DNA of 64,000 nucleotides from an uncultured virus (IMG/VR IMGVR_UViG_3300024520_000058) (taxonomy: Duplodnaviria; Heunggongvirae; Uroviricota; Caudoviricetes): the IMG/VR virus record IMGVR_UViG_3300024520_000058; one strand, given 5' to 3'. This document shows, piece by piece, positions 1 to 64,000 of this stretch (positions are counted from its first letter, which is position 1; each line of letters starts with the position of its first letter). The notes beneath the pieces are model-generated. The model was given only the letters and a program-made list of their open reading frames with translations. It had not been told where the DNA came from and did not search any database. The position numbers and the translations under genes are program-made.

Positions 1-10
1 TTTCCCCTTT

Positions 11-538
11 CTAGCCGAACCGACCAAGCATCCTTACTTCTGATAATCCTTGAAGCTTTAACTCTATCCACTCCCTAGTAGCGCGGTGCAACTGCATCTT
101 GCCACTATTCTTCTCATACCACAGCTTCACGCTGGCCAAATCTCCACCATGACCCTGTGCTTTACTTGCTCCTAACCAGTCACATAGTATCTCCAGACGA
201 TATGTGGGGTGCATCGGAAGGACCTTAACGCCACCATCATCCTCCGGTAAAACCCACCACTGCCAATGATGACGGTTTCGCTTCTGATGAAGTAGCCAGG
301 CAAAATCAAAAGCAGCGTCGCCGGTATCCGTGGGCTTATAATAGCCAGTCTCATCACGACCAGCTGTGATGTCCTTCCCCTTCCCATAGAAATGGTCAGC
401 GTAGGGAAAGAACTCTGACGGACGCAACTTCGACCAGTCATGGATAATGCCACGACACAATAGCCCAGAACGCCTACAGGCCAACAGGACGTACCATTTA
501 TGCCGAACTACATACCAAAGATGCTTAACGTATTTCAT
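11..538 (-). CDS. DUF5662-like (HD-related) phage protein
   Basis: Motifs RHKWYV, IIHDWSK-xxPSEF, HQKRNRHHWQWW and EILCDW. Start moved to ATG 538, which has a GGGGGAAG SD upstream. Confidence 0.75.
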   Translation of the reverse strand: MKYVKHLWYVVRHKWYVLLACRRSGLLCRGIIHDWSKLRPSEFFPYADHFYGKGKDITAGRDETGYYKPTDTGDAAFDFAWLLHQKRNRHHWQWWVLPEDDGGVKVLPMHPTYRLEILCDWLGASKAQGHGGDLASVKLWYEKNSGKMQLHRATREWIELKLQGLSEVRMLGRFG

Positions 539-629
539 CACTTCCCCCTGCGATAAAGCCCAAAGCCAGCCAGGAGCCTCAATAAAAACTGCGTGAAAAA
601 CCAACCCCATAGCCGAGTAAGAAAACCTA

Positions 630-977
630 TCAAGACTCCACCTCCGCTACATACCCCGACTCGCTTATCACATCCGTGATGTGCCTTAAACGAGTGTTAA
701 GATCCCTCTGACGCCTCGTGTAGTCTACCCGGAGCTGACTCAGAAGAGATCTAATCATCGGCACTGTCAGATCCACATTAGCCGAGGCATCTTTCCCTGT
801 TATTACCATCTCTATTACAATCACATCACCTGCCCTGCGATCAAACACATAACCTACACTGTCAGATGCAAGATTCGCCTGAAGCGTGTTCAGGGCATCC
901 CTGTATCTTGACTCACTCCAATCGGGCTGCTGTCCAACATTCTGAGCTTCCTTGCCATCAGCTAACTTCATATTCAT
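630..977 (-). CDS. hypothetical protein
   Basis: ORF in the - strand operon. ATG at 977 (MNMKLADG) is preceded by GAGGATGGAGG. Confidence 0.6.
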   Translation of the reverse strand: MNMKLADGKEAQNVGQQPDWSESRYRDALNTLQANLASDSVGYVFDRRAGDVIVIEMVITGKDASANVDLTVPMIRSLLSQLRVDYTRRQRDLNTRLRHITDVISESGYVAEVES

Positions 978-1080
978 CCTCCATCCTCGGAACGCCACAC
1001 AAGGTAAACACCATCGCACCGAAAAGCTGTTTCAACCTAGTGGTCTTACCTGAAGCTACTCCACCTGAAATTATACGCAT
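958..1080 (-). CDS. 40-aa ORF containing only a Walker A P-loop (possible gene relic)
   Basis: Manual translation MRIISGGVASGKTTRLKQLFGAMVFTLCGVPRMEDEYEVS*, with a GAGGAG SD upstream. Below the ORF-track cutoff. Confidence 0.45.
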   Translation of the reverse strand: MRIISGGVASGKTTRLKQLFGAMVFTLCGVPRMEDEYEVS

Positions 1081-1137
1081 CAATAACTGCACTCCTCTAC
1101 TATATGATTGTGTGGTGAGCTATTACCTCCAAAATAT

Positions 1138-1167
1138 AGAGTACCATAGCGTGACTACTCTCGTCAA
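1138..1167 (-). promoter_or_regulatory. sigma70-type promoter
   Basis: TTGACG-18 nt-TACTCT with an extended -10 TG, pointing into the 1080/977 ORFs. Confidence 0.5.
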
Positions 1168-1326
1168 GGAAAAAGAGTGCACTCACCGAGACCCCCGTGA
1201 TGTCCATTGCTCAATCCATCCTTTCATACAACCCAGGAGCCCGGGAGCTAATCACTCCCCGGCTCCACCTTTTTTTTTGCCCAGATCTAAACGTCAACCT
1301 ACTCGCCATTGGCTACTCCTTCCCTA

Positions 1327-1557
1327 TTAAAAAAGCCGGTGGCTCAATCGACTCTCCCCCTGAGCCTTCACCGCATAAATCTCCAGCTCATAACCATACG
1401 ACCGAAGTAAGACCCATAACGTGTCAAGCTTCGGTACCTTCTTGCCAAGCTCTATCTCTCCCAAATGACTCCCGTTCATACCAGATGCTTCTCCTGCCTC
1501 TCCCAATGACTTGAACTTCGCCTTACGAAGCTTCCGGAATTGCTCATGGTCAAACAT
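1327..1557 (-). CDS. XRE/Cro-family helix-turn-helix regulator
   Basis: FRKLRKAK..SLGEAGEASGMNGSHLGEIELGKKVPKLDTL matches the HTH_XRE pattern. GAGGTGA SD. Confidence 0.85.
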   Translation of the reverse strand: MFDHEQFRKLRKAKFKSLGEAGEASGMNGSHLGEIELGKKVPKLDTLWVLLRSYGYELEIYAVKAQGESRLSHRLF

Positions 1558-1562
1558 TCAAC

Positions 1563-1763
1563 TCACCTCTTCCTTACTGCACGTGTCAAATCCTTTACTG
1601 CTTCCACTAAGCCATCCAACGTACTATGGATCTGCGGAAAAACACCCACTGAATGAACTGCCACTCCCAAATCACAAAGCTCGATGTCAGATGCGCCTCC
1701 CCATAATACGCATTCCTCGTTTCTGCAAGTTCCATTTATCAGCGGACAAAACTCACGAACCAT
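1563..1763 (-). CDS. small Cys-rich hypothetical protein
   Basis: FCPLINGTCRNEECVLW..C motif, common in phage proteins. AAGGTGG SD. Confidence 0.65.
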   Translation of the reverse strand: MVREFCPLINGTCRNEECVLWGGASDIELCDLGVAVHSVGVFPQIHSTLDGLVEAVKDLTRAVRKR

Positions 1764-1846
1764 TCTAAATCACCACCTTTTACTTTCGCCAGCAGAAACC
1801 AGCCTTTTACCCAGGAAAACCCCCTTTTTGACCTGTTTCTACTGGT

Positions 1847-1875
1847 AGTTTATCACAAAATGATGGACCTGGCAA
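1847..1875 (-). promoter_or_regulatory. sigma70-type promoter
   Basis: TTGCCA-17 nt-TAAACT with TG at the extended -10 position, upstream of the 1763 ORF. Confidence 0.6.
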
Positions 1876-2218
1876 GGAAATAGTAACCTCTTAGGGCGGC
1901 GGAAGAGTGGTAGATTGTTTTTTCGCGCACCTCGCGGGGTCAGAACTTAACTGTGAGAGGTACCCCCCCGATCAGGGGGGGGTCGGCTTGTGTCAGATGA
2001 AAGGAAAAAGGGAGGTAAAAAAAAGACTCTAAGGATACCACGCACAGGATGAAGACGTGCGCGTCACATGGTTATCACGCAGGAACAACCACGTGACGTG
2101 GTATCACTAGAGCAGGAAGGTGTATGGTGGGATAGAATAAGTCATACCAACGGTTAAGGGCTGGTGTGGCACTTATGATACATGCCCCATAAGATATGTT
2201 ATGCAGACCAAATCCACG

Positions 2219-2788
2219 TCAAAATGCTTGCGATTGCTTGAGGTTATTCCATATCTCAGTCAACTGTTCTATACTCCAGCCGCGTGCACCCAACATAGTG
2301 AGAAATCGCTCTATTGCAGCGATTGGCGTCATGTTATCACTGCCAACATTGACATTGACGTTGACATTCTCTGTCTGATGTTTAGGCGTATATATGCCTT
2401 GTACCTCTAATCCAAGTCTTATTGCTCCAATTTTCTCATTCTTTGCCGCCTTGACTAATGCAGTATAGAATACTTGACTATCCTGCATAAATAACTCATG
2501 TAGAATGGATTGTTTACACGCTTTATATGCCCTTGACCTATGAGCATAATACACTGTTTGCACGTGTATTTTGAGTTTTTTTGCTATCTGCGCTATGGTA
2601 CGCGAAGATTCTGACATGAAGTCGTATATTTCCTCATGTAATATCAGGATTTGGTTTTTTGGTAGGTCTATCAGTTTAGTATGAGATTCTATAATATCAT
2701 CGGCGGCGGCTTTGTCCAGCTTGTTTTTGTCCAGTCTTTTGGCAAGTGTATTCTGTTTTGGCAGCTTGAAATCTTCATCTTGTGGCAT
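2219..2788 (-). CDS. putative terminase small subunit (phBC6A51-like HTH protein)
   Basis: HTH TIAQIAKKLKIHVQTVY, then the helical VFYTALVKAAKNEKIGAIRLGLEVQGIYTPK and a beta tail NVNVNV. This is the usual TerS layout. GGGAG SD. Confidence 0.6.
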   Translation of the reverse strand: MPQDEDFKLPKQNTLAKRLDKNKLDKAAADDIIESHTKLIDLPKNQILILHEEIYDFMSESSRTIAQIAKKLKIHVQTVYYAHRSRAYKACKQSILHELFMQDSQVFYTALVKAAKNEKIGAIRLGLEVQGIYTPKHQTENVNVNVNVGSDNMTPIAAIERFLTMLGARGWSIEQLTEIWNNLKQSQAF

Positions 2789-3147
2789 AATAATACTCCC
2801 GTAGGTTTAGGGTTACACCTTAATCATACCATGAATATTGACAAAAAGCGATCACAAATCGCACACATTGGTTTAGACTGTTGGTATCAGTGTGTTTGTG
2901 GCATGGCGGTGGTATGATTTGTCATGTCTGATTGGTGGTAAACACCACGCTTCGCAGTGGCTATGACTGAGTTACTGTCAATGTGATCACTTTTCGCAGT
3001 GGGGTGATCACTTTATGATCCCTTTTGGCTTCGTAGGATCGGTATTATGGCGGTGTTTATGGCATGCTTTGGCAAGTGATGGCGTAGGCATTCAGGCAGT
3101 GATGTCAACGGTTTAGCTCATGTGTGGCGGTGGTGGTTTTGGAGTCT

Positions 3148-3163
3148 TGGCATGACTCTAGCA
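3148..3163 (+). promoter_or_regulatory. sigma54-type (-24/-12) promoter
   Basis: TGGCATG-ACTC-TAGCA against consensus TGGCACG-N4-TTGCW, with exact GG-N10-GC spacing. Predicted +1 is near 3174, where the structured region begins. Confidence 0.55.
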
Positions 3164-3173
3164 ATATTGGACG

Positions 3174-4035
3174 GCGTCCGTCGGCTGATGGCAATCAGTC
3201 ATACAGGACACGAAAGACCTGCAATAGGTCAAGCGAGGTAACGACTCTACAAACAGCAAAGTTTAGGTAGCACACACGCATGGATCACCATGCGGATGGC
3301 ATTGGACACCATCGGAGCATCCTGTGGCTAGTCAGTAGAGCAATCGCCAAACGGTAATACCAGTGAACCGACCCGTAAACCTGCGGACGTGCGAAACTCG
3401 TACCACAGGTAGCCGTGTGAATAGCGGTGGGTAGGGATGGAGCATCATTTGAGCATTCGATGGTGTGCAATCCCACACGAAAAATCACTGATCATAGGTC
3501 TGCGAATAGACTTTAGATGGAAACATCACGACTTATCATCACATGAGTCATCCCATTTGGAGTTGTTGGCACGTTGTCGTTTTTCCCTGTTTTTAGAATA
3601 CGTTCCTCAGACGTTGTGAGACAGTGGAAACGCCTCAAAAAAAGCGTATAGCACGTGTCAATCAGTCAAGCACACTTGACATAGACGAGCAGACACCTCA
3701 GCGAATTAGGTCAAGGCAAACTTGACTGACAACGAAAAGTATTTTGTGGTACGCTTGCGCGGAAGCACAGTACACCTCTGATAGGCGTTCTGGCTGAGGG
3801 TAGTCGTGGAAACCTTGACACCTTGATATATGTTCCAACATTAAAACAGAATACACTTGCCGAATACAGTTAAGCATAAACTTGCCGCTTGACTGGTTTA
3901 ACCAAATCCCAGAAACCATTATATATCACACAGTCAACGAAGATATGTAGACATACCACGACAGCAATATAGGGAATAAGTGACGGAGACTTGAGTTTGT
4001 CACGTGTCAGAAAGGTTCTGGCAGTCCTGCGACTC
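3174..4035 (+). ncRNA. large (~860 nt) structured non-coding RNA, class unassigned
   Basis: No credible ORF. Dense hairpins: 3216-3230, 3277-3294, 3516-3527 (GAAA loop), 3665-3680, 3709-3727, 4005-4023. Long-range pairs: 3204-3209/4024-4029, 3321-3327/3403-3409, 3572-3578/3728-3734, 3696-3702/3793-3799, 3803-3809/3956-3962. Confidence 0.7.
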
Positions 4036-4062
4036 AAAAACACAAATCGGCGTTGGTTCTGT

Positions 4063-4071
4063 TGGTATAAT
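4063..4071 (+). promoter_or_regulatory. extended -10 promoter for the early operon
   Basis: TGG-TATAAT about 30 nt upstream of the AAAGGGGAA SD and ATG 4102. Confidence 0.55.
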
Positions 4072-4101
4072 TGACAGTAATCACCAGTAAAGGGGAACAT
4101 A

Positions 4102-4284
4102 ATGCCAAAGTACGTAAATCCGTGTCGTTTAGTAAAGGCAGAGTCACGGATCACTCGGCGTCGTTTGAAGGAACTGATCGACAGCCATGATCGTGATTTT
4201 GTGAAGTTGAGGATTTCTCAGATCGAGAGTCCTCTGGTACGTGCAGAGGCACGTAAGTATTTACGTGCCTGTTATGTGGCATAG
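4102..4284 (+). CDS. small basic early protein
   Basis: ORF with an AAAGGGG SD. First gene of the + arm. Confidence 0.65.
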   Translation: MPKYVNPCRLVKAESRITRRRLKELIDSHDRDFVKLRISQIESPLVRAEARKYLRACYVA

Positions 4285-4303
4285 CCACAGAGAGGATTGA
4301 ACA

Positions 4304-5041
4304 ATGGGAGCGTTAGCGCAGCTATTTGGAGAGGAAAGAGCGAAGGGTACGAAAGTCACTACTAAACCAGCGAAAGCCACAGCTAAGGCTAAGGTGAAAC
4401 CTGCGAAGTCCAGCGATGGACGCAAAAAGGTATGCAGTAAGTGTGGGAGCGAAGTATGGGCAATGCACACGAAGGAAGGGCTTTGCAAAGCATGTCAGGC
4501 AGTGACATCAGCAAAGGCTAAAACAGCGAAAGCTACACCAGCAAAGCGGTCAACGACGACCGGGAAGGAAACGACGATGGCACGTAGAAGTAAATTGAGA
4601 GCGTCAAAAGAGATCAAGGCGACCGACTGGCATGACAAAGAGCCTTCGTTTGCCCAGACCAGCAGGTTGAAAAACGAGACAGGTCGTTTGCTGGACGAGC
4701 CGAACCTCAAGACCTGGGGCTTGGAGATGACACGTTTGGAGGCAAGTGAGTTGATCAGCATGTGCGCTGATGGGAATCAAGCTGAGGTACGTGAGATTCT
4801 GATAAACGACTATGATGCTCCTTTGTGGAAGTCTAAGGCTAAGCCTGGGAAGTCCACGAAGAAGGCGAAAACGGCTTCCACACGCAAAGTGGAGACTAAA
4901 CCATCGAAGGCAGAACCGGCAGACCCGCCCGAAGAGGACTATGTTGCTATCATAGCGGCATTGAAAAAGAAAGCGGCTGGCCTGAAGGGAGCTAACACTC
5001 GTCTGATAAACGAGAAGAACGCCAGAGAGGAGGCTGCATAA
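4304..5041 (+). CDS. Lys/Ala-rich protein with Zn ribbon (possible DNA-binding protein)
   Basis: CSKC...CKAC motif flanked by KPAKATAKAK-type low-complexity tracts. GAGAGGA SD. Confidence 0.75.
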   Translation: MGALAQLFGEERAKGTKVTTKPAKATAKAKVKPAKSSDGRKKVCSKCGSEVWAMHTKEGLCKACQAVTSAKAKTAKATPAKRSTTTGKETTMARRSKLRASKEIKATDWHDKEPSFAQTSRLKNETGRLLDEPNLKTWGLEMTRLEASELISMCADGNQAEVREILINDYDAPLWKSKAKPGKSTKKAKTASTRKVETKPSKAEPADPPEEDYVAIIAALKKKAAGLKGANTRLINEKNAREEAA

Positions 5042-5253
5042 TGGCATTGGATGGAGCATACGTAGTAATTCACGTAAAGAGTGGTTTCAGTAGCTACTGT
5101 GAGGCTTACGGCAGTTTGCCAGAGGCACAGCTTGCCTATGAAGAGCGCAAAGCGACCTTTAACTCAAATGACGATCATCTGAGAATCGTAGATGGACATG
5201 GCTGGCTGATAGATGAAGCAAGGGAAGAGGACGACCCAAACTACATAGCATAG
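5041..5253 (+). CDS. hypothetical early protein
   Basis: TAATG coupling with the upstream gene and a GGAGG SD. Confidence 0.7.
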   Translation: MALDGAYVVIHVKSGFSSYCEAYGSLPEAQLAYEERKATFNSNDDHLRIVDGHGWLIDEAREEDDPNYIA

Positions 5254-5257
5254 AATT

Positions 5258-5524
5258 TGGAGATGGGCACGTTGTGCGGCTGCCCTTCCACACGTTAGAC
5301 GTGAGAGAGGCAAGGTGATGATATGCAACGGGCAGGATAACGACCTGCTGACAGTAGGGTGACCGACTACCAGGTACGTGACAGAGAGGCAGGTGAGAGT
5401 CTCATGCCGGTATAAACAGGCGAGCCTGCGACCGTAAAAATCACAAGGTGGGAGAGTTGGTCGCTCCCACCAAGCGGATATAGATAGCGACGTGTGGGTA
5501 TGCTGGATTCCGCTGACGCCCACA
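5258..5524 (+). ncRNA. structured RNA resembling the RNase P specificity domain
   Basis: Intergenic. Hairpins at 5258-5290, 5332-5348, 5354-5370 (GTGA loop), 5388-5408 and 5447-5471. Joiners GTGACAGAGA and GGTATAAAC flank the 5388-5408 helix. Confidence 0.55.
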
Positions 5525-5560
5525 CCAGCGCAAGTAAGCACGAACGAACGGAGGTTCAGC

Positions 5561-5695
5561 ATTTGCTCTGAGTGTGACGCCAAGACTTACGATGGCGAGG
5601 GCAAGCACAGCGTAGGAGCTGAGACACAGTGGTCAGAGGATGCTGACCCTTACTGTCCAGCGTGTTTCACTAAACTACAGGAGAAAGAGAGGTGA
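5561..5695 (+). CDS. small Zn-finger protein (start uncertain)
   Basis: CSEC...YCPAC motif. The best SD (GGAGG 5550-5554) points to ATT 5561, while the ORF track starts at GTG 5492. Confidence 0.55.
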   Translation: MCSECDAKTYDGEGKHSVGAETQWSEDADPYCPACFTKLQEKER

Positions 5696-5701
5696 GAACG
5701 A

Positions 5702-5923
5702 ATGACGTACAATCTTAACACCCACAGGAGTGAAGTGATAACAGAGCTACATCAAATCTTCCCGATGAAAACATCCTGTGAGATCGTGGATAAGCTGATA
5801 GAGCGTGGATGCCAGGCAGTAAGGATTGACATTGACGAAGATAGCGAGATAACGCTACGGGTAGGGATAATAGGCATCAAGGACTATTTTCGCTACAGTG
5901 AGGGCAATAAGCCGAAGGAGTGA
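5702..5923 (+). CDS. hypothetical early protein
   Basis: GAGGTGA SD; tightly packed + operon. Confidence 0.65.
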   Translation: MTYNLNTHRSEVITELHQIFPMKTSCEIVDKLIERGCQAVRIDIDEDSEITLRVGIIGIKDYFRYSEGNKPKE

Positions 5924-5929
5924 GCTGAA

Positions 5930-6346
5930 ATGATGAGCATCTTTCACAGTGAGATACCCAAGACAGACCACAACCATGAGTTGGTTGTCCAGGTTGCTCG
6001 GCTCTTGAATGAGAGCGACGTGTACCAGTGTACCTTTGTGGCATCACAGGGCAAGCTGCTCAGTATGCACGATTACAGTGAAGGTGGCTTTGAGGGAGGT
6101 GGGTACTATTACGATAGCTGGAGCTGTATACATGGTCTTTTGGAGAACATCCACGGCACGTATCACAGGCCTGGCAAGTTGGAGCGTTTGGCGGTGAAGT
6201 ACAGGTTTCTTGAGCAGATCAATCGGAAGCTGAATGAGAAGTCTGCCAGTCTTTGGGATGATTTTGAGCGTGTAGTACGCGAGCGTGACGAGGCGCGGCG
6301 CGCCATAATACACATGGAGGTAGAGCGATGCAAGAGCGAGGCTTAA
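5930..6346 (+). CDS. hypothetical protein with C-terminal coiled coil
   Basis: GGGAG SD; ERDEARR coiled-coil motif. Confidence 0.7.
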   Translation: MMSIFHSEIPKTDHNHELVVQVARLLNESDVYQCTFVASQGKLLSMHDYSEGGFEGGGYYYDSWSCIHGLLENIHGTYHRPGKLERLAVKYRFLEQINRKLNEKSASLWDDFERVVRERDEARRAIIHMEVERCKSEA

Positions 6347-6852
6347 CGAAGGTAGATTTGGCTGCGTTGAGGAAATGTACCAGCATGGTCTTTGACCATC
6401 ACAGGGCAGGCACAAACGGCTCTGCACAGGGAGCCATCCGTTGCATCAAGCGGCGGACGCTAGGTGAGCAGGAAGCTGACCCCTTTGGCGGCGACAGCGT
6501 AACCTATCCCATCCCCATAGCTAATAGTTTGGTGAGGGTTTACACAGAGGGGCTTGACATTGAGGCAACGAAGGCTCTTCGAGAGCAGCTTCGGGGCTGC
6601 GAGGTACTGAACAACGGGCATGAGTCAGATGTATGCACCACAGTGGGCAAGATAGCTAAGGTGGGCGACATCATCCGTCTGGAGTGGCTCTATGACAGCA
6701 ACAACGGCTACGTGAAAAAGACAGACCTTCACGTTGACAGGCTGTACGTGATAATTCACAGGCCTGGGAAGGCGTATAAGCAGTTCAGGTTTCTGGTATG
6801 TGTGAGTTGTTGTGAGGACAACTCGGCACGTTTGCTACGGAGACACGGATAG
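6328..6852 (+). CDS. hypothetical phage protein
   Basis: GGAGGT SD, 174-aa ORF, overlaps the upstream gene. Confidence 0.7.
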   Translation: MQERGLTKVDLAALRKCTSMVFDHHRAGTNGSAQGAIRCIKRRTLGEQEADPFGGDSVTYPIPIANSLVRVYTEGLDIEATKALREQLRGCEVLNNGHESDVCTTVGKIAKVGDIIRLEWLYDSNNGYVKKTDLHVDRLYVIIHRPGKAYKQFRFLVCVSCCEDNSARLLRRHG

Positions 6853-6856
6853 GGAG

Positions 6857-7102
6857 GTGATTCAGATCAACACAAAGAAAGCGATCTTCCAGTGGTGGGA
6901 GAGTCTTGGTAACAGGGAAGTTGTCAACGACCTGCCTGAGTTCAGGCGATTACTCGAACCACCCTGCACTATAGTTGCCGAAGGGATGTCAAGCAAATAC
7001 AAGGGTTTCGCGCTTGTGATCAGCAGCCCTAGATGGAAGCATCTCTTGAGGTTGTATTTTTCACCATCAACAGGTGAGTGCTACAGAATCGTTGGATATT
7101 AG
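6857..7102 (+). CDS. hypothetical protein (start uncertain)
   Basis: Fills the gap in the operon. The SD GGAGGTGA overlaps GTG 6857, so the real start may be ATC 6866. Confidence 0.55.
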   Translation: MIQINTKKAIFQWWESLGNREVVNDLPEFRRLLEPPCTIVAEGMSSKYKGFALVISSPRWKHLLRLYFSPSTGECYRIVGY

Positions 7103-7110
7103 GAGGTGAG

Positions 7111-7272
7111 GTGACATTATATTTCTACGCAGCTGATGGCGTGGTATGTGATCAGTGTTATGTTGACACCTACGAGATATGCACGAAGTGTAAGCTGGTG
7201 GCGAAGATAGATGACATGGTGATCAGCGAAGATGATCTGGACATCTACTGTCCTAACTGTTTCAGCAAGTGA
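7111..7272 (+). CDS. small Cys-rich (three CxxC) protein
   Basis: CDQC, CTKC and CPNC motifs. AGGAGG SD before GTG 7111. Confidence 0.65.
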   Translation: MTLYFYAADGVVCDQCYVDTYEICTKCKLVAKIDDMVISEDDLDIYCPNCFSK

Positions 7273-7282
7273 GGTGATATTG

Positions 7283-7621
7283 ATGGGCAAGGTAACAGTG
7301 GCGAAGATACGGGAATCCTTCATCGAGGTCAGATCTGATGGCAAGCGTCTGGGCTATGGTGATTCGGAGTATTACGAGCCATTCACTGACGATCCTGGCG
7401 GACTGTTCAGGTCTTTGCAGCGTGAGCATGGTCGTTGCACTGGCAATATGTATCAGGACGTATGGACAACCAGCAACGGGCGTCGTGAGTTGAGCAATGA
7501 GCCGCGGAAAGTGGGCTGGGTCTTTGAGAAGCGTCGCAAGTACACGGATTGCAATGAGTGGTATCTTTCAGAGACGTGGGTACATGTACGATGGGGCTAT
7601 GAACTGGAGGTGGCAGCATAA
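7283..7621 (+). CDS. hypothetical phage early protein
   Basis: GAGGTGA SD. LFRSLQREHGRCTG...VGWVFEKRRKY..D..YLSETWV is a recurring phage protein pattern. Confidence 0.75.
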   Translation: MGKVTVAKIRESFIEVRSDGKRLGYGDSEYYEPFTDDPGGLFRSLQREHGRCTGNMYQDVWTTSNGRRELSNEPRKVGWVFEKRRKYTDCNEWYLSETWVHVRWGYELEVAA

Positions 7622-7962
7622 TGACAGAGAAAATTCAGGATGCACAGGCGAAGCTAGGCACACGCGCTGACGATGGTTTCCGCAGGACAGCCATCATATT
7701 GCAGCACAATGAGGGTGGTGGCGGCACAGTGAGCATAGACGTGCTTGCCCCTAACGGAGAGCCAGTTTGCCAGTTAAACATAGCATCACATCATGGCAAG
7801 GCACAATCCCTGAACAAAGTGGAATGGTGCAACGTGGACGTGTGTTATGGCAGGACAGGACGCAAGGGCAAGGCATTGGCATGGCGTGAAGGTCGAGAGG
7901 TGTTAGGATACGAGGCCGAGGGCAGTAGCCTGATAGCCGTAGAGTTGACGAAGGAAGGGTGA
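7621..7962 (+). CDS. hypothetical protein
   Basis: TAATG coupling and a GGAGG SD. Confidence 0.7.
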   Translation: MTEKIQDAQAKLGTRADDGFRRTAIILQHNEGGGGTVSIDVLAPNGEPVCQLNIASHHGKAQSLNKVEWCNVDVCYGRTGRKGKALAWREGREVLGYEAEGSSLIAVELTKEG

Positions 7963-7987
7963 TAATTGATGGCGGTATCTCAATGCA

Positions 7988-8194
7988 ATGGATGAAGATG
8001 AGCGGAACGCTTACTTCTGTCCTGAGTGCGGCCTGTTCCTGAAACGTCTCCACTATACCTATCACAGGCAGAAGGCTATTGTCATGGAGAACGACAGGGT
8101 TAGATATGACTGGCAGCCGTATCCAGTGGGTGACTATCAGTGCTGGAACTGTGACTATGAGGTAGGCACCAGCATACTATGGCATCCTGAATAG
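7988..8194 (+). CDS. Zn-ribbon protein
   Basis: YFCPECG...YQCWNCD motif. Confidence 0.6.
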   Translation: MDEDERNAYFCPECGLFLKRLHYTYHRQKAIVMENDRVRYDWQPYPVGDYQCWNCDYEVGTSILWHPE

Positions 8195-8258
8195 GGCGCA
8201 ACGTCGTGCAGTGACACCGGAAGGTTTTGCACAGGCGTTCTATCTAGCTAACAAATAA
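8166..8258 (+). pseudogene. C-terminal relic of a phage DNA cytosine methyltransferase-like gene
   Basis: Startless frame *APAYYGILNRAQRRAVTPEGFAQAFYLANK*. It resembles the RSxTPxGFAxAFFxAN C-terminus of phage Dcm-like proteins (recalled motif). Confidence 0.5.
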
Positions 8259-8278
8259 CGGGGAGTGAGGTGAATTGG

Positions 8279-8449
8279 ATGGAGAAGGTAACGAAGCACA
8301 TCCGTTCCATCGTAAATGCGATGGTGATCTGCTACAGCAATGGGAACCATATACATATCACCACGTGTAAAGCATGTGACTTCCATGATGGGAAGACCTA
8401 TTCAAAGAGAGCGATCAAGTGTACGTATCCGGTCCGGATAAAACTATAG
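8279..8449 (+). CDS. 56-aa Cys/His protein
   Basis: Manual translation MEKVTKHIRSIVNAMVICYSNGNHIHITTCKACDFHDGKTYSKRAIKCTYPVRIKL*. GAGGTGA SD. Confidence 0.6.
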   Translation: MEKVTKHIRSIVNAMVICYSNGNHIHITTCKACDFHDGKTYSKRAIKCTYPVRIKL

Positions 8450-8462
8450 GAGAGGATGAGCT

Positions 8463-8567
8463 ATGAGACTATCCATACGCTGGAATGCACTGAACGGCGC
8501 TGTCCTATGGGCAGTGATAATAGTGGCTTGCTTCATCAAAGGATGCAGCAGCCTAAACTTGGGATAG
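8463..8567 (+). CDS. 34-aa membrane peptide
   Basis: MRLSIRWNALNGAVLWAVIIVACFIKGCSSLNLG* with a GGAGAGGA SD. Confidence 0.5.
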   Translation: MRLSIRWNALNGAVLWAVIIVACFIKGCSSLNLG

Positions 8568-8582
8568 AGGGAGGTGATATTG

Positions 8583-8765
8583 ATGCGTAAGTGTCCGCGG
8601 TGTAAAGGGGATGGGTACATAGTCAAGATGAGAGGAATCTTCACGTTCTACCGTGAGTTCTGCCATTACTGCAAGGGCAAGGGCAGGATACCCAACCCAC
8701 GACACCGTAAACTTAGACCACGCTTCAGGTATTACCTAAAGCGATACCAAAGGAGGAAGCTGTAA
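8583..8765 (+). CDS. DnaJ-type Zn-finger protein
   Basis: Two CxxCxGxG motifs (CPRCKGDG, CHYCKGKG). GGAGGTGA SD. Confidence 0.7.
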   Translation: MRKCPRCKGDGYIVKMRGIFTFYREFCHYCKGKGRIPNPRHRKLRPRFRYYLKRYQRRKL

Positions 8766-9124
8766 TGTTTTTCCGAAGAGACCTGTCGTGTGTGTGTAGC
8801 GGCGAGGAGGTAGGCATATACGAGCGGACACGACCCGGTATGACGTTGCATCGCACCACACCTGCGAAGGCAGATGTTCTGGTGAATTTCCTGAACCATC
8901 ACATCCATGCTGATGCATTCATCTGTACATCATGTGGTGAGCTGATAGTAGAGCTTAACACACGCACCTGGACGTCGTTGTACCTGGAGCCCGACGGTGA
9001 TGGCAGTGAGGCACAACTCACAATAAGGGTAGGCCCCCCTGATATAGACGAATACTTATGTATGAAGTGCGGCGACACGATACTACCCGCACAACTGAAA
9101 CGGATTGGAGTGATACAGCGATGA
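8765..9124 (+). CDS. Zn-ribbon hypothetical protein
   Basis: CTSCG...CMKCG motif; TAATG coupling. Confidence 0.7.
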   Translation: MFFRRDLSCVCSGEEVGIYERTRPGMTLHRTTPAKADVLVNFLNHHIHADAFICTSCGELIVELNTRTWTSLYLEPDGDGSEAQLTIRVGPPDIDEYLCMKCGDTILPAQLKRIGVIQR

Positions 9125-9540
9125 AGAAGAAAGGCAACGACAGTCCATTGGAAGTAGGCGTCTGGCTGGGGAATACGCAGACCAACATGTTGGAAGAGAT
9201 CGTTGAGTGTGGCCCCAAGCGGATAAGACTACGCGTCTTTGGGTCAGACACTGTGACGCAGATGGATAGGGGTGAGATTGAGCGTCAGCTGGTGAGAAAT
9301 CAGATCGCAGGAGTTCCATGGGAAAGGGTGCCAATGCTCATCCTGCCACCTGATTCATCAGGATGGAAGCGCAGAGTCAAACACTACCGTGAGTCGGCTC
9401 TGGTGAGGGTCAGTCAGATAATGAAACGCTATGACCTAGACACCGTGATGCTTTTAGATTCCACGTTCCTGCCTCAGCCAGCAGTGATAGGCAAGGACAC
9501 TGAAGGTGGGACATACTCACTGCTGTTAGGGAAGGAGTGA
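9121..9540 (+). CDS. hypothetical protein; N-terminal domain paralogous to the exonuclease N-terminus
   Basis: ATGA overlap with the upstream stop. EIVECGPKRIRLRVFGSDTVTQ resembles EIVQFGPKRVRIRTFGTDKVTQ of the 13904 protein. Confidence 0.7.
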   Translation: MKKKGNDSPLEVGVWLGNTQTNMLEEIVECGPKRIRLRVFGSDTVTQMDRGEIERQLVRNQIAGVPWERVPMLILPPDSSGWKRRVKHYRESALVRVSQIMKRYDLDTVMLLDSTFLPQPAVIGKDTEGGTYSLLLGKE

Positions 9541-9554
9541 CTTGTTAGACAAAT

Positions 9555-9621
9555 AAAAAAAAGGCGTGCCCTCGCCAAGACGACACGCTAGTTAGTGCAA
9601 TAAACATGGATACAATTTATT
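9555..9621 (-). ncRNA. candidate ~65-nt antisense small RNA
   Basis: Bounded by a - strand promoter (9628-9656) and a - strand intrinsic terminator (stem 9564-9588, U8 at 9555-9562). Confidence 0.55.
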
Positions 9622-9627
9622 ACCTGG

Positions 9628-9656
9628 AGTATACCATGCTCCAGGAGAGAGGTCAA
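9628..9656 (-). promoter_or_regulatory. sigma70-type promoter, antisense to the early operon
   Basis: TTGACC-17 nt-TATACT with extended -10 TG. Confidence 0.65.
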
Positions 9657-9663
9657 CAACAAA

Positions 9664-10260
9664 ATGAATGGTAAACACAGAATTCACGTGACCTTCCACA
9701 CCAGTAGGAAAGGCAAGAACAAAATGGAGAGCATGGTGTCCATCAACACGGACACCTACAACAACCCCTTCTGCCAGCGCATGAGCCAGGTACCAGGCAG
9801 TGTATGTAGCAGTTGCTATGCTATGCGACTGTCGCAATACTATGGGAAGAAGTCAACGGCTCCCTTCGTGAGGAATGGAGAGCTGCTCAACTCCTACATG
9901 GAAGACTGGCAGATCCCCCGGCTGAACGTAGCATACTGTAGGTTTCACAGCTTCGGAGAGCTGGAGAGTGACCTTCACTTCCTCAACCTGGTCCGGATAG
10001 CGAAGGCTAATCCGGATACAACGTTCGCACTGTGGACAAAGCGTCCCAACCTGGTGACACTGGAGATAGTGCCACCGAATATGATACTGGTATACTCCAT
10101 GCTGATGTTGAATGCACCTGGTGTGATACCGAAGGGCTTTTATAAGTGCTTCTCAGTACACACTGATGATAGGGTGATGAACTGTGAAGAGAGCTGCTTC
10201 AGCTGTCTGAAGTGCTACCGTTGGGATGGAGACGTCTTCATAAAGGAGCGATTAAGGTGA
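9664..10260 (+). CDS. gp88-like phage protein (radical-SAM-related, Cys-rich)
   Basis: KME..SINT..NPFC..SVCSSCYA, RFHSFGEL, FALWTKR and CxxSCxxCxxCY motifs. Confidence 0.75.
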   Translation: MNGKHRIHVTFHTSRKGKNKMESMVSINTDTYNNPFCQRMSQVPGSVCSSCYAMRLSQYYGKKSTAPFVRNGELLNSYMEDWQIPRLNVAYCRFHSFGELESDLHFLNLVRIAKANPDTTFALWTKRPNLVTLEIVPPNMILVYSMLMLNAPGVIPKGFYKCFSVHTDDRVMNCEESCFSCLKCYRWDGDVFIKERLR

Positions 10261-10697
10261 GCAACATACTGATTAGCCTGGAGATAGACTACGAAGAGAT
10301 GCTGAAGCAACACACGTTCCTGTGCTGGCTGAAGAAACACATAGTCATGGATAAAGACCCAGACGATATGGAGGGCATCCTGAATATGTATGATGCCATG
10401 ATCGAGATCGTGTTCAAGAGCACCTGCATCTATGACAACAGTGGCAAGACAGCTGAGAGGTACATGGTCATCTTCCCTGATAACACCGTGTATATGATAA
10501 CTCATGATACAGACTCGCCAAGGGGTGTCTACGCACGCTACCACACAACTGAAGACTGCATAACGTGGACTACCCTTAAAGATGGTAGCATGACTCCAGT
10601 CGGACACGAAAAGGAGGTGAGCATAAGGGAAGTGGGCCCTGTTGTTAGACGTAGAATACGAAACATCATCCAGACGAATGGGATGGATGAAGACTAG
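10257..10697 (+). CDS. hypothetical early protein
   Basis: GTGA overlap with the upstream stop. Contains a YDNSGKTAERY motif seen in phage early proteins. Confidence 0.65.
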   Translation: MSNILISLEIDYEEMLKQHTFLCWLKKHIVMDKDPDDMEGILNMYDAMIEIVFKSTCIYDNSGKTAERYMVIFPDNTVYMITHDTDSPRGVYARYHTTEDCITWTTLKDGSMTPVGHEKEVSIREVGPVVRRRIRNIIQTNGMDED

Positions 10698-10714
10698 CAA
10701 AGGAGACAACGAAC

Positions 10715-11833
10715 ATGATATTCATGTGTGAATCAAAGGATCTGAAGAAGGCACTGACCCAGATTAAACCTGCTGTCCCGAAGATGTCATCACTCCCTGC
10801 CCTGCAACGGGTTAAGATGGTGACTTCCAAGAATGGAGTCACTATCAGGGGCACTAACCTGGAGATAGCCATCCAGGTGAAGATGCTCTGCCACGTGGAT
10901 GAGCGCGGCATTGGGTACGCTGAGCTGAAGCCTGTCCTGGACGCTCTGCCCAAGAAGAATGAGAAGGTGCTTGTGTCCTACGACAAGGATGGCCTGGTTG
11001 TGAACACGAAGACCGATGGCTTCACGGATGAGTTTGTCATCAAGGACATGAGCAAGCAATTCCCTGACTTCCCCAACGTGGCACTCACCACTGACATTGA
11101 GCTGGATGGGGCAGTGGAGAAGATACTACCCTTCGTCAGCACAGAGGAAACAAGGCATTTTCTCAATGGCTTCTATCTTCGCGGCAACGCGCACCTGAGA
11201 TTGGTGGCTACAGATGGGCGACGACTGATTGAGGTCTGCCGTAAGTGGCCTGCTGATGTGGAAGTAGGGTTCATCATTCCCACCGCAGCAGCCAAAGTCC
11301 TGGCTAAGATGGAAGACCCCATCAGGATGGGATGGCTGTCCGAACCGGTGTATCAAGGCGGTGGCGAAGAGAAGAAGGAGACGCTCACCACTGCTATGTT
11401 CAAGTCAAACGGTCTGACTCTGGCGACGCGTTTTCTTCAGGGAGAATACCCTGACTATGAATCCATCCTGAAACCTGCGTATGAGTGTTCGGATGTGCAG
11501 GTCTTCATCAACAGGGAAGAACTGCTGAAGAGCATGAAAGAGATAGGCGATGCAATCAAGCCCAAGCCAGGTGTACAATTCTCATTCCAGCATCGCTCTG
11601 TTACCATGACAGGCAAGAAGAATGGCTTGACTGTTAATCGTGAGATGGTGGTAGTGCAGGACGTTGAGGATGAGTGGTCGATTGTTTTTAACCACAAGTA
11701 CCTGGTGGATACGCTGAAGAGCATGGAGTGTGAAGAGATAGCCCTGCGGACCAAGATGGATGGACTGTCTCCGGTTGCATTCCTGGGTGATGATGATATA
11801 CAGAGTATCATGATGCCCCTCAAAGTAAAGTAA
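10715..11833 (+). CDS. dnaN: DNA polymerase III beta sliding clamp homolog
   Basis: 372 aa. GTNLE, STEETRHFLNG, LVATDGRRL, GEYPDYE, FNHKYLVD and terminal IMMPLK all match beta-clamp motifs. Confidence 0.9.
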   Translation: MIFMCESKDLKKALTQIKPAVPKMSSLPALQRVKMVTSKNGVTIRGTNLEIAIQVKMLCHVDERGIGYAELKPVLDALPKKNEKVLVSYDKDGLVVNTKTDGFTDEFVIKDMSKQFPDFPNVALTTDIELDGAVEKILPFVSTEETRHFLNGFYLRGNAHLRLVATDGRRLIEVCRKWPADVEVGFIIPTAAAKVLAKMEDPIRMGWLSEPVYQGGGEEKKETLTTAMFKSNGLTLATRFLQGEYPDYESILKPAYECSDVQVFINREELLKSMKEIGDAIKPKPGVQFSFQHRSVTMTGKKNGLTVNREMVVVQDVEDEWSIVFNHKYLVDTLKSMECEEIALRTKMDGLSPVAFLGDDDIQSIMMPLKVK

Positions 11834-11878
11834 CACAACGTAACACGTAACCTACCCATACGGGTGAAAGGTAAGACA

Positions 11879-13108
11879 ATGAAAAGAGGAATCAGTATCC
11901 AGGACCTAAGTGTGCAGCTCAAGAGCCAGGCAAATATGCAGAAGGATTTCGTATCCCCCACTCAGCGACTCTCGCTCTCCATGCGTGAGGAACTGGCACC
12001 AATAGAGACTGATAGTAGCGTACTGGACCAGCTGCTGTCCAAGATAGCTACCAATCCCAACGGTGTCCCTGTTGTAGCAGACGCTCAGCCGGTGCAAGCT
12101 ACTGCTGATGATCCAGCCATACATCTGTCTCCACACCTGGTGGTTGACGAAGTTGGTGTGCTGAAGCCCAACAAGATATTCCACGAACAGCTGGCAGCGA
12201 AGCTTCAGATCCCGAGTCAATACTACAATCGCATGTACCACAGGCAGCCAGAGCTGCTGATTGATACTGCCAACACGTGGCTCCATGAGAAAACGGTGAA
12301 GAACAACATGCAGGTACCTATGCATGGCGACCGACTGGTGAGGTCCATAGGTAATACAGCCAGGGCGTTCCTCAGCAATCGCTATCGTGTCCTGGACCAC
12401 CTGCCCCTGATGATGTCAGTGATAGGTCTCCTGGATGAGATGGATGTGGCGCCGGAGCACATAGTCTCATGCAATGTGACCGACTCGAAGCTCTACCTTA
12501 AGGTACTCACACCTAAGCTGAAGGGTGAGGTGGAGAAGGGAGACATAGTTCAGGGCGGTCTGGTGGTAACCAACAGCGAGGTGGGTAAGGGATCTGTATC
12601 AGTACAGCCACTCATCTTCCGGCTGTCGTGTCTCAATGGCGCCGTTATGCAAGATGCTGGTATGAGACAGCATCACCTGGGCAGTATCCTTAGAGACCAG
12701 GCAAGTGACGGTGCATGGCAGATGCTCACCACTGAGACGAAGCAGAAGGCTGATGATGCATTCTTCTCTTCTGTCCAGGATGTGATCAGGGGTACGTTGA
12801 ACGATGAAGTGTTCGGGCTACAGCTGGAGAAGATGAAGGCAGCCAACAAGGATGAAGTGAAGGAGTACATCCCAGCATCAGTGGAGATGCTTTCCAAGAG
12901 TTACTCCCTCAACGAGGCTGAGTCAAGCAATGTCCTGGATAACTTCATCACTGGCAATAACCATACCAGGTGGGGTATGGCTAATGCAGTGACGTTGGCC
13001 AGTCAGAAGGTTGATAGCTATGACCGAGCCAGTGAGCTGGAGCGTGTGGGTGGCAAGATACTGGAGATGCCTGCCACTACGTGGGAACAGATAGCTTCAG
13101 CGGAGTAG
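11879..13108 (+). CDS. DUF932/DUF945-family protein
   Basis: HEQLAAKLQIPSQYY, RAFLSNRY, NSEVGKGS..IFRLSCLNG and TRWGMANAVT motifs. Confidence 0.85.
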   Translation: MKRGISIQDLSVQLKSQANMQKDFVSPTQRLSLSMREELAPIETDSSVLDQLLSKIATNPNGVPVVADAQPVQATADDPAIHLSPHLVVDEVGVLKPNKIFHEQLAAKLQIPSQYYNRMYHRQPELLIDTANTWLHEKTVKNNMQVPMHGDRLVRSIGNTARAFLSNRYRVLDHLPLMMSVIGLLDEMDVAPEHIVSCNVTDSKLYLKVLTPKLKGEVEKGDIVQGGLVVTNSEVGKGSVSVQPLIFRLSCLNGAVMQDAGMRQHHLGSILRDQASDGAWQMLTTETKQKADDAFFSSVQDVIRGTLNDEVFGLQLEKMKAANKDEVKEYIPASVEMLSKSYSLNEAESSNVLDNFITGNNHTRWGMANAVTLASQKVDSYDRASELERVGGKILEMPATTWEQIASAE

Positions 13109-13119
13109 CTTGACAAGGT

Positions 13120-13152
13120 TAAACCCGGATGAGCGAGTCTCGTCCGGGTTTA
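13120..13152 (+). terminator. 14-bp hairpin after the DUF932 gene (terminator or processing site)
   Basis: TAAACCCGGATGAG-CGAGT-CTCGTCCGGGTTTA. The U-tail is weak. Confidence 0.5.
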
Positions 13153-13205
13153 CCTAGCACGTGTGAGATCGGTCAGAAGTCCTACTATAACACAACTGAA
13201 AGGAG

Positions 13206-13487
13206 TTGTCAATGTCTAAACCATTGCATGATCATGAGTTCGTTGGTACCTGTGTGAACAACCCGTTTGATGACGTCGCCACGCTGATAGAGATAGTAGA
13301 TAATAGTATTTCCATCAGCAAGCGCACGTTCCTGGAACACTGCTGTGTCCTGAAAGCCATTCAAAAGGATATGCACCAGTTCCCGAACGACTTCCATTAC
13401 TACAGAGCCCGGCTTCGTGGGCACTACGTTTACTACTTCGAGAACAGTCGGATCGAAACATTCTACATGAAGGGGGTGATGAAATGA
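13206..13487 (+). CDS. hypothetical phage protein
   Basis: AAAGGAG SD. FVGTCV...YYFENSRIETFY pattern. Confidence 0.7.
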   Translation: MSMSKPLHDHEFVGTCVNNPFDDVATLIEIVDNSISISKRTFLEHCCVLKAIQKDMHQFPNDFHYYRARLRGHYVYYFENSRIETFYMKGVMK

Positions 13488-13852
13488 AGATACGATGGGG
13501 AAAGAACAAAACTGCGACAAAGCCAGACGTAAATCCCAAACCAACACGTGTCACGGCTTGCTGTGAGGAACCTATCGCAATGCGGGAAGTAGGACAGGAG
13601 CTCTACGCTGTCTGTTCTGGCTGCAATCAGTACCTGGGACACATAGTTATCAGGCCAGTGGCTGTACTTGTTAGCCATTTCCGTGGGTTTATAACCAAGG
13701 CAGCCACCGAGCGTAGGTTAGAGACAACATTCAGTCCATTGGAACTGGATGAGATGTTCGAAAAGTACCTAGAGTACCTAACTGATTGGGCTCCAGAGGC
13801 AGCGAGGCAGGCGCTGAAAGAGTACGTGCCCTTTGAAGAGAAGCGTAAGTAA
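13484..13852 (+). CDS. hypothetical protein with Zn ribbon
   Basis: TACC...CSGC motif; ATGA coupling. Confidence 0.7.
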   Translation: MKIRWGKNKTATKPDVNPKPTRVTACCEEPIAMREVGQELYAVCSGCNQYLGHIVIRPVAVLVSHFRGFITKAATERRLETTFSPLELDEMFEKYLEYLTDWAPEAARQALKEYVPFEEKRK

Positions 13853-13903
13853 CACCCAAACCTTGACTGATATGCTATACTAAGGAAGAAGGGAGGCAAC
13901 ACA

Positions 13904-15010
13904 TTGGAAGAAAAGAGGGAAGAAAGGAAGAAACTCGAGGATTCCAGGGAAGAAACGTTGGGACCTGGTACCTGGGTGGGCACTATACACGACGACTGGC
14001 TGGGAGAGATAGTTCAGTTCGGGCCCAAGCGAGTACGGATACGTACCTTTGGGACAGACAAGGTAACCCAGACCACAAGGCATGGGCTGAAAGACTTCAT
14101 TGCCCTGCCACATGCTTCAGAAGAGTGGGGACGTCGGGCAAATTGCTATCAGGTAGATGCACTCCAGGCCATCAATGTGGCAATGGATGCAGTTCCTGGC
14201 CAGGCACTGGCAGTAGCAGAGGAAAAGGCTCCGTCATTTGAGTACCTCTCAGTGAGCAGGCTCAACCTCTACATGAAATGTCCACGTGCCTATGCGTTCC
14301 GGTACCTGGAGAATGAGAAGATAATTCCCGCAGGTGTGATGATGTTGGGATGGACTATCCATGATGCAGTGGAACACAACCTGGCTCAGAAGATAGAAAG
14401 CCATGAAGACCTGGCTGAGCAGCTTGTCCTGGATCACTTCAGCACATCGTATGATTTCGAATCCAACAAGTGCCTATGGGAAGAGAAGCTGAAGCCAGGT
14501 CCTACCAAGGACGTGGGCATAGCCATGCTGAAGCTCCATCATAGTACAGTAGCCCCCACCATCCAGCCGGTGATGGTGGAGGAAGAGTTCAACATGCTAC
14601 TGCGTAACCGTGATTGGTTCTTCAAAGGTCGCATCGACACCATGACTATTGAGCAGCTGTTGGTTGAGCTGAAGACCACCGGTCGTAAACCCAGGATCAT
14701 AAGCTTCAGCCATCGTCTCCAGATAATTGCCTACATGGTAGCCTTGCTATCTGCTGGTCAGCTTACGCATAAGACCAGGGTTGACTACCTTCTGCGTCAT
14801 AAGAACCCAGAGAAGGTGGACATCCTGCAGTTTGACTACTCACCCACACAGGGTGACATGCGGATGTTCCTGAACCTGACAACTAACGTTGCCAAAGGTA
14901 TCGAAGGAGAAGTTTTCCCGGTGAACAGGTCGCACATGCTATGTAGCCGCAAGTGGTGTGGCTATTGGGAATTGTGCGAACATGCCGAAGGCGGCACTGT
15001 TGACCTCTAA
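13904..15010 (+). CDS. PD-(D/E)XK RecB/Cas4-like exonuclease
   Basis: YLSVSRLNLYMKCPR..FRY, GWTIH, EEEF, GRID, VELKT, QIIAY and C-terminal CSRKWCGYWELC (Fe-S Cys). TTG start with GGAGG SD. Confidence 0.9.
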   Translation: MEEKREERKKLEDSREETLGPGTWVGTIHDDWLGEIVQFGPKRVRIRTFGTDKVTQTTRHGLKDFIALPHASEEWGRRANCYQVDALQAINVAMDAVPGQALAVAEEKAPSFEYLSVSRLNLYMKCPRAYAFRYLENEKIIPAGVMMLGWTIHDAVEHNLAQKIESHEDLAEQLVLDHFSTSYDFESNKCLWEEKLKPGPTKDVGIAMLKLHHSTVAPTIQPVMVEEEFNMLLRNRDWFFKGRIDTMTIEQLLVELKTTGRKPRIISFSHRLQIIAYMVALLSAGQLTHKTRVDYLLRHKNPEKVDILQFDYSPTQGDMRMFLNLTTNVAKGIEGEVFPVNRSHMLCSRKWCGYWELCEHAEGGTVDL

Positions 15011-15045
15011 CACGTGTTGACCACTAACACGAAGGAGAAAAGCTA

Positions 15046-16227
15046 ATGAAACAGAAGAACGACGAGACTATAATGCCATCTGGTATGACACTCCCAGGGC
15101 TCAATGCAGGTGCAGTAGGTGATGGCACTGCCCTTGCATTGCTGAACGATCCCAATGCTGAAGCTGAGATAGGGGTAATCAGGCAGAACGCCTGGCAAAT
15201 CGTGGGTGAAAAGGTAACTGCTGAGATAGTGGGCGCCATCGGTGGTCTGAGAACGGATGAGCTCATATACAACTATCCCAAGAGAACAAGCGGCAACCAG
15301 GGCAGAAAACACTGGAGAGCCTGCGAAGTGATGGACGGTGGTTGCCCATTCGAAGGCCAACCACACGTTCACGTTGTAGACGTAGGTGTGAAGGGTGCAA
15401 TGGCTGCGATGGCAGCCTATGGTAGCATCTCCATCACCATGCCGGACCCACCTGAGCTCATCGAGGTGGGCAGCGAAGCTACGTGGAGAGTCAAGGTCAT
15501 AGGTGTAGACAAACGACAGGGCAATGAACTGGAACACTACCAATACACCCCTGCCCTGAAGAAGTACGGCAACACAGTGGTGATGGATGAGTATGGGGCC
15601 GCCATCTGCCAATCAAAGGGACGTAGGAACATGGCTCTTATGCTCCTACCTGGCCATCTCCGGACCATGTGGGTACAGGATTACCTGAACGGGAAGGAAC
15701 CCTTTGACCCACAACGTGTGCTTGACATGCCTCCCCCAGCGTCTCAGTTACCTGAGCATAAGGAAAAGGCAAAGCCTCCCAGACAAGCTGCTTCTGGTGA
15801 TGGACAGCAGAAGAAGAAGAAGAAACAGAAGAAGCAGCCACCTGCCAGGAGTTCGAAACCAACTAGTGGCACAGGCTTCGACGACATGGTTGCCAAGATT
15901 GCTGATACCCTGGGTCTGGAGATTGACCAGGTTAAGAAGTACTCTGAGACCGTTGGCACTGCAGCAAAAGCAACAGTCCTCTTCGCACAGGCTCTGAATG
16001 AAGAAGAGAAGCTGGAGGACCTGAACGAAAAGATCAGCATCTGGCTAGAGCAGGTGGAATCTGAGAAGGAGAAAGCGGAGCCGGATAGTGAGGACGGTGG
16101 TGATGGGGAAGCTAAGGAAGGTGAGGAAGAGATCCCCATGGACCCGAAGGACGATGTGGAGAAGGCTCAGACTGATGCTCAGCCTATGGAGGGTGAGCAA
16201 GAAGCCAAGAACGACCTGGGTTTCTAA
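15046..16227 (+). CDS. putative single-strand annealing/recombination protein
   Basis: Directly follows the exonuclease. AICQSKGRRNMALMLLP helix resembles annealase motifs; acidic C-terminal tail. Function inferred from context. Confidence 0.45.
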   Translation: MKQKNDETIMPSGMTLPGLNAGAVGDGTALALLNDPNAEAEIGVIRQNAWQIVGEKVTAEIVGAIGGLRTDELIYNYPKRTSGNQGRKHWRACEVMDGGCPFEGQPHVHVVDVGVKGAMAAMAAYGSISITMPDPPELIEVGSEATWRVKVIGVDKRQGNELEHYQYTPALKKYGNTVVMDEYGAAICQSKGRRNMALMLLPGHLRTMWVQDYLNGKEPFDPQRVLDMPPPASQLPEHKEKAKPPRQAASGDGQQKKKKKQKKQPPARSSKPTSGTGFDDMVAKIADTLGLEIDQVKKYSETVGTAAKATVLFAQALNEEEKLEDLNEKISIWLEQVESEKEKAEPDSEDGGDGEAKEGEEEIPMDPKDDVEKAQTDAQPMEGEQEAKNDLGF

Positions 16228-16243
16228 CCAGGGAAGGAGTATC

Positions 16244-16555
16244 ATGAAAGATCAACTCCCAGCAGGATTCCTTTCACCAGGTGTCCGACGCTTCACGTTG
16301 ATGCTGAAGTTGCATGGATTTGATTATGAGAATCGCAACTCGCTACAGTCAGTCACCGCTGAACGGGCGGCAAAACTGTCAATGGCTATAGCACATCAAG
16401 AACGTTTGATTGATGGTCTACCCATGCTATTCTCAACCAGGCTACACCAGCGTAAGTACCGAAAGAAGTACGACTGGATGAATGCCAAGTACCGGCATCG
16501 GCTGAGGGTACTGAACCTGCTGATGAAGAGCTACGATGAGTTGATTAGCAACTAA
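16244..16555 (+). CDS. hypothetical basic protein
   Basis: AAGGAG SD before ATG 16244. Last + strand gene. Confidence 0.65.
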   Translation: MKDQLPAGFLSPGVRRFTLMLKLHGFDYENRNSLQSVTAERAAKLSMAIAHQERLIDGLPMLFSTRLHQRKYRKKYDWMNAKYRHRLRVLNLLMKSYDELISN

Positions 16556-16610
16556 CAACAGGCAACCTGGCGGTATTCTACCGAACTGAAGGGCCCTTCA
16601 ACCTCTAAGT

Positions 16611-17006
16611 TCACGTCAGGTTGCCCCCATTTTCCCACGGATACGTGTCATCATCGTCGTCATGGGTTGACACTTCCAGGATAACAGCCGGAAATGCGGA
16701 CGCTTCCACCCTGTGCCATTGATACGGTTCAAACGTTACCTGGTCACCAGCACAGAACGTGGCGCCACCATATTCAGAATAGATCTCCACCATACCACTC
16801 AATACTATGAAGGTTTCTTTCTTGACCTTGTGGTAGTGAGCTGACCCACTCTCATCATTGGTCAAGACCAGGAACTTGCCGCAGTAGTTCCCCTGGTCTG
16901 CCGGGAAGTTTACCATGCGTATCTGGTGACCCCATCGATGCTCACGATCTATGGTAAACTTGCTGAGCAAAGATTCCAGGTCAACGGTAATTGGAACACT
17001 CTTCAT
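16611..17006 (-). CDS. cupin, sugar-isomerase-like (D-lyxose/mannose-6-phosphate isomerase type)
   Basis: YCGK..SAHYHKVKKETF..LSG, PYQWHR and ILEVST..D motifs. Confidence 0.85.
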   Translation of the reverse strand: MKSVPITVDLESLLSKFTIDREHRWGHQIRMVNFPADQGNYCGKFLVLTNDESGSAHYHKVKKETFIVLSGMVEIYSEYGGATFCAGDQVTFEPYQWHRVEASAFPAVILEVSTHDDDDDTYPWENGGNLT

Positions 17007-17233
17007 TTATTCACCTTCCATAGTGTGTAGAGTATAGCAGTTATGGAAGCAGGAAGGCCCGAGAGAAAGCCATATAACCCTGACTTAATCTCGAGTCTTC
17101 CAACCTGAATTCTCAAGTCGGTTACCTCTCTAGTGAGGTCTTTAACACACTCAGCCAGGCGCTCTATTTCTTTTATGCGGAGCGCTTCCAACTCCGCTCT
17201 TGCGTCGCTCACTGGTATCCTCCTCCTCGACAT
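17003..17233 (-). CDS. small coiled-coil plus C-terminal TM protein (XhlA/holin-like)
   Basis: Coiled coil followed by the hydrophobic GLYGFLSGLPASITAILYTLWK. Confidence 0.55.
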   Translation of the reverse strand: MSRRRIPVSDARAELEALRIKEIERLAECVKDLTREVTDLRIQVGRLEIKSGLYGFLSGLPASITAILYTLWKVNK

Positions 17234-17348
17234 CAGCTATGAGTTTCTCATACAGTTCCATAAGCCGCGGCACGTTTCCATTTGAATGACAGTCCTTTGT
17301 GAAACGCTGCTTCTTACGGAGCTGTGTAAGCTTTTCGATAAATGCCAT
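17151..17348 (-). CDS. hypothetical protein
   Basis: GGGGGGTGA SD. Overlaps the next gene by 83 nt. Confidence 0.5.
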   Translation of the reverse strand: MAFIEKLTQLRKKQRFTKDCHSNGNVPRLMELYEKLIADVEEEDTSERRKSGVGSAPHKRNRAPG

Positions 17349-17395
17349 AAATCGTCACCCCCCTAATTTTAGGTTTTTTTTATAGGGTGACCCTC

Positions 17396-18199
17396 TTAGA
17401 ATAAAGTTGTACCTGGTCTCATTACCACTTCTGGCAGTGGCATGTCAGGCAGGATACTACCGACTCGGATGATGTCACTAGCCCACGCAGGTTCAGGCAC
17501 AGCTGGTCTTAACATGCCATCCGGAGTCTGGTGAAACGCGTTGTTCAAAACTCTGGGATCCGTTATCACGTGAGAGAGGAAAGACTTTTGAAGCATAGCA
17601 GTCTTTGCTTCCAGTGGTACCCAGGGTGGAGTGTTGAGCTGGTCTGGTGGTGTCTCAGTAGCCATGCCAACGGCATCTGGTGTGTCACCGAATACACTGC
17701 CTGGGTCGCCAGTCTCTGCTATCATAGCGGCTTCAGGTCCTGAGATGGGCACTTGGGTCCAAGGGTATCCTGGAACTGGCGGTGCTCCACCACTCACGGC
17801 TGGTGCAGCCTGAGCTCTAGCTGTAGGTTGTGGCGGCGAGGGTGCAACTGCATAGGGTGTTGGGAAGACACTGGCTGGGTCACCTGACTGTGCTATCAGA
17901 GCAGCTTCACGTTCTGTGATAGGCACTGGTGTCCAGGGGAATCCTGGAACTGGTTGTCTGCCGCCGCTAACGATTGTTGGTGCAGGTCTCTCTACCGGTG
18001 GTGGAGGTGCAGTAGCATACACCCGGCCGCTGGGAGCTGGGACAGATTGAGTTGACCCACCGAACACCGTCGCAGGGTCACCGCTCTGTGCTATCTGGCT
18101 TACCTGTGCAGCAGAGATTGGCACCCTTTCCCATGGAACTCCTGCGACAGGTGGCCCGCCACCTGTAATGGTTCTCGTTTGGAATGGTCGCTGTGGCAT
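17396..18199 (-). CDS. Pro-rich protein with three ~36-aa repeats
   Basis: Repeat unit GGxPPVPGxPWxxVPISxxEAAxIAQSGDPxSVF, three copies. AGGAGG SD. Confidence 0.8.
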   Translation of the reverse strand: MPQRPFQTRTITGGGPPVAGVPWERVPISAAQVSQIAQSGDPATVFGGSTQSVPAPSGRVYATAPPPPVERPAPTIVSGGRQPVPGFPWTPVPITEREAALIAQSGDPASVFPTPYAVAPSPPQPTARAQAAPAVSGGAPPVPGYPWTQVPISGPEAAMIAETGDPGSVFGDTPDAVGMATETPPDQLNTPPWVPLEAKTAMLQKSFLSHVITDPRVLNNAFHQTPDGMLRPAVPEPAWASDIIRVGSILPDMPLPEVVMRPGTTLF

Positions 18200-18211
18200 T
18201 TGTTTGCCCTC

Positions 18212-21200
18212 CTATTGGTTGAGCTGTTCGAACTGTTTTATGCCATCCAGGAGATCCTGGTTTGCTCCTGGAGCAAGGATCTGTTCCTCGGCTCTCTTCT
18301 CTTGTTTCAGGTCGTCCAGGGTGTAGGCACTGACATCCTGTTCAGTGTAGGCATCACGAAGACCTGACTGTACCTCGTTGGACATCTCTCTATGAAGACC
18401 CTCAATGCTATGGTGATTATCTTTGAGCCACTTGTGGAACTCTAACTTCTCCATAGTGGACATCTCTCTATAGCGACTGCTAAGAGGGGTCTTATGACGC
18501 ATTGCCCTATCAATGACAGCATCCATGGTTTTGTACCGGGTAAGTCCTTTGTTCAGGTATTGTCCAAACTCTCCTTTCTGAAGGTGAACACTGAGCTCCT
18601 TATCCACCTTGCTGGTGGTGAACTTCTTCTCATCCCTGTACTGGAACATCAGCTCAGTGTACCTGCCACCAGGTGGACCTCTGCGTATCCAGAAACCAGC
18701 TACCGGAGCGATGTAGTCTATAGGATCAGGTACACGTCCAGGACGGTTCGGAATGATGGTGATGGGCGTAAAGCTTTCGAAGAAAAAACGCATCCCTAAA
18801 CGCATCTTGTCCCACCCCTTAGCTCCTGGTGGGATTATCTTCTTGTGTTGCCAGAAACTATAGTTGGCAACTGCCTCCACTGCAGCCTTGGGAAGGGGAG
18901 CTGCTTTGTTAAGCGCTGTACGCGCTGGATGGAATCCCCAATCAGGATAGTCTCTGAAGTACCGCATCAGTAAAGGCACTACATATCGTGGAGCTCCACG
19001 CTTATCATGCCCCCAGAAAATATCCATTCGATGACCAGGTGGATTCATGAAAGACGGTATCACAGGTACTATAGGCCCATCCATTTGACCGTCTTTCTTC
19101 AACTGGTTGGTGATTAACTGATACATCATCTGTACCATAGAAGGCATCAGTAGAATGCCAACGACGAGACCTTTTATCCAATGCTTCATATTCATTTTCC
19201 CAAGAGCATCCTTCTCATCATCGCTCAGGTTACCTAAGCCACGACCTTTGACACCACCACCTGGCCCACGTGGTCCGCCGCCATCAGTTGGCACAAAGTT
19301 CCCGCGCGCTACTTTGCCTACGGTTCTGTCAAGCCCCCAGCTAAAAGCTTTCACGCCTATGTCCCAGTTGGCTAAAGTATTACCTGTTACAAATACAATG
19401 CCTTCCCCCTCAGCCAACCAGAAGCCTGTCTCCACAGACGGACACCATATAGTACCCTCATATTGGACTGTATCCATTCTGTCATGGCATCGTATCTTAT
19501 CCGAGGAAATGATGCGCGTCCGCCAACAATTCTCTTCCTGTTGATAGAAAGTGCTGGGCTTGCCAAGCATAGTTTGAATCAGCGTCATGTAGAAGACTTC
19601 TGACTCCTTACCACAGAATCTATGTTGTCCTGTCCCATCGCCAAGCATCATAGTATCATAGAGCAACTGGAGTTGTTTCCTGGTAAGACACGAAAGGAAG
19701 TCAGAATCCAATCCATCGGAGAGATTATAGCTATCCATCATTCGAATAACCTCAGTTGGCACATAGAAAGTGTGGACCGGATGTCTCTCTACGAACTGTG
19801 TGCCAGCGGCGTTGGTATTGTGCTCCCGCGGTTTGTTGATACGGGAGTTGAGATCCAGTTTCTTTAGCTCCCTAACTCCCTTGGGCTTTGATTGGGTGAT
19901 GACTCCATACCTGCAAACTTTCGGTCCAGATTTTGTTTCGTACTTATCTGACTTGATATGACCATCGGTAACCATCCAGCCAACTACTCGGACAAACCAG
20001 TCGGAGAAGATAGGTTTCTTAGCAACCCCAAATTCCCAAGATCCTACTCTTGGGATCAGATGGCTCGACTTGAGATCTTTGGCGAACACAATCTCATGCT
20101 TGCACTTGGAGTAGTTCCATACATAGCATTTATGATCGGGAGTCATCCTGATTTTCTTGTTGTAGTTCCTGATCTCAATCATGTCTCCTGAGTAGCTTTC
20201 ATTCTCGAACTTATCCAGCATAGGAGACCACCGCATCTGTCCATTGTCCGGGTCAAAGGTCATAATTTCATCACCAATAGAGAGTTCATGATGGTACTTC
20301 CATCCCTTTTTAGTCATTGCTCTGGTGTCTGACGACACACACCAGTTTCGAGCGAACAACAAATTGCTACCTGCTATTCGTGCCCACTTGGAGATCCACG
20401 TATGTGGCAGGCTACCCAATAGTGTGTTCACGTAGTGTGATGCTACCTTAGCGGCTTTCTCTGGTGGCCAATCCGGATGCTCAGCCAGCAAGTTGTTGTA
20501 TACCATCTCCGTTGTGCCAAGCTGTGCGTTCAGTACGACACTGTGCCATAGAACCTCATCGCTCTTATGTACCATCGCACTCCACGTTCTTCCCATCTTA
20601 CGCACACCTTTCCAATGATCATCTACTTCTGGTGTCAGGGCCCTGGCCTGGCGTCGCAGGTCTACGGAAGTCGTGTAGGCTGTGGCTGTCTCCAGGCCAT
20701 GCTTTATAAAGAACTCCACCTTCTCATCCTGGGTCTTCCACATCTCTCGGCCGCGTAAGAATATCTTAGCTGTCTTCCAGGGGTTGAAGTTAGCCTCATT
20801 CCACACATCACTGACGATATTCCATGTATGTATGGCAGGATTCAGCATCTTCCCTCTCTTGATGAGACCCCTGGCATAGGTGTAAGCACGTTCAAACTTG
20901 CCACGTTCCCGGTTGCGACTGTAGAGATCCTTCAGGATATTATACACCTCAGGATGCACACGAACACTTTCCCTTATCAGAACTGGTATCTCATCGTGTG
21001 TATTCTGAAACTTTAGCCGCTCCAGACCAGGTATATCCACCGTTTTATACTGTTGCCAGGCTTCAGCAAAGAGACCTGTCTTGTCTGTGGGTTTGTGCAT
21101 GATATATGGTACGCCATTCTTATCATTGTACGCCATGAGGGTCTGGATAAGATGCTTGTTGGCCAGCGCCTTGAACAACTGAAAGCGATATGCTCCATTC

Positions 21201-24200
21201 TTAAAGATGGGATCATCGATGGGATGGAGCCCAAGTTCTCTGGCATCGTCCTTCGTCTTAATCTTACGTTGCATAGCTGGACTGAAGCCAGTGCCTAACT
21301 TCCCACGGCCGCGAGGGAAGATTACGCTACTTATCTTTTGAGCATGGTCAGAATATACATGCGGTGTATAGTTCTCTACCCAACTATCCAGGATGTCCTG
21401 GTCGGTGGCGAACCTGTAGAGTTCTTCGTAGTCAGCTCTCAACGCCTTGTATAGTTGCTTATATCCCTCCGGTAGCGTATCGAATGCTCGTTGATACTTC
21501 GCCGGGTTGTCTGCATAGTCATCCACAATCTTGAGCAACTCCGGTACTGGTCTGACTTTCTTCTCCCCGCGGAAGATCCTATCCCGGAACCTTGGGTCTG
21601 TCGTGATCAGCTTCATAAGCCTGTCTTTATTCCACGTACTGTAGAGACCAGCCAGGTTGGTGTTACTTCTCCACATCTCAATAGCTCCGAACACGTCATG
21701 AAAGATAGTGGAGTATGTTGGAGCGAATACCGCTCTGGCTCTGGCTACTAGCGCGCTGGACTGAGCCTTCATTTCATCCAACGTTGGTATGTTTACGAAA
21801 CCTCCTTCCAGGTCAGGGTCTGCTAACATTCCCTTAGTATCTTTGATGAGGTTCTGGAGCTCTGCCTGTATCTCTTGTCTTGTCCTGGTCGTTGCATAGT
21901 TCTTGGGGTTAGCCTTGGCATCTCTGAATGCTGAGTAAACAGCATTCCCATCATTGGTGACATGAACCGAGTTGGCAGGTATGTCATTGTTTGCCAACCT
22001 CTCACGCTCACCTGGCTGAAGCTTCCGGATCTCATACTCAGTATAGCCCAGAGCTTGCAGGTCTGACTTAACAGGGTCAATCTTGAGCTGGTTATACTCC
22101 GCGGCCAGGTCAGGATAATCTTCCAGGACTCCATCAGGGACATCCAACCCTTGCTCAAGGCGTTGTTGCACTGTGTTCCTGTGTGTAGCCATAGCAGCTT
22201 CCAACGGGTCATCTATTCCGGTGGCCTTCATCTCATCAGCAAACTGTACCCTGGCCAAGTCCCGATGGATAGCACTGGCAAACACCTGGTCAAAATCTGC
22301 AGCCGTAGCCCTTCCCATATCCAATGCTCTGCGTGTAGCTTCGAACTCCGCTAACTTCTCAGGCATGTATTCAGTGACAAGTCTACCAAGCTTATAAACA
22401 TAATCTCTTATGGCTGCCTCGGGCGCCACATCAAATCCACGTAGCTTGGCAGTGTGGTCTCTCACGGCAAGGTATTCCGGGGGAGCTCCCCGGAGTATGA
22501 AGTTTTCCAGTGGCTGCTCCCAGGGCTCCAACGCCTTAGACTCTGGAACAGGCGCTTTATCTGGAACAGGTTGCTGGGGCGGCGTCACCTGTCTGGACTT
22601 AGCTGTGAGACGTGGGTCTGTAGGCTCAGGTCTGATGGCCTGGGACGGACGTATTGGTGGTGTCTCCGGTGGCAATGGCTTCGGAGGCGGTGGCTCCTGC
22701 CCTGATGTAGGAGATACTGCCCTGGCTTTGGCCACCAGCTCATGTCCCTGTGCCTTATAGTCTGCCCTGACTTGCGCCAATGCTATATCATACTGCGGTT
22801 TCAGATGCGGATAGCGGTGTGCCAGGTGTGGGTACCTTACCAGTACGTCATCAGGTATGGCTACCCCCTGTTCCACCCAATCTTCCAGGAACTCAGGAGT
22901 GCCGATACTGGCAGGAGGTCTATCTCCACGTAGAGGGACCCCTTCCCCCATCAAAGGGATATTCTTTATCTCTTCTGGCCGGGGAAGTACTTGGAGTTCC
23001 TGTGGTGGTAAGGTCCCTTCAGTTCCGTCAGCAAAGCGGAGCTTCACATTCTGCGGGTCTGATATGTCAGTGACTGTAGCTTCCAGGTTCCCCTGCCAGG
23101 GTAGTTTCACCTTAGTCCCTTTAGTAAGGAGCAGCTCATCCTGTACAGTGGGAGTGGCAATGGGGTACGTCTTGATAAATTCATCGATGATCTCCTGATT
23201 AGTAAACACCATCTGCAGCTCACGGATCTCCTGGGGAGTGGAGCCAGTTCGAATAGCCATGCTGATCTGGTCATCAGTAAAGCCATTGCGATCTGTAAGC
23301 AACCGGCTACTCCTATCATGTCCCTGCCTGGCTGCCTCTATCTGCTGAGCGTTCACTGCAGCATTGGCGAAGTAGTTCGCCATAGGCTCTCCCATTTCTA
23401 TGGCTTCCTGAGTTGCTATGCTTGCTGCAGTAGCGGAGCCAGCGGCGGAAGAGCCAGCGACAGCTGTAGCGTTTGCAAAGGTAGTAGGCAGGTCGAAGGG
23501 AGCTGTTGGTAAGCCAGGGCCCAATGGAGTAGTTCCCCTTCCAGGAAATACAGCAGCCCCGGCTGCGGAGGGAGTTGGAGTGAAGCCTCCGACAGGCCCT
23601 CCGGCTCTGCCCACGTATGTTTGGAGGAAACTTGGATCCTTGGGTACGAAGATTACCATTTCGCCATTGCTACTCTCCATAAAAAGCCGCATGTATTCCA
23701 GTTGGTCTCTAGGTATCCCGGCAAATCGCTTGGATAATCCCTGCAACATCATTTCCTTCTCGGCACTGGTACCCCGCACAACTATATGTCTTGATATATC
23801 AGGTTCTGCCAGGTTATTAAGGAATCCCTGGAACTCATCGATGGTAAGTGGAACAGGCCTCCCTGTCCTACGAATAAACCTACTTTCCTTATAGAACTTC
23901 CACGCGTTCTTCATGGACATATTGATAGGGAAGCGTTGGTTAAGCCATCTAAGCCCAGCTCTGGTGGCTGGGTTGATGATGTATTTCCCACCAACGTAGA
24001 AGGCTGCATGTCTAGGCCAGGTCTCAGGATGTGTCAGCTGCTCCTTTACCCATTCCTCCGGAGCTGAGAGTACCAGTGGCACCGTTGCCAGGACTGGATG
24101 CTTAGCTATGAACTCATTGCTTACTGCGGGCATTGGTTCACCGCGCTGATACCAACTGGAACGTGGGTTAGCAAAGCTGTAGCCAAGAACTCTTTGCAGA

Positions 24201-25072
24201 GCTCGGAGCTGCTTGGGATCGTATTCCTGTGCCAGCTCCTTCAGCAGGTCGGGGAAGTAGTCCTCTCCCATCTCATCCATAGCGGGAAGTCTTCCCATAT
24301 CAGCCCATTGGTCCAGCTTCTTCCAGTTCCGGGCATCGATGACGTCCTTAGTCTCCTGGACAGAGGGTATGTAGTGTAGCCAGTCCCGGGCTTCTCCCCT
24401 GGCTTTGTTGATAACACCTCTCTCTTTCTCACCCAACTTCACCAACGGCTTATGGATAAGCTCTTTATAGTTCCTCTTTACATTGGAGAAGTACTCCTTC
24501 ACAGGTTCAGGGACACCTGGAAGTGGGACATTGCCACTGGAGGTCTGGGTCTGGGCTTGAGCTATATAGCCTCTGAGAAACGCGGGAGTCTTATCAATTT
24601 CTCTGGCTTCCTGGACTCCCTGGAGCGTGGCTTCAGTCGTCAGGTCAATGAAGGGAAGGATGTTATCAATCTCCTGGTCGCTCATTCCCATGCCCTGGTA
24701 TATCTCATAGTGGTCATTGAAAGCTGCTCTTCTCTTATGCGGGGGTAGCGAACGCAGAGCTTCGAGCCCACGGTCAAGGCCGGAGATCTGTGCCTCCGTC
24801 TTTCCCAGGGCTCTCCACTCGCGTCTCTGACGGGCAAATGGGTCGAGTACAGGAGCGGCACCCTGTCCCAACCGGGCGTCAGATCTTATAAAGTTAATAC
24901 GGTCTTCCGGATCCAATAGCCAGGAAATATCGCTGGGGTCGTACTGTTGGGGTATAGGTGTCACACCAGATATGCCAAAGTTCTCCCGATCTTCCTCGTC
25001 CAGGAGATGCCTTATATCTGATGGGTCTGACGTCCTGCGTGTCTCTGAGAGGAACCTGGTTGGGTCTAGCAT
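18212..25072 (-). CDS. giant internal virion/ejection protein (large polyvalent protein-like) with intein
   Basis: 2286 aa, follows the SLT gene at the end of the virion operon. Two EQGxxVPDxVLxxYPxLA motifs and ENYTPHVY. Contains an intein. Confidence 0.75.
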   Translation of the reverse strand: MLDPTRFLSETRRTSDPSDIRHLLDEEDRENFGISGVTPIPQQYDPSDISWLLDPEDRINFIRSDARLGQGAAPVLDPFARQRREWRALGKTEAQISGLDRGLEALRSLPPHKRRAAFNDHYEIYQGMGMSDQEIDNILPFIDLTTEATLQGVQEAREIDKTPAFLRGYIAQAQTQTSSGNVPLPGVPEPVKEYFSNVKRNYKELIHKPLVKLGEKERGVINKARGEARDWLHYIPSVQETKDVIDARNWKKLDQWADMGRLPAMDEMGEDYFPDLLKELAQEYDPKQLRALQRVLGYSFANPRSSWYQRGEPMPAVSNEFIAKHPVLATVPLVLSAPEEWVKEQLTHPETWPRHAAFYVGGKYIINPATRAGLRWLNQRFPINMSMKNAWKFYKESRFIRRTGRPVPLTIDEFQGFLNNLAEPDISRHIVVRGTSAEKEMMLQGLSKRFAGIPRDQLEYMRLFMESSNGEMVIFVPKDPSFLQTYVGRAGGPVGGFTPTPSAAGAAVFPGRGTTPLGPGLPTAPFDLPTTFANATAVAGSSAAGSATAASIATQEAIEMGEPMANYFANAAVNAQQIEAARQGHDRSSRLLTDRNGFTDDQISMAIRTGSTPQEIRELQMVFTNQEIIDEFIKTYPIATPTVQDELLLTKGTKVKLPWQGNLEATVTDISDPQNVKLRFADGTEGTLPPQELQVLPRPEEIKNIPLMGEGVPLRGDRPPASIGTPEFLEDWVEQGVAIPDDVLVRYPHLAHRYPHLKPQYDIALAQVRADYKAQGHELVAKARAVSPTSGQEPPPPKPLPPETPPIRPSQAIRPEPTDPRLTAKSRQVTPPQQPVPDKAPVPESKALEPWEQPLENFILRGAPPEYLAVRDHTAKLRGFDVAPEAAIRDYVYKLGRLVTEYMPEKLAEFEATRRALDMGRATAADFDQVFASAIHRDLARVQFADEMKATGIDDPLEAAMATHRNTVQQRLEQGLDVPDGVLEDYPDLAAEYNQLKIDPVKSDLQALGYTEYEIRKLQPGERERLANNDIPANSVHVTNDGNAVYSAFRDAKANPKNYATTRTRQEIQAELQNLIKDTKGMLADPDLEGGFVNIPTLDEMKAQSSALVARARAVFAPTYSTIFHDVFGAIEMWRSNTNLAGLYSTWNKDRLMKLITTDPRFRDRIFRGEKKVRPVPELLKIVDDYADNPAKYQRAFDTLPEGYKQLYKALRADYEELYRFATDQDILDSWVENYTPHVYSDHAQKISSVIFPRGRGKLGTGFSPAMQRKIKTKDDARELGLHPIDDPIFKNGAYRFQLFKALANKHLIQTLMAYNDKNGVPYIMHKPTDKTGLFAEAWQQYKTVDIPGLERLKFQNTHDEIPVLIRESVRVHPEVYNILKDLYSRNRERGKFERAYTYARGLIKRGKMLNPAIHTWNIVSDVWNEANFNPWKTAKIFLRGREMWKTQDEKVEFFIKHGLETATAYTTSVDLRRQARALTPEVDDHWKGVRKMGRTWSAMVHKSDEVLWHSVVLNAQLGTTEMVYNNLLAEHPDWPPEKAAKVASHYVNTLLGSLPHTWISKWARIAGSNLLFARNWCVSSDTRAMTKKGWKYHHELSIGDEIMTFDPDNGQMRWSPMLDKFENESYSGDMIEIRNYNKKIRMTPDHKCYVWNYSKCKHEIVFAKDLKSSHLIPRVGSWEFGVAKKPIFSDWFVRVVGWMVTDGHIKSDKYETKSGPKVCRYGVITQSKPKGVRELKKLDLNSRINKPREHNTNAAGTQFVERHPVHTFYVPTEVIRMMDSYNLSDGLDSDFLSCLTRKQLQLLYDTMMLGDGTGQHRFCGKESEVFYMTLIQTMLGKPSTFYQQEENCWRTRIISSDKIRCHDRMDTVQYEGTIWCPSVETGFWLAEGEGIVFVTGNTLANWDIGVKAFSWGLDRTVGKVARGNFVPTDGGGPRGPGGGVKGRGLGNLSDDEKDALGKMNMKHWIKGLVVGILLMPSMVQMMYQLITNQLKKDGQMDGPIVPVIPSFMNPPGHRMDIFWGHDKRGAPRYVVPLLMRYFRDYPDWGFHPARTALNKAAPLPKAAVEAVANYSFWQHKKIIPPGAKGWDKMRLGMRFFFESFTPITIIPNRPGRVPDPIDYIAPVAGFWIRRGPPGGRYTELMFQYRDEKKFTTSKVDKELSVHLQKGEFGQYLNKGLTRYKTMDAVIDRAMRHKTPLSSRYREMSTMEKLEFHKWLKDNHHSIEGLHREMSNEVQSGLRDAYTEQDVSAYTLDDLKQEKRAEEQILAPGANQDLLDGIKQFEQLNQ
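19379..20341 (-). mobile_element. intein (321 aa) with LAGLIDADG-type endonuclease motifs
   Basis: N-junction ARNW/CVSSDTRAMTKKGWK, block B MTPDHK, VVGWMVTDG and DTMMLGDG, C-junction IWCPSVETGFW..FVTGN/T. Confidence 0.92.
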
Positions 25073-26145
25073 TACAAGCCCTTCCCTTTCCTGATGTTAG
25101 TATGGAGTTCTATAAAATCCCTGGCTAAAAGTGATGGGTCTTCCTCATATTCTTTGACGAACTTCGTAATGTTGTCTGCATACTGTCGGGGTTCCTTCAT
25201 CTTCTTCCACTTATCAGCGGCGAGCCTGGTGTGACCTGCATTGTATGCAGCTAACCAGCTCTGCACGTTCTTGGGCTTGAAGTTCTGCTTTATCCATGCC
25301 ATGTGTCGCAGACCTGCTTCGATGTTTTCCATGGGGTTCAGTCGCTCATCAACAGTCTCATCCACCTTGAGCCCGCGGTCTATGGCAGTGGACTGCATGA
25401 GCTGAAGCAAGCCTCGAGCTCCTACAGGACTCTTGGCTTCCGGATCGAAGCGTGATTCTTGTTTCATCATGGCCATCACCAGCTTCAGTGGTACTCCGGT
25501 TTCCTTGGAGACTCCACTGACTCTATCGAAGAACGCATAGAGATCTGCAGTAGAGTCGAACGGTGGCTCCACGGCTGGTATACTGTTCAGACCTGTGAAA
25601 GGCTCTATCTCATCAGCTATAAGACCACTCTGCCTGGAAGGTTGTTCCCGGCCGGGGAGTTGGATAGGACCAGGTGCTTCCTGCTGTGGCTGCCGCTGAA
25701 GCTCAGCTGGTATCCCTCCTGCTATGGGTGCCGCTGTAGGTTGTTCTCCTGGAGAACTCAGAGTATCTCGAGCAAGTCGCTCAGTGGATCCTATTCCAAA
25801 GTCTCCATGAGCTGTTACCCCACTGCCAAGTGCAGTTCTTTCTGATGGTGTGGCCCCGATGCCCTGGGCAGGAGCTCCTGGCCTGGCCACCGTAGCTCCC
25901 ACACCTACGTTGAGACCAGGGGCGACAGGGGTTGAGGTCGCAGCGCCTGGTTGCCTGGCTTCAGGATTGCGCGGAGTTGTGACGTTGAATAGCAAACTCA
26001 CTGCCCTGGCAGAGCCATACTTGTCCATGACTGTCTGGATCCTATCAGCCTGGCGCGGATTGCCTTTCATGTAGACTTTCATGAAGGTCTCAGGTCCATA
26101 CCTGTTGATTAGAGCCCCAACTCTTTCTCGTTCTTCGTCTGTCAT
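25072..26145 (-). CDS. virion-associated lytic transglycosylase (SLT domain)
   Basis: MKQESRFDPEAKSPVGARGLLQLM, NIEAG and LAAYNAG motifs. Confidence 0.92.
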   Translation of the reverse strand: MTDEERERVGALINRYGPETFMKVYMKGNPRQADRIQTVMDKYGSARAVSLLFNVTTPRNPEARQPGAATSTPVAPGLNVGVGATVARPGAPAQGIGATPSERTALGSGVTAHGDFGIGSTERLARDTLSSPGEQPTAAPIAGGIPAELQRQPQQEAPGPIQLPGREQPSRQSGLIADEIEPFTGLNSIPAVEPPFDSTADLYAFFDRVSGVSKETGVPLKLVMAMMKQESRFDPEAKSPVGARGLLQLMQSTAIDRGLKVDETVDERLNPMENIEAGLRHMAWIKQNFKPKNVQSWLAAYNAGHTRLAADKWKKMKEPRQYADNITKFVKEYEEDPSLLARDFIELHTNIRKGKGL

Positions 26146-27746
26146 GGGCTTGTCTCCTGCATGATGGTTTCGAACTGCGTCTGGAACATCTCTTCTAAGT
26201 CGTCCACGTTCGTGTCCATCTCTATGCTCTCCATCAAGCTCTGAAGCATGTCAAGACCTGCCTCCTGCTTCTGAAGTGGTACCAGGGGAAGGGTCATGCG
26301 CTTCTCTGCTTCAGGTATCCTCTCACCTTCCGGTGTAGTTGATAAGTGCGCTGCTTGAGGAGGCCTTCCAGGAACACCTGGTTGTGGTGGACGTGCAGTC
26401 CCTGCTATTTTCCCTATGTCCCACATAGAATAACGCACAATATCCATCATAAACTGCCAGTCTTCCTGACTGTACGTGTCTACTAAAGCAGCTCTGTTTA
26501 AGGTTAGCGCTTTCTCCCACTGACCCGCATCCATCTCATTCATTAACCTGGCTAAGAACCGCTTAACATTGTCCGGCTTGTCAGTACGGAAGCCGACGAC
26601 TTTCCCCCTCCTGGAAGGGTCTCCAGCCATAGCGCCGATGATACGCTCGATGTCGGTCTCTGTATAGTTCCTTTCCCTATCAGCCAGTGCGTCATAGTCT
26701 ATGCCCTGTAGCTGAAGTAAGTTCTTATTCACGTTGATGTAGCGATTGATACCTTGTAGCATTCCCTCTTTATTATTCTTCTCCATCTGTATAGACATGA
26801 GAAGCTCTGGGTTATCCTTCGCATTTGCCATGAGCCATCCCTGCACTGCAGCATCCGAAGCATCGCCTCTCATAAGGTTTACCTGCAGTCCTAATGCTGC
26901 CTGTATGTTATCGGTAAGTTCTCCAGGCTTTTGCCAATCTCCGTTCTTGCGAAGCATGTCCCTGACCAGGTAATCATCGAAGGATCCGAATTGGCTTGAA
27001 AGGCCTGAGGCGTTCCATGCCATACGCATTGCCTGCTCTTTACCTGCAGGAGTGTCTCTATAGGCCCCCATGTCTCTCACTGCACTGGCATAGGATTGAT
27101 GGATGTCCATTACCTTAGCAAAGGGAGCCAGTCTTGCCAGGTGTGCCTCAGTATTCACCAGTATGTCATGCATACCTACATCTATCCTTGCCCCTGACAA
27201 AAGTTGCTGGTACTGATTCGTTGCTGTAGATGTGACAGCCTCCTGTGCAGTAGCTTCAGCACGTCTCCTGGGTAAGTCAACACGCTTCTCGGCTTCCTGT
27301 GTAGCTACCTCAGACTTGAGCTTTCCCGATTCTACCGTACCGGTAAGCCCAGGCACTCCCTCAGCTGTTCTGGATTCTCTGATAAGATTTGCGAACTGTT
27401 GGTCACCAGCAGCGCTTAGCATTTGATATGCCTTGAAGCTCATTCCCAGATGCTGTTTAGCAAGTACGTCCAGCTCTTGCTGAAGTTCCTCTTCCCGCTC
27501 CAGACCTTCAATTTCAAAGCCGCCCCTGGCGATGTCCTGTTGCTGAAGCTGTTGTTGCCCGGGGAACATAGCCTCTGTCCTGCGCTCAGTAGCTTGCATC
27601 CCCTGGATCTGTGTGAGCCTACCTGCCGAGGAAGTGATACCTTCCAGCTGGTCCATCTGGAGCTTCTGCTCAACAGGATCCTGGTTAAGCCATCCATCAA
27701 TAAAAGCTGCTGGTCCAACCCACTGGTCCCACTTACTTATTGGCAT
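26142..27746 (-). CDS. probable internal virion (ejection) protein
   Basis: Helical Gln/Ala-rich protein next to the SLT gene. Start set at ATG 27746 after an AGGAG SD. Confidence 0.65.
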   Translation of the reverse strand: MPISKWDQWVGPAAFIDGWLNQDPVEQKLQMDQLEGITSSAGRLTQIQGMQATERRTEAMFPGQQQLQQQDIARGGFEIEGLEREEELQQELDVLAKQHLGMSFKAYQMLSAAGDQQFANLIRESRTAEGVPGLTGTVESGKLKSEVATQEAEKRVDLPRRRAEATAQEAVTSTATNQYQQLLSGARIDVGMHDILVNTEAHLARLAPFAKVMDIHQSYASAVRDMGAYRDTPAGKEQAMRMAWNASGLSSQFGSFDDYLVRDMLRKNGDWQKPGELTDNIQAALGLQVNLMRGDASDAAVQGWLMANAKDNPELLMSIQMEKNNKEGMLQGINRYINVNKNLLQLQGIDYDALADRERNYTETDIERIIGAMAGDPSRRGKVVGFRTDKPDNVKRFLARLMNEMDAGQWEKALTLNRAALVDTYSQEDWQFMMDIVRYSMWDIGKIAGTARPPQPGVPGRPPQAAHLSTTPEGERIPEAEKRMTLPLVPLQKQEAGLDMLQSLMESIEMDTNVDDLEEMFQTQFETIMQETSP

Positions 27747-27756
27747 GAGAATTCTC

Positions 27757-28428
27757 CTATTGTGGTAGTCCTGGAACCTTAAACTGGCCCGCGAAATTGG
27801 ACCCACCGGCTTGACCTGCTTGAGCTGCTCCAGGAACGTTGGCACTCACCCACCTGAGCATCCTTTGCATCAACTCGTCATTGGGATTCTCGCTATACTT
27901 ACGACCCAGACGCCCAAGAGTTCCCTTCACAAACTTTTCGGTGGCAGTGCCTTGCTGCTGGAACTGGCTCCCCTGCTGAATAGCACCTGGTAGGCCTTGC
28001 ATTAGCATCTGCTGAGCGTTCTGCTGATGCTGCCCTAAGAGATTAGCCAGGGACTCCTGCTGACCCACCTGGATCCTCTCGCTCTGTGCTCTGAAGGGGT
28101 CAGTACCCCTGGGTGTGCCACCGACTAAGCCCGACCGTGTGGCACTGGCTGCCATGCTCTGCTGCATAGCAGTGCCCTCACGCCTTACCTGTCGCATGAT
28201 GTTGCCGGTGGCTGCCGTAGGCATACCTGCTGCAGCCCTACGTATATCAGGAAGAGCTGCCTGCCCAGCCTGCAGAAGCTGGGTATTCGCCTGGTCAAAG
28301 CCAGGTGTAGTATCTCCTATACCCAGAAACCTATTCACTATACCCGTTCCCATCTCAGCCAACATGGGGCCAAAGACTGGATCCGTAGCAAGCTTTCCTA
28401 ATGTCGCCAATATAGCTGGTACTGGCAT
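27757..28428 (-). CDS. probable small internal virion/DNA pilot protein
   Basis: Gly/Gln/Ala-rich with an MPVPAILATLG N-terminus. GGAGGTGA SD. Confidence 0.65.
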   Translation of the reverse strand: MPVPAILATLGKLATDPVFGPMLAEMGTGIVNRFLGIGDTTPGFDQANTQLLQAGQAALPDIRRAAAGMPTAATGNIMRQVRREGTAMQQSMAASATRSGLVGGTPRGTDPFRAQSERIQVGQQESLANLLGQHQQNAQQMLMQGLPGAIQQGSQFQQQGTATEKFVKGTLGRLGRKYSENPNDELMQRMLRWVSANVPGAAQAGQAGGSNFAGQFKVPGLPQ

Positions 28429-28460
28429 AATTCACCTCCGTATGTCTAAGTATTACTAAT

Positions 28461-31400
28461 CTAATATTTTCTAGGGCTAATCAACAAAGCATCGATGACC
28501 CCACTACTATCATCCGTAGCGTATGCTTCCAAAGCAATGGCAAAAGCCATATCTCCTGCCGCTGCCTGCATTGCTATCTTAGCTGTAGTAAATGTTCCTA
28601 GTAAATCGCCTACGGCAATGTCTGCAGTTCCATCAACCTTAAGAGCAACAGTCTTACCTAAAATCTGAATGCGGCCCCATGCTGTATTTCCTATGGCCTC
28701 AGCGCATATACCATATACCCAATCGTCGCCCTGCGTAGTCGTTGTGGTTACTTCGTAACCTGTTGCCGCAACATTGATCGTTACTACATCACCTACAGCC
28801 AAAGCGCCGCCACTTTGGTTCTGCATCTCGACAAACTGTTTTTCGGAAACAACAGGAACGCCGGAATTATTCAATGCGATATTCCGATCACCAGCATCCG
28901 TTATGCGTAAATTTGTAGCAACACTAGAATCAACTAAATTGTTGCCGGTGATATTGCAATCCGCAGCATCAGCGTGTAGATCTATAAACGCCGTACCCTG
29001 AAAAATGTTTGCCGACATTGTCGCAAAATCCCCCTGCTGGCGAATACCGAGACCACCATTAAAAAGGTTGTTTGAGATGGTGACATATTCTCCGTTTATA
29101 TTGTCAAACTCAGCACCATTAGCAAACAAGTTATTAGTGACTACGCTATAATCGCCATCTGCTGTAAAGGAGATACCCACGTCATCCATCATGTTTCCGT
29201 CAAAAACGTTATAGCGTCCAACACTTTGGACAATATCTCCCGTACCCGTCATAACGTTTTGGCTAATCAAAGTATAGTCGTTAGCTACATATATGGCCGC
29301 TTGGGTATTAGCAAGAAGAGAATTTCCTATAATACTACATCTATCGCCGTTGACACGAATCCCACGATAACAGTTCTCAATGGTATTCCCAATCATCAGA
29401 TTATCATGACCTAAACCTGAGTAAGCGCCTTGCTGATTACTTGTAGTAAACCCCTCTATATAATTTCTGCTCACAACTGCGTGAGGCCCTACCACATTTA
29501 AACCTGTTCCCGTACTACCTAGCGAAATAATACGGCAATTATCTACTCTGTCATATGCTCCATCTAGATTTACCAGAATGCTTCCAAGAGGATTTTGTAT
29601 TGTAAGACCCTGAACCAGCCTATTTGTACCCGCTCCATCATTGGTCAGTATAGCACTGTTGCCACCAAAATCAATTATAGTGTCCTCTGGATTCTGGCCA
29701 ATCAGCTGTTGACCATCCTTCATTACTATATTGACAGTCTCATTATAAGTACCACGCTTAACAAAAATTCTTGCGCCTGCCAATTCAGTAGCGCAAGCCG
29801 TGACAACCGAAGTATAATCTCCACCTGCAGCAGCTACTATGGCATCATACGTCGAGAAAGAAGCTGACGGAACAGCACCATCAACATAGGTTTTTACAGC
29901 CTTTTCTGTAGGTATTGCTGTATCACTATCTCCGACCAGCGTACCATCTGTGGAAAACTCAATCGGGGTGGCACCTGTAGGCAGGGTTATTGAGGCTACC
30001 GACAAGGCACCATCTTCATCCCATTCATATTCAATCGTTACGGCTATCTGTATGGTATCTTCGATAGGGGATGTTCCTAAACCCACTTGAGTTCGAGTAA
30101 TCCGTATATACTTTTTATTAACCCCATTGATAGTAGTGGCTACCCAGGCAGTAAATGTACTTTCATCCCATGCTATTGTGCCGCTTGACCGAAATCCATT
30201 TGTTCCATCACTAGCTGGTATAAACGCTGTCCACGCCGGGCCTGCAATAGAATATTCAAATGTCGGTACAACCCCTGCCCCTGATGCTGGGGTATCAAGA
30301 TTAACCTCTATAGCATTAAAATCTGCGGCATCCCCTATATGAACCATATCTCCATTCGCTGAAAATATAGTTACATCTGTAACTGTAGAATTAAAAGCGG
30401 CGGTGACATCCGTAAACCCCCCATTCTCATCCCAGCCTTGCTCGATAGCACCGAAGGTTCCTACCTCTTGATGTATTACCTCAACGCCGGGATCAGCATG
30501 AAGAGCGTGAACCGCAGCACTACCGGCTCCACCAACAGAAACCCGCAAGCCCTCCATTACGCCACCAGTTGAATTAGACCTGTCTAAAGATACTTCTAAG
30601 CCCATCATATCTTCGCCGGAGGCTATATCATCAGCGTGTAAAGCGAGGAATATTCCATGTGTGTCACCCATCCCATTTGCTTCAATATCAAGGTGGATTG
30701 CTCTGGTGTCAGGTATAGCCGGTGTATGCTCGAAACGAATAACACCCAAGGTCATATTTCTGGGATTTGTACTGCCATCAATAAGTATATTCTTGGTAGC
30801 CTCCATCAAGATTTGAACTTGAGACGTATCTTCAATAGTCTCGGATAAATCACCAAGACCAATATCAAAATCAGAATCTATCCACAATTTAGTGGTAAGA
30901 GCAAAACCATCATCACCATCATTAACGCCAAACGCTAGACCACCTTTCTCGTCATCTGCAGAACCAACATGCCTGGCTATAATAGATGCCAATAAGGATT
31001 CTTCGCCACCTGATTGCTTACCACGAAATTCTATACGACTTACTCTTGCTCCAGCAGCATCAGATTCCTCGGAATTGTAAGCCTGTAAATTCTTCTGAAA
31101 CGGTAGGTCGGGCCCCATATATTCTATAGTCCAATGAGACACCGACAAATCATCGTTCTGTGGGGCTAATCTTTGGATGGAAATCTGAAATCTATCTCTC
31201 ACATCATCATCATCTATCTTAAAGAATACACTATATTCTTCATACGATGTTGTGCATGTAAATGTTTCTAGTGCCAAATCTACTGCATCAGGAAAATTGC
31301 GTACTCTAAGCCAAAAACCATCAGTTCCTGGTGTTGGCGATTTAACATAAGCAGACCACTTATATGTGCCTTTGGGCAAATAAGTATACTGTTTAGATAC

Positions 31401-34073
31401 ATCACCATCAAACTCTATATTGGCGGTCTCAAAGTCGGCATCAAATACAGTAGATTGCCCGTTTAACGCATCAACATCAACGGTTAAAGTACCGGTGTTG
31501 TTAGTCAACCATTGGCTGTTAGTATCGTAAAGCTTATAGTTATATCGTGGCTCCTGTACTGTAGCATCAGCAGTGGTCCATAACGGGCCACGACATCTTT
31601 CAAATTCTATATCCGTACCAGCTGTCCATTCCATATAGACACCCAGAGAACTTTGACTCCAAAAATGTCTACCTCCACTTACTGTTGTAGGGTTACCTAC
31701 CCCACCGCCTTCCAAGTACGAGTTGGTCATGTACGACAAGCCACTGCCCTGCAACGCAATCGCAGGGCCGGTGTTGGCTTGAATAATCATGCCCTTCATT
31801 TCCAGAAAACCACTGCCGTCAGAAGTGAGCCCGACCTCGGTGTAAAAATCAGAGTTAGTAATGACCAACTGTCCGGCGTCTTCGTTATCGATACCGACAG
31901 CAGCGTCAGACGCTCCAGCAGCGTGAACGTAGCTGATGAAGTTCTTTAGGTTAAGTCCTGACCTGTAGGTAACTACATTATCCACACCATCCGCACTGGT
32001 ACCCCACCCAGCACCACCTGTATCAAATGCTGCGAACTCGTCGGCATCACCACCAGCAGATTCTACTCTAAGTCGCACCTCTGTCACGGCGTCGGCATAA
32101 GTATAGCCCACCGTCTTTAACACCACCCAATAATCATTGGTGTTTACTATGTCCGGCATATCTGCCCGAAGCGTCCAGGTAAGCGTCTGATCTGCGCCAC
32201 CGGCATCAGCACTCAGAGCGGTATTGGTCACAGCATCGCTGGCTCCGTCTATCTGTGCATTAGGCTCCGAAGGCGCTCCGCCATCGTCTGAATAGATATA
32301 GGCGAGTATCGTACCAGCAGGCGCACCAGTCTTGCCTAACGGAACTGTTATACTTTTTAATTTAGCCGTTCTGTCAGCCGTAAACTTAAAAGCATATTGT
32401 TCTGTTGCTCCTGCCCCTGTGGTAGTAAAATCATTATTGGTATCATCTGTAAATGTTTCCGAAATGGTGTTATTTTGCGCTCGAGACTTAATACAAATAC
32501 CATTCGTGTTATGAATATTGGTAAAGCTGAGGTGGTCCAGAGTGACGTTGGATACAGCCGCCAGCAACACACCACCACCTTCGGAGGTCAAAGAGGCCGC
32601 CTCTATCTTCATATTCTTCAGAGTGGCGTAGTGTGGTGACTTCCAGCTATTACTCGGGTTAGCACCCAACTCTATTGCATAGCCTGACGTGCCTGTGTAC
32701 TTGATAATAGTATCCGACATACCAGCGCCTTCAACCACTACACCGTTGGATATAAGGCCGTAAGTGCCCTCTGGAAAATTGTCTATTGTTGTTGTGGTTT
32801 GATAAGTTCCGGCAGGAATATACATTCTACCAATTCCGGGAATTTGAGCCAATGCCTCACTAAATGGTGTTGCATTATCAGTAGAGTCATCACCCAGCGC
32901 GCCCCACCACTGAGGCAGAATATACTGACACGATCCTGCGGCAAGAGTAGCAATACCTGTGCCTGTTAAATCAAATATTTGGTATCCACCTGCCTCAAAA
33001 GTCCCATTTATAGCAAGGGTAATACCTGTATCGATCAGTATCAAACCACCTTGTTGAATGCCCAGAGTAACTCCAGCGGGCACAGTAACGTTGGACGATA
33101 AGCGGTAGCTAGTGCCTGCTTCCGGAACAATAACACGACCACCTGCCGCCGCTGCAATAGCATTGGTGAAAGCGGTAGAGTCGTCAGTACTACCATCTCC
33201 CAATGCGCCATACTCACGCACATCATAGCCAAATGCACCATCATGGTAGATGTCACCAGCCAGACCATACCCGGCAGTAGCTTTGCCATCAGCATCAGTA
33301 GTCAAAGCATCGTTAGGATTACCATCGCTGGCAACCAAACCAGACACTTCGATCTCATCAGCGTTTACGATAACTCCGTCACCGCCGCCAACCGCAATAG
33401 TGGTATCAGCATCAGCTCCTGGAAGAACGTTGTCCTCTCCACCAGTAAGCCCACCACCAGCCACAATATCTTTGGCTGCAGTCAGAGTAATAGTTGTGTC
33501 AGCATCTGCGCCGGGGAGAACGTCATTGGCACCGCCACTCAGTCCGGTACCTGCGGTTACTATATCGCCCAGGGTAATCGTCGAGATGGTGATCGTCCCA
33601 TCTCCATCATCTGTAACGGTGACATCGTTGGCGGCGCCATCGATTAACGAAGGTAGGTCCAGAGCCACTCCGTCAACTGGTGAGCGTGATTCTTCATGCC
33701 AGTTGGATCCATCATACATGAACAGCGTGTGATGTATGTCACTGGCAACCGTGGTGAGTGTGCCCAAAGAATCAAAGTTAGTCCCGAAGGTTATTGTGTG
33801 AGGACCAGCTCCATCATCTGTGAACTGGAAGAATATCCATTGCCCATTTCTTCCGTTGGTTGCATTAAGCGTTGTATCCCCTGTCACAGTGAGGGTAAAT
33901 ATGGTACCCAGGTCCATGTCCACTGAGATGGGATTGGCAAACGATAGCGCAGAGATAGCCCCGGTGATAGTCTTTGACTCTATATCTCCAGAGGCAACGA
34001 CCCTGGCCCCATAGGCAGAGCTGGTACCGAAAAGCAGAGCTATCAAAAATATAGAGACAAGTCTAACTTTCAT
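28461..34073 (-). CDS. large tailspike/tail fibre with pectate-lyase-like beta-helix domains
   Basis: YDVREYGALGDGSTDDSTAF and PQWWGALGDDSTDN motifs, a NosD-like beta helix after IFVKRGTY, and a C-terminal cement-like domain. Start at ATG 34073. Confidence 0.8.
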   Translation of the reverse strand: MKVRLVSIFLIALLFGTSSAYGARVVASGDIESKTITGAISALSFANPISVDMDLGTIFTLTVTGDTTLNATNGRNGQWIFFQFTDDGAGPHTITFGTNFDSLGTLTTVASDIHHTLFMYDGSNWHEESRSPVDGVALDLPSLIDGAANDVTVTDDGDGTITISTITLGDIVTAGTGLSGGANDVLPGADADTTITLTAAKDIVAGGGLTGGEDNVLPGADADTTIAVGGGDGVIVNADEIEVSGLVASDGNPNDALTTDADGKATAGYGLAGDIYHDGAFGYDVREYGALGDGSTDDSTAFTNAIAAAAGGRVIVPEAGTSYRLSSNVTVPAGVTLGIQQGGLILIDTGITLAINGTFEAGGYQIFDLTGTGIATLAAGSCQYILPQWWGALGDDSTDNATPFSEALAQIPGIGRMYIPAGTYQTTTTIDNFPEGTYGLISNGVVVEGAGMSDTIIKYTGTSGYAIELGANPSNSWKSPHYATLKNMKIEAASLTSEGGGVLLAAVSNVTLDHLSFTNIHNTNGICIKSRAQNNTISETFTDDTNNDFTTTGAGATEQYAFKFTADRTAKLKSITVPLGKTGAPAGTILAYIYSDDGGAPSEPNAQIDGASDAVTNTALSADAGGADQTLTWTLRADMPDIVNTNDYWVVLKTVGYTYADAVTEVRLRVESAGGDADEFAAFDTGGAGWGTSADGVDNVVTYRSGLNLKNFISYVHAAGASDAAVGIDNEDAGQLVITNSDFYTEVGLTSDGSGFLEMKGMIIQANTGPAIALQGSGLSYMTNSYLEGGGVGNPTTVSGGRHFWSQSSLGVYMEWTAGTDIEFERCRGPLWTTADATVQEPRYNYKLYDTNSQWLTNNTGTLTVDVDALNGQSTVFDADFETANIEFDGDVSKQYTYLPKGTYKWSAYVKSPTPGTDGFWLRVRNFPDAVDLALETFTCTTSYEEYSVFFKIDDDDVRDRFQISIQRLAPQNDDLSVSHWTIEYMGPDLPFQKNLQAYNSEESDAAGARVSRIEFRGKQSGGEESLLASIIARHVGSADDEKGGLAFGVNDGDDGFALTTKLWIDSDFDIGLGDLSETIEDTSQVQILMEATKNILIDGSTNPRNMTLGVIRFEHTPAIPDTRAIHLDIEANGMGDTHGIFLALHADDIASGEDMMGLEVSLDRSNSTGGVMEGLRVSVGGAGSAAVHALHADPGVEVIHQEVGTFGAIEQGWDENGGFTDVTAAFNSTVTDVTIFSANGDMVHIGDAADFNAIEVNLDTPASGAGVVPTFEYSIAGPAWTAFIPASDGTNGFRSSGTIAWDESTFTAWVATTINGVNKKYIRITRTQVGLGTSPIEDTIQIAVTIEYEWDEDGALSVASITLPTGATPIEFSTDGTLVGDSDTAIPTEKAVKTYVDGAVPSASFSTYDAIVAAAGGDYTSVVTACATELAGARIFVKRGTYNETVNIVMKDGQQLIGQNPEDTIIDFGGNSAILTNDGAGTNRLVQGLTIQNPLGSILVNLDGAYDRVDNCRIISLGSTGTGLNVVGPHAVVSRNYIEGFTTSNQQGAYSGLGHDNLMIGNTIENCYRGIRVNGDRCSIIGNSLLANTQAAIYVANDYTLISQNVMTGTGDIVQSVGRYNVFDGNMMDDVGISFTADGDYSVVTNNLFANGAEFDNINGEYVTISNNLFNGGLGIRQQGDFATMSANIFQGTAFIDLHADAADCNITGNNLVDSSVATNLRITDAGDRNIALNNSGVPVVSEKQFVEMQNQSGGALAVGDVVTINVAATGYEVTTTTTQGDDWVYGICAEAIGNTAWGRIQILGKTVALKVDGTADIAVGDLLGTFTTAKIAMQAAAGDMAFAIALEAYATDDSSGVIDALLISPRKY

Positions 34074-34077
34074 TTTA

Positions 34078-34491
34078 CTATTCCCCCGTTCCAGTAGTAC
34101 CTTCGCCTTCACGAACAGCTGATTCTACCAGCGTTTCTATGAAGGCATCCAGGTCACTATTGGCCTTGGTTTGAAAGGCAAGGATAGCATCAGGCGCTAT
34201 CTCTTTGGTTCGTGCAATGGCTGCGGCTTTCAGAATTCTCTTGTCATCGTCACTGAACTCGCCATCGGCAGCCAGTTCCTTTATAAGATCTCCCTGGGTC
34301 TGTGCAACGTAGTTTACAGACTTCTGTGCATAGAACGAAAGGAGCTCAGCATACTCAACGAGCTTCTCATTCTTGGTCCTGGAAGTTATGAACTTCACCA
34401 GAGCTGCTCCACCAGCAGCAACCACCGCTGTGACAATGGATACCGCTATGGTGACAACTGGCTCCAACATGGTCTCGATTATATACTCCAC
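34078..34491 (-). CDS. putative holin (LL-H-like)
   Basis: Single N-terminal TM helix, SVNYVAQT and a LDAFIETLVESAV C-terminus. Confidence 0.65.
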   Translation of the reverse strand: MEYIIETMLEPVVTIAVSIVTAVVAAGGAALVKFITSRTKNEKLVEYAELLSFYAQKSVNYVAQTQGDLIKELAADGEFSDDDKRILKAAAIARTKEIAPDAILAFQTKANSDLDAFIETLVESAVREGEGTTGTGE

Positions 34492-34504
34492 GGCTTACCC
34501 TCCC

Positions 34505-34879
34505 TTAACTGTTTGGACTACGTGTTTCTTCTGTCCATACGCCATCCTCATAGGTGAACACCAGCATGTCGTTCACCGCACCTGTGCCATAGTAGCCATC
34601 GATTCCACCAGCATTCTGTAGCTTGATGTTGGCGTTGTGTGCGATCCTGGTGAACACATCCTTAATCTTTACTTTGATGGTCTGGCCATCAGCGTCCGGG
34701 TCATCGAAATCTGTGATGGTTGTTAAGACTGTGTTGGCAGTCAGAAACGCGTAGCCACCTGATACTGAAGGAGTAGCATCCTGGTCAGCAAATGCGGTCC
34801 AGTTATGCGCGAAGATACCAGTGATAGAAAGACTGGAGACTCCACCTACCTGCGGATTCTCTACAGAAAATGTCCCCAT
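34505..34879 (-). CDS. small virion structural protein
   Basis: FADQDATPSV..TITDFDD..DGQ..WTEETRS, a beta-rich pattern seen in tail proteins. Confidence 0.65.
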   Translation of the reverse strand: MGTFSVENPQVGGVSSLSITGIFAHNWTAFADQDATPSVSGGYAFLTANTVLTTITDFDDPDADGQTIKVKIKDVFTRIAHNANIKLQNAGGIDGYYGTGAVNDMLVFTYEDGVWTEETRSPNS

Positions 34880-34883
34880 TGTT

Positions 34884-35300
34884 TTACACCCCCACCATAG
34901 TAACTTCCAGGCTACTGGCAGTGACCGTCCCTACGGCAATGACCTCTAGCCTGAGAAAGCGCCCCAGAACAGGGACTACCTTGACTCGTTTTACATCTCC
35001 ACCGATTGGCAAACTGTCCGGTGGCTCAGCGTTCTCTATGTCTGTCAGGGTAATTTCCTCAGCCAGTCGCTGAAACCAGTTGGTGCCATCGATGGAGTGG
35101 TAAACTTTCCACTGCAACTCGGTGATACTTCCCTGGGTCACATCAAAGAATAAACTAGCGTATGAGTAATTACCCATGTCAAAGTAATCCGTTTCCACCC
35201 AACCGTTGGTCAGGATTGCATCCTCCCGAACAACTGCATATCTCTTGGGCGATGGATTTATATATTTCAGACCCATCCCTGTCGAATCTACTAGTGCCAT
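34884..35300 (-). CDS. small beta-sandwich virion protein
   Basis: VYHSIDGTNWF and RFLRLEV motifs, located in the tail module. Confidence 0.65.
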   Translation of the reverse strand: MALVDSTGMGLKYINPSPKRYAVVREDAILTNGWVETDYFDMGNYSYASLFFDVTQGSITELQWKVYHSIDGTNWFQRLAEEITLTDIENAEPPDSLPIGGDVKRVKVVPVLGRFLRLEVIAVGTVTASSLEVTMVGV

Positions 35301-35317
35301 CTTAACGTACCCCCTTA

Positions 35318-35515
35318 TTAGGTAACCTCTGTGGCTGTCAGCTTGTAGAGCTTGCCACCACTTCTAAACATTAGCAAACCACCATCCACGACAAATATTT
35401 TGTTCTCCGGCAGACTGGCTACATCCGGCGTCTCAGTCCTGGTCTCCTGGTATCCCACGGTCCTTTCCAGGTCATCCGTTAGTTGGTCTAAAGTGACACC
35501 GCGTCTAAAGTTCAT
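35318..35515 (-). CDS. small hypothetical tail-module protein
   Basis: GAGGGAG SD; follows the nozzle gene. Confidence 0.6.
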   Translation of the reverse strand: MNFRRGVTLDQLTDDLERTVGYQETRTETPDVASLPENKIFVVDGGLLMFRSGGKLYKLTATEVT

Positions 35516-35516
35516 G

Positions 35517-37952
35517 TCATTCTCCCTCGTAAGACAGCGCTATACTACGGATCCTGTCTCGTTTAGTAGAGGTCATCACCAGTTCTGCCTTAACGGATAC
35601 AGGACGCTTCATCCGCAGTCCAACTGTCTGCCCTCGGATATCCTCGTTCCCGGTGGGGGTCATAGTAGCTGAGAAGGTATCACCAGCGTGGCTGGTAACA
35701 GTGACTGCAATAGTAGGCATGGCAGATTCATCGTTATATTCACCCTGGAGCTCCAGCATATTGATCATGGCGTTCTTAGGTGCGCGGATGTGATGTGACT
35801 CTACAGTCCCTGCTATAGCAGCTCCGTTGTCCGTGTCTCCGTTGTTCAGCTGATGGATCCATCCATCACCTGAGTTGGCAGCCAGAATCTCTCTGAAGAC
35901 ATCCCCTGTGCTGTGTACCGCTATGTCATTGATTGCCGCCGGGTACTCATAGCTCTTCCAGGCTCTGTCAATGATCGTCCTGGTGGGGAAATCTCTTTCC
36001 AGGTCCAGGATCAGAATCAGATCCAGGGCTCCGTCATTGTCACTGTCAACCAGAAGCCAGATCTCCCTTCCATAGGTGACCAGCTTGCTTTCCAGGAGAT
36101 ACTGATTCTCAATGTCAGCTAGGATGTTGCCCTGTGTTTCTGAAAGCAGCTCAGGTTGGCTGCCTATACCAAAGAATCTATATAGACCTTCTCTACCAAG
36201 ATACAGGTTTGCTCCACCATAGGGTCGTGCAGCATCCGGAGCAAAGAGTCCAATGGTCTGATACGTGGGACGTATGGCTACTTCAGTAGGCGAGGGTGGA
36301 TTCAACGTGGAGTCCATACCCGAGACTATCCAGATCTGTTCGTTTCTAAAATATACCGCCAACTGATCGTTACCTAACTTCTTTGCATTGATGATACCGG
36401 CCGGAACTGGAAAGTCCAGAGTGTTATCCAATGGGAAGTAGTCGGGCGCCGACTCTCCTACCAGGCCGCTGGGATTATTTCGTTCGAAACGTTTTGTGAA
36501 ATAGAGCTTCTTCTCATTTTCTTCCCATGCCCAGATCCTGCCCTTCCATTCGATGAATCCTGCAGGGGTAAAGGCATCACGTTTGTTCTGGTTAGTGTCA
36601 TCTCCCTCATCATAGAGATAGTGGTCTTCTGAGTGCAGCCTAGCACCTACCCTGTGGTCAGGGATACCATCTTCATAGTAGCTGAGCCATCCATGCGTGT
36701 CTACAAGGAAGTACTGCCCTGTAATATTGGCTTCACTGACTGTGTTATCGGTACCTATGTCCCGCCGGTAGATTCTCATGGTACTCACCTGGGGATCCGA
36801 TGTAGAAGGACCACTGATTCTAACCCTGTTACCTGCAACCGTGGGTGATATACGAACACTACGCTCCGAGGGCCTGGACTCTGAGCCATAGGTGTTATTC
36901 ACGTAGGTTAGCTTATAGTCGTAGAAATGGCTGGGGTCTAACCCTCCAAGCCAGAAGGATAGCATCCTGGTGTCTGCCACCCATGAACCAGCGCCAGTGT
37001 ACCGTCGCGAAGCCCATCCTGCAGGTACCGGCGTCTCATGTCTGAACGCTACCATGTACCGATTGACTGCTGACGTATTGACGTAGTTTGCCAGGTATGT
37101 CTCATTAGGCTCCACAACAAACCAGTAATCTACACCGCTGGTCAGTACCGTTGTCTCTGGAAACTCAAAAGCCAGATACTGATAGGCATTGCCTTCCGTG
37201 ACCCAATCATCATACGTGGATAGCTCAATCCAGTCGCTTTGTGCGCCTGCACTCAATAAAGTGCCGGGATCACCTGCACTATCGTCAAATAGGCTCATCC
37301 GTATCATGCCTGTGCGGATGAGAGTTCCCCATGCAAAGTGAACATAGATTGCGTCAACATCTATGTTCCTGGTAGGAGTATAACGGACAGCGATCTTTGT
37401 TCGGGCAGCTCCGCCGCCAGAGTCTATGTGAAAGGGTACCGTTGGGGCATTGAGCCCATGCGTGGTACCCGCTACATATCCTACACTCGTTGTGTTGGTT
37501 GCGCCGGGGGGCTCATTAGGCTTTACAATCCCCAGGCGATAGCTGGGATTAACTCCACCTATGCTGGCATTGTCTGTCCAGTAAGCATCACTATCTGTAG
37601 CAAAGAATGCCCTGTTTCCAAAGCTCTCAATAGGGCGCTTGGCAGTAGCAGCTTCATTCACCAGGGTAACATGAGCTCCAGTTTCGTTGATGGCTTTCCA
37701 ACGACTACTGGAGATCCCCAGAAGGTTGAAGTTCTGAGACTGGTCCACAAATGCGAATAGCTGAGTGGCGGGGTCATCCAGCTCAGTAGTGTTCCAACGG
37801 TCATAGCCCTTCCGAATCTGCAGGTCGGCAGTCTCTCCTTCATAGTCCAGGTCGAAGTTCTTGAGAGTCCTGGCGCTGAGCAATGCATCCTCTCGGAGAG
37901 CTGCATCCCTTCTCTGACCCATTTTGAAATTGTCCTGATATAGCTTAGGCAT
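35517..37952 (-). CDS. tail nozzle/stabilisation protein (P22 gp10/T7 gp12-like)
   Basis: About 810-aa beta-rich protein with the N-terminal NFDL..LQIRKGY pattern and YDYKLTYVN..GSES.PS. Position after the adaptor gene. Confidence 0.65.
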   Translation of the reverse strand: MPKLYQDNFKMGQRRDAALREDALLSARTLKNFDLDYEGETADLQIRKGYDRWNTTELDDPATQLFAFVDQSQNFNLLGISSSRWKAINETGAHVTLVNEAATAKRPIESFGNRAFFATDSDAYWTDNASIGGVNPSYRLGIVKPNEPPGATNTTSVGYVAGTTHGLNAPTVPFHIDSGGGAARTKIAVRYTPTRNIDVDAIYVHFAWGTLIRTGMIRMSLFDDSAGDPGTLLSAGAQSDWIELSTYDDWVTEGNAYQYLAFEFPETTVLTSGVDYWFVVEPNETYLANYVNTSAVNRYMVAFRHETPVPAGWASRRYTGAGSWVADTRMLSFWLGGLDPSHFYDYKLTYVNNTYGSESRPSERSVRISPTVAGNRVRISGPSTSDPQVSTMRIYRRDIGTDNTVSEANITGQYFLVDTHGWLSYYEDGIPDHRVGARLHSEDHYLYDEGDDTNQNKRDAFTPAGFIEWKGRIWAWEENEKKLYFTKRFERNNPSGLVGESAPDYFPLDNTLDFPVPAGIINAKKLGNDQLAVYFRNEQIWIVSGMDSTLNPPSPTEVAIRPTYQTIGLFAPDAARPYGGANLYLGREGLYRFFGIGSQPELLSETQGNILADIENQYLLESKLVTYGREIWLLVDSDNDGALDLILILDLERDFPTRTIIDRAWKSYEYPAAINDIAVHSTGDVFREILAANSGDGWIHQLNNGDTDNGAAIAGTVESHHIRAPKNAMINMLELQGEYNDESAMPTIAVTVTSHAGDTFSATMTPTGNEDIRGQTVGLRMKRPVSVKAELVMTSTKRDRIRSIALSYEGE

Positions 37953-38020
37953 CAAATCACCCCGTTGTGGCCCTGGATCCCCCAGGCTCCAGAAGTCGAA
38001 AGGCATCTGTAAGGCATGAG

Positions 38021-38050
38021 CAGGGGAAGAGGACTACTCCCCTCCCCCTG
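38021..38050 (-). terminator. GC-rich hairpin (terminator-like)
   Basis: CAGGGGGAGGGG-AGTAGT-CCTCTTCCCCTG on the - strand, downstream of the 38071 stop. Confidence 0.5.
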
Positions 38051-38070
38051 AAATAAACCAAGCACGTGGT

Positions 38071-38370
38071 CTACTTGTCCGGATTGAGTGCAGGTGTTTT
38101 ATCGGGCAGATCTTGGACAGCCCCGAACCGGCTTCCCACCTGGTGTGTTGGAACCCCTGGCGATGCACGATCCCCTGGATTATAGGCAGGGGTCTTGTCG
38201 TTCTCCACTAGGTTACTCCCAAATCGAGAGCTCATGTGCTGAGGAACTCCGGAGCCTGGCTTGCCCTGTGGATCCATGGAGGACTTCTCCATCGTTCCAA
38301 GTTCCTGCTCTGTGAAGACCCTTTCGCCGCCCTTAAAAGTTTGTGGTCCTTGCGATCCTTTGCCTGGCAT
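38071..38370 (-). CDS. small disordered protein with a duplicated motif
   Basis: GVPxHxxSRFG...DKTPAxNP occurs twice. AGGAGG SD. Confidence 0.7.
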   Translation of the reverse strand: MPGKGSQGPQTFKGGERVFTEQELGTMEKSSMDPQGKPGSGVPQHMSSRFGSNLVENDKTPAYNPGDRASPGVPTHQVGSRFGAVQDLPDKTPALNPDK

Positions 38371-38401
38371 ATTTTATACCTCCTGTTCCAGGAACACCTG
38401 A

Positions 38402-39190
38402 TTAGTCCAGGAGTACCTGTGTCGTAGCGATTGAGAGCGTGTTGGCAACGGCCTCGCCATTTCTCAGACCAAAGGCCACGGCCATCTCTTCATCAGTGGG
38501 AAGTCCTGTTTCGATAGCGCACTTCCAGATGTTGTCCACAAAGTAATCAACTCTGGATTGGCCAGTCACTACAAAGGCCAACTCAACAGTGGCGCCATCA
38601 GTAATGGTCACACCAGTACTCTCGGTCTCAGCACTGGAATCCATGTTTGCTTCAGCGCTTACCAGACCACTGCCATCAGTCATAGTGAATCCAATGGAAT
38701 CCACTCGGTTATCAAAGAGGTCTCCTGAAGCAAGCTTGGAGCAAAGACCGACAAATACGTCTGCCTGATCAACGTCTCCTACCTGGACCTCAGTGATGAA
38801 CCATACATGCTTCCCGTCCACCAGAGCCGCCATTTCGCTCAGTGAGAAGTAGTAGTAGTAATTGTTGTCGCCTGCGGCATTCGTGCTTATGCCCCAGCCA
38901 CCACGCTCATCGGAGACAGCCAGCGGCGTGCCGCTCCCCGAATTACTTATATCCCATGTAACTGCCCCAACATCGTTCGACGTCAGCATGTAGAACCTGA
39001 GTGGTGGACGTCTCAATGGAGATGCTGGTTTGTGGATTGCGTCGTGCCACCAGGCCTTGGTGGTGTTCTTTTCGTTATTACGTAGCATACCGAACACGTC
39101 GTTGGAGTACTGGTATAGTCCCATCTGGTCCAAATACCATTGGCTTCTAGCACCCCTTCGACCCGACCTTGCCATAACGTCCTTTGACAT
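38402..39190 (-). CDS. virion structural protein (lectin-like beta sandwich)
   Basis: AAGGAGG SD before ATG 39190. Beta-rich, VDYFVDN..TGLPTDEEM pattern. Confidence 0.65.
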   Translation of the reverse strand: MSKDVMARSGRRGARSQWYLDQMGLYQYSNDVFGMLRNNEKNTTKAWWHDAIHKPASPLRRPPLRFYMLTSNDVGAVTWDISNSGSGTPLAVSDERGGWGISTNAAGDNNYYYYFSLSEMAALVDGKHVWFITEVQVGDVDQADVFVGLCSKLASGDLFDNRVDSIGFTMTDGSGLVSAEANMDSSAETESTGVTITDGATVELAFVVTGQSRVDYFVDNIWKCAIETGLPTDEEMAVAFGLRNGEAVANTLSIATTQVLLD

Positions 39191-39296
39191 CTGTGTTCCT
39201 CCTTGACTGCCAACAGGCCACAGCCTTCCACTGCATGTCCCGAATGTCAAGTGTGGCTACTGCAACTTCTTCAGTGCCCCCAGACATGCGCCGAGA

Positions 39297-40856
39297 TTAA
39301 CTGCCTAATTGACTTCTAACGTTCCAATTCATGCCGTTACGAGACTGGTATCTCCTGCCGCTACTTCCGCCTCCTCTCGTCTGATTCAGCCATGGAGACA
39401 TCACAGCATTTATCTTGGTTTTGTTGGCGTTCCCTCTATAGGAGCTCACAGTAACTTCATACTGTTGAGCCCAGGCAGACAATGCCCTTGGGTCGTATAG
39501 ACCTGTCAGTTCTGCTGCCATCCAATATGCTGCAGCATACAAGGGTCGTCTGTATTCCTCCGGGACCTCCAACTCTTCCCAATCGTATTGAGCCTCTAAC
39601 GGCCGCCTATTGCTCAGTATCAGGATACTACGCTTACCCAGGGCGTCAGTCGTAGTGGGAGTAGGACCTATGCTTATCACTCGCTCGATAGCAGGTCGTG
39701 TCTCCACCTGGTACTCGTCACAAGCACGAACCGTCACAGTTTGCCCTGCGGCAGGAACGCCACCGATCCACTTATCAACGTCCAGGTACCCGGATCCAAC
39801 GGTTTCCACCTTACCGTGGGAGCCACCGGAAGCAATGGCAATCTCACCCTCTGAGACACTGCTCAGGGACCCTGTGCCAGTCACCCGGGTATTTGTAAAC
39901 GTTGTGCCTATGAGTGTCGCCGTAGCGGTACCCACAGTGAATCGGTTATTAGCTCCACCACGCAGCCCACGATGCGGAGCGGCTGAACTCAGCCGGATCT
40001 TCTGAGCAACACCAATCTTATATACATCAGTTGCCACTATGGTGCTACCCTCTCCCCGCAAATCTTCATACGTAATAAAATTAGCTGCTACACCATCTTC
40101 TGCGACAAAGCCATAGGTGATAACAACGTCATCTGCATCCGTGATGCAAATGAGGTCGCCTTCATTGATGTTCAAAGACGTGAATGTCTTACTGCCATCA
40201 TGAAGCCGTGTTGCGCTGGTACTTGCCCCAGCTACGCCGCTTACCTTTGTGGTGATGATGTCCAACACCTCTACGATACCATAGCTTCCATAATCCGGAT
40301 CGACACCTACACTTCCATCCGCTATGTCGCTCCGGTTCCAGACTATATCTCCAGGAGAAATCCTCCTGCCTGTATAGGTCTTACCAAAATTGATAGCCGT
40401 ATCTACCACAGTTCGAATAGTAGCACTGGTAACCCAAGACTCAGGAACGTAGTCAACCTCTGGTGGCCCCTGAGCAAAGGGTTGTATCACCTGGCGTTGG
40501 TATTTCGGGAAGGCGTAATAAACAGGCTGTAAAGATTTATCCGTAGCCGGATTCCTACCCGCGACAAACTCATCTTGTGTTACCAGTCCCAGCGGCAACC
40601 TGTTGCCACTGGCATCGATGAAATAGACCTCACGAACGTCCAACCACTCAACCGGGACAGGGTACTCCCACTTATCAGCTTGCAGTTCCATCGTCTCAGC
40701 AATGGGGAATAGATTACAGTCGTGGACAACCAGCTCTTGAGCATCTCTCACTGCTTCTGTTAAAAGCGTGTCATCCAGGAGACCATCGGCTCTGGCCCTG
40801 GTCAGACCTCTGGCGCTCAGTATACGTTGCTTCAGCTGAAGCCTGGTGATTGACAT
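39297..40856 (-). CDS. head-tail adaptor protein with large beta-rich insertion
   Basis: Adaptor-like N-terminus (TRLQLKQRI..AVRDAQ..YPVPVEW) and C-terminus (IGPTP..VPEEY..LYAAAY) split by about 290 aa of Thr/Gly-rich sequence. Confidence 0.65.
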   Translation of the reverse strand: MSITRLQLKQRILSARGLTRARADGLLDDTLLTEAVRDAQELVVHDCNLFPIAETMELQADKWEYPVPVEWLDVREVYFIDASGNRLPLGLVTQDEFVAGRNPATDKSLQPVYYAFPKYQRQVIQPFAQGPPEVDYVPESWVTSATIRTVVDTAINFGKTYTGRRISPGDIVWNRSDIADGSVGVDPDYGSYGIVEVLDIITTKVSGVAGASTSATRLHDGSKTFTSLNINEGDLICITDADDVVITYGFVAEDGVAANFITYEDLRGEGSTIVATDVYKIGVAQKIRLSSAAPHRGLRGGANNRFTVGTATATLIGTTFTNTRVTGTGSLSSVSEGEIAIASGGSHGKVETVGSGYLDVDKWIGGVPAAGQTVTVRACDEYQVETRPAIERVISIGPTPTTTDALGKRSILILSNRRPLEAQYDWEELEVPEEYRRPLYAAAYWMAAELTGLYDPRALSAWAQQYEVTVSSYRGNANKTKINAVMSPWLNQTRGGGSSGRRYQSRNGMNWNVRSQLGS

Positions 40857-40994
40857 TGTAACCCCCTTATTCGTCAGTCTTGGAGTAGTCGTATGCATAC
40901 CCCGTATTATAGATTGCGCTGGATGGTTTCTCCTTCCAAGAAGCTATCCGAGAATATGCATTACTGCAACAGACGTGTATGAAATTCATGAGTA

Positions 40995-41558
40995 TCATCG
41001 TGGAAATCCCTCCTCAGCAATCCACAGGTCGCCAATTACTTCCTTGATAGTAACCAGTGGCTCCAGCTGCTCTTTCACACCTTCCCAGGCGAAGTCATGT
41101 CCGCAAAGGATCCCACCAGGAGCGATCTTGGGAGACCAGACCTGAACGTCGTGGCCAACCAGCCTGTGATCAGAGTCCACAATCACGGCATATACGCTGC
41201 CATCTGTAAAGAGCGTTGCAGCGTCATCGCAAAGCATCCTGAGATAACATTCTCCGGTAAGACCTGGCTCCCACCACAAGGGAAATCGGTTCCGCTCTTG
41301 CATATTCTCCATGAACTCCAGGAAGATGTCTACGGTCAAAACGTCGCTGTGCGAGGTATGCCGCAGGTCTGGCTGCCCCAGCCACGTGTCCACTGTGCAT
41401 ACGCTTTGCTCGTCGTGCATAGCGTGGTATAGACGGTCAGTAGTCCTGCCCCTCCATGCCCCCAGCTCCACGATTACTGCATCGTCCGGCGCGTCAACAA
41501 CCAGCTGGTAGAGATAATCAAGTTCCTCATCGCCCATCCAGCCCTGTATTTCATCCAT
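40995..41558 (-). CDS. SAM-dependent methyltransferase (Methyltransf_24-like)
   Basis: IQGWM..E, IVELGAWRGRTT, VDTW, VDSDH and PGGILCGHD motifs. Confidence 0.9.
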   Translation of the reverse strand: MDEIQGWMGDEELDYLYQLVVDAPDDAVIVELGAWRGRTTDRLYHAMHDEQSVCTVDTWLGQPDLRHTSHSDVLTVDIFLEFMENMQERNRFPLWWEPGLTGECYLRMLCDDAATLFTDGSVYAVIVDSDHRLVGHDVQVWSPKIAPGGILCGHDFAWEGVKEQLEPLVTIKEVIGDLWIAEEGFPR

Positions 41559-42411
41559 TTGCCTTTACCCTCATCTTTGTACTACAGTACTTGCATAGGG
41601 GAAGCTCATCTGACTCACCGCTGAGATGCTTCTCCTGATAGTAGCGACGCAGTTTATGTTCCAGGACCTGCTCCAAACTAATGGAGTTAAGGTTCCCGAA
41701 AGTTATGTCTCCATGTGCGTCTACACAACAGAGACAGACAGTGCCATCAAACATAACATCAACTTCATGTAATATTCTGAAGCAAGGTGGGGTCTCCATA
41801 GGGACGCCTTCTGCCTGCAAGGTCCTGTTGGTACGGAATCCATCGATGCTCCCTGCCCACTCCATGAAACGAGCAGTGCCGACACCCGCGAAACCCATGT
41901 CAGCCCACAGCTCCTTGAACCTCGCGTTGTGTTCAGGATACTTCTTCTCGTCTGCCAGGCTATAGATATTCACCTTGATCGGATTGTCTACCATGAAATT
42001 CCTTATACGCTCACTTACAGTATCAAAATCCAGCCCCATCATTGATTCGTAGGACTCTTTATCATAGCCATGAAAGCTTATGGTAAAGTCACAGTATATA
42101 TCCGCGTACTCTTTCAACCTTTCAGCTATCTTGGGTACCAACCCGGAGCCATTCGTGTAGATGGAAACTTTAGCTTCCTTCTCTCTCAAATAGTCCATCC
42201 ATTGAAACAGACGCGGAAATAATAACGGGTCTCCCAATCGGAAGAGCGTAAAAGCCCGACAGCCCAGCTTTACAGCCTGGTCAACGATACTGGTGAAGAG
42301 ACCATAGTCCATCATCCCGCTCCTGCTGATCTCGGAATGTGGACACATCCTACACCTGGCGTTACACAGCGTAGAGGACTCTATGTGAACGTATTGGAGT
42401 TCCTGGTCCAT
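41551..42411 (-). CDS. radical SAM protein with SPASM/twitch domain
   Basis: ESSTLCNARCRMCP, GDPLL, YTNG, and C-terminal PC..DGTVCLCC.D..GNL..CKYC. Confidence 0.92.
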   Translation of the reverse strand: MDQELQYVHIESSTLCNARCRMCPHSEISRSGMMDYGLFTSIVDQAVKLGCRAFTLFRLGDPLLFPRLFQWMDYLREKEAKVSIYTNGSGLVPKIAERLKEYADIYCDFTISFHGYDKESYESMMGLDFDTVSERIRNFMVDNPIKVNIYSLADEKKYPEHNARFKELWADMGFAGVGTARFMEWAGSIDGFRTNRTLQAEGVPMETPPCFRILHEVDVMFDGTVCLCCVDAHGDITFGNLNSISLEQVLEHKLRRYYQEKHLSGESDELPLCKYCSTKMRVKANG

Positions 42412-43399
42412 CCATCGTCTCCTGAAAAAATAGCGACACATCGCGAGGTATCCGGTCGCTGGACGGGACCTCTCGCGTATCCAGAACTGCAAATGCCTTT
42501 CGGTGGTCATTGAAGTAGGCGTTGTTTTTTAGACAAGACCCCCCTGTCCTCGCGTAGAATGGTATCCCTGCCATTTCACTGAACACGGAGGAATGGTATC
42601 TGTAGCTAACTACTCCCTGCAGCAAAGAATAAACTCCAAGCATCACGCGTGGACTGCCAGGATATGGCAAACACTTGTACCGCTTAAACAGCTCTGGAGC
42701 CAGGTCGCCCAGGGATGAATAGATTATCTCTCCCTTCGCTACTTCGTTTGCCAGATTGTCTATAAGATGCCTAACGTGCGGCAAGTGAAGTACATTGAAA
42801 TGGTTCAGCAAAGCTTTCGCTATGGCAACAGGTTCCTGGAAGTTAGCTATACCTCCTGCAGTAGCCAACCCGATTATAGGAAGGCTGTCTTCATACATTG
42901 GCATAATGGCCTGTGCTCCATCCATTTCTGGTATCATACGAAAGGCAAAGTCGTCAAACACCTGGGGCTCAAACCCCATCTTCCGAGCAATCGCTTGTGA
43001 CTCGCTGCTACGAACAGTGAATCGTTCGCATTTGCTGAACAACTCAGAGACACGATGATAGCATTCTCTTGGAACTGTTTCTAATCCAATACGTTCAACA
43101 GTCACAGTCACTCCCTGCTCAATAGCTCTGTCAGCAATAACACCCGCGCGGTCGCATATATGATCATCATAGAACAGTCCTCCTCCACCGATCACCAGTC
43201 TCTTGGCATCAGAGGCGAAGCCATTGGCAATAAGTTCCAGTTCCCCAATGGAATGCCGGTATGTTGGCTGCCGAACATACACCTGCACAACCTCATACTG
43301 CGGCAGGTATTGATCCAGGAGGCCCTCAAAGATGGCATCATCACCTAAGTTTCCTGTCCCATAGCATCCAAAAGCGTATAACAGACCTTTGCTACCCAT
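42362..43399 (-). CDS. polysaccharide pyruvyl transferase family protein
   Basis: GCYGTGNLGDDAI, IGGGGLF, TVRS..S and SYRYHS motifs. Confidence 0.88.
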   Translation of the reverse strand: MGSKGLLYAFGCYGTGNLGDDAIFEGLLDQYLPQYEVVQVYVRQPTYRHSIGELELIANGFASDAKRLVIGGGGLFYDDHICDRAGVIADRAIEQGVTVTVERIGLETVPRECYHRVSELFSKCERFTVRSSESQAIARKMGFEPQVFDDFAFRMIPEMDGAQAIMPMYEDSLPIIGLATAGGIANFQEPVAIAKALLNHFNVLHLPHVRHLIDNLANEVAKGEIIYSSLGDLAPELFKRYKCLPYPGSPRVMLGVYSLLQGVVSYRYHSSVFSEMAGIPFYARTGGSCLKNNAYFNDHRKAFAVLDTREVPSSDRIPRDVSLFFQETMDGPGTPIRSHRVLYAV

Positions 43400-43400
43400 T

Positions 43401-44150
43401 CTATACTCCTATCGTTACCGAATGCCCATGCTGCAGATAGCCATATTCCTGCATGATTTCACCAGCTTCACCCCATATTGTATCCAGGAAGCCTTGGCCT
43501 ACCAGGGGGTCTCGCTGCCACTTGAGACAATGAGCATTATATCGCTCAGCGCCAGAGGCAAAGACAACCTGCTGAAACCCGAATAGCTCTCTTACGTCGG
43601 GCTTGACCATATCACGGCTTCTTATAACTTTCGGTATTTTCTCCACAGGTACTACGTTAAGAAACTCCAGAATACCTTCCAAAGTCTCAATAGGTGAAAG
43701 GCATAGGCGCTCATACTGCACAATATGAGGGCCGTATTTCAGAAATGCGCTGAAGTAGTCTGTCCACATCCTGGCACTATTAGCGGTCAGTTCTCGGTTG
43801 GCGACAAGTTCCTCAACTGTCTCCACCTTACCCTCGACCTCCCGTTTATACATGTCCGACAGTATGCAATCCCGGGGGTCTCTCAGAAGCAGGATATAGG
43901 TGCCTTTGTCACCCAGAATCTTCCATCTGTCCAGGTGGGCCACAAACAGAAATACATCGGCAAGACCCACTCCGTGGTTAAGAGGCTCCACCCCCTGCAC
44001 AACCACGCGGCCGGTAGCCTTACTGATTAGCGCGGACAGATAGTTCCTGCCACTCCTGGGATATGAGGACATGACGTTGTGCTTGTTCACCACTGCCCAT
44101 TCAGTAAACCGGCGCTCTGCCTGCGTCCTTTCATACTCTGCTTTGTTCAT
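43401..44150 (-). CDS. PAPS-dependent sulfotransferase
   Basis: 5'-PSB loop SYPRSGRNYL, 3'-PB motif LLRDPRDCILS, VQYERL and KWQ. Confidence 0.88.
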   Translation of the reverse strand: MNKAEYERTQAERRFTEWAVVNKHNVMSSYPRSGRNYLSALISKATGRVVVQGVEPLNHGVGLADVFLFVAHLDRWKILGDKGTYILLLRDPRDCILSDMYKREVEGKVETVEELVANRELTANSARMWTDYFSAFLKYGPHIVQYERLCLSPIETLEGILEFLNVVPVEKIPKVIRSRDMVKPDVRELFGFQQVVFASGAERYNAHCLKWQRDPLVGQGFLDTIWGEAGEIMQEYGYLQHGHSVTIGV

Positions 44151-44751
44151 CGTTCCTCTCAAACATTGGCTGAAGATGGCTCTTCTGAATAACAGCTTCT
44201 ATACTCCATTCAGAAGGAGCGTCCTTCCCGCCCCGAATCTCGATCTCACCAGCTCTGTGTACTGGCATGTGGTCACAGCACTCGTTTATGTACCTGATGG
44301 AGCCGCCCGGCAACGTCCCTCGAAGCAGATGATAGAGAGATACCGTATCCGGCGGCTCCGCTTCGAAAGGCAGGAAGTAATGGAAATGACTGCCGTTGTA
44401 GATGGAAGGAAGCGTTAGCTGACGCTCGTAGTAGTCTCGATGCGGCACAAACAGGATCAGATGTCCACCATACTTCAGTATACGCCACCAATTCTGCAAT
44501 CCAGTATGCACGTCCTGGATATGCTCCAAGCAATGTGAGCTGTACACCCAATCATAGTTATTATCCTGAACGCCCTCCATGTGCGTTGCATCTCCGATAA
44601 TCGTAACACCTGGGAGGTCCTGCTTGTCAAAGCCATCTGCTTCAGGCAATATCTTCGCATTATGACATCCTATGTCTATGCCTTTGCCCTGGCAATACTT
44701 CTCAAAGAAGTAGGAGCGCTTACGTCTGGTAACCGCATTGCCTGTACCCAT
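44131..44751 (-). CDS. class I SAM-dependent methyltransferase
   Basis: GKGIDIGC, GDA, YDWVYSSHCLEH and WWRILKYGGHLILFVP motifs. Confidence 0.9.
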   Translation of the reverse strand: MGTGNAVTRRKRSYFFEKYCQGKGIDIGCHNAKILPEADGFDKQDLPGVTIIGDATHMEGVQDNNYDWVYSSHCLEHIQDVHTGLQNWWRILKYGGHLILFVPHRDYYERQLTLPSIYNGSHFHYFLPFEAEPPDTVSLYHLLRGTLPGGSIRYINECCDHMPVHRAGEIEIRGGKDAPSEWSIEAVIQKSHLQPMFERNDEQSRV

Positions 44752-45971
44752 TAGGAGCCCTCCACACGTGTGCGAAACTTCCGCAAGTACCTGTTCATCG
44801 TATTCCACATCCCCATGATCTCTGACCGGGGCAGCTCCGGAGTCTGGTATACAAAACCAGTCTCGTTGTTGCCGTGGATGTAGAAGTAATGGTCGAAGTC
44901 TTCATCCAGGATCAACACCTGTTCGTAGACAGGAGTACCTGGATAGGGTATCAGCGGATAGGCTCTTACGATATCCGGCTGTGCTTCCTCCAGGAAGCTT
45001 ATAGTCTCATAGAAGGTTTCCCAGGTCTCCCCCGGGTACCCGATCACCAACCAGGCCAGAACATCGATGCCCACTTCCTGAAGTTCCTTAATAGCACGAA
45101 GGTTCTGTTCCCTGCTTGTTCTTTTATTCATGGACGTCAACACTCTGTCCGACCCGCTCTCTATCCCGATACACGCGGTCTTACATCCGGTGGCAGCCAG
45201 GAGCTCAGGGAGGCCTTCTTTATAGTCAGCCCGGACGTTGCAGCTATACTGCAGATCCAGGTCCCTGTCCTTCAGGCACTGGAGCGAGAAAAGGTTCGAT
45301 GCAAAGAGATCATCTTTGAAACGGAAACTCACATCTCCATACCTCTTTCGAATGTCAAGGATCTCTCTTACCACAGCACCTGTACTCCGCCGCCTCATAA
45401 CGTGCCCACCAGGTAGCTTGCTACAGAACCCACATTGATATGGGCATCCCCTGCTGGTGAAGATCTGAAACGAAGGCTTGCCCTGATACCTGCGTGTGTA
45501 GCTTGATACGTCTACAAGGGAATAGTCTGGAGCGGGTATGAGGTTTATTGACATCTTATGGCCATGGATAATAGCTTCCCCCTGGCCCAGAGAGACCAGC
45601 TCCAACAGAGCCGACTCTCCTTCGCCAACTATTACATAGTCAAAGTCCATGGAAGTACTCATAGGCATTGCACTGGCATGGGGTCCTCCAGCTACTGTCT
45701 TCACATCCGGATGCAGCTCTTCCACCAGCTCCTTAATTCGAACCGTCCGGTTGTAGCTGGCTGTGTATGTAGAAAACCCATACCAGTCAGCTTCCGGAAA
45801 CTCCCAATCATCTTCTGGAATCCCGGAAAGATCCAGGATCTTCACTTCATACCCGGCCTGCTTCAGAACAGTTCCCAGGTATAATAGACCCATTGGGGGA
45901 TCTAACCTGTCATCCTGAAGCTCCGGCACCGGCGTCTTCACCAGACATATACTGGTCATTAGTTCGATCAT
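44751..45971 (-). CDS. B12-binding radical SAM protein (class B methyltransferase-like)
   Basis: PPMGLLYL, AGGPHAS and VGEGE (cobalamin-binding domain), TSRGCPYQCGFC, GIESGS, IGYPGET and PYPGT. Confidence 0.92.
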   Translation of the reverse strand: MIELMTSICLVKTPVPELQDDRLDPPMGLLYLGTVLKQAGYEVKILDLSGIPEDDWEFPEADWYGFSTYTASYNRTVRIKELVEELHPDVKTVAGGPHASAMPMSTSMDFDYVIVGEGESALLELVSLGQGEAIIHGHKMSINLIPAPDYSLVDVSSYTRRYQGKPSFQIFTSRGCPYQCGFCSKLPGGHVMRRRSTGAVVREILDIRKRYGDVSFRFKDDLFASNLFSLQCLKDRDLDLQYSCNVRADYKEGLPELLAATGCKTACIGIESGSDRVLTSMNKRTSREQNLRAIKELQEVGIDVLAWLVIGYPGETWETFYETISFLEEAQPDIVRAYPLIPYPGTPVYEQVLILDEDFDHYFYIHGNNETGFVYQTPELPRSEIMGMWNTMNRYLRKFRTRVEGS

Positions 45972-46963
45972 GAGCATACCCCCGGGTTACCCACCAGCTT
46001 ACGAGCCTCGTCGTAGGAAATATTAATGGGTTGCTCATCCCACCGATAGTCCATCCAGGGATTACCCTTCATAGCTTTGGGATGCTCTCCCAGAAACGGC
46101 GCTCTGTGATGCGGCTCATGGTTCAGGAAATAATCATGTGTTTCCAGTTTGAACTTCAGCACGTCACCCTGGCCAAATTCGTGACAGACTTTTATCTCAT
46201 TTTCGTTCTTCCATCTGCGGTCTATCATCTCGTATTGCCAGAGCAGCTTCTCCAGGATCCTCTGGATGTCACGGACCAAAGCATAGTGAAATGCAAATCC
46301 TTCGGTCTCAGCGTCAACGTGCTTACTGAGATACTTCCTGCCATCCCATTCCAGATCGTGTTCACGGCTATACCAACGCAGTGCTTTGTCATTATACCCA
46401 TCGTTCACTGCCCATTGCACCTCGAAACATGCTGGAAAGTAGAAAGCCCGCGCATGTGGCTTCCTGAATACCCGCTGATGTGCGGTGAAGAAGATGGTCT
46501 TTTCGTGGTACACGTCATGGTAGAAGACCCGCTCCGGAACGAACATATTGTCGTACTCTCCTTCATCAACCCAGCGGCGAATATTCTTACATAATTTCTT
46601 GGGATAGACTATATCTCCATCCACTACCCAGATATATTCTCCTACCTTCGCAGTATCCACAATCATCTGGTATGGTATGGATTCCGCTCCGTAGATGAAC
46701 CCGGCTGGACAGTGCCGTATCTTCTTATCCGGATCCGGGAAGTTACGAATGATCTCCGTGGTTCCATCCATGGAGAGTCCTGCCGGGGAAACTCGCTCAG
46801 GGAGAATCACTCTCCGCATCGACTCCAAACAATATTCGAATATGACTATCTCATCGGCATAGTCATAGATACTCTTCAGACTTGCCGCCATGAAATCCGC
46901 TTCGTTGAAAACCTTATAGTAAACTACTAACTTATTGCCCTTGCCCTTGTTTCTAAACCGCAT
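45968..46963 (-). CDS. glycosyltransferase, GT-A/GT2-like
   Basis: VFNEADFM..SLKSI..ADEIV, SMDGTTEII and the DxD motif WVVDGD. Confidence 0.85.
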   Translation of the reverse strand: MRFRNKGKGNKLVVYYKVFNEADFMAASLKSIYDYADEIVIFEYCLESMRRVILPERVSPAGLSMDGTTEIIRNFPDPDKKIRHCPAGFIYGAESIPYQMIVDTAKVGEYIWVVDGDIVYPKKLCKNIRRWVDEGEYDNMFVPERVFYHDVYHEKTIFFTAHQRVFRKPHARAFYFPACFEVQWAVNDGYNDKALRWYSREHDLEWDGRKYLSKHVDAETEGFAFHYALVRDIQRILEKLLWQYEMIDRRWKNENEIKVCHEFGQGDVLKFKLETHDYFLNHEPHHRAPFLGEHPKAMKGNPWMDYRWDEQPINISYDEARKLVGNPGVCS

Positions 46964-48767
46964 TGGTATTCTCCTTCGTGGAGCTGGAAGCTTTCAAAAG
47001 CTGATCTATTTGCCTCATTACCTGATCAGCTTTGATGCTCCACATACACATAGGCCACTTCTTGTCGTTGCCTCGACAACAGTGGAGCTGCCAGTCGTTA
47101 CACGCTACACACTTCGCTTTGCCCAGAATGTGGTGAACGGTTGGGTAATGTGCAATCCGCAGATCCGGATGCACTGACCCAAATAGACCCAGAGCCAGGT
47201 TGTTGGTAACACCTGCTATGTGTAATCCACCACTGTCAGGACAGAGCAGAATATTTGCAGCTCCTATCATCCCAACGTATTCCTGGAAGGAAAGTTTCCC
47301 TGTTAGGTTCACCACACTGGCAGGATACTTGAACTCCTGGTCAGATACTGCCACAACGCTATAGCCACGTTTCCTGGCTATCCCAACGAACTCTTTCTGA
47401 CGAGCCATAGGCCACATCCTGGAAGCGCCTTTGGAGTCTGACTGCATCACGATTACTCTCCCATTTCCTGGAACACCATTCTGCTCCAGGATGGCATGGG
47501 CAACCTCCGTCCAGGATTCTGGTATCTGGAACTGCCAATCAGTGCTATAATCTACCTGGTCCAGACCAATCGCCCTGGCAAACAGCAGAGCCCTGGGAAC
47601 CTCGCTTGTCTCCGTTCCAAAATCGATGGCGTTTATGGTATTGTAAATCGTGTGATAGTTCGTATAATCGTGACCACCAGGCGGAAGCGGCAGTCCAGCT
47701 GTACCGTGTTCATAATCCATCGTCAACACGTGGTCAACCACTCCTGACAATCTGACCAATTCCCCAACACCCGGCGAGGTCATATACACAATCACCATGT
47801 TGGGATACATCTTCTTCAGAGTTGCCAGCGCCGGTAGGCTGCTTAGCACATCACCAACTCCGCGGAAGCGTATGAACAATGCCCAAAGTTCCTCACTTTC
47901 CTCTTTCTTCCCAAAGGCTACCGGTATTGTCTTCCTGGGAAGAAGAAGGTGTTTATCCAGCTCCCTCAAAGCACTTCGAAGTGAGATGCCCAGGATGCCG
48001 CGACGTAACGTAAAGTTATCGCTCTCCAGGACGGTCGCTGTTGGATAGTTCTCATACAGGTCACTGAACAGAGAGAAACACATCACAGTGGTCTCAGTGC
48101 CCAGAGCTGCGGAGATATGAGATAATCCTGTATCAGGCCCAAACACAACGTCCATCATGGCTAATCCCTGCATCACATCTCGTAGGGGCCTGTCCAGAAA
48201 GAAATGCGCCCCTGGTGGTATGGAAGCCGCTGTAGCTCCAGAAATCCCCTTCGCAAATACAAACACATCGAACTCTTTCCGCTTTATGAGAGTTCGTATG
48301 AAGCCTATAGTATACGCCCAATCCTTTGCCCTTTGTTTTGACCTCAGTATCACACCAACGCATGGTCTGTTAAACCATTTCCGCATCTTACGAACTTCAT
48401 TCCACTCCGGAGCTGTGAGATAAAGCTTCGGGTAATCCATGACTCTAGGGAACCCGGCGGCCTCCCACATACGAAGGTTCTTCCCGGGAAGAAATCTTTC
48501 TCCACCCTCGTCTTTTTCGGTAGATGCTATGGCTTCGTTGATGTTAATAATCTTTGTATCTTCCGGTATCTGCTCCAGGCTGGTCATCCCCTGTACTATG
48601 GGGTGCCCTTCGAAGAGCTCCGGATGATTTGATAAGATGTAGCTCTTATCTTTCACCGCTGACATCCTGGCTATTGGCTCTAACAATACGTTATCTCCTA
48701 ACCATAGGAGATTAGGATACGCCAAAGCCGGAATGCGTATAGTTGATCCTATCAAACTTTCAGACAC
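46953..48767 (-). CDS. tandem double GT9 (heptosyltransferase-like) glycosyltransferase
   Basis: Two GT9 modules: LGDNVL...GPDTGLSHISAALG and RGVGDVL...CPDSGGLHIAG..GLFG..P..R. GTG start at 48767 with GGAGG SD. Confidence 0.88.
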   Translation of the reverse strand: MSESLIGSTIRIPALAYPNLLWLGDNVLLEPIARMSAVKDKSYILSNHPELFEGHPIVQGMTSLEQIPEDTKIININEAIASTEKDEGGERFLPGKNLRMWEAAGFPRVMDYPKLYLTAPEWNEVRKMRKWFNRPCVGVILRSKQRAKDWAYTIGFIRTLIKRKEFDVFVFAKGISGATAASIPPGAHFFLDRPLRDVMQGLAMMDVVFGPDTGLSHISAALGTETTVMCFSLFSDLYENYPTATVLESDNFTLRRGILGISLRSALRELDKHLLLPRKTIPVAFGKKEESEELWALFIRFRGVGDVLSSLPALATLKKMYPNMVIVYMTSPGVGELVRLSGVVDHVLTMDYEHGTAGLPLPPGGHDYTNYHTIYNTINAIDFGTETSEVPRALLFARAIGLDQVDYSTDWQFQIPESWTEVAHAILEQNGVPGNGRVIVMQSDSKGASRMWPMARQKEFVGIARKRGYSVVAVSDQEFKYPASVVNLTGKLSFQEYVGMIGAANILLCPDSGGLHIAGVTNNLALGLFGSVHPDLRIAHYPTVHHILGKAKCVACNDWQLHCCRGNDKKWPMCMWSIKADQVMRQIDQLLKASSSTKENTNAV

Positions 48768-48790
48768 AGCATTTGCCTCCTGTGTATAGA

Positions 48791-48816
48791 AGTGAGGGGA
48801 GACAGCTCCCCTCACT
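48791..48816 (-). terminator. hairpin after the capsid/decoration genes
   Basis: AGTGAGGGGAG-CTGT-CTCCCCTCACT, a perfect 11-bp stem. Confidence 0.65.
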
Positions 48817-48834
48817 GGTTTTGTATGCCCTGTG

Positions 48835-49326
48835 TTAGACCGGGCAGTTGATGAAAAAGCTGCCAATGGCAATAGCGGTACCTACGTCCACTATCCTGGA
48901 TGTTCCCACTGGTACCCTCTGGCCACTTGCCCAGAGAATTATGGTCCCATCGCCAGTTGAAAGGACACAAACTCCGTCCCTGGTGACAGAGCCATCACTG
49001 GTTATGGCAATCTTATTCAGACCCTTGGAGTGTGCAAAGCCAAACTCGCCATCGGCAAGAGTAGCCTGCAACTGACCCACAGGTTTATTTACCAACACAT
49101 CCGTGTCGTCCAGGTCAGCTGTAGCTTCCCACGGTTCCTTGGTAGGATCCGCTAAAGCTACGAACAGACCTGCAGTTCCGGCCACTGAGCCTGCGCCCTC
49201 GTAATACTTGATGTAGACAAACTCGTTTCCCATCTCGTCGAAATACTTCTGGCCGGGACGGAATCGTCTCGCATCAGTATACACGCCGTTGACTATGGCT
49301 CCAGTTACATACGGTGCAGCTCCCAT
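48835..49326 (-). CDS. capsid decoration/cement protein
   Basis: Directly after the MCP. GNEFVYIK and DGEFGFAHSKG pattern. AAGGAGG SD. Confidence 0.65.
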   Translation of the reverse strand: MGAAPYVTGAIVNGVYTDARRFRPGQKYFDEMGNEFVYIKYYEGAGSVAGTAGLFVALADPTKEPWEATADLDDTDVLVNKPVGQLQATLADGEFGFAHSKGLNKIAITSDGSVTRDGVCVLSTGDGTIILWASGQRVPVGTSRIVDVGTAIAIGSFFINCPV

Positions 49327-49366
49327 GAGGTAAGTCCTCCTTCCAGCTAATCAGAGAAAATCCTGA

Positions 49367-50518
49367 TCAACTATTGGTGTAACCAAACATGCCACCAAGT
49401 CCACGTCTGTCTGGAGAGACCAGTTGGACTATGTGGTACATGGCAGTCGCCTGCATGTTAGTACCGGAGATATGCTCCCAAGGATATATACCAGTTCCGC
49501 TTGCCGGGTCAAAGCGCTGGTCAGCCATGAGGAACATGCAGTTGGGATCCCACGCGAACATGGATGACGGATGCACCCACGTCATCATGGGCTCTTTATA
49601 GAATTCCGCATTGAAGTCATCCAGCGTGATCCGGGGTTTTACACCCAGGTCTGCCAGAGGTGACCCAATGTCGCGTTGAGTCATGCCCAAAACGATTGCC
49701 CTAAGCTGTCTGAAGAAACCAGCCGGGCAAGCGCAATACATACCATAATGCCAGCCGAGCTGGATCTGGTCGAAGAACTCGGCCAGGTCATCGGTATCAA
49801 ACGCTTGGGCATTGGTGATACTGGTCACAGTGTCGATGTTCGCGCCGGATGCGGAACGGTTCACAGTGGCCAGAGCGTTATCCTGTGTCGTTGGATGCCA
49901 CCAATAGTTCGTGGTGCTGGTAACAGGAATGTTTCCCAGGGTGTGACCGGTAGCAGAAGGCTGCCGGATAATCTGGGGGATGCTGAGCATTCGGAGTGAA
50001 TGGTCAGTGACGTTGTTCAGATACAACTCTTCAGGAGGAACTGGAGCTGACGAAAGCGCGGCGCTGATGTCAACGCGTTGCCCTGTCAGAGACTCATTCC
50101 AACGACTGAAGAGACTGTAAGCAAATGCATCGGTATACCCCTGATGCATACTATCAACCATTATGTTGATAAAGTTAAGACGCGCAGAAGGGCTATCATA
50201 GAGAGCCATCCGCACGTCGTTAGTACCAGCAGAGTTGTACATCAGGGCAGGGGTATACTGCATCCTGGTGATATTATCTATGCTGGGCGCAGCAAATTCC
50301 TGCGCTTCGTTCGCCAATGACGGACTGAAATGTTTGTAGATCACATTCCAGCCAAACGTCATATCAGGCCCAAGCCTGTCTCGCTTCATGTATCTGAGAA
50401 GCAGACGCAAAGTGGGCGTGGCGAACTTATGTGGATATATCAACTGACGATACACCAGCTCTATGGCCAGTGACAGTTGAGTATTCCACGTGGCGCTCGT
50501 CCTTGTTGGAAGTGCCAA
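49367..50518 (-). CDS. major capsid protein
   Basis: 383 aa, in the canonical portal-scaffold-MCP position, followed by a decoration gene and terminator. Terminal QLVSPDRR motif. Confidence 0.7.
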   Translation of the reverse strand: MALPTRTSATWNTQLSLAIELVYRQLIYPHKFATPTLRLLLRYMKRDRLGPDMTFGWNVIYKHFSPSLANEAQEFAAPSIDNITRMQYTPALMYNSAGTNDVRMALYDSPSARLNFINIMVDSMHQGYTDAFAYSLFSRWNESLTGQRVDISAALSSAPVPPEELYLNNVTDHSLRMLSIPQIIRQPSATGHTLGNIPVTSTTNYWWHPTTQDNALATVNRSASGANIDTVTSITNAQAFDTDDLAEFFDQIQLGWHYGMYCACPAGFFRQLRAIVLGMTQRDIGSPLADLGVKPRITLDDFNAEFYKEPMMTWVHPSSMFAWDPNCMFLMADQRFDPASGTGIYPWEHISGTNMQATAMYHIVQLVSPDRRGLGGMFGYTNS

Positions 50519-50558
50519 TTTGTCTCACCTTTCCCCGACGATTCGGAGGGCAAGACAG

Positions 50559-51902
50559 TTAGTACGCTGGAGGTGCTTGGACCCCTGCAGCTGTTTGAAG
50601 CCGGTTCTGCGTCGTAGCTATTTCCTGTGCCTTGAGATTAGCTAGTCTATTCATCTGCTCAATCTTCACAGGGTCATAAACTTCACGGTTGGGCTCTGCT
50701 AGATCTCCCAATTCCGCGTAGGAACCTGTCATAAGCATCTCCCGCGCGTCCTGTTGCTGCCGAGCTGTGTTAGCCTCACCAGCAGCACTGACCGCGTCGT
50801 TTATAGCTGACGAAAAGAACATATTAGCCTGTGCTAATTTGGTCTGTGCAAGATTATGTGCATCGGCTTGAGTCTGAGGATCCTGATACTGAGCGTTCAT
50901 GAGTCTACTCGCTTCCTCATTGTTCGCCAAGCTCAGATAGAACTTGTCCAGGAGATCTCTACTTCTCTCCGGAGAGATGCCATACTTGCTTTGCATCTCA
51001 TTGTTGAGCTGCACTCTTGCGCTACTGAACTGGTTTCTCACACCGTCTTGCTGATGTTGCGCGGCGAATCGCCGGCCAACTGAGTTTTCTACCATGCCCG
51101 GAAGAGCACCTTGAAGCGTAGACATAAACGCGGTGTTCTTCTGGTCCATGAGTGTTGAAATCACATCGACAATTTGGCGTGGGTCAGTTACAGCCGGACC
51201 ACCAGGCGCTGAAGGTGGCTGCCCCGTTCCAGTGCCTGGCGCTGCATTGTATGCAGCAGCCTGACCTGGTGGAACAGTTCCATACGGATTCGGTTGAGTG
51301 GGTTTGGGCTCTACACCATAGCCCATCAGCCAGTCGTCTGCAGCCTCACCTGGTGGCATACCGCCAACGCCAGGTTGCTGTCCGGCGGGTGGCATGTTCT
51401 GGTAAGACTGGCCAGGTGGCTGACCTGGTGGACCTGGTGGGGTAGCTGCAGGTGTTCCGATGCCATAGCCCTGCATATAGCTTGCTAAACGATCTCTTTC
51501 CTTCAGCTCACGGAGCTCAGTCTCTGCAGTTTGACGTGCAGTTTGCTCCCGCTGAAGCTCGTTTTGCTGTCTATGAAGCTGACTTTGGATCTGGTCAAAC
51601 TGCCTAACCCTGGCAAAACCCTCTCTCAACTGTATCCCGTTTAGACGCGAATCTGGATCGTTAGGATCCAACTGGTAAAAGTCCGTGGGCTGAATGACCC
51701 CCGGCGGCGCGGGAACTGGCTCAGGTGGTGTTGATACCCCAGGTCCACTACCAACCCCAGCTCCAGCACCGGGAGTTCCGGCGTTAAGCGGATTGGCTGC
51801 AGATCCTGGCGCACCAGCGCCCTGTACAGCTCCAGCATTTGATGACTGTGGAATCTCTCCTGCCAACAGCAATGGCAGGATTTTGTGCAACCATAAATAC
51901 AT
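50559..51902 (-). CDS. capsid scaffolding protein
   Basis: Pro/Gly/Gln-rich with coiled coil, between portal and MCP. AAAGGAG SD before ATG 51902. Confidence 0.7.
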   Translation of the reverse strand: MYLWLHKILPLLLAGEIPQSSNAGAVQGAGAPGSAANPLNAGTPGAGAGVGSGPGVSTPPEPVPAPPGVIQPTDFYQLDPNDPDSRLNGIQLREGFARVRQFDQIQSQLHRQQNELQREQTARQTAETELRELKERDRLASYMQGYGIGTPAATPPGPPGQPPGQSYQNMPPAGQQPGVGGMPPGEAADDWLMGYGVEPKPTQPNPYGTVPPGQAAAYNAAPGTGTGQPPSAPGGPAVTDPRQIVDVISTLMDQKNTAFMSTLQGALPGMVENSVGRRFAAQHQQDGVRNQFSSARVQLNNEMQSKYGISPERSRDLLDKFYLSLANNEEASRLMNAQYQDPQTQADAHNLAQTKLAQANMFFSSAINDAVSAAGEANTARQQQDAREMLMTGSYAELGDLAEPNREVYDPVKIEQMNRLANLKAQEIATTQNRLQTAAGVQAPPAY

Positions 51903-51953
51903 TAGTTGCTCCTTTCTCGTAGTGCCCACTCCACTGCAGACACTACCTAAATA

Positions 51954-54011
51954 TTAAGTGAGTCCCAGGCTCTCAGGTGTAGCATCCATTGCCTGTAACA
52001 ATGAGGCGAAACCTTCTTCGTCTATCTCAGTTCCACCACCTGCTGGCGGCAATGCCTGCTGCTGACCCTGCCCCTGGCCCAACTGACCTTGGAGCTGGTT
52101 CATCATACCCTGAGCGCCTACTCCCTGTAGACCTTGAGACATTTGCTCAAGGCGCATAAGCTCTGCCTGGAGTTCTTGTTCATACTGGGCCGCCCACGGA
52201 AAGTTATAGAGCGACCGCAGATATATCATGTAGATCCTGACTACCCGCGGGTCTCCCGATAACATAGCTTTCTCCGTGAGCTGCATAACAAAAGCCTCTC
52301 GTTGTTCCTTCTCCAGGTCATATACCGGCGTTGTTGCACCGGCTACGACCTGCCTCTGAAACTGAGCTGCTGCATGTTCTCCAGTCCACTCCAACCAGAA
52401 TTGTCTCCCGCGTCGTGACGTGGCCATGTAATGCCCTGGCTGCATCTTCTGCTGAATCACTCCATCCATGAAGGTAGATATGTCAACAAGAGCGTCATCC
52501 AGTTCACTCACGTAGCGCCACAACGGACCAAAGGCAGCTTCTTGCAATGTGCCAATCGTCGCTGCAGGAGTGTGTGATGTTCCCCCTGCTTGAGGGAACA
52601 AACCGACTAACCCAGGGCGTACACCACCGATCTGCTTGATGGCTGCTTCATCCTGAGCCACCATATTGAACAGATCTGCAGGTACACCTGATGGGAATAT
52701 ATGCTTTATAGCTTGATCGATAGACCTCGCTCCCCCCTGGACTTTATACAACTGCCCCGGGACGTTCTTTATCTGAGCAGGATCCATGTCAAGTAAATCT
52801 TCGTTATATGCGATGGCAGGATTGGAAAGTGTTCTTCCTATGATTGCGATGTTTCTTCGAATAGCATTGTAGTTGAATTGGATGCTAGTCATCCACTCCA
52901 CCATGCTCTGGCACTCGTAGAAGGTTCGATTGCCACGTTCATCTGCAGTGCGTTTCCACCACAGGAATATGAATGGGTGCCGTTTGGGACCGACCTCGAC
53001 TACCCTGGTGCTCTGCCCACCCATGTCATTCTGAACCTGGATCCGTCGCCTGCTGGTCAACGGGTTGGGCTTGATATCCAGTATGGTGTTGTCACACATG
53101 GTGGCCACCAGGCCATATTTATATTCGGTTGCCTGTAGTTCTTTACCTGTAACCAGGTCATTTGCATACAGGGTGTGCGGAAAGATCCATGCTTCATACA
53201 CATCTTTCTTGGCACCTTCCAGGGGATCCACTGGTACATCTGCGGAAGATAGGCTGAGGGATGATGGCATAGGATAATTCATTGCCGATGGAATCCGGGG
53301 GCCTGACAGTGGTTTCGTGAGCTCAATGTTAGACATCCCCATCATATCTTTGGCGTAATTCCAGTTAGCCTGACGGCCTCGCGATCCTCCAATTCCGAAC
53401 AGCATGGCAGCTTTCTTCCCAAACTTGGCTACCAATTCCTCCGGGAGCTTCCGCACGTGGTGGATAATGAACCGTGGGTCTATACCTCGCTGACAGTTAC
53501 TCGCGTATGGATCCACGAATAGTGCGCCTTCAGGGATGGTAAGAAGACGTATGACACCTTTTCTTCCCGGGTAAGTAACGAACGGGTCCCAGATAGCTTT
53601 CATATTTGACAAACCTGTGAGCTGAGCGTCTTCCATGTATGAGCGGAAAATAGATTGACCGTTGCATTCTGTCCATTGCCAATGCCACATGCCATCCAGG
53701 TCGTCGCCAAGTTCTATGTGCTGGGGAAGATACGGCTTTCGCCGGATCACCGGGTTGTTCTTCAGCAACACTGATCCCAGCTCATCCACCGTCTCACCGA
53801 TGATATTTCTACGGGAAGTGGCATTCTGCTCATCGATGCCCATATCATCCTGCCCCATCATGGGGGCCAGAAACCGGTTGCCTTTGTACCAGGAGCGCAT
53901 ATCCTTAGCGTTCTCCAGGTATCTAATCCTGGATGGATTCCGTCTACACAGGTCCAGCATCCAGTTGATTAGCTGCGGGGTTACCCACTTGGGCCATGCC
54001 TGCTCTGCCAT
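51954..54011 (-). CDS. portal protein (P22-like)
   Basis: 685 aa after TerL. NIIGETVD, FVDPYA and HPFI..W motifs, Gln-rich C-terminal barrel. Confidence 0.8.
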   Translation of the reverse strand: MAEQAWPKWVTPQLINWMLDLCRRNPSRIRYLENAKDMRSWYKGNRFLAPMMGQDDMGIDEQNATSRRNIIGETVDELGSVLLKNNPVIRRKPYLPQHIELGDDLDGMWHWQWTECNGQSIFRSYMEDAQLTGLSNMKAIWDPFVTYPGRKGVIRLLTIPEGALFVDPYASNCQRGIDPRFIIHHVRKLPEELVAKFGKKAAMLFGIGGSRGRQANWNYAKDMMGMSNIELTKPLSGPRIPSAMNYPMPSSLSLSSADVPVDPLEGAKKDVYEAWIFPHTLYANDLVTGKELQATEYKYGLVATMCDNTILDIKPNPLTSRRRIQVQNDMGGQSTRVVEVGPKRHPFIFLWWKRTADERGNRTFYECQSMVEWMTSIQFNYNAIRRNIAIIGRTLSNPAIAYNEDLLDMDPAQIKNVPGQLYKVQGGARSIDQAIKHIFPSGVPADLFNMVAQDEAAIKQIGGVRPGLVGLFPQAGGTSHTPAATIGTLQEAAFGPLWRYVSELDDALVDISTFMDGVIQQKMQPGHYMATSRRGRQFWLEWTGEHAAAQFQRQVVAGATTPVYDLEKEQREAFVMQLTEKAMLSGDPRVVRIYMIYLRSLYNFPWAAQYEQELQAELMRLEQMSQGLQGVGAQGMMNQLQGQLGQGQGQQQALPPAGGGTEIDEEGFASLLQAMDATPESLGLT

Positions 54012-54456
54012 TTGGTACTCCTTCGGCTACGCGAACTCTGCCGACTAATTGAGAAAAGTGAAGGTGCCCATAACGAATACACTCTGAGAGCAAAAGCTGT
54101 AACTTCTGATTCACCACAGTCTGTGCCCAATTCCCCTTCATGTCAAGCTCTCCCCCGGGACCAAAGATCCTCACCATCATGTCACGTAGCTGGTCGATGA
54201 TGAACTTGTCCTTCAGGGTGATGGTCAGCAAGGGAATTGGTTCTTTCACAATCTGTTCAAACATAGCCAGTGACTTGAGCCTGGCTTCCTGACTCTGCGT
54301 TGCACGTGACATTTGCGAGATCTGCTGTGCCTGCCTACCGTTTGCCTCCTTCAGCCGTTCGTTTTCCAGCAGGACAGAGTTCAACGCCTGGCTGGGGTCC
54401 ACTACATGCTGTACCACATTTCTCTGCATCTGTTGATGCTTTAGATTACCACCCAT
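53944..54456 (-). CDS. hypothetical coiled-coil protein
   Basis: AGGAG SD; lies between TerL and portal. Confidence 0.7.
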   Translation of the reverse strand: MGGNLKHQQMQRNVVQHVVDPSQALNSVLLENERLKEANGRQAQQISQMSRATQSQEARLKSLAMFEQIVKEPIPLLTITLKDKFIIDQLRDMMVRIFGPGGELDMKGNWAQTVVNQKLQLLLSECIRYGHLHFSQLVGRVRVAEGVPNGRAGMAQVGNPAANQLDAGPV

Positions 54457-54465
54457 AGATTTCTC

Positions 54466-56301
54466 CTAAAACACAAGCTCTTTCTGCTTGGTTGGTTGAG
54501 TTCTGATGAGCTGCTCGATGAACTTCTGACGAAGTACCGGCGCCGGTAAACCATTTATGTCTCTGCCCACTTTCCAGAGACTGTCTGCCTCACGCTTTTC
54601 TTCTACCTCATCCGGACGTCCCTGGCCACTCTCCAATAAGTCCATCACCTGGTGGCCAATCCCCAGAGCAAACAGCCTGTCGTCCGGATGACCCTGGAGC
54701 TTCCCGTTCTTGTCCTGGACAAATCCCAGCGCTTCATTTATGCAACCCAGATCAGGTACCGATAACAGTAAATCACTTACAAGTGTCCTATGTGCCTCTA
54801 CGATTGCCCGTCGCATTCCACCGATCACATACGTTCGGGTACCCACGTGGGTGTCCCAACCTGGCGCTGACTGAAACCGCAAACCCAATGCCAGGTCATT
54901 GGTTGATGGTCGATGGAAGATTCTACCTATGGGGTACTTCTCAATCCCCAGCTCTTTGTATCCCCGGATGAGGTACGTTTGTGCCTGTGCTCCATAGTTA
55001 CGTATTTCAATCGCCATCCACGCAGGTTTGTAGTTGGGCTCCCCTTCATGGTAGAAGTGCCCAAGAAGCCATAGCTCCCGCGCGAGCTGCTCTTCAGAGA
55101 GGTGTCCGTGGATACTTGCCACTATCCGACGAGTATCTTTCCGGAACACGTATGCAGCAGTATAGTCTCCACCTGGTTTTCCCTCTGCTACATCCACTGC
55201 TATCACATACCCAGGACTTTGCTGGAGATGCTTCTTGGGAACAGGTAGCTCCCATATCTTCAGCATGTAATCTCCCTCTGGCAAATCAGGGAAATATCCC
55301 AGCTCATCAGTACTGTCCACAAACTTGACCATGGACCCAAGAGGTTCCTGGGGGTCGTGGATAAGAACACCTAACTTGGGGGTGGATACCTCCAGATGGT
55401 CCATGAGATGGGTACGCAGCTTTAGAAGTATGTCTCGGTCGAAGCAGCTTCTTCCGGTGAAAACCATGAAGAGCCCGGTCTCCCGGATGCGTATCTCCAT
55501 AGCTCCCATACCTGCCATCATGTCCAGCGCCTGCTGCACGTTCATATACTTTGCGTTTTCTCTCATGTTCACGTAATAGATCCACAGCTCTGGCCTGGAG
55601 CTCTGGTCCCTCTGCCAAGGTTCCACCAGGTCTTTGTGCATCCAGAGTACGTCTCTTGCAAGTAGTGGGCTATCAGCATCCACAACTGGTGTCAAACAGA
55701 TCCACATATAGCCTCCAGACCTGGTGAATCTCATTTTGATTTCGTTGTAGATGGAGCGAGGATGTGGCTCATCCATGAACACGAAGTTCTTCTTTGAACC
55801 CTTGTAGGCGTTGACACCCTGGGTGACCCACTTGCAGTTCCACCAGGAGGGATATCTGTCATCGATGCCTTTGAACATGGCGCGATGCATGATGCCTTCC
55901 CGTATGTCATAGTTTTTCACGTAGGGTCCCATTACGCGGTCGAAGATAGGACGAATATTATCACGCTGTACGTCCTGCGAATAACAGGACATCCAGCCTT
56001 CAATCCCCGTTGTAGGTATGCGAAGGTCCATGTAGGGATGAATTGTCTTGCCAGTAAGATTGCCGTCTTCGTCTTCTTCAGCAACGGTATGCCATCCGGC
56101 TCGCACCATTCCGCAGTAGCTCTTGCCAGATCCGTTGCCCCCAGCGAAGATTATCTCATGGTGGTCAATATCCTCAAAGAATGGAACTTGACCACCCTCA
56201 TTTGGCGTGAAGGTGTCAAGAATGGTAGACTCTTCCACACTTTCGAAGATCGCCGCCAGTTCGCGCTGTTCTTCCTCTGTGGTAAACAGATTCGCTTCCA
56301 T
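54466..56301 (-). CDS. terL: terminase large subunit
   Basis: Walker A AGGNGSGKS, Walker B FVFMDEP, coupling motif LTP, nuclease motifs IAVDVAEG..GDY and HPDDRLFA. Confidence 0.93.
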   Translation of the reverse strand: MEANLFTTEEEQRELAAIFESVEESTILDTFTPNEGGQVPFFEDIDHHEIIFAGGNGSGKSYCGMVRAGWHTVAEEDEDGNLTGKTIHPYMDLRIPTTGIEGWMSCYSQDVQRDNIRPIFDRVMGPYVKNYDIREGIMHRAMFKGIDDRYPSWWNCKWVTQGVNAYKGSKKNFVFMDEPHPRSIYNEIKMRFTRSGGYMWICLTPVVDADSPLLARDVLWMHKDLVEPWQRDQSSRPELWIYYVNMRENAKYMNVQQALDMMAGMGAMEIRIRETGLFMVFTGRSCFDRDILLKLRTHLMDHLEVSTPKLGVLIHDPQEPLGSMVKFVDSTDELGYFPDLPEGDYMLKIWELPVPKKHLQQSPGYVIAVDVAEGKPGGDYTAAYVFRKDTRRIVASIHGHLSEEQLARELWLLGHFYHEGEPNYKPAWMAIEIRNYGAQAQTYLIRGYKELGIEKYPIGRIFHRPSTNDLALGLRFQSAPGWDTHVGTRTYVIGGMRRAIVEAHRTLVSDLLLSVPDLGCINEALGFVQDKNGKLQGHPDDRLFALGIGHQVMDLLESGQGRPDEVEEKREADSLWKVGRDINGLPAPVLRQKFIEQLIRTQPTKQKELVF

Positions 56302-56346
56302 GATAACGGTATCCTACCTATGATTTTTTAAGGGCCCTTCAAAGCA

Positions 56347-56375
56347 AGGTTACCATATCTGACAGAGATTGTCAA
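56347..56375 (-). promoter_or_regulatory. sigma70-type promoter for the late operon with an overlapping palindrome
   Basis: TTGACA-17 nt-TAACCT with extended TG. TGACA-N5-TGTCA inverted repeat over the -35. Confidence 0.7.
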
Positions 56376-56540
56376 GCCGAAATCCGGTTTTTTTTGGGTT
56401 GGGAGGTTTCACAGAATCCATGAGGTGTCACATGCAGGTAGGTAGGATGCCAAAGTAACACCTCGAATGGATTCTGTAGTGAGGGGAGGGATCGGACGCC
56501 GCTTAAATCGCAAAATGCTCTGGTCGAATATGCGGAATGT

Positions 56541-57932
56541 TCAAGGCCTGGCCAGAGTCAAGGTTCTTTTGTCAGGCCGGGCTCGCTGTGACTGCTTGAA
56601 CTTTGCTTCCATCAGATTGAAAGTTACAGGTATCATCCCTGTGGGTCCATTGCGCTGCTTGCCAATGATGAGTTCGCAGGGCCCTCCCTGGCTGGGATTG
56701 CGGCTCTGGTAGTCCTCTCGGAAGATGAATAACACGATGTCCGCATCCTGCTCGATTGCTCCTGACTCACGTAAGTCAGAAAGCTGGGGCCGCTTATCAG
56801 GACGGTATTCAACGCTCCGATTGAGCTGCGATACAACGATGAACGGTATGTCCAGGGACATAGCCAGAATTTTCAGTTCCCTGGAGATCTGAGTGATGTC
56901 ATCAACACGCTTGCCAGTGGGTTTGGATGCGCTCATCAGCTGCAGGTAGTCTATGATCACCAGGTCAGGTTTCCCCTGCTTGCCAGTAATACGGAGAAGG
57001 TGCGACCGTACATCCCGGGGTGTGAGGTCTGGTGAGTCTTCTATATCAAATTTCGCTCCGCTTAGTCTACTTGCAGCAAGGGTCACGGCTGACCATTCCT
57101 TCTCCTGGATCTTTCCAACTCTGAAACGCAAGAACGGTATACCCGATTCTGAAGCAAGGATCCTGGTTACAAGCAGTTCTTTCTTCATCTCCAGAGAAAA
57201 CATTACTGCGTGTTTCTTGCCTTCTACCGTGACATACTGTCCAAAATTCTGGACAAGAGTGCTCTTCCCTACACCTGGCCTGGCTGCCACAATTACCAAA
57301 TCACCACCAGCAAGTCCTGTGGTCTGCAGGTCCAAGTACTTTATGCCCAAAGCCAGACCTACTATAGGATTGTCCTCCTCATTCATTTTTTGCAGTTTGT
57401 TGATTACCTGCTTTACACTCTCCTTCGTGGTAACCTGGTCCGGGAGGGTTGAGTTATTCAGTTCCAGAAGCTGATTCAAAGCCTCTGCCAATATCTTCTC
57501 TGAGGGTTGCTCGTTGTCGTAGGCACTCTCATTGATGTGAAAACTTGCGTAAATCAGCTGCCGCTTAATCGCTTCCTCAATAATCATCTCAGCATAGTAC
57601 TTCACATTGGCTGATGAAGGACTGGCGTCTATCAGCTCGTTGACGTATGGAACGCCGCCCACTTTCTCAAGATGTCCGTTACGCTCCAATCTCTTGGTTA
57701 CCATCAGCAGATCTACCGGCTCATCGTCATCGAATAGCTCCTTGATAATATTCCAGATTTTGTTATGCCGCTCTCGATAGAATACCTCGTCACCTCTGAT
57801 AAGCAACATACACTCAGCGATTGAACCTCTCTGATCGTCATCAAGGACCATCAGACCCCCAAGTAGAGCTCGCTCAGCATCGATGTCTTGCGGCGCTACT
57901 CTATCCAGTTGTATGCGAGTTCCGTTATTCAT
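56541..57932 (-). CDS. dnaB: replicative DNA helicase
   Basis: PQDIDAERALLG, AARPGVGKS, FSLEM, IDYLQLM, SQLNR, DLRESGAIEQDAD and KQRNGPTG motifs. Confidence 0.97.
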   Translation of the reverse strand: MNNGTRIQLDRVAPQDIDAERALLGGLMVLDDDQRGSIAECMLLIRGDEVFYRERHNKIWNIIKELFDDDEPVDLLMVTKRLERNGHLEKVGGVPYVNELIDASPSSANVKYYAEMIIEEAIKRQLIYASFHINESAYDNEQPSEKILAEALNQLLELNNSTLPDQVTTKESVKQVINKLQKMNEEDNPIVGLALGIKYLDLQTTGLAGGDLVIVAARPGVGKSTLVQNFGQYVTVEGKKHAVMFSLEMKKELLVTRILASESGIPFLRFRVGKIQEKEWSAVTLAASRLSGAKFDIEDSPDLTPRDVRSHLLRITGKQGKPDLVIIDYLQLMSASKPTGKRVDDITQISRELKILAMSLDIPFIVVSQLNRSVEYRPDKRPQLSDLRESGAIEQDADIVLFIFREDYQSRNPSQGGPCELIIGKQRNGPTGMIPVTFNLMEAKFKQSQRARPDKRTLTLARP

Positions 57933-58746
57933 CCGTCTCCCCTAGTGCTGTCATGAAACTGTAATTGCCATATTCCACCTCTGTTCCAGTCACCTGGAGG
58001 TAGATCCAGGGCAAAGCTTGAAAGTCTGGAAGCTTCTTAATCTTGCGCGCTTTATCCAACCAACGAACGATCTCTCTATACTCAATTCCCATAGCCTGAA
58101 ATTCCACCATTACCTGACGTAAATCTGGCAGGAACAGATAGGGCTCATAACCTGCAAATTCATGGTTCAAATCCTGACCCCATTTGTCAGCCTCATTGAT
58201 GGGCTCAAAAGGTCGTGAATATTCCTGTTCCCCATCACCATAAACACCGTTTTGTTGTTCCGCGTTGTGTTTAAAGTTTTCTGTATAAGGATGAGATCTG
58301 TCCTCTCGTACGGTACTCGATGTCCTCTCGTACGGTACTTTATGTCCTCTCGTACGGTACTGATCTGTCCTCTCGTACGGTACTGATGTCCTCTCGTACG
58401 GTACTTTATGTCCTCTCGTACGGTACTTTCCCAGCCAGTTTAGCACAAATTCGTAGTCCAATTCGTAGCTTGGTGACGATCCTTTTCCACGCGTATTTTG
58501 AGTGATAAAAGAGTGTTCAGAAAGGGTCTTGAGATGGCGGGTTATATTCCTCGTATTCAGCCCTGTTCTGGATGCCAAATGGAGGTTCGGAATAACAAGA
58601 GCATCGTCTGTCCAATACTCGCCATTATTCTCGCCATTGAATATCTCCAATATGTAGAAACCCAGACACTTATGTACTGAATTCAGATCATCCAGGGAGA
58701 ACAGACATTTTGTACAATTCATGAAATTGATGGGATTGGTTGACAA
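57925..58746 (-). CDS. replication initiator (lambda O-like layout)
   Basis: N-terminal wHTH (LASRTGLNTRNITRHLKTL..FI), internal iterons, directly upstream of dnaB. TTG start with AAGGAGG SD. Confidence 0.8.
   Translation of the reverse strand: MSTNPINFMNCTKCLFSLDDLNSVHKCLGFYILEIFNGENNGEYWTDDALVIPNLHLASRTGLNTRNITRHLKTLSEHSFITQNTRGKGSSPSYELDYEFVLNWLGKYRTRGHKVPYERTSVPYERTDQYRTRGHKVPYERTSSTVREDRSHPYTENFKHNAEQQNGVYGDGEQEYSRPFEPINEADKWGQDLNHEFAGYEPYLFLPDLRQVMVEFQAMGIEYREIVRWLDKARKIKKLPDFQALPWIYLQVTGTEVEYGNYSFMTALGETDE
58299..58427. repeat. six identical 19-bp iterons (replication origin)
   Basis: TGTCCTCTCGTACGGTACT at 58299, 58321, 58343, 58366, 58387 and 58409 (periods 22, 22, 23, 21, 22). Adjacent AT-rich tract at about 58269-58290. 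Confidence 0.9.
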
Positions 58747-58752
58747 GGATAG

Positions 58753-58846
58753 CCTCCTTCAGTGCGGACTCGGCAATGGTGGACGACTGAAGGGGCGTCC
58801 ACCACCGAGTCACAGGCTGCTGAACAGGGAGCTTATCCCCTGTTAG
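58753..58846 (-). promoter_or_regulatory. structured 5' leader of the initiator gene
   Basis: Two hairpins. The loop CCTTCAGT of the second is complementary to ACTGAAGG, which overlaps the SD. Confidence 0.6.
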
Positions 58847-58874
58847 CATGGGCAAGTGTGAATTTTCTATCTGC

Positions 58875-58903
58875 ATTATAGCAGGTGATACCTGTTAAGT
58901 CAA
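58875..58903 (-). promoter_or_regulatory. sigma70-type promoter for replication genes with an operator-like palindrome
   Basis: TTGACT-17 nt-TATAAT with extended TG. CAGGT-ATC-ACCTG palindrome in the spacer. Confidence 0.8.
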
Positions 58904-58910
58904 GGTCAGT

Positions 58911-58941
58911 AGAAAATGGGGCCGGTCTATTCCCCAGCCCC
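58911..58941 (-). terminator. intrinsic terminator
   Basis: GGGGCTGG-GGAATAGA-CCGGCCCC-ATTTTCT. Confidence 0.6.
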
Positions 58942-59012
58942 ATCGCTTCCGCGTTCTTCTGGGAGGTAACTTGGAAGGAAACGCAGAAGCTATCGGCACA
59001 CGTCTGCACCGA

Positions 59013-59411
59013 CTACTTAATACTCAATATGAACAATGGTCGTAACCCGTCGCGCTCTGCATCCAGGAGATCTCTCATCTCTTCCTTAGTGCAGGTGAAC
59101 TGCCCCTTCTTTTTCTTCCCTGTGTACATTCCATCTTCAAGTGACGACAGGTTAAGTGGATGTTTGTCAGGCGTCTGTTCCACCGGAGCAGCTTCCCCCA
59201 CTTCCTCCAAAGCTTTCTCAATAGCTTCAGATGCTTCCTTGGCTGCCTGCTGCTCCTTATCGTCTTCCTCAGCAACTGCTTCCTTCGCATTCAGGGCCAG
59301 TTCTTCTTGGCTGGATTCCCCTGGTTGCTTGTCCTGGGGTTTACGGATGTATTTCATCATACCTTCTGCGTCAATATAGCAGTAAAACTCGAGACTCACT
59401 TCAGCTTTCAT
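59013..59411 (-). CDS. hypothetical acidic protein
   Basis: GGAGG SD before ATG 59411. Confidence 0.65.
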   Translation of the reverse strand: MKAEVSLEFYCYIDAEGMMKYIRKPQDKQPGESSQEELALNAKEAVAEEDDKEQQAAKEASEAIEKALEEVGEAAPVEQTPDKHPLNLSSLEDGMYTGKKKKGQFTCTKEEMRDLLDAERDGLRPLFILSIK

Positions 59412-59895
59412 CGTTTTCTTCCTCCATCTCTTCATCGTTCACAATAGGTAGCTGGCGCATGGGGGAGATGGCTACAATACCACGCTCATCGATGCCCACG
59501 TGCCGCACTTCTCCCCAAATTCTATGGTAGACACTTTCGTCACCGGTGATAAGACGCACAGCGGCTAAGACCTTAGAACGATGCGGATCCAGAACCGGAT
59601 GATTATGTGACTCTGGGGTCAGCTTCTTCAAGAGGATGCCCAACTCAGCACGCGATTGTTCTTTCGCCTCTATCTCTTTGCTGATGACCTGCATCGTATC
59701 TCTTATCCGAGAGACCTGCTCATCATCGTGGACACCCAGGAATCTCCGCAGAGCGTCTTTCGTCTCTAATGTTTCTTCCACGTCTTCCTTTGGGAAGAAA
59801 ACACGATAGCTCCCGTCTTCCAACTCATCGATTAGAAGAAGGTCGTCCACAAAATCGTAGCCTTTCTTCCTTACTTCATCCCACAGTTTGCTCAT
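59401..59895 (-). CDS. hypothetical protein
   Basis: ATGA coupling in the - operon. Confidence 0.7.
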   Translation of the reverse strand: MSKLWDEVRKKGYDFVDDLLLIDELEDGSYRVFFPKEDVEETLETKDALRRFLGVHDDEQVSRIRDTMQVISKEIEAKEQSRAELGILLKKLTPESHNHPVLDPHRSKVLAAVRLITGDESVYHRIWGEVRHVGIDERGIVAISPMRQLPIVNDEEMEEENDES

Positions 59896-60437
59896 GTTTC
59901 TTCCTTTCTTCCCTCTAGCATACCCTTGGCTTCCATCAGTCTCAGAAGGTCCTCTATCTTGATGCAGATGTAGTCGATGTGTCCCTGCTCAGAATACTGA
60001 TTCATCAAAAGCCCTGGGACCTTCTTGTCACCAGCTAGTCTAGTTACTCGAGAGAAAGCTTTCTGGAAGGACATGGAGTCATTCTTCTTCCAGAAGATCA
60101 TCCGGTAGTCTGGTACCCAGAAAGCAAACTTAGAAAAGAACCACCTTTTCTCCACCACGGCATAGGACTGTCCTTCTCCGACTGCCCTGAACACCAGGAT
60201 GGCTGGTTTATTTAGCTTCAGGGAATACTCTACCAGGTCAGCCATCCATGCCCAAGGGCTCAGCTTAGTCCTCACCTTGGCATCGATGATCCATTCAGGC
60301 TCTGTACCATCAGCAGGAGCAGCATCTGCCTTCTCGTCTGTGCCCTTCATCAATGCGCGCTGGTAGCCAAAGAGCTCAGCTATTTTCTGTTCATATTTTT
60401 TCCACGTCCTTGAATGCATCTCACTTCCTTTCATCAT
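59892..60437 (-). CDS. PD-(D/E)XK nuclease, Holliday junction resolvase-like
   Basis: WKKYEQKIAELF..AD..IIDAK..KPAILVFR motif. Confidence 0.7.
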   Translation of the reverse strand: MMKGSEMHSRTWKKYEQKIAELFGYQRALMKGTDEKADAAPADGTEPEWIIDAKVRTKLSPWAWMADLVEYSLKLNKPAILVFRAVGEGQSYAVVEKRWFFSKFAFWVPDYRMIFWKKNDSMSFQKAFSRVTRLAGDKKVPGLLMNQYSEQGHIDYICIKIEDLLRLMEAKGMLEGRKEET

Positions 60438-60676
60438 CTACTGTCAGGAACTATCTCGGAAATGCCCACTGCGCCATCCTCTAATATTATGTAAGGCCTG
60501 GCCTCGAGTGCCTCGACTCGCTTCTCCAGTTCCTTACACGTCTCAGAGCAACGAGGTGCGCCGGGGTTTGTCAGGATGCCATCCATACGACCTGCGATGT
60601 ATAGAGCACCCATTAACGCAAGGAGTAACAGCAATATCGAACCAATCAGTATGGCAGAATGGTCTGGTATCTTCAA
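60434..60676 (-). CDS. small membrane protein
   Basis: N-terminal TM helix plus LEKRVEALE coiled coil. TTG start with AAGGAGG SD. Confidence 0.7.
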   Translation of the reverse strand: MKIPDHSAILIGSILLLLLALMGALYIAGRMDGILTNPGAPRCSETCKELEKRVEALEARPYIILEDGAVGISEIVPDSR

Positions 60677-60686
60677 CGCAACCTCC

Positions 60687-61553
60687 TTACAGAAACGTCG
60701 GTTGCCTTTCAGTCCTGGTCCTGGTCTTCTTCTTCCGATCCATGATCCAGCCAGACTGTATCCACTCAGTCACATAACCCCGGTAGTACTGTTTGTCTGT
60801 AATCAGATTCGTACAGTTTCGCTTGACGCAGACCTTAGCTCCCGACTCTTCAAGTGCTGTGGCCAGCTCAGTGATCTGAACAGGTGAAGGCTGTTGCTCA
60901 GGTGTCAAAACTCCACACGTATCAGCGCCGATGCTTACCATGTCCCAGGGTACCTGCAACAGGAGCTCCATAAACTTGTCCAGGTCCTTCCACTTCATCA
61001 CCGGCTCGACGCTCAGCAGGAACTTGCAGCCCAATGGCTTGTCGGCACTGGCGTAGACACGTTGCATCTCTACTGCCCTTGCATACGGTGATGGGGCCCT
61101 GCTCATGTCGCCATAGAGTTCCACGTCATCAGTTTCTATAGTAGTTGCCAACCAGGTGCTATCTGGCAGCTCCCCCAGGAATCTCTTGAACCTCTCAGGA
61201 CCTTTACTCTGGAACAGAAACGTGGGCTTCTCCAGAAAAGCTGGTGTCATCATGGTGGACAATCTGCAGTTGGTGAGCACCTGGGCAATATCATCATCAG
61301 CTACATTGGGATGCCACATATCCACAGCTGTCCCTATGAAATAAAACTTCCCTGATTTGTACTGAACATCCAGCTCATCTGGATACAACGTAAGAGGACC
61401 GCTGTAGTAAGGACTTTTTGAGCGATTACCAAACTTCATATAGCAATATCTACACCCATATCCATGGAGTATTTCGGAGCAGCCTCCCTTGATTGGGTTG
61501 TGGCAGTGGCTGACAAAGCTATACATATTCCCTCTAGCATTAGTGATTGGCAT
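60687..61553 (-). CDS. DUF5131 (Gp37/Gp68)-like radical SAM protein
   Basis: GNMY..HNPIKGGC..GCRYCYM, FLFQSK.P, TTIETD, SVEPV and SIGAD motifs. Confidence 0.85.
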   Translation of the reverse strand: MPITNARGNMYSFVSHCHNPIKGGCSEILHGYGCRYCYMKFGNRSKSPYYSGPLTLYPDELDVQYKSGKFYFIGTAVDMWHPNVADDDIAQVLTNCRLSTMMTPAFLEKPTFLFQSKGPERFKRFLGELPDSTWLATTIETDDVELYGDMSRAPSPYARAVEMQRVYASADKPLGCKFLLSVEPVMKWKDLDKFMELLLQVPWDMVSIGADTCGVLTPEQQPSPVQITELATALEESGAKVCVKRNCTNLITDKQYYRGYVTEWIQSGWIMDRKKKTRTRTERQPTFL

Positions 61554-61557
61554 GGCA

Positions 61558-61872
61558 TCATCCTTTCATGTTCCCAAAGAAGAAGTAGCTTTTCCCTGTG
61601 GTTCTGGGACGTCGCCTGATGGGATCAGGCCGGAAGTTGGGCTTAGCTCCCACCTCTTCCATGGTTATACCAGTGGCAGTCACCAGCTCCCCAACAGTAA
61701 AGGGCTCGCCAGCAGCGTTAGTTCGAACACCAATGTACCGTTGCAGAGCAGCCACCTCGTCAGCAGATACAGGGCCTACGGGAGCACCCGTATGCTGATC
61801 GATAATATCATGCATGGCTTCCTCTATCTTCGCGTGCCTGGCAACCTTGCTGGAATCGTGTTGTTTACCCAT
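61558..61872 (-). CDS. hypothetical protein
   Basis: GGAGA SD; overlaps the upstream stop. Confidence 0.65.
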   Translation of the reverse strand: MGKQHDSSKVARHAKIEEAMHDIIDQHTGAPVGPVSADEVAALQRYIGVRTNAAGEPFTVGELVTATGITMEEVGAKPNFRPDPIRRRPRTTGKSYFFFGNMKG

Positions 61873-62914
61873 TGTCTCTCCGATCTCGCGCCGCTATTTG
61901 CCGAAGTTGAGTACGCCAGTTAGGTCCAAGCGCTTGAGCTGCAGCTTGCATGTTTATATTGTTGCTAGGCGAAGCCATACCCGGTGACATCATCCCGCCC
62001 TGCAGCAGGCTTTGAGCCGTTGGGCCACCCATCCCACCTTGACTGCCAGCTCCCATATCCATGGAGTAAGGATCTCGCATGTAGGCAGGGCCCTGGGGCT
62101 GGACTATCTGTTGCTGAGGGATCTGAGGTTGCACAGGTACCGGAACAGGGGCAGGTCCTACCCCTGGGGGGCCCGTATACCCTGGTGGGTAGCTTGCCGC
62201 GAACTGTTGCTGTAGCACTGGCAGCTCTGGCGGTGGAAGAGGGTTGAAGCCTTCGTTTGGCCCCGGCATGGGCGCTCCCGGAACGGGCCCGGGTGGCAGT
62301 GGCGGTGGAATGTTTTCCTCTCTATACTGATTCATCCACTGCATGAACAGTTCGTACATCTGCCTACTATGCTGTGGATCAGGAGTATTCACAGGACTCA
62401 CAGGAAGTACCCCTACAGCTTCTGCACGTGGATGAAAGTTAGGAATGTAACCAGCCGGAGGTTCCCCTGCAGGTACACGCGACTGTCCATACAGGGGTAC
62501 CGGGGGCTGCTGCTGAGATCCTGCTACCTGATTCACGAAGGAAGGGACTGACGACTTTGATTGTAGATCCTTTGGCATTAGTCGTCTATCTTTTTTACGA
62601 GGTAAGATCGTGGTGGGATCAGGTACCAGGTCCTCTGCAGTTGGAGCACCTGACTTAACAGGAACTTCAGGTTGCTCCACATCCGGAGAAGTGGCAATGG
62701 TCTTCTCCGGAACTTCCGGCTCAAATACTAAGCCGTTCTTAGTGTAATGTGGTAAGCCATAGGTTAAAATTGCTTCTACTATCTGCGACCGCCCATGCCT
62801 GGTCTCCGATACTACATTACCCAGCAACTCCAGGAGCGGAAGTGTCAATGAGAACCCGCTCTTTTTCTTGGGTATCCTGGGGGTCGCTGGTTTTTTCAAA
62901 GTTTGTTTGGCCAT
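61865..62914 (-). CDS. protein with RHH-like N-terminus and long Pro/Gln-rich tail
   Basis: SGFSLTLPLLELL..GRSQIVEAIL resembles a ribbon-helix-helix. The rest is low complexity. AGGAGG SD. Confidence 0.7.
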   Translation of the reverse strand: MAKQTLKKPATPRIPKKKSGFSLTLPLLELLGNVVSETRHGRSQIVEAILTYGLPHYTKNGLVFEPEVPEKTIATSPDVEQPEVPVKSGAPTAEDLVPDPTTILPRKKDRRLMPKDLQSKSSVPSFVNQVAGSQQQPPVPLYGQSRVPAGEPPAGYIPNFHPRAEAVGVLPVSPVNTPDPQHSRQMYELFMQWMNQYREENIPPPLPPGPVPGAPMPGPNEGFNPLPPPELPVLQQQFAASYPPGYTGPPGVGPAPVPVPVQPQIPQQQIVQPQGPAYMRDPYSMDMGAGSQGGMGGPTAQSLLQGGMMSPGMASPSNNINMQAAAQALGPNWRTQLRQIAARDRRDNG

Positions 62915-62923
62915 GTTTGCCTC

Positions 62924-63286
62924 CTATGCGATTGCGGTCTGCAACACTTCCCTCATACGATTTTCCCAGAAGACCTCTCCCTCTGCAAGTTCAGCTGCCG
63001 TCAGGGTTTCCTCCTCAACCGACCTGCCATCGAAGACAATCCTCTGCCAGACGTCTTTGAATGCCATAGCCCGCGCCTGGCAATGTTGGAATCCATTAGT
63101 GTCCCGCGCCTTTGCTTTCAGATTGGCATCTTCCCTGGCAGCTACCATCTGACCGTATGCCCACAGGCCAAACCTGTCGGCCACGGCATTTATGAGGTCA
63201 TCTACGCTTTGTTCCAGCAGGTCTCCACTGGCTAATTCCTCCATAATATCTCGAACACTTTCCTCAAATATCCCCATCTTCCTCAA
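62924..63286 (-). CDS. hypothetical helical protein
   Basis: ORF in the - operon. Start is TTG 63286 or ATG 63277. Confidence 0.65.
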   Translation of the reverse strand: MRKMGIFEESVRDIMEELASGDLLEQSVDDLINAVADRFGLWAYGQMVAAREDANLKAKARDTNGFQHCQARAMAFKDVWQRIVFDGRSVEEETLTAAELAEGEVFWENRMREVLQTAIA

Positions 63287-63382
63287 TTCCTTTCCTCAAT
63301 CCCTCAATCCCTTGAGGAGGCTCCTGCCGGGCACCACACCATCACATTCCAACCGGATAATGTTCCGACAGAAGCCAATGCG

Positions 63383-63901
63383 CTACTTGGTAAACTTTCC
63401 CCGGCGTATCTGCCGGAGACTCTCTATGGTATACTCAATTCCGAAATGCTCCTTTACCCAGAGCCGGATGGCCTTTTCTTCAGTATTGTCGTCTGGCCCT
63501 GCTACCCAGAGGCTGAGATGGATGTTATATGCAGGGTCCTCACAGCCTCTCTTCAATGTAAGCCAGTAGATGGGATACTCGTCCAGTCCCTTTATCCTGG
63601 CCTCCCTATCCTGACTGCACCAATGTGCGAACCTGGTGCCATCGTCCTTCACCCGCAGAGCCAGGTAGACATTAGTGATAGCCTTGAGATACTGTTCGAA
63701 TCTTTTCTTCTCTTCATCATCAGCTATTTTCTTGTAGTCTAACGCTCCTTCTGCGTTCTCAAGTGTGCGAGGGTCTGCACCCCTATGACACTCTGGATCG
63801 GCAATAGCAACGAGATTGCGTAACATATTGACAAAGGGAATATGTAGGGTCTCATTCTTCTGTACTTTCTCCAGGATGCTCTTTTCCACTATCTTCTCCA
63901 C
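63383..63901 (-). CDS. hypothetical protein
   Basis: GTG start with AAAGGAG SD. Confidence 0.7.
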   Translation of the reverse strand: MEKIVEKSILEKVQKNETLHIPFVNMLRNLVAIADPECHRGADPRTLENAEGALDYKKIADDEEKKRFEQYLKAITNVYLALRVKDDGTRFAHWCSQDREARIKGLDEYPIYWLTLKRGCEDPAYNIHLSLWVAGPDDNTEEKAIRLWVKEHFGIEYTIESLRQIRRGKFTK

Positions 63902-64000
63902 TGTCAGCTCCTTTCACAGCAATCAGTTTTATTGGTACCCAATGCGGTTTGGTATAGGTCCTCCCTGTTTGCTTGGCAACAGGAAGCGGAACTCCACAAG

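Follow-up and report, generated by a model that had tools for sequence, protein, structure and literature searches.

The locus and its flanking genes

The DNA analysed here (the window, 64,000 nt) comes from an uncultured tailed phage of the sea, podovirus-like, and covers the greater part of a 72.8-kb contig; the stretch is present in five seawater DNA runs. The window encodes a P22-like portal, an SU10-type adaptor, an SLT-domain protein, DnaB, a Pol III beta clamp and TerL (54466-56301), the last being far from a TerS-like gene. Consensus sigma-70-type promoters and SD sites are found elsewhere in the window, indicating that the host reads such signals.

Since the TerS-like gene runs leftward from 2788 and a 60-aa gene runs rightward from 4102, the gene-free gap that separates the leftward TerS-like gene from the rightward early genes extends from 2789 to 4101 (1313 nt). 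Crude mapping of the genes leaves no longer gap than this one in the window (1081-1313 nt). The preliminary description of this locus had singled out 3174-4035, the right two-thirds of the gap, as one large ornate RNA and as the sole long ORF-free stretch. The gap is indeed the longest but it is not alone, a second one of 455 nt being located at 1764-2218. The GC content of the gap region is 0.43-0.52, not markedly AT-rich. The features of the gap and its borders are as follows.

2219-2788, minus strand: gene of a TerS-like HTH protein (189 aa), transcribed away from the gap
2823-2831, minus strand: TGGTATGAT, word resembling an extended -10 promoter, with the TerS-like ATG 34 nt downstream
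2848-2862, unstranded: palindrome GCGAT-CACAA-ATCGC; its minus strand resembles a terminator, with a hairpin and then a run of T
2853-2887, plus strand: the more upstream of two copies of the word pair CACAAATCG and CTGTTGGTAT (starts at 2853 and 2878)
2910-2918, plus strand: TGGTATGAT, third extended -10 word, facing into the gap
2921-3173, plus strand: G/T-rich block with the strongest strand-specific fold (z -3.68, 0/60 shuffles as good, versus -0.64 on the minus strand)
2975-3172, unstranded: cluster of nine SNPs in seawater metagenome contigs
2983-3011, plus strand: 11-bp hairpin (8 Watson-Crick and 3 G-U pairs) followed by TTTATGAT, terminator- or attenuator-like
3140-3320, unstranded: array of six short perfect palindromes (3142-58, 3170-82, 3185-98, 3216-30, 3277-94 and 3295-3313)
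3665-3726, unstranded: perfect twin palindromes GTCAAG-N4-CTTGAC and GTCAAG-N5-CTTGAC
3843-3896, plus strand: two tandem copies of a word of the TerS-like gene, inverted relative to its codons 9-19 (2731-2759)
4041-4071, plus strand: downstream copy of the paired words CACAAATCG and CTGTTGGTAT (starts at 4041 and 4059), ending in TGGTATAAT
4063-4071, plus strand: TGGTATAAT, extended -10 word, 30 nt before the first early ATG
4102-4284, plus strand: first early gene (60 aa, SD AAGGGG), right neighbour of the gap

The TerS-like gene displays an SD sequence (GGGAG) 9 nt before its ATG. Its product scores just above the cut-off of PF13022 in Pfam (29.9 bits, cut-off 27.9) and matches the terminase small subunit in PHROG with E values of 1.5e-4 and 4.2e-3. 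The structural model is of low confidence (mean pLDDT 58); the best fold match (E 0.03, TM 0.58 on the target) is to 2ao9, a phage protein regarded as a small-terminase-like nonamer.

Coding capacity of the gap

A conserved coding frame, whose presence the preliminary description had named beforehand as a test of its proposal, is absent: analysis of periodicity and searches of Pfam, PHROG and a protein collection were all negative. After training on 27 long ORFs, a 3-periodic Markov score gives values at or below about zero for each of the six frames of 2790-4080, and positive ones for the flanking genes. Per codon, ORFs of the gap score like 422 wrong-frame ORFs (about -0.2), with two exceptions lying above the 95th percentile of this null (-0.053): a 33-aa ORF on the plus strand (3015-3116, -0.043) and a 94-aa ORF on the minus strand (3870-4154, -0.020), for which a homologue search found none. 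Six-frame read-through of the gap gave no PHROG family and a single chance-level Pfam row (E 0.21). None of nine gap ORFs is found in a collection of 15 billion proteins, in which the 60-aa first early gene is represented on three contigs. A 73-aa ORF, which with the 94-aa ORF is one of the two longest of the gap, was also considered as a gene and rejected, its single match, to a repeat protein (E 1.3e-4), being spurious.

Comparison with known RNA families

The preliminary description could match the stretch to no known family by eye, and the Rfam search that it called for agrees with this. At gathering score, no match was obtained over the whole 64-kb window. When E values of up to 10 were admitted for 1600-4300, the yield was only two rows at chance level, TLS-PK6 (18.3 of 44 bits) and ST7-OT3_4 (13.7 of 80 bits), none of them inside 3174-4021. 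The 4227 models used presumably include GOLLD, ROOL, OLE, HEARO, raiA, group I and II introns and the phi29 pRNA. A tRNA/tmRNA search found none.

Hairpins, long-range pairs and folding energy

All 12 pairings that had been listed for 3174-4035 are found where they were placed, ten of them being exact Watson-Crick helices. The pairings 3709-15/3721-27 and 4005-12/4016-23 are present as well, but each includes one non-Watson-Crick position. The tiling of the stretch with hairpins also stands: compared with 300 dinucleotide shuffles of 3174-4035, perfect short hairpins are about twice as common. Those with a stem of 4 number 35, versus 20.4 +/- 5.6 in shuffles (reached by 2/300), those with a stem of 5 number 11 versus 5.2 (12/300) and those with a stem of 6 number 4 versus 1.3 (11/300).

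The long-range architecture is another matter. Against the same shuffles, exact complementary 7-mer pairs amount to 31 versus 23.5 +/- 5.9 (reached by 30/300) and 6-mer pairs to 114 versus 92.8. The five crossing 7-bp pairs from which multiple pseudoknots had been deduced are at chance level, and none of the five occurs in the centroid fold of 2921-4101; consequently, no pseudoknot follows from them. The 6-bp helix CAGGAC 3204-3209/GTCCTG 4024-4029, supposed to close the whole domain, does not exceed chance among 6-mer pairs either. Among tetraloops on perfect stems, one of four is GNRA and none of four is UNCG.

Folding better than shuffled sequence, another test named beforehand, is observed for the plus strand of 3174-4035 (z -3.77, 0/100 shuffles as good), which also surpasses ten equal-length strand-segments taken as controls from coding parts of the window (z +0.32 to -2.12). 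The minus strand reaches z -1.68 (7/100 shuffles as good). This excess is unevenly distributed along the gap. It amounts to -3.86 on the plus strand and -0.56 on the minus strand in 2789-3173, and to -4.48 and -2.19 in 3174-3830. Within the latter region, 3321-3660 gives -1.71 on plus and +0.42 on minus, and 3661-3830 gives -1.84 and -2.43. The segment 3140-3320, which carries six different perfect palindromes, is symmetric (-3.26 on plus, -3.83 on minus), and 3831-4101 is weakly structured (-1.59 on plus, -0.43 on minus). No 150-nt window within 3174-4035 falls below z -3, and the most extreme local structure of the neighbourhood belongs to the first early gene (4151-4350, z down to -5.8). 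Helices in the centroid fold of 2921-4101 mostly display mean pair probabilities of 0.7-0.99, the ensemble being well defined.

The borders 3174 and 4035 proposed for the RNA are therefore not natural ones: the gap itself extends from 2789 to 4101, the strongest strand-specific fold lies to the left of 3174 and the structure of 3831-4101 is weak.

Promoter-like words, palindromes and repeats

The extended -10 word TGGTATRAT occurs three times in the 64 kb (shuffle mean 1.12) and all three copies are within the gap. None of the three is accompanied by a good -35 element and an automated promoter scan lists none of them. No other convincing plus-strand promoter was found in the gap before 4063. 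The paired words CACAAATCG and CTGTTGGTAT have just two occurrences in the window, 2853/2878 and 4041/4059.

Other words are strongly enriched in the gap. CTTGAC/GTCAAG is found seven times, including the two palindromes (about 0.8 expected), TGGCGGTG three times (0.05 expected) and TGGAAAC three times (0.08 expected). TGGCGGTG, TGGCATG, GGTTTAG and TGGAAAC are each present three times in a single orientation; the first three of these are the direct repeats of the block 2921-3173, and direct repeats span 2890-3160. A search for tandem repeats or iterons returned only two trivial rows. As for DnaA boxes (TTWTNCACA), three are present in the window (4.25 expected) and none in the gap. The hairpin 2983-3011 has a mean pair probability of 0.97 and a T-rich tail.

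The word common to the gap and to the TerS-like gene consists of 22-nt arms, 2738-2759 and 3843-3864, that are 95% complementary (21/22); blastn of this word against the whole window gives E 0.002. The second copy, 24 nt at 3873-3896, is weaker (75%, 18/24). A perfect TATAAT lies nearby on the minus strand (3928-3923).

Several other roles of these sequences were considered and rejected. The CTTGAC words are not -35 boxes, as none has a -10 element at 16-19 nt. A GATC cluster (5 in 300 nt), which could have been a Dam-regulated pac site, is equalled at several other places in the window. Nor does the gap store a silent version of the variable TerS-like middle, since it resembles neither allele beyond the 22-nt word. 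Finally, three results speak against an invertible segment or MITE with the 22-nt inverted repeat as its ends: no strand-changing joint was seen in four runs, Pfam/PHROG scans of the submitted ORFs gave no recombinase family, and the left arm is embedded in conserved codons of the TerS-like gene.

Relatives and strain variation

No cultured phage appears to be close to this one: among 50,697 phage records, neither blastn of 2800-4300 nor tblastn of the portal and the TerS-like protein found a match. IMG/VR scans with the TerS-like protein, a 245-aa early protein, the portal and a TerS alignment gave no relative, and two exact gap words gave one unrelated chance match in total. A scan of the same database with a portal alignment identified one distant record, with a portal 38% identical, in which only about 258 nt separate the TerS-like gene from divergent small genes; the extra kilobase is thus not conserved across the wider group. 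Proteins related to the portal at 66-72% identity are nevertheless encoded on contigs as long as 65.9 kb, and a relative of the TerS-like protein on one of 24.6 kb. A prokaryote-genome scan for relatives found none.

The only alignable sequences of the stretch come from near-identical strains. A JGI metagenome scan yielded one contig of the same phage, 2793 nt long and reaching 116 nt into the gap, which is 100% identical in most 50-nt bins except for the swapped middle of the TerS-like gene. Swapping of this middle (about 2380-2700) is observed among near-identical strains. The stretch 3174-4035 is almost invariant, with one SNP at 3366 (contigs, four of five seawater DNA runs). When placed on the centroid fold, the nine SNPs of 2975-3172 break pairs in four cases, change them to G-U in two and fall on unpaired positions in three, none being compensatory.

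A putative divergent control region with a structured leader

Long gene-free and hairpin-rich stretches recur at the head of phage early operons, and the question at issue is in what proportions they represent large functional RNAs and control DNA with a leader. The gap described here offers a clean example from a marine phage lineage without cultured relative. We lean, tentatively and at a little short of an even chance, towards a composite divergent control region (2789-4101) including a long structured untranslated leader, and not a discrete ornate RNA. For the time being, the stretch looks like the control region of a new phage lineage, ordinary except for its unusual length.

The specific architecture of one RNA proposed by the preliminary description finds no support, with its pairs at chance level, its fold spilling past the left border and fading before the right one, and palindromes equally marked on two strands. 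These properties, together with the repeated words and promoter words, are explained no less well by a composite region than by a single discrete RNA. A control region is further favoured by the location of all three TGGTATRAT words in the gap, two of them 30-34 nt before the flanking ATGs, by the duplication of CACAAATCG/CTGTTGGTAT, by the enrichment in DNA words, by the fold excess of the plus strand and by the lack of coding signal.

From what is observed, namely where the words, hairpins and folds lie, their statistics and the absence of coding signal, we infer promoter activity, transcription, read-through and protein binding in the gap. The word at 2823-2831 would drive the TerS-like gene leftward and the word at 4063-4071 the early operon rightward. 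The word at 2910-2918 is predicted to fire rightward into the gap, host RNA polymerase starting near 2925 and producing an untranslated, hairpin-rich plus-strand RNA. The hairpin at 2983-3011 could stop this transcript early, giving an RNA of about 95 nt. Without such a stop, the RNA would continue for about 1.1 kb, across the flagged stretch and on to the early genes, and form a long structured leader. Most likely, the repeated DNA words would bind phage or host proteins and in this way set the timing of the two operons.

Certain points count against the control region. If termination at 2983-3011 were efficient, transcripts from 2910-2918 would not reach the flagged stretch. Moreover, the excess of plus-strand over minus-strand folding fits a stand-alone RNA too, the promoter words lack a good -35 element and the relative with the 38% identical portal has only about 258 nt at this place. 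The three promoter words, the terminator-like hairpin and the 22-nt word common to the TerS-like gene are all signals that can be tested at the bench.

Relation to known systems

At the left end of T7 and in lambda-type early leaders, a control region and an untranslated leader head the early operon. The gap resembles them in having several hundred gene-free bases before the first early gene, host-type promoter signals and leader hairpins. Its two rightward extended -10 words are 1.15 kb apart, with no coding frame between them and the early gene. On the other hand, it is longer (1.3 kb) and is located between divergent operons. No rrn-type boxA, RNase III site or nut site was identified in it. 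Matches to rrn-type boxA with up to three mismatches number 15 in the window (16.1 expected) and none lies in 2789-4101; two stems of 5-6 bp with GCAAU or GCAAA loops in the gap are, in our view, only loosely boxB-like.

Phages are known to possess long control regions that are non-coding and rich in repeats, one example being the 1662-bp non-coding region of T5 (10.1101/866236). Like the gap, it exceeds 1 kb, has stops in all frames, contains different palindromes and repeats, and adjoins the first-expressed genes. The gap differs by its lack of DnaA boxes and by showing no similarity to the 50,697 phage records. By analogy, the gap would work most like podovirus or lambdoid early control regions, and it looks most like the T5 region.

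In the Vibrio phage ICP1, an abundant transcript of about 800 nt is reported from an ORF-less space of about 1 kb (PMC7567579). Both are marine phages with an ORF-less gap of similar size. However, the ICP1 transcript was measured and that of the present gap is predicted; there is no sequence similarity, and the ICP1 gap lies by the lysis cluster and ours at the head of the early operon. With GOLLD and ROOL (10.1101/2024.12.08.627333; PMC7567579), the stretch shares a length of 600-900 nt, a phage setting and many helices, but not an Rfam match, tRNA neighbours or a family of homologues. For Pseudomonas phages, short 5'UTR-derived RNAs arising through premature termination are described (PMC10914365), and the pairing of a promoter word with a hairpin at 2910-3011 would fit such RNAs.

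Alternative explanations

Possible, if on the unlikely side, is that the gap functions only as a cis element at the DNA level, as a pac region for the TerS-like protein, a replication origin or a region of DNA entry or pausing. Its palindromes and repeats would then be candidate protein-binding or bending sites, the RNA having no role of its own. The enrichment of words in both orientations, the palindromes with equal z on both strands and the direct repeats at 2890-3160 point in this direction, as do the 22-bp word that recurs at the 5' end of the TerS-like gene and, beside a variable non-coding patch, the swapping between strains of the DNA-binding TerS-like middle. The injection-stop region of T5 (10.1101/866236) would provide a precedent for a palindrome-rich non-coding kilobase. 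Nevertheless, DNA palindromes leave the strand-specific fold excess in 2789-3173 and 3321-3660 unexplained, and the gap contains neither DnaA boxes (none of the three matches in the window) nor tandem iterons, nor is it AT-rich to a marked degree (GC 0.43-0.52).

The gap is a real feature; its interpretation as RNA is unproven. We give only a small chance to a new class of large non-coding RNA, structured and discrete, encoded on the plus strand, probably longer than first proposed (about 2925 to 3830-4035), and acting early in trans as a decoy, a scaffold or an RNA-only assembly. Its plus-strand z of -3.77 to -4.48 lies beyond the ten control strand-segments, the ensemble is well defined (most centroid helices at 0.7-0.99), a promoter word faces into the gap, coding signal is lacking, the absence of an Rfam match is what a new class would give, and the ICP1 transcript of about 800 nt (PMC7567579) is a precedent. 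Yet the proposed pseudoknot pairs are at chance level, the 3' end has no terminator and is directly followed by a promoter, the right third is weakly structured (z -1.59), and the tetraloops (1/4 GNRA, no UNCG) are not in its favour. Strain variation also argues against it: in the best-folding block four of nine SNPs break predicted pairs and none compensates, and the region is absent from the relative with the 38% identical portal. Slimmer still is the chance of a fuller version, in which the plus strand from about 2925 to about 3830-4035 would be a stand-alone RNA of about 0.9-1.1 kb and of an uncatalogued class, with an extended -10 promoter of its own that fires as infection begins, its copy of the 22-nt word competing for a factor that acts on the TerS-like mRNA. 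If true, a stand-alone RNA here would be a new large phage RNA, and the residual chance of this is modest.

Hidden small genes are, in our estimation, even less probable. They would comprise a 33-aa hydrophobic peptide (3015-3116, plus strand), a 29-aa peptide (3152-3241, plus strand) and/or, at about 2925-3020, a small RNA some 95 nt long. The score of 3015-3116 (-0.043), just above the 95th percentile of the null, is within the range of those small genes that were accepted, weak SD-like words precede both ATGs, and four of the six SNPs in the two ORFs fall at third codon positions, three being synonymous (binomial p about 0.1, with frames chosen after the fact). Small RNA genes usually consist of just such a promoter word followed by a terminator-like hairpin, and the premature-termination 5'UTR RNAs of Pseudomonas phages (PMC10914365) offer a parallel. 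However, no ORF is found in the protein collection or matches a family, the 29-aa ORF has a null-like score (-0.153), and these genes would account for the flagged stretch at its left edge only, leaving 3242-4035 unexplained.

A minus-strand RNA acting in trans as antisense to the TerS-like mRNA, with tandem seeds (reverse complement of 3843-3896) matching codons 9-19, is very improbable: complementarity at 21/22 and 18/24 positions is far above chance within 2.7 kb, a perfect TATAAT is present on the minus strand (3928-3923), the minus-strand hairpin 2862-2848 suggests that leftward transcripts would end before the TerS-like promoter, and P1, P7 and N15 are known to produce trans-acting RNAs complementary to leaders (cited in PMC7567579), but the TATAAT has neither a -35 element at a workable distance nor a TG extension in register, no terminator follows the seeds, the minus strand is barely structured at 3831-4101 (z -0.43), and the repeat is equally explicable as a DNA site or a recombination scar.

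Exchange within the TerS-like gene

The TerS-like gene (2219-2788, minus strand), which lies to the left of the gene-free gap 2789-4101 and codes for a 189-aa HTH protein, has its middle part (window 2380-2700), predicted HTH included, exchanged in L001, a 2793-nt metagenome contig of the same phage. The replacement cassette is 40-70% identical to the window, and the rest of the contig is 100% identical. Two alleles of the gene occur side by side in the seawater runs; the joints lie at 2392/2599 and 2635/2708. To judge from the sequences, the exchange looks like the swap of a DNA-recognition module.

Contig matches and ends in the gap 2789-4101

One contig of X4, a seawater DNA run whose contigs were compared with the window, matches it at 3368-3427 only (60 nt) and diverges beyond these positions; a diverged relative may have kept this segment as a conserved core. 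Position 2904, just before the variable patch (a cluster of 9 SNPs at 2975-3172), is the exact end of two independent assemblies, L001 and an X4 contig. These ends are more likely to come from a strain bubble that broke the assembly than from a genome end.

A second gap, 1764-2218

Another gap without genes, 1764-2218, also folds better than its shuffles, with z (RNA folding energy against shuffled sequence, negative for a better fold) of -2.56 on the plus strand and -3.76 on the minus strand. It contains:

About 2112-2019, minus strand: long hairpin followed by T8, likely the terminator of the TerS-like gene
1961-1985: C8/G9 hairpin, of different length from run to run

Three segments (1937-1990, 2041-2077 and 2175-2215) match other metagenome contigs, where their flanks differ from the window. 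Since the matches are short and the flanks unlike, short elements of this gap seem to be common to other genomes in the same samples.

First early gene and enzyme block

In 150-nt windows, local folding in this neighbourhood is strongest at 4101-4350, within and just past the first early gene, where z falls as low as -5.8 (minus strand) and -2.9 (plus strand). The 60-aa protein encoded there (4102-4284) has no family match and carries an arginine-rich stretch, RITRRRLKE; an RNA-binding role for it is only a guess.

Flanked by capsid genes and the adaptor gene, 40995-48872 forms a block of sugar- and cofactor-type enzymes:

Two radical SAM proteins, one of them B12-binding
Sulfotransferase
Pyruvyl transferase
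Family 9 glycosyltransferase
Methyltransferases

Follow-up and report, generated by a model that had tools for sequence, protein, structure and literature searches.

An early-operon element of an uncultured phage that is built like RNase P RNA and probably does not work like one

Introduction

RNase P RNA, the oldest multi-turnover ribozyme, is defined by its P4 active site. The locus described here raises the question of what an RNA that sets out many of the parts of RNase P RNA in their usual order may be doing in the early operon of a phage, and whether it should be called RNase P RNA at all. The first-pass annotation of this DNA had read the element as an RNase P specificity domain without the catalytic core, and had proposed that it binds the tRNA elbow. 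Our analysis leads to a different view. The element is not to be filed as RNase P RNA, since two defining features that we tested for were not found; it has the build of one but probably not its working. All positions refer to the window, which covers the initial 64 kb of a virus record of 72,848 nt (completeness 63%, CheckV), and all features of the window lie on the plus strand unless stated.

The locus and its setting

The element, a predicted RNase P-like RNA fold of 270 nt (5258..5527), takes up most of the non-coding gap 5254-5549 within a run of tightly packed small early genes, and was rightly described as embedded among early genes; of the extent first given, 5258-5524, the start holds and the 3' end is moved to 5527. 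Upstream lie a 245-aa early ORF of unassigned function (4304..5041), whose homolog anchors the related locus L026 discussed below, and a 70-aa ORF (5041..5253), whose stop falls 5 nt upstream of the first conserved block. Downstream come the next ribosome site (5550-54) and a small Cys-rich ORF (5550..5695) with a probable ATT start at 5561. Directly before the element there is no promoter-like site of its own; three such sites occur within 2700-6000, where 4.1 are expected by chance, the last at 3823-52. The element's letters are identical in contigs of two further studies (X3, covering 5314-5894, and X5, covering 5116-5344), and contig X1 spans it whole, but X1 may be the source of the record.

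The record is present in seawater metagenomes, and the datasets listed as containing the phage include no RNA sequencing run. The genome carries a terminase, a P22-like portal, DnaB and a beta clamp, and the contig ends share a repeat of only 104 nt. Among the DnaB relatives, a cluster at 46% identity includes a member named Ca. Poribacteria, which is a hint only as to the host; none of five candidate host genomes had a DnaB more than 53% identical to the Poribacteria protein. ARAGORN at default settings calls no tRNA gene in the 73-kb record, itself 63% complete, and three weak ones at relaxed settings; no RnpA gene was found in the same record.

Some further observations concern the surroundings. 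A small family without a name, counting 18 representatives, includes the 245-aa ORF; its members share a W-H..Q-T..L-K-T-W core between flanks of low complexity. At 5561 and 6864, an in-frame ATT or ATC comes after a strong ribosome site, which suggests non-standard starts for small early genes. A second structured stretch, 3270-3500, with a folding z of -1.79 and no Rfam match, has an 18-nt inverted repeat (3297-3314/3458-3475) at its closure and lies ahead of the early operon; it is probably the RNA that the first-pass annotation had counted as its first. A 22-nt inverted repeat (2738-2759/3843-3864, 95% complementary, 1,083 nt apart) flanks the region between divergent gene blocks. On the minus strand, 41551-48872 holds genes for radical SAM/SPASM and B12-binding radical SAM proteins, a pyruvyl transferase and a GT9 glycosyltransferase amid virion genes.

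Resemblance to RNase P RNA along the whole element

Mapped by hand, the element resembles a whole RNase P RNA without P13, P14 and P18, and traces of each of the five conserved regions lie in register; helix names and many of the residue roles follow what we take to be the anatomy of such RNAs. P1 would close the two ends (5' strand 5258..5267, partner 5519-5527, 3+4 bp), followed by the 5' strand of P2 (5268..5275, partner 5487-5494), a single G5276, and a P3-like hairpin (5277..5317) whose 5' extension pairs with a trace of CR-I (5307..5319, 7/11 over 5307-17). The S-domain-like region (5328..5435), with no P13/P14, consists of P7 (5328-31/5432-35), P8 (5332-48), P9 (5354-70), P10/11 (5371-74/5425-28), J11/12 (5375-87), P12 (5388-5408) and J12/13 (5409-24), and all five of its helices, P7-P12, can form. 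Beyond it come the 3' strand of P5 and, by eye, a CAA joiner as in J5/15 (5440..5446, partner 5315-19 or 5319-22), an 8-bp hairpin in the P15 position (5447..5471), a CR-IV-like joiner immediately 5' of the P2 3' strand (5481..5487, 8.8 bits), and a trace of CR-V (5502..5517, 10/16 against the consensus) just 5' of the P1 3' strand.

The motifs quoted by the first-pass annotation are all present in the order it gave (5328, 5332-48, 5354-70, 5371, 5375-87, 5388/5405, 5409-24, 5425 and 5432), and its further hairpin at 5447-71, with the loop at 5459 and the loop partner at 5429, lies where it was placed. The pairing it proposed between that loop and 5429-33 has its partner, but the loop has a stronger one in a 12-bp helix, 5357-68/5455-66. 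Its reading as a specificity domain was sound in seeing a resemblance to RNase P that goes beyond chance, and too narrow, as the resemblance extends past that domain; and it overstated the absence of the catalytic core, for although there is no working P4, P1, P2, P3, CR-IV and traces of CR-I and CR-V are all in register.

Order and spacing are like those of bacterial RNase P RNA (RF00010) for P1, P2, the single G, P3, P5, P7-P12, CAA, P15 with GGU, CR-IV and CR-V; the L8 and L9 loops are also alike, as is the size of ~270 nt. The closest forms are short Chloroflexota RNase P RNAs without P13/P14 (L250-L255, L281-L333) and the reduced RNase P RNAs described from the CPR (PMC8172020), and loss of helices such as P13, P14 and P18 is found in natural RNase P RNAs (PMC8172020). 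Unlike RNase P RNA, however, the element has a broken P4 with the bulged U replaced, a CR-III without UG..A and, ahead of P5', four additional A; both of its P4 strands are hidden by rival helices, it escapes every model, and it sits within the early operon of a phage in which no tRNA genes were found.

Model searches and the contribution of chance

The check that had been proposed along with the first reading came out negative: the RNase P covariance models (RF00010, RF00011, RF00373) gave no match on the genome, with controls scoring positive, and an all-Rfam search of the element was empty both at the gathering threshold and at E 10. An nhmmer profile from 80 RNase P loci chosen with the element's own motifs (80/120 parsed) missed it, as did one from 15 short-form RNase P RNAs. 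An S-domain covariance model, R1, was built from 20 S-domains without P13/P14 (20 of the 33 extracted from 59 loci); the element is not among its 10 hits down to 6.1 bits, and unrelated real S-domains score 34-51 bits.

We also scored motif chains, that is, weight matrices of conserved blocks taken in order, trained on the 45-49 of 103 unselected RNase P loci that parsed, with spacer ranges widened and helix thresholds set after the element had been seen. The genome background was 69,279 nt for the short-form profile, chain, five-helix and L026-alignment tests, and the whole record for the test of P1 and P2 in register. With the five-block S-domain chain, the element ranks 1st of 460 bins of its own genome, and one of 7,972 bins from other phages scores higher; with the nine-block chain it ranks 1st of 8,342 phage bins, narrowly (45.8 vs 45.2 bits for the next), against 117-143 for real RNase P RNAs. 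The automatic trace agrees with the hand assignment for seven of the nine blocks (5307, 5335, 5357, 5376, 5409, 5481 and 5502), the other two having fallen elsewhere with low scores, and none of 4,000 dinucleotide shuffles reached the element's chain score. Among the 750 bins scoring at least 18 (of 8,414), the element alone has all five S-domain helices, a test passed by only 13 of 49 real RNase P RNAs. P2 of at least 6 and P1 of at least 4 pairs in register are seen in 35/45 real RNase P RNAs and in 27 of 1,313 phage bins scoring at least 20, the element being the top scorer of the 27. Because ranges and thresholds were set post hoc and so few real RNAs pass the five-helix test, these chain and helix figures are not clean p-values. 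The ordered set of RNase P-like motifs exceeds chance expectation, and we think it probable, if far from certain, that the element descends from an RNase P RNA without P13, P14 and P18.

A separately encoded catalytic half was also considered and rejected: two-mismatch matches to CR-I and CR-V are scattered, with none in the gap, and Rfam gave no match of note in 2790-4110. Likenesses to tmRNA, the cobalamin riboswitch, a group II intron, 6S and SRP RNA were weighed by eye and dropped, and the all-Rfam search was negative. Separately, the phylum sample around G001 contains long RNase P RNAs that fall below the Rfam cut-off, G016:C92:23340-23775 (73 bits) and G029:C473:12210-12643 (64 bits).

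The active site, the T-loops and the fold

The stability of the fold is not above chance (z = -1.22; 22 of 200 shuffles fold equally well). In the predicted ensemble P8, P10/11, P12 and P2 each get at most 0.04; of the model's helices, the 8-bp hairpin (0.99) and P1, which closes the ends (0.63-0.68), are the only ones favoured. The complete RNase P-like model lies 15 kcal/mol over the predicted minimum; the S-domain model lies 6.4 kcal/mol over it, within the 5-19 of 20 real S-domains. CR-IV followed by P2, with P1 closing the ends, is an arrangement that can form; P2 is not favoured in the ensemble.

The P4 active-site helix holds 11 of the 21 universal nucleotides of RNase P RNA (PMC4919922). 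No such helix, built from CR-I and CR-V and keeping the conserved nucleotides and the bulged U, was found in the element: in register only 4 pairs form, with a G replacing the bulged U. P3 absorbs the CR-I trace, and a rival helix of 6 bp (5473-78/5509-14, spanning 5473..5514), with a probability of 0.93-0.99, takes up the CR-V trace. An alternative P4 without a bulge (5326-32/5509-15) has 6/7 pairs, but clashes with P7 and P8. Given the 4 pairs, the missing bulged U and a stronger rival partner for each P4 strand, we infer that pre-tRNA cleavage has been lost and the active site dismantled. As a separate observation by eye, the rival helix and its inner stem (5473-5514) look K-turn-like, with a 3-nt bulge and tandem G-A, against what we take to be the K-turn consensus.

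The double T-loop of RNase P requires both an AG..A and a UG..A core (PMC3664808). The first, in CR-II, is present in J11/12 at 5383-87. The second, in CR-III, is absent: there is no UG at 5409-17, and the J12/13 block scores 0.3 bits. This segment may instead be a hairpin loop (0.52), as is its look-alike in L026 (0.99). The apex of Stem I of T-box leaders (RF00230) is alike in having AG..A in a bulge and UG..A, the latter found inside the element's P12 loop; in the element, however, the UG..A lies on the loop's 5' side, neither a specifier nor an antiterminator is seen, and the T-box model RF00230 gives no match to it. Finally, the GGU of L15 pairs with RCCA in real RNase P enzymes (PMC4919922). 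The P15-like loop of the element has GGU at 5459-61; it sits on an 8-bp stem (pair probability 0.99) and has strong rival partners within the RNA.

A related locus with a predicted hammerhead

A single homolog was found, on the metagenome contig L026, through alignment of the upstream ORF (one of 108 candidate stretches). There, a different small ORF, an unrelated one of 65 aa that likewise stops 5 nt before the first conserved block, is followed by the element's first ~100 nt. Local alignment of the element with the 5' part of L026 scores 44, against a shuffle maximum of 26, and the common part covers 5250..5352 in the window and 828-932 in L026 (65/107 columns; blocks 23/29 and 22/27). Because these 5' blocks are 79-81% identical, while the fourfold-degenerate sites of the shared ORF agree at only 16/40, their conservation points to selection. 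On the 3' side of the shared block there is no similarity between them (a score as good came from 137 of 2,000 shuffles), and with one homolog and a dissimilar 3' part there is no covariation for the 3' two-thirds of the element. The S-domain chain score of L026 is 11.5, with a background median of 10.8, and both joiners are absent from it. By eye, one short helix may covary (window 5371-74/5425-28, L026 930-33/963-66), which we do not count because the alignment at that place is not significant.

The shared 5' part alone folds as one long imperfect stem-loop in both loci. It hides a motif resembling the phage's ribosome sites, followed by an ATG and a Gln codon, with a stop within 2-5 codons: a putative mini-ORF Met-Gln-Arg-Ala-Gly-stop in the window (5323..5340) and Met-Gln-stop in L026. 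The indel between the two sequences falls in the spacer ahead of the ATG. Since a ribosome-site motif and a Met-Gln mini-ORF lie there, the CR-I-like block, which is kept in L026, has a second, plainer reading and can equally be read as the phage's ribosome-binding motif.

The search for further relatives covered several sources. Candidates from pattern scans (17 viral, 6 of one coding family, 4 more) were all judged by their flanks to be chance, and the pattern scan of genome contigs found no homolog of the element; neither did protein-anchored viral scans with the HTH gene, the terminase and two upstream-ORF alignments. The DnaB scan reached at least 80 distant phages (31-39% identical among the matches listed) and was used solely as background. 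A model of the shared 5' block, R2, matched nothing in the window but its own source, and nothing in 37 viral records, drawn from 44 of the 80 DnaB-scan loci, a search run without a positive control. BLAST against annotated phages gave two weak chance matches for the window and none for L026, and four sequencing runs contained no L026-type contig over the element.

In L026, a predicted type II hammerhead occupies the 3' half of this gap: 961-1033 (+) matches Hammerhead_II (RF02276) with 35.8 bits and E 2.5e-5, below the gathering cut-off of 37. It makes up the 3' 73 nt, and its cut would fall 62 nt upstream of the next ATG. It is predicted to have a U3-A8 core swap and a loop pseudoknot, both described in active natural hammerhead variants by Perreault et al. 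(PMC3088659). The window has no hammerhead core, and models of hammerhead II, pistol, twister-sister, hatchet and twister-P1 give no match in the phage genome. An upstream helix in L026 (930-33/963-66, probability 0.98) covers part of the hammerhead core and could be an off switch.

In the window, an alternative local hairpin with a G-C opening followed by ACCA (5494..5527) is a candidate substrate of host RNase P, of which a G-C-opened helix followed by free RCCA would be expected; the predicted cut, at 5493/5494, lies 68 nt upstream of the next start. The pattern has 17 occurrences in the genome, a chance of 0.035 per 300-nt bin; two bases of the ACCA are paired in the preferred fold, and the hairpin competes with P1 and P2.

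Possible roles of the element

We tentatively favour a role on the phage's own message, in which a likely RNase P-derived, catalytically dismantled fold acts in cis on the early mRNA as a processing or stability module. The choice of a cis role over a grip on tRNA follows from the predicted hammerhead in the same slot of the relative, and that of processing or stabilising from the presence of a predicted RNA cutter there and of an ACCA hairpin similarly positioned here. The element would be transcribed as part of the polycistronic early operon message and cut near its 3' end, ~60-70 nt upstream of the next start codon, by a host nuclease in the window, with the G-C hairpin and ACCA at 5494-5527 as the candidate host RNase P site, and by the hammerhead in L026; the common 5' stem-loop, hiding the ribosome site and the Met-Gln mini-ORF, would then protect the upstream fragment or act on it as a switch. 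Known substrates of host RNase P include mRNAs and RNAs induced by phages (PMC4919922), and self-cleaving RNAs near phage genes have been proposed to process polycistronic messages (PMC6765202; PMC3088659). The hammerhead of L026 may be the functional counterpart of the element's 3' part, although the same slot is no proof of the same job.

The stand-alone elbow binder of the first-pass annotation, a decoy, protector or sensor with interdigitated T-loops, now appears very unlikely. The S-domain order and helices and the AG..A core of J11/12 are as it would have them, but it has to do without the UG..A core that the double T-loop calls for (PMC3664808) and without a T-box match, and 5409-17 in J12/13 may instead be a hairpin loop, as its look-alike in L026 is. 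Conservation of the joiners, which had been set beforehand as its test, fails in the only homolog (one sequence), which carries a predicted hammerhead instead; elbow binding through interdigitated T-loops is thus not supported. More weight attaches to the possibility, itself on the unlikely side, that the likeness to RNase P arose by chance or is what a decayed relic still shows, that the part that matters is confined to the 5' ~100 nt, a stem-loop hiding a ribosome site and mini-ORF, and that the remainder consists of unrelated local hairpins. The failure of all Rfam, nhmmer and R1 models, the unremarkable z, the retention of the 5' part alone in L026, the ribosome-site motif in the conserved block and the indel placed before its ATG all fit such a reading, and very many windows were read, so that rare look-alikes are expected to surface; against it, a single 270-nt intergenic gap contains the motif order, the five S-domain helices and P1/P2 in register, and it is the 5' block common to L026 that supplies the P1 and P2 strands. 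A decayed protein gene is barely credible. L026 has an ORF (835-1149) open across its element, with several differences at third codon positions, and by eye a few changes look synonymous; yet the window has two frame-shifting indels and stops, there is no protein relative at E 1 and no PHROG match, and the hammerhead lies inside the L026 open frame.

Two further readings give the RNase P parts an active role. RnpA binds the RNase P RNA region around P2/P3, CR-IV and J5/15, and the best-kept parts of the element are P2/P3, CR-IV, the CAA joiner and the P15 loop with GGU; a released, catalytically dead RNA could therefore act in trans, luring away host RnpA or, through the L15-type pairing with RCCA (PMC4919922), the 3' CCA of pre-tRNA, and so slow host tRNA maturation early in infection. 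The phage has no tRNA genes found that would need processing, P1 closes the ends, and there is a precedent in the inactive RNase P-like RNA of camelpox, discussed as a decoy (PMC3001073). We regard this as unlikely, given that L026 keeps the 5' block without the remainder, that the loop on the 8-bp P15 stem has strong partners inside the RNA and that no promoter-like site precedes the element. The camelpox RNA is likewise viral and structurally RNase P-like, with pre-tRNA processing not expected of it, but it comes from a eukaryotic virus and has been expressed and tested, whereas the element is phage-borne and predicted, and the two are compared by description only (PMC3001073). A still-active ribozyme, in which a captured RNase P core has had its P4 rewritten, cleaves the early message of the phage itself and can be swapped for a hammerhead, is quite improbable. 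The bulge-less P4 with 6/7 pairs, the hammerhead in the slot of L026 and the discovery of new ribozyme classes in such contexts (PMC6765202) speak for it, and the clash of that P4 with P7 and P8, the poor in-register P4, the lack of a matching P4 in L026 and the lack of any match to the small-ribozyme models in the genome speak against it; if true, it would be the first natural RNase P-derived self-processing RNA.

Implications

We found no RNase P-like RNA with such a build reported from a phage in open-access main texts; lists of orphan RNA motifs in supplements or subscription papers could include it. If the likeness is chance, it would show that RNase P matches made by eye may satisfy motif-order tests yet fail every model. 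The hammerhead in the relative's slot offers a direct test case for a function of self-cleaving RNAs in phages and of the elements that stand in for them. Should the descent be real, a natural copy of RNase P RNA would have kept its scaffold, shed its active site and been reused in a phage as an mRNA element or decoy.
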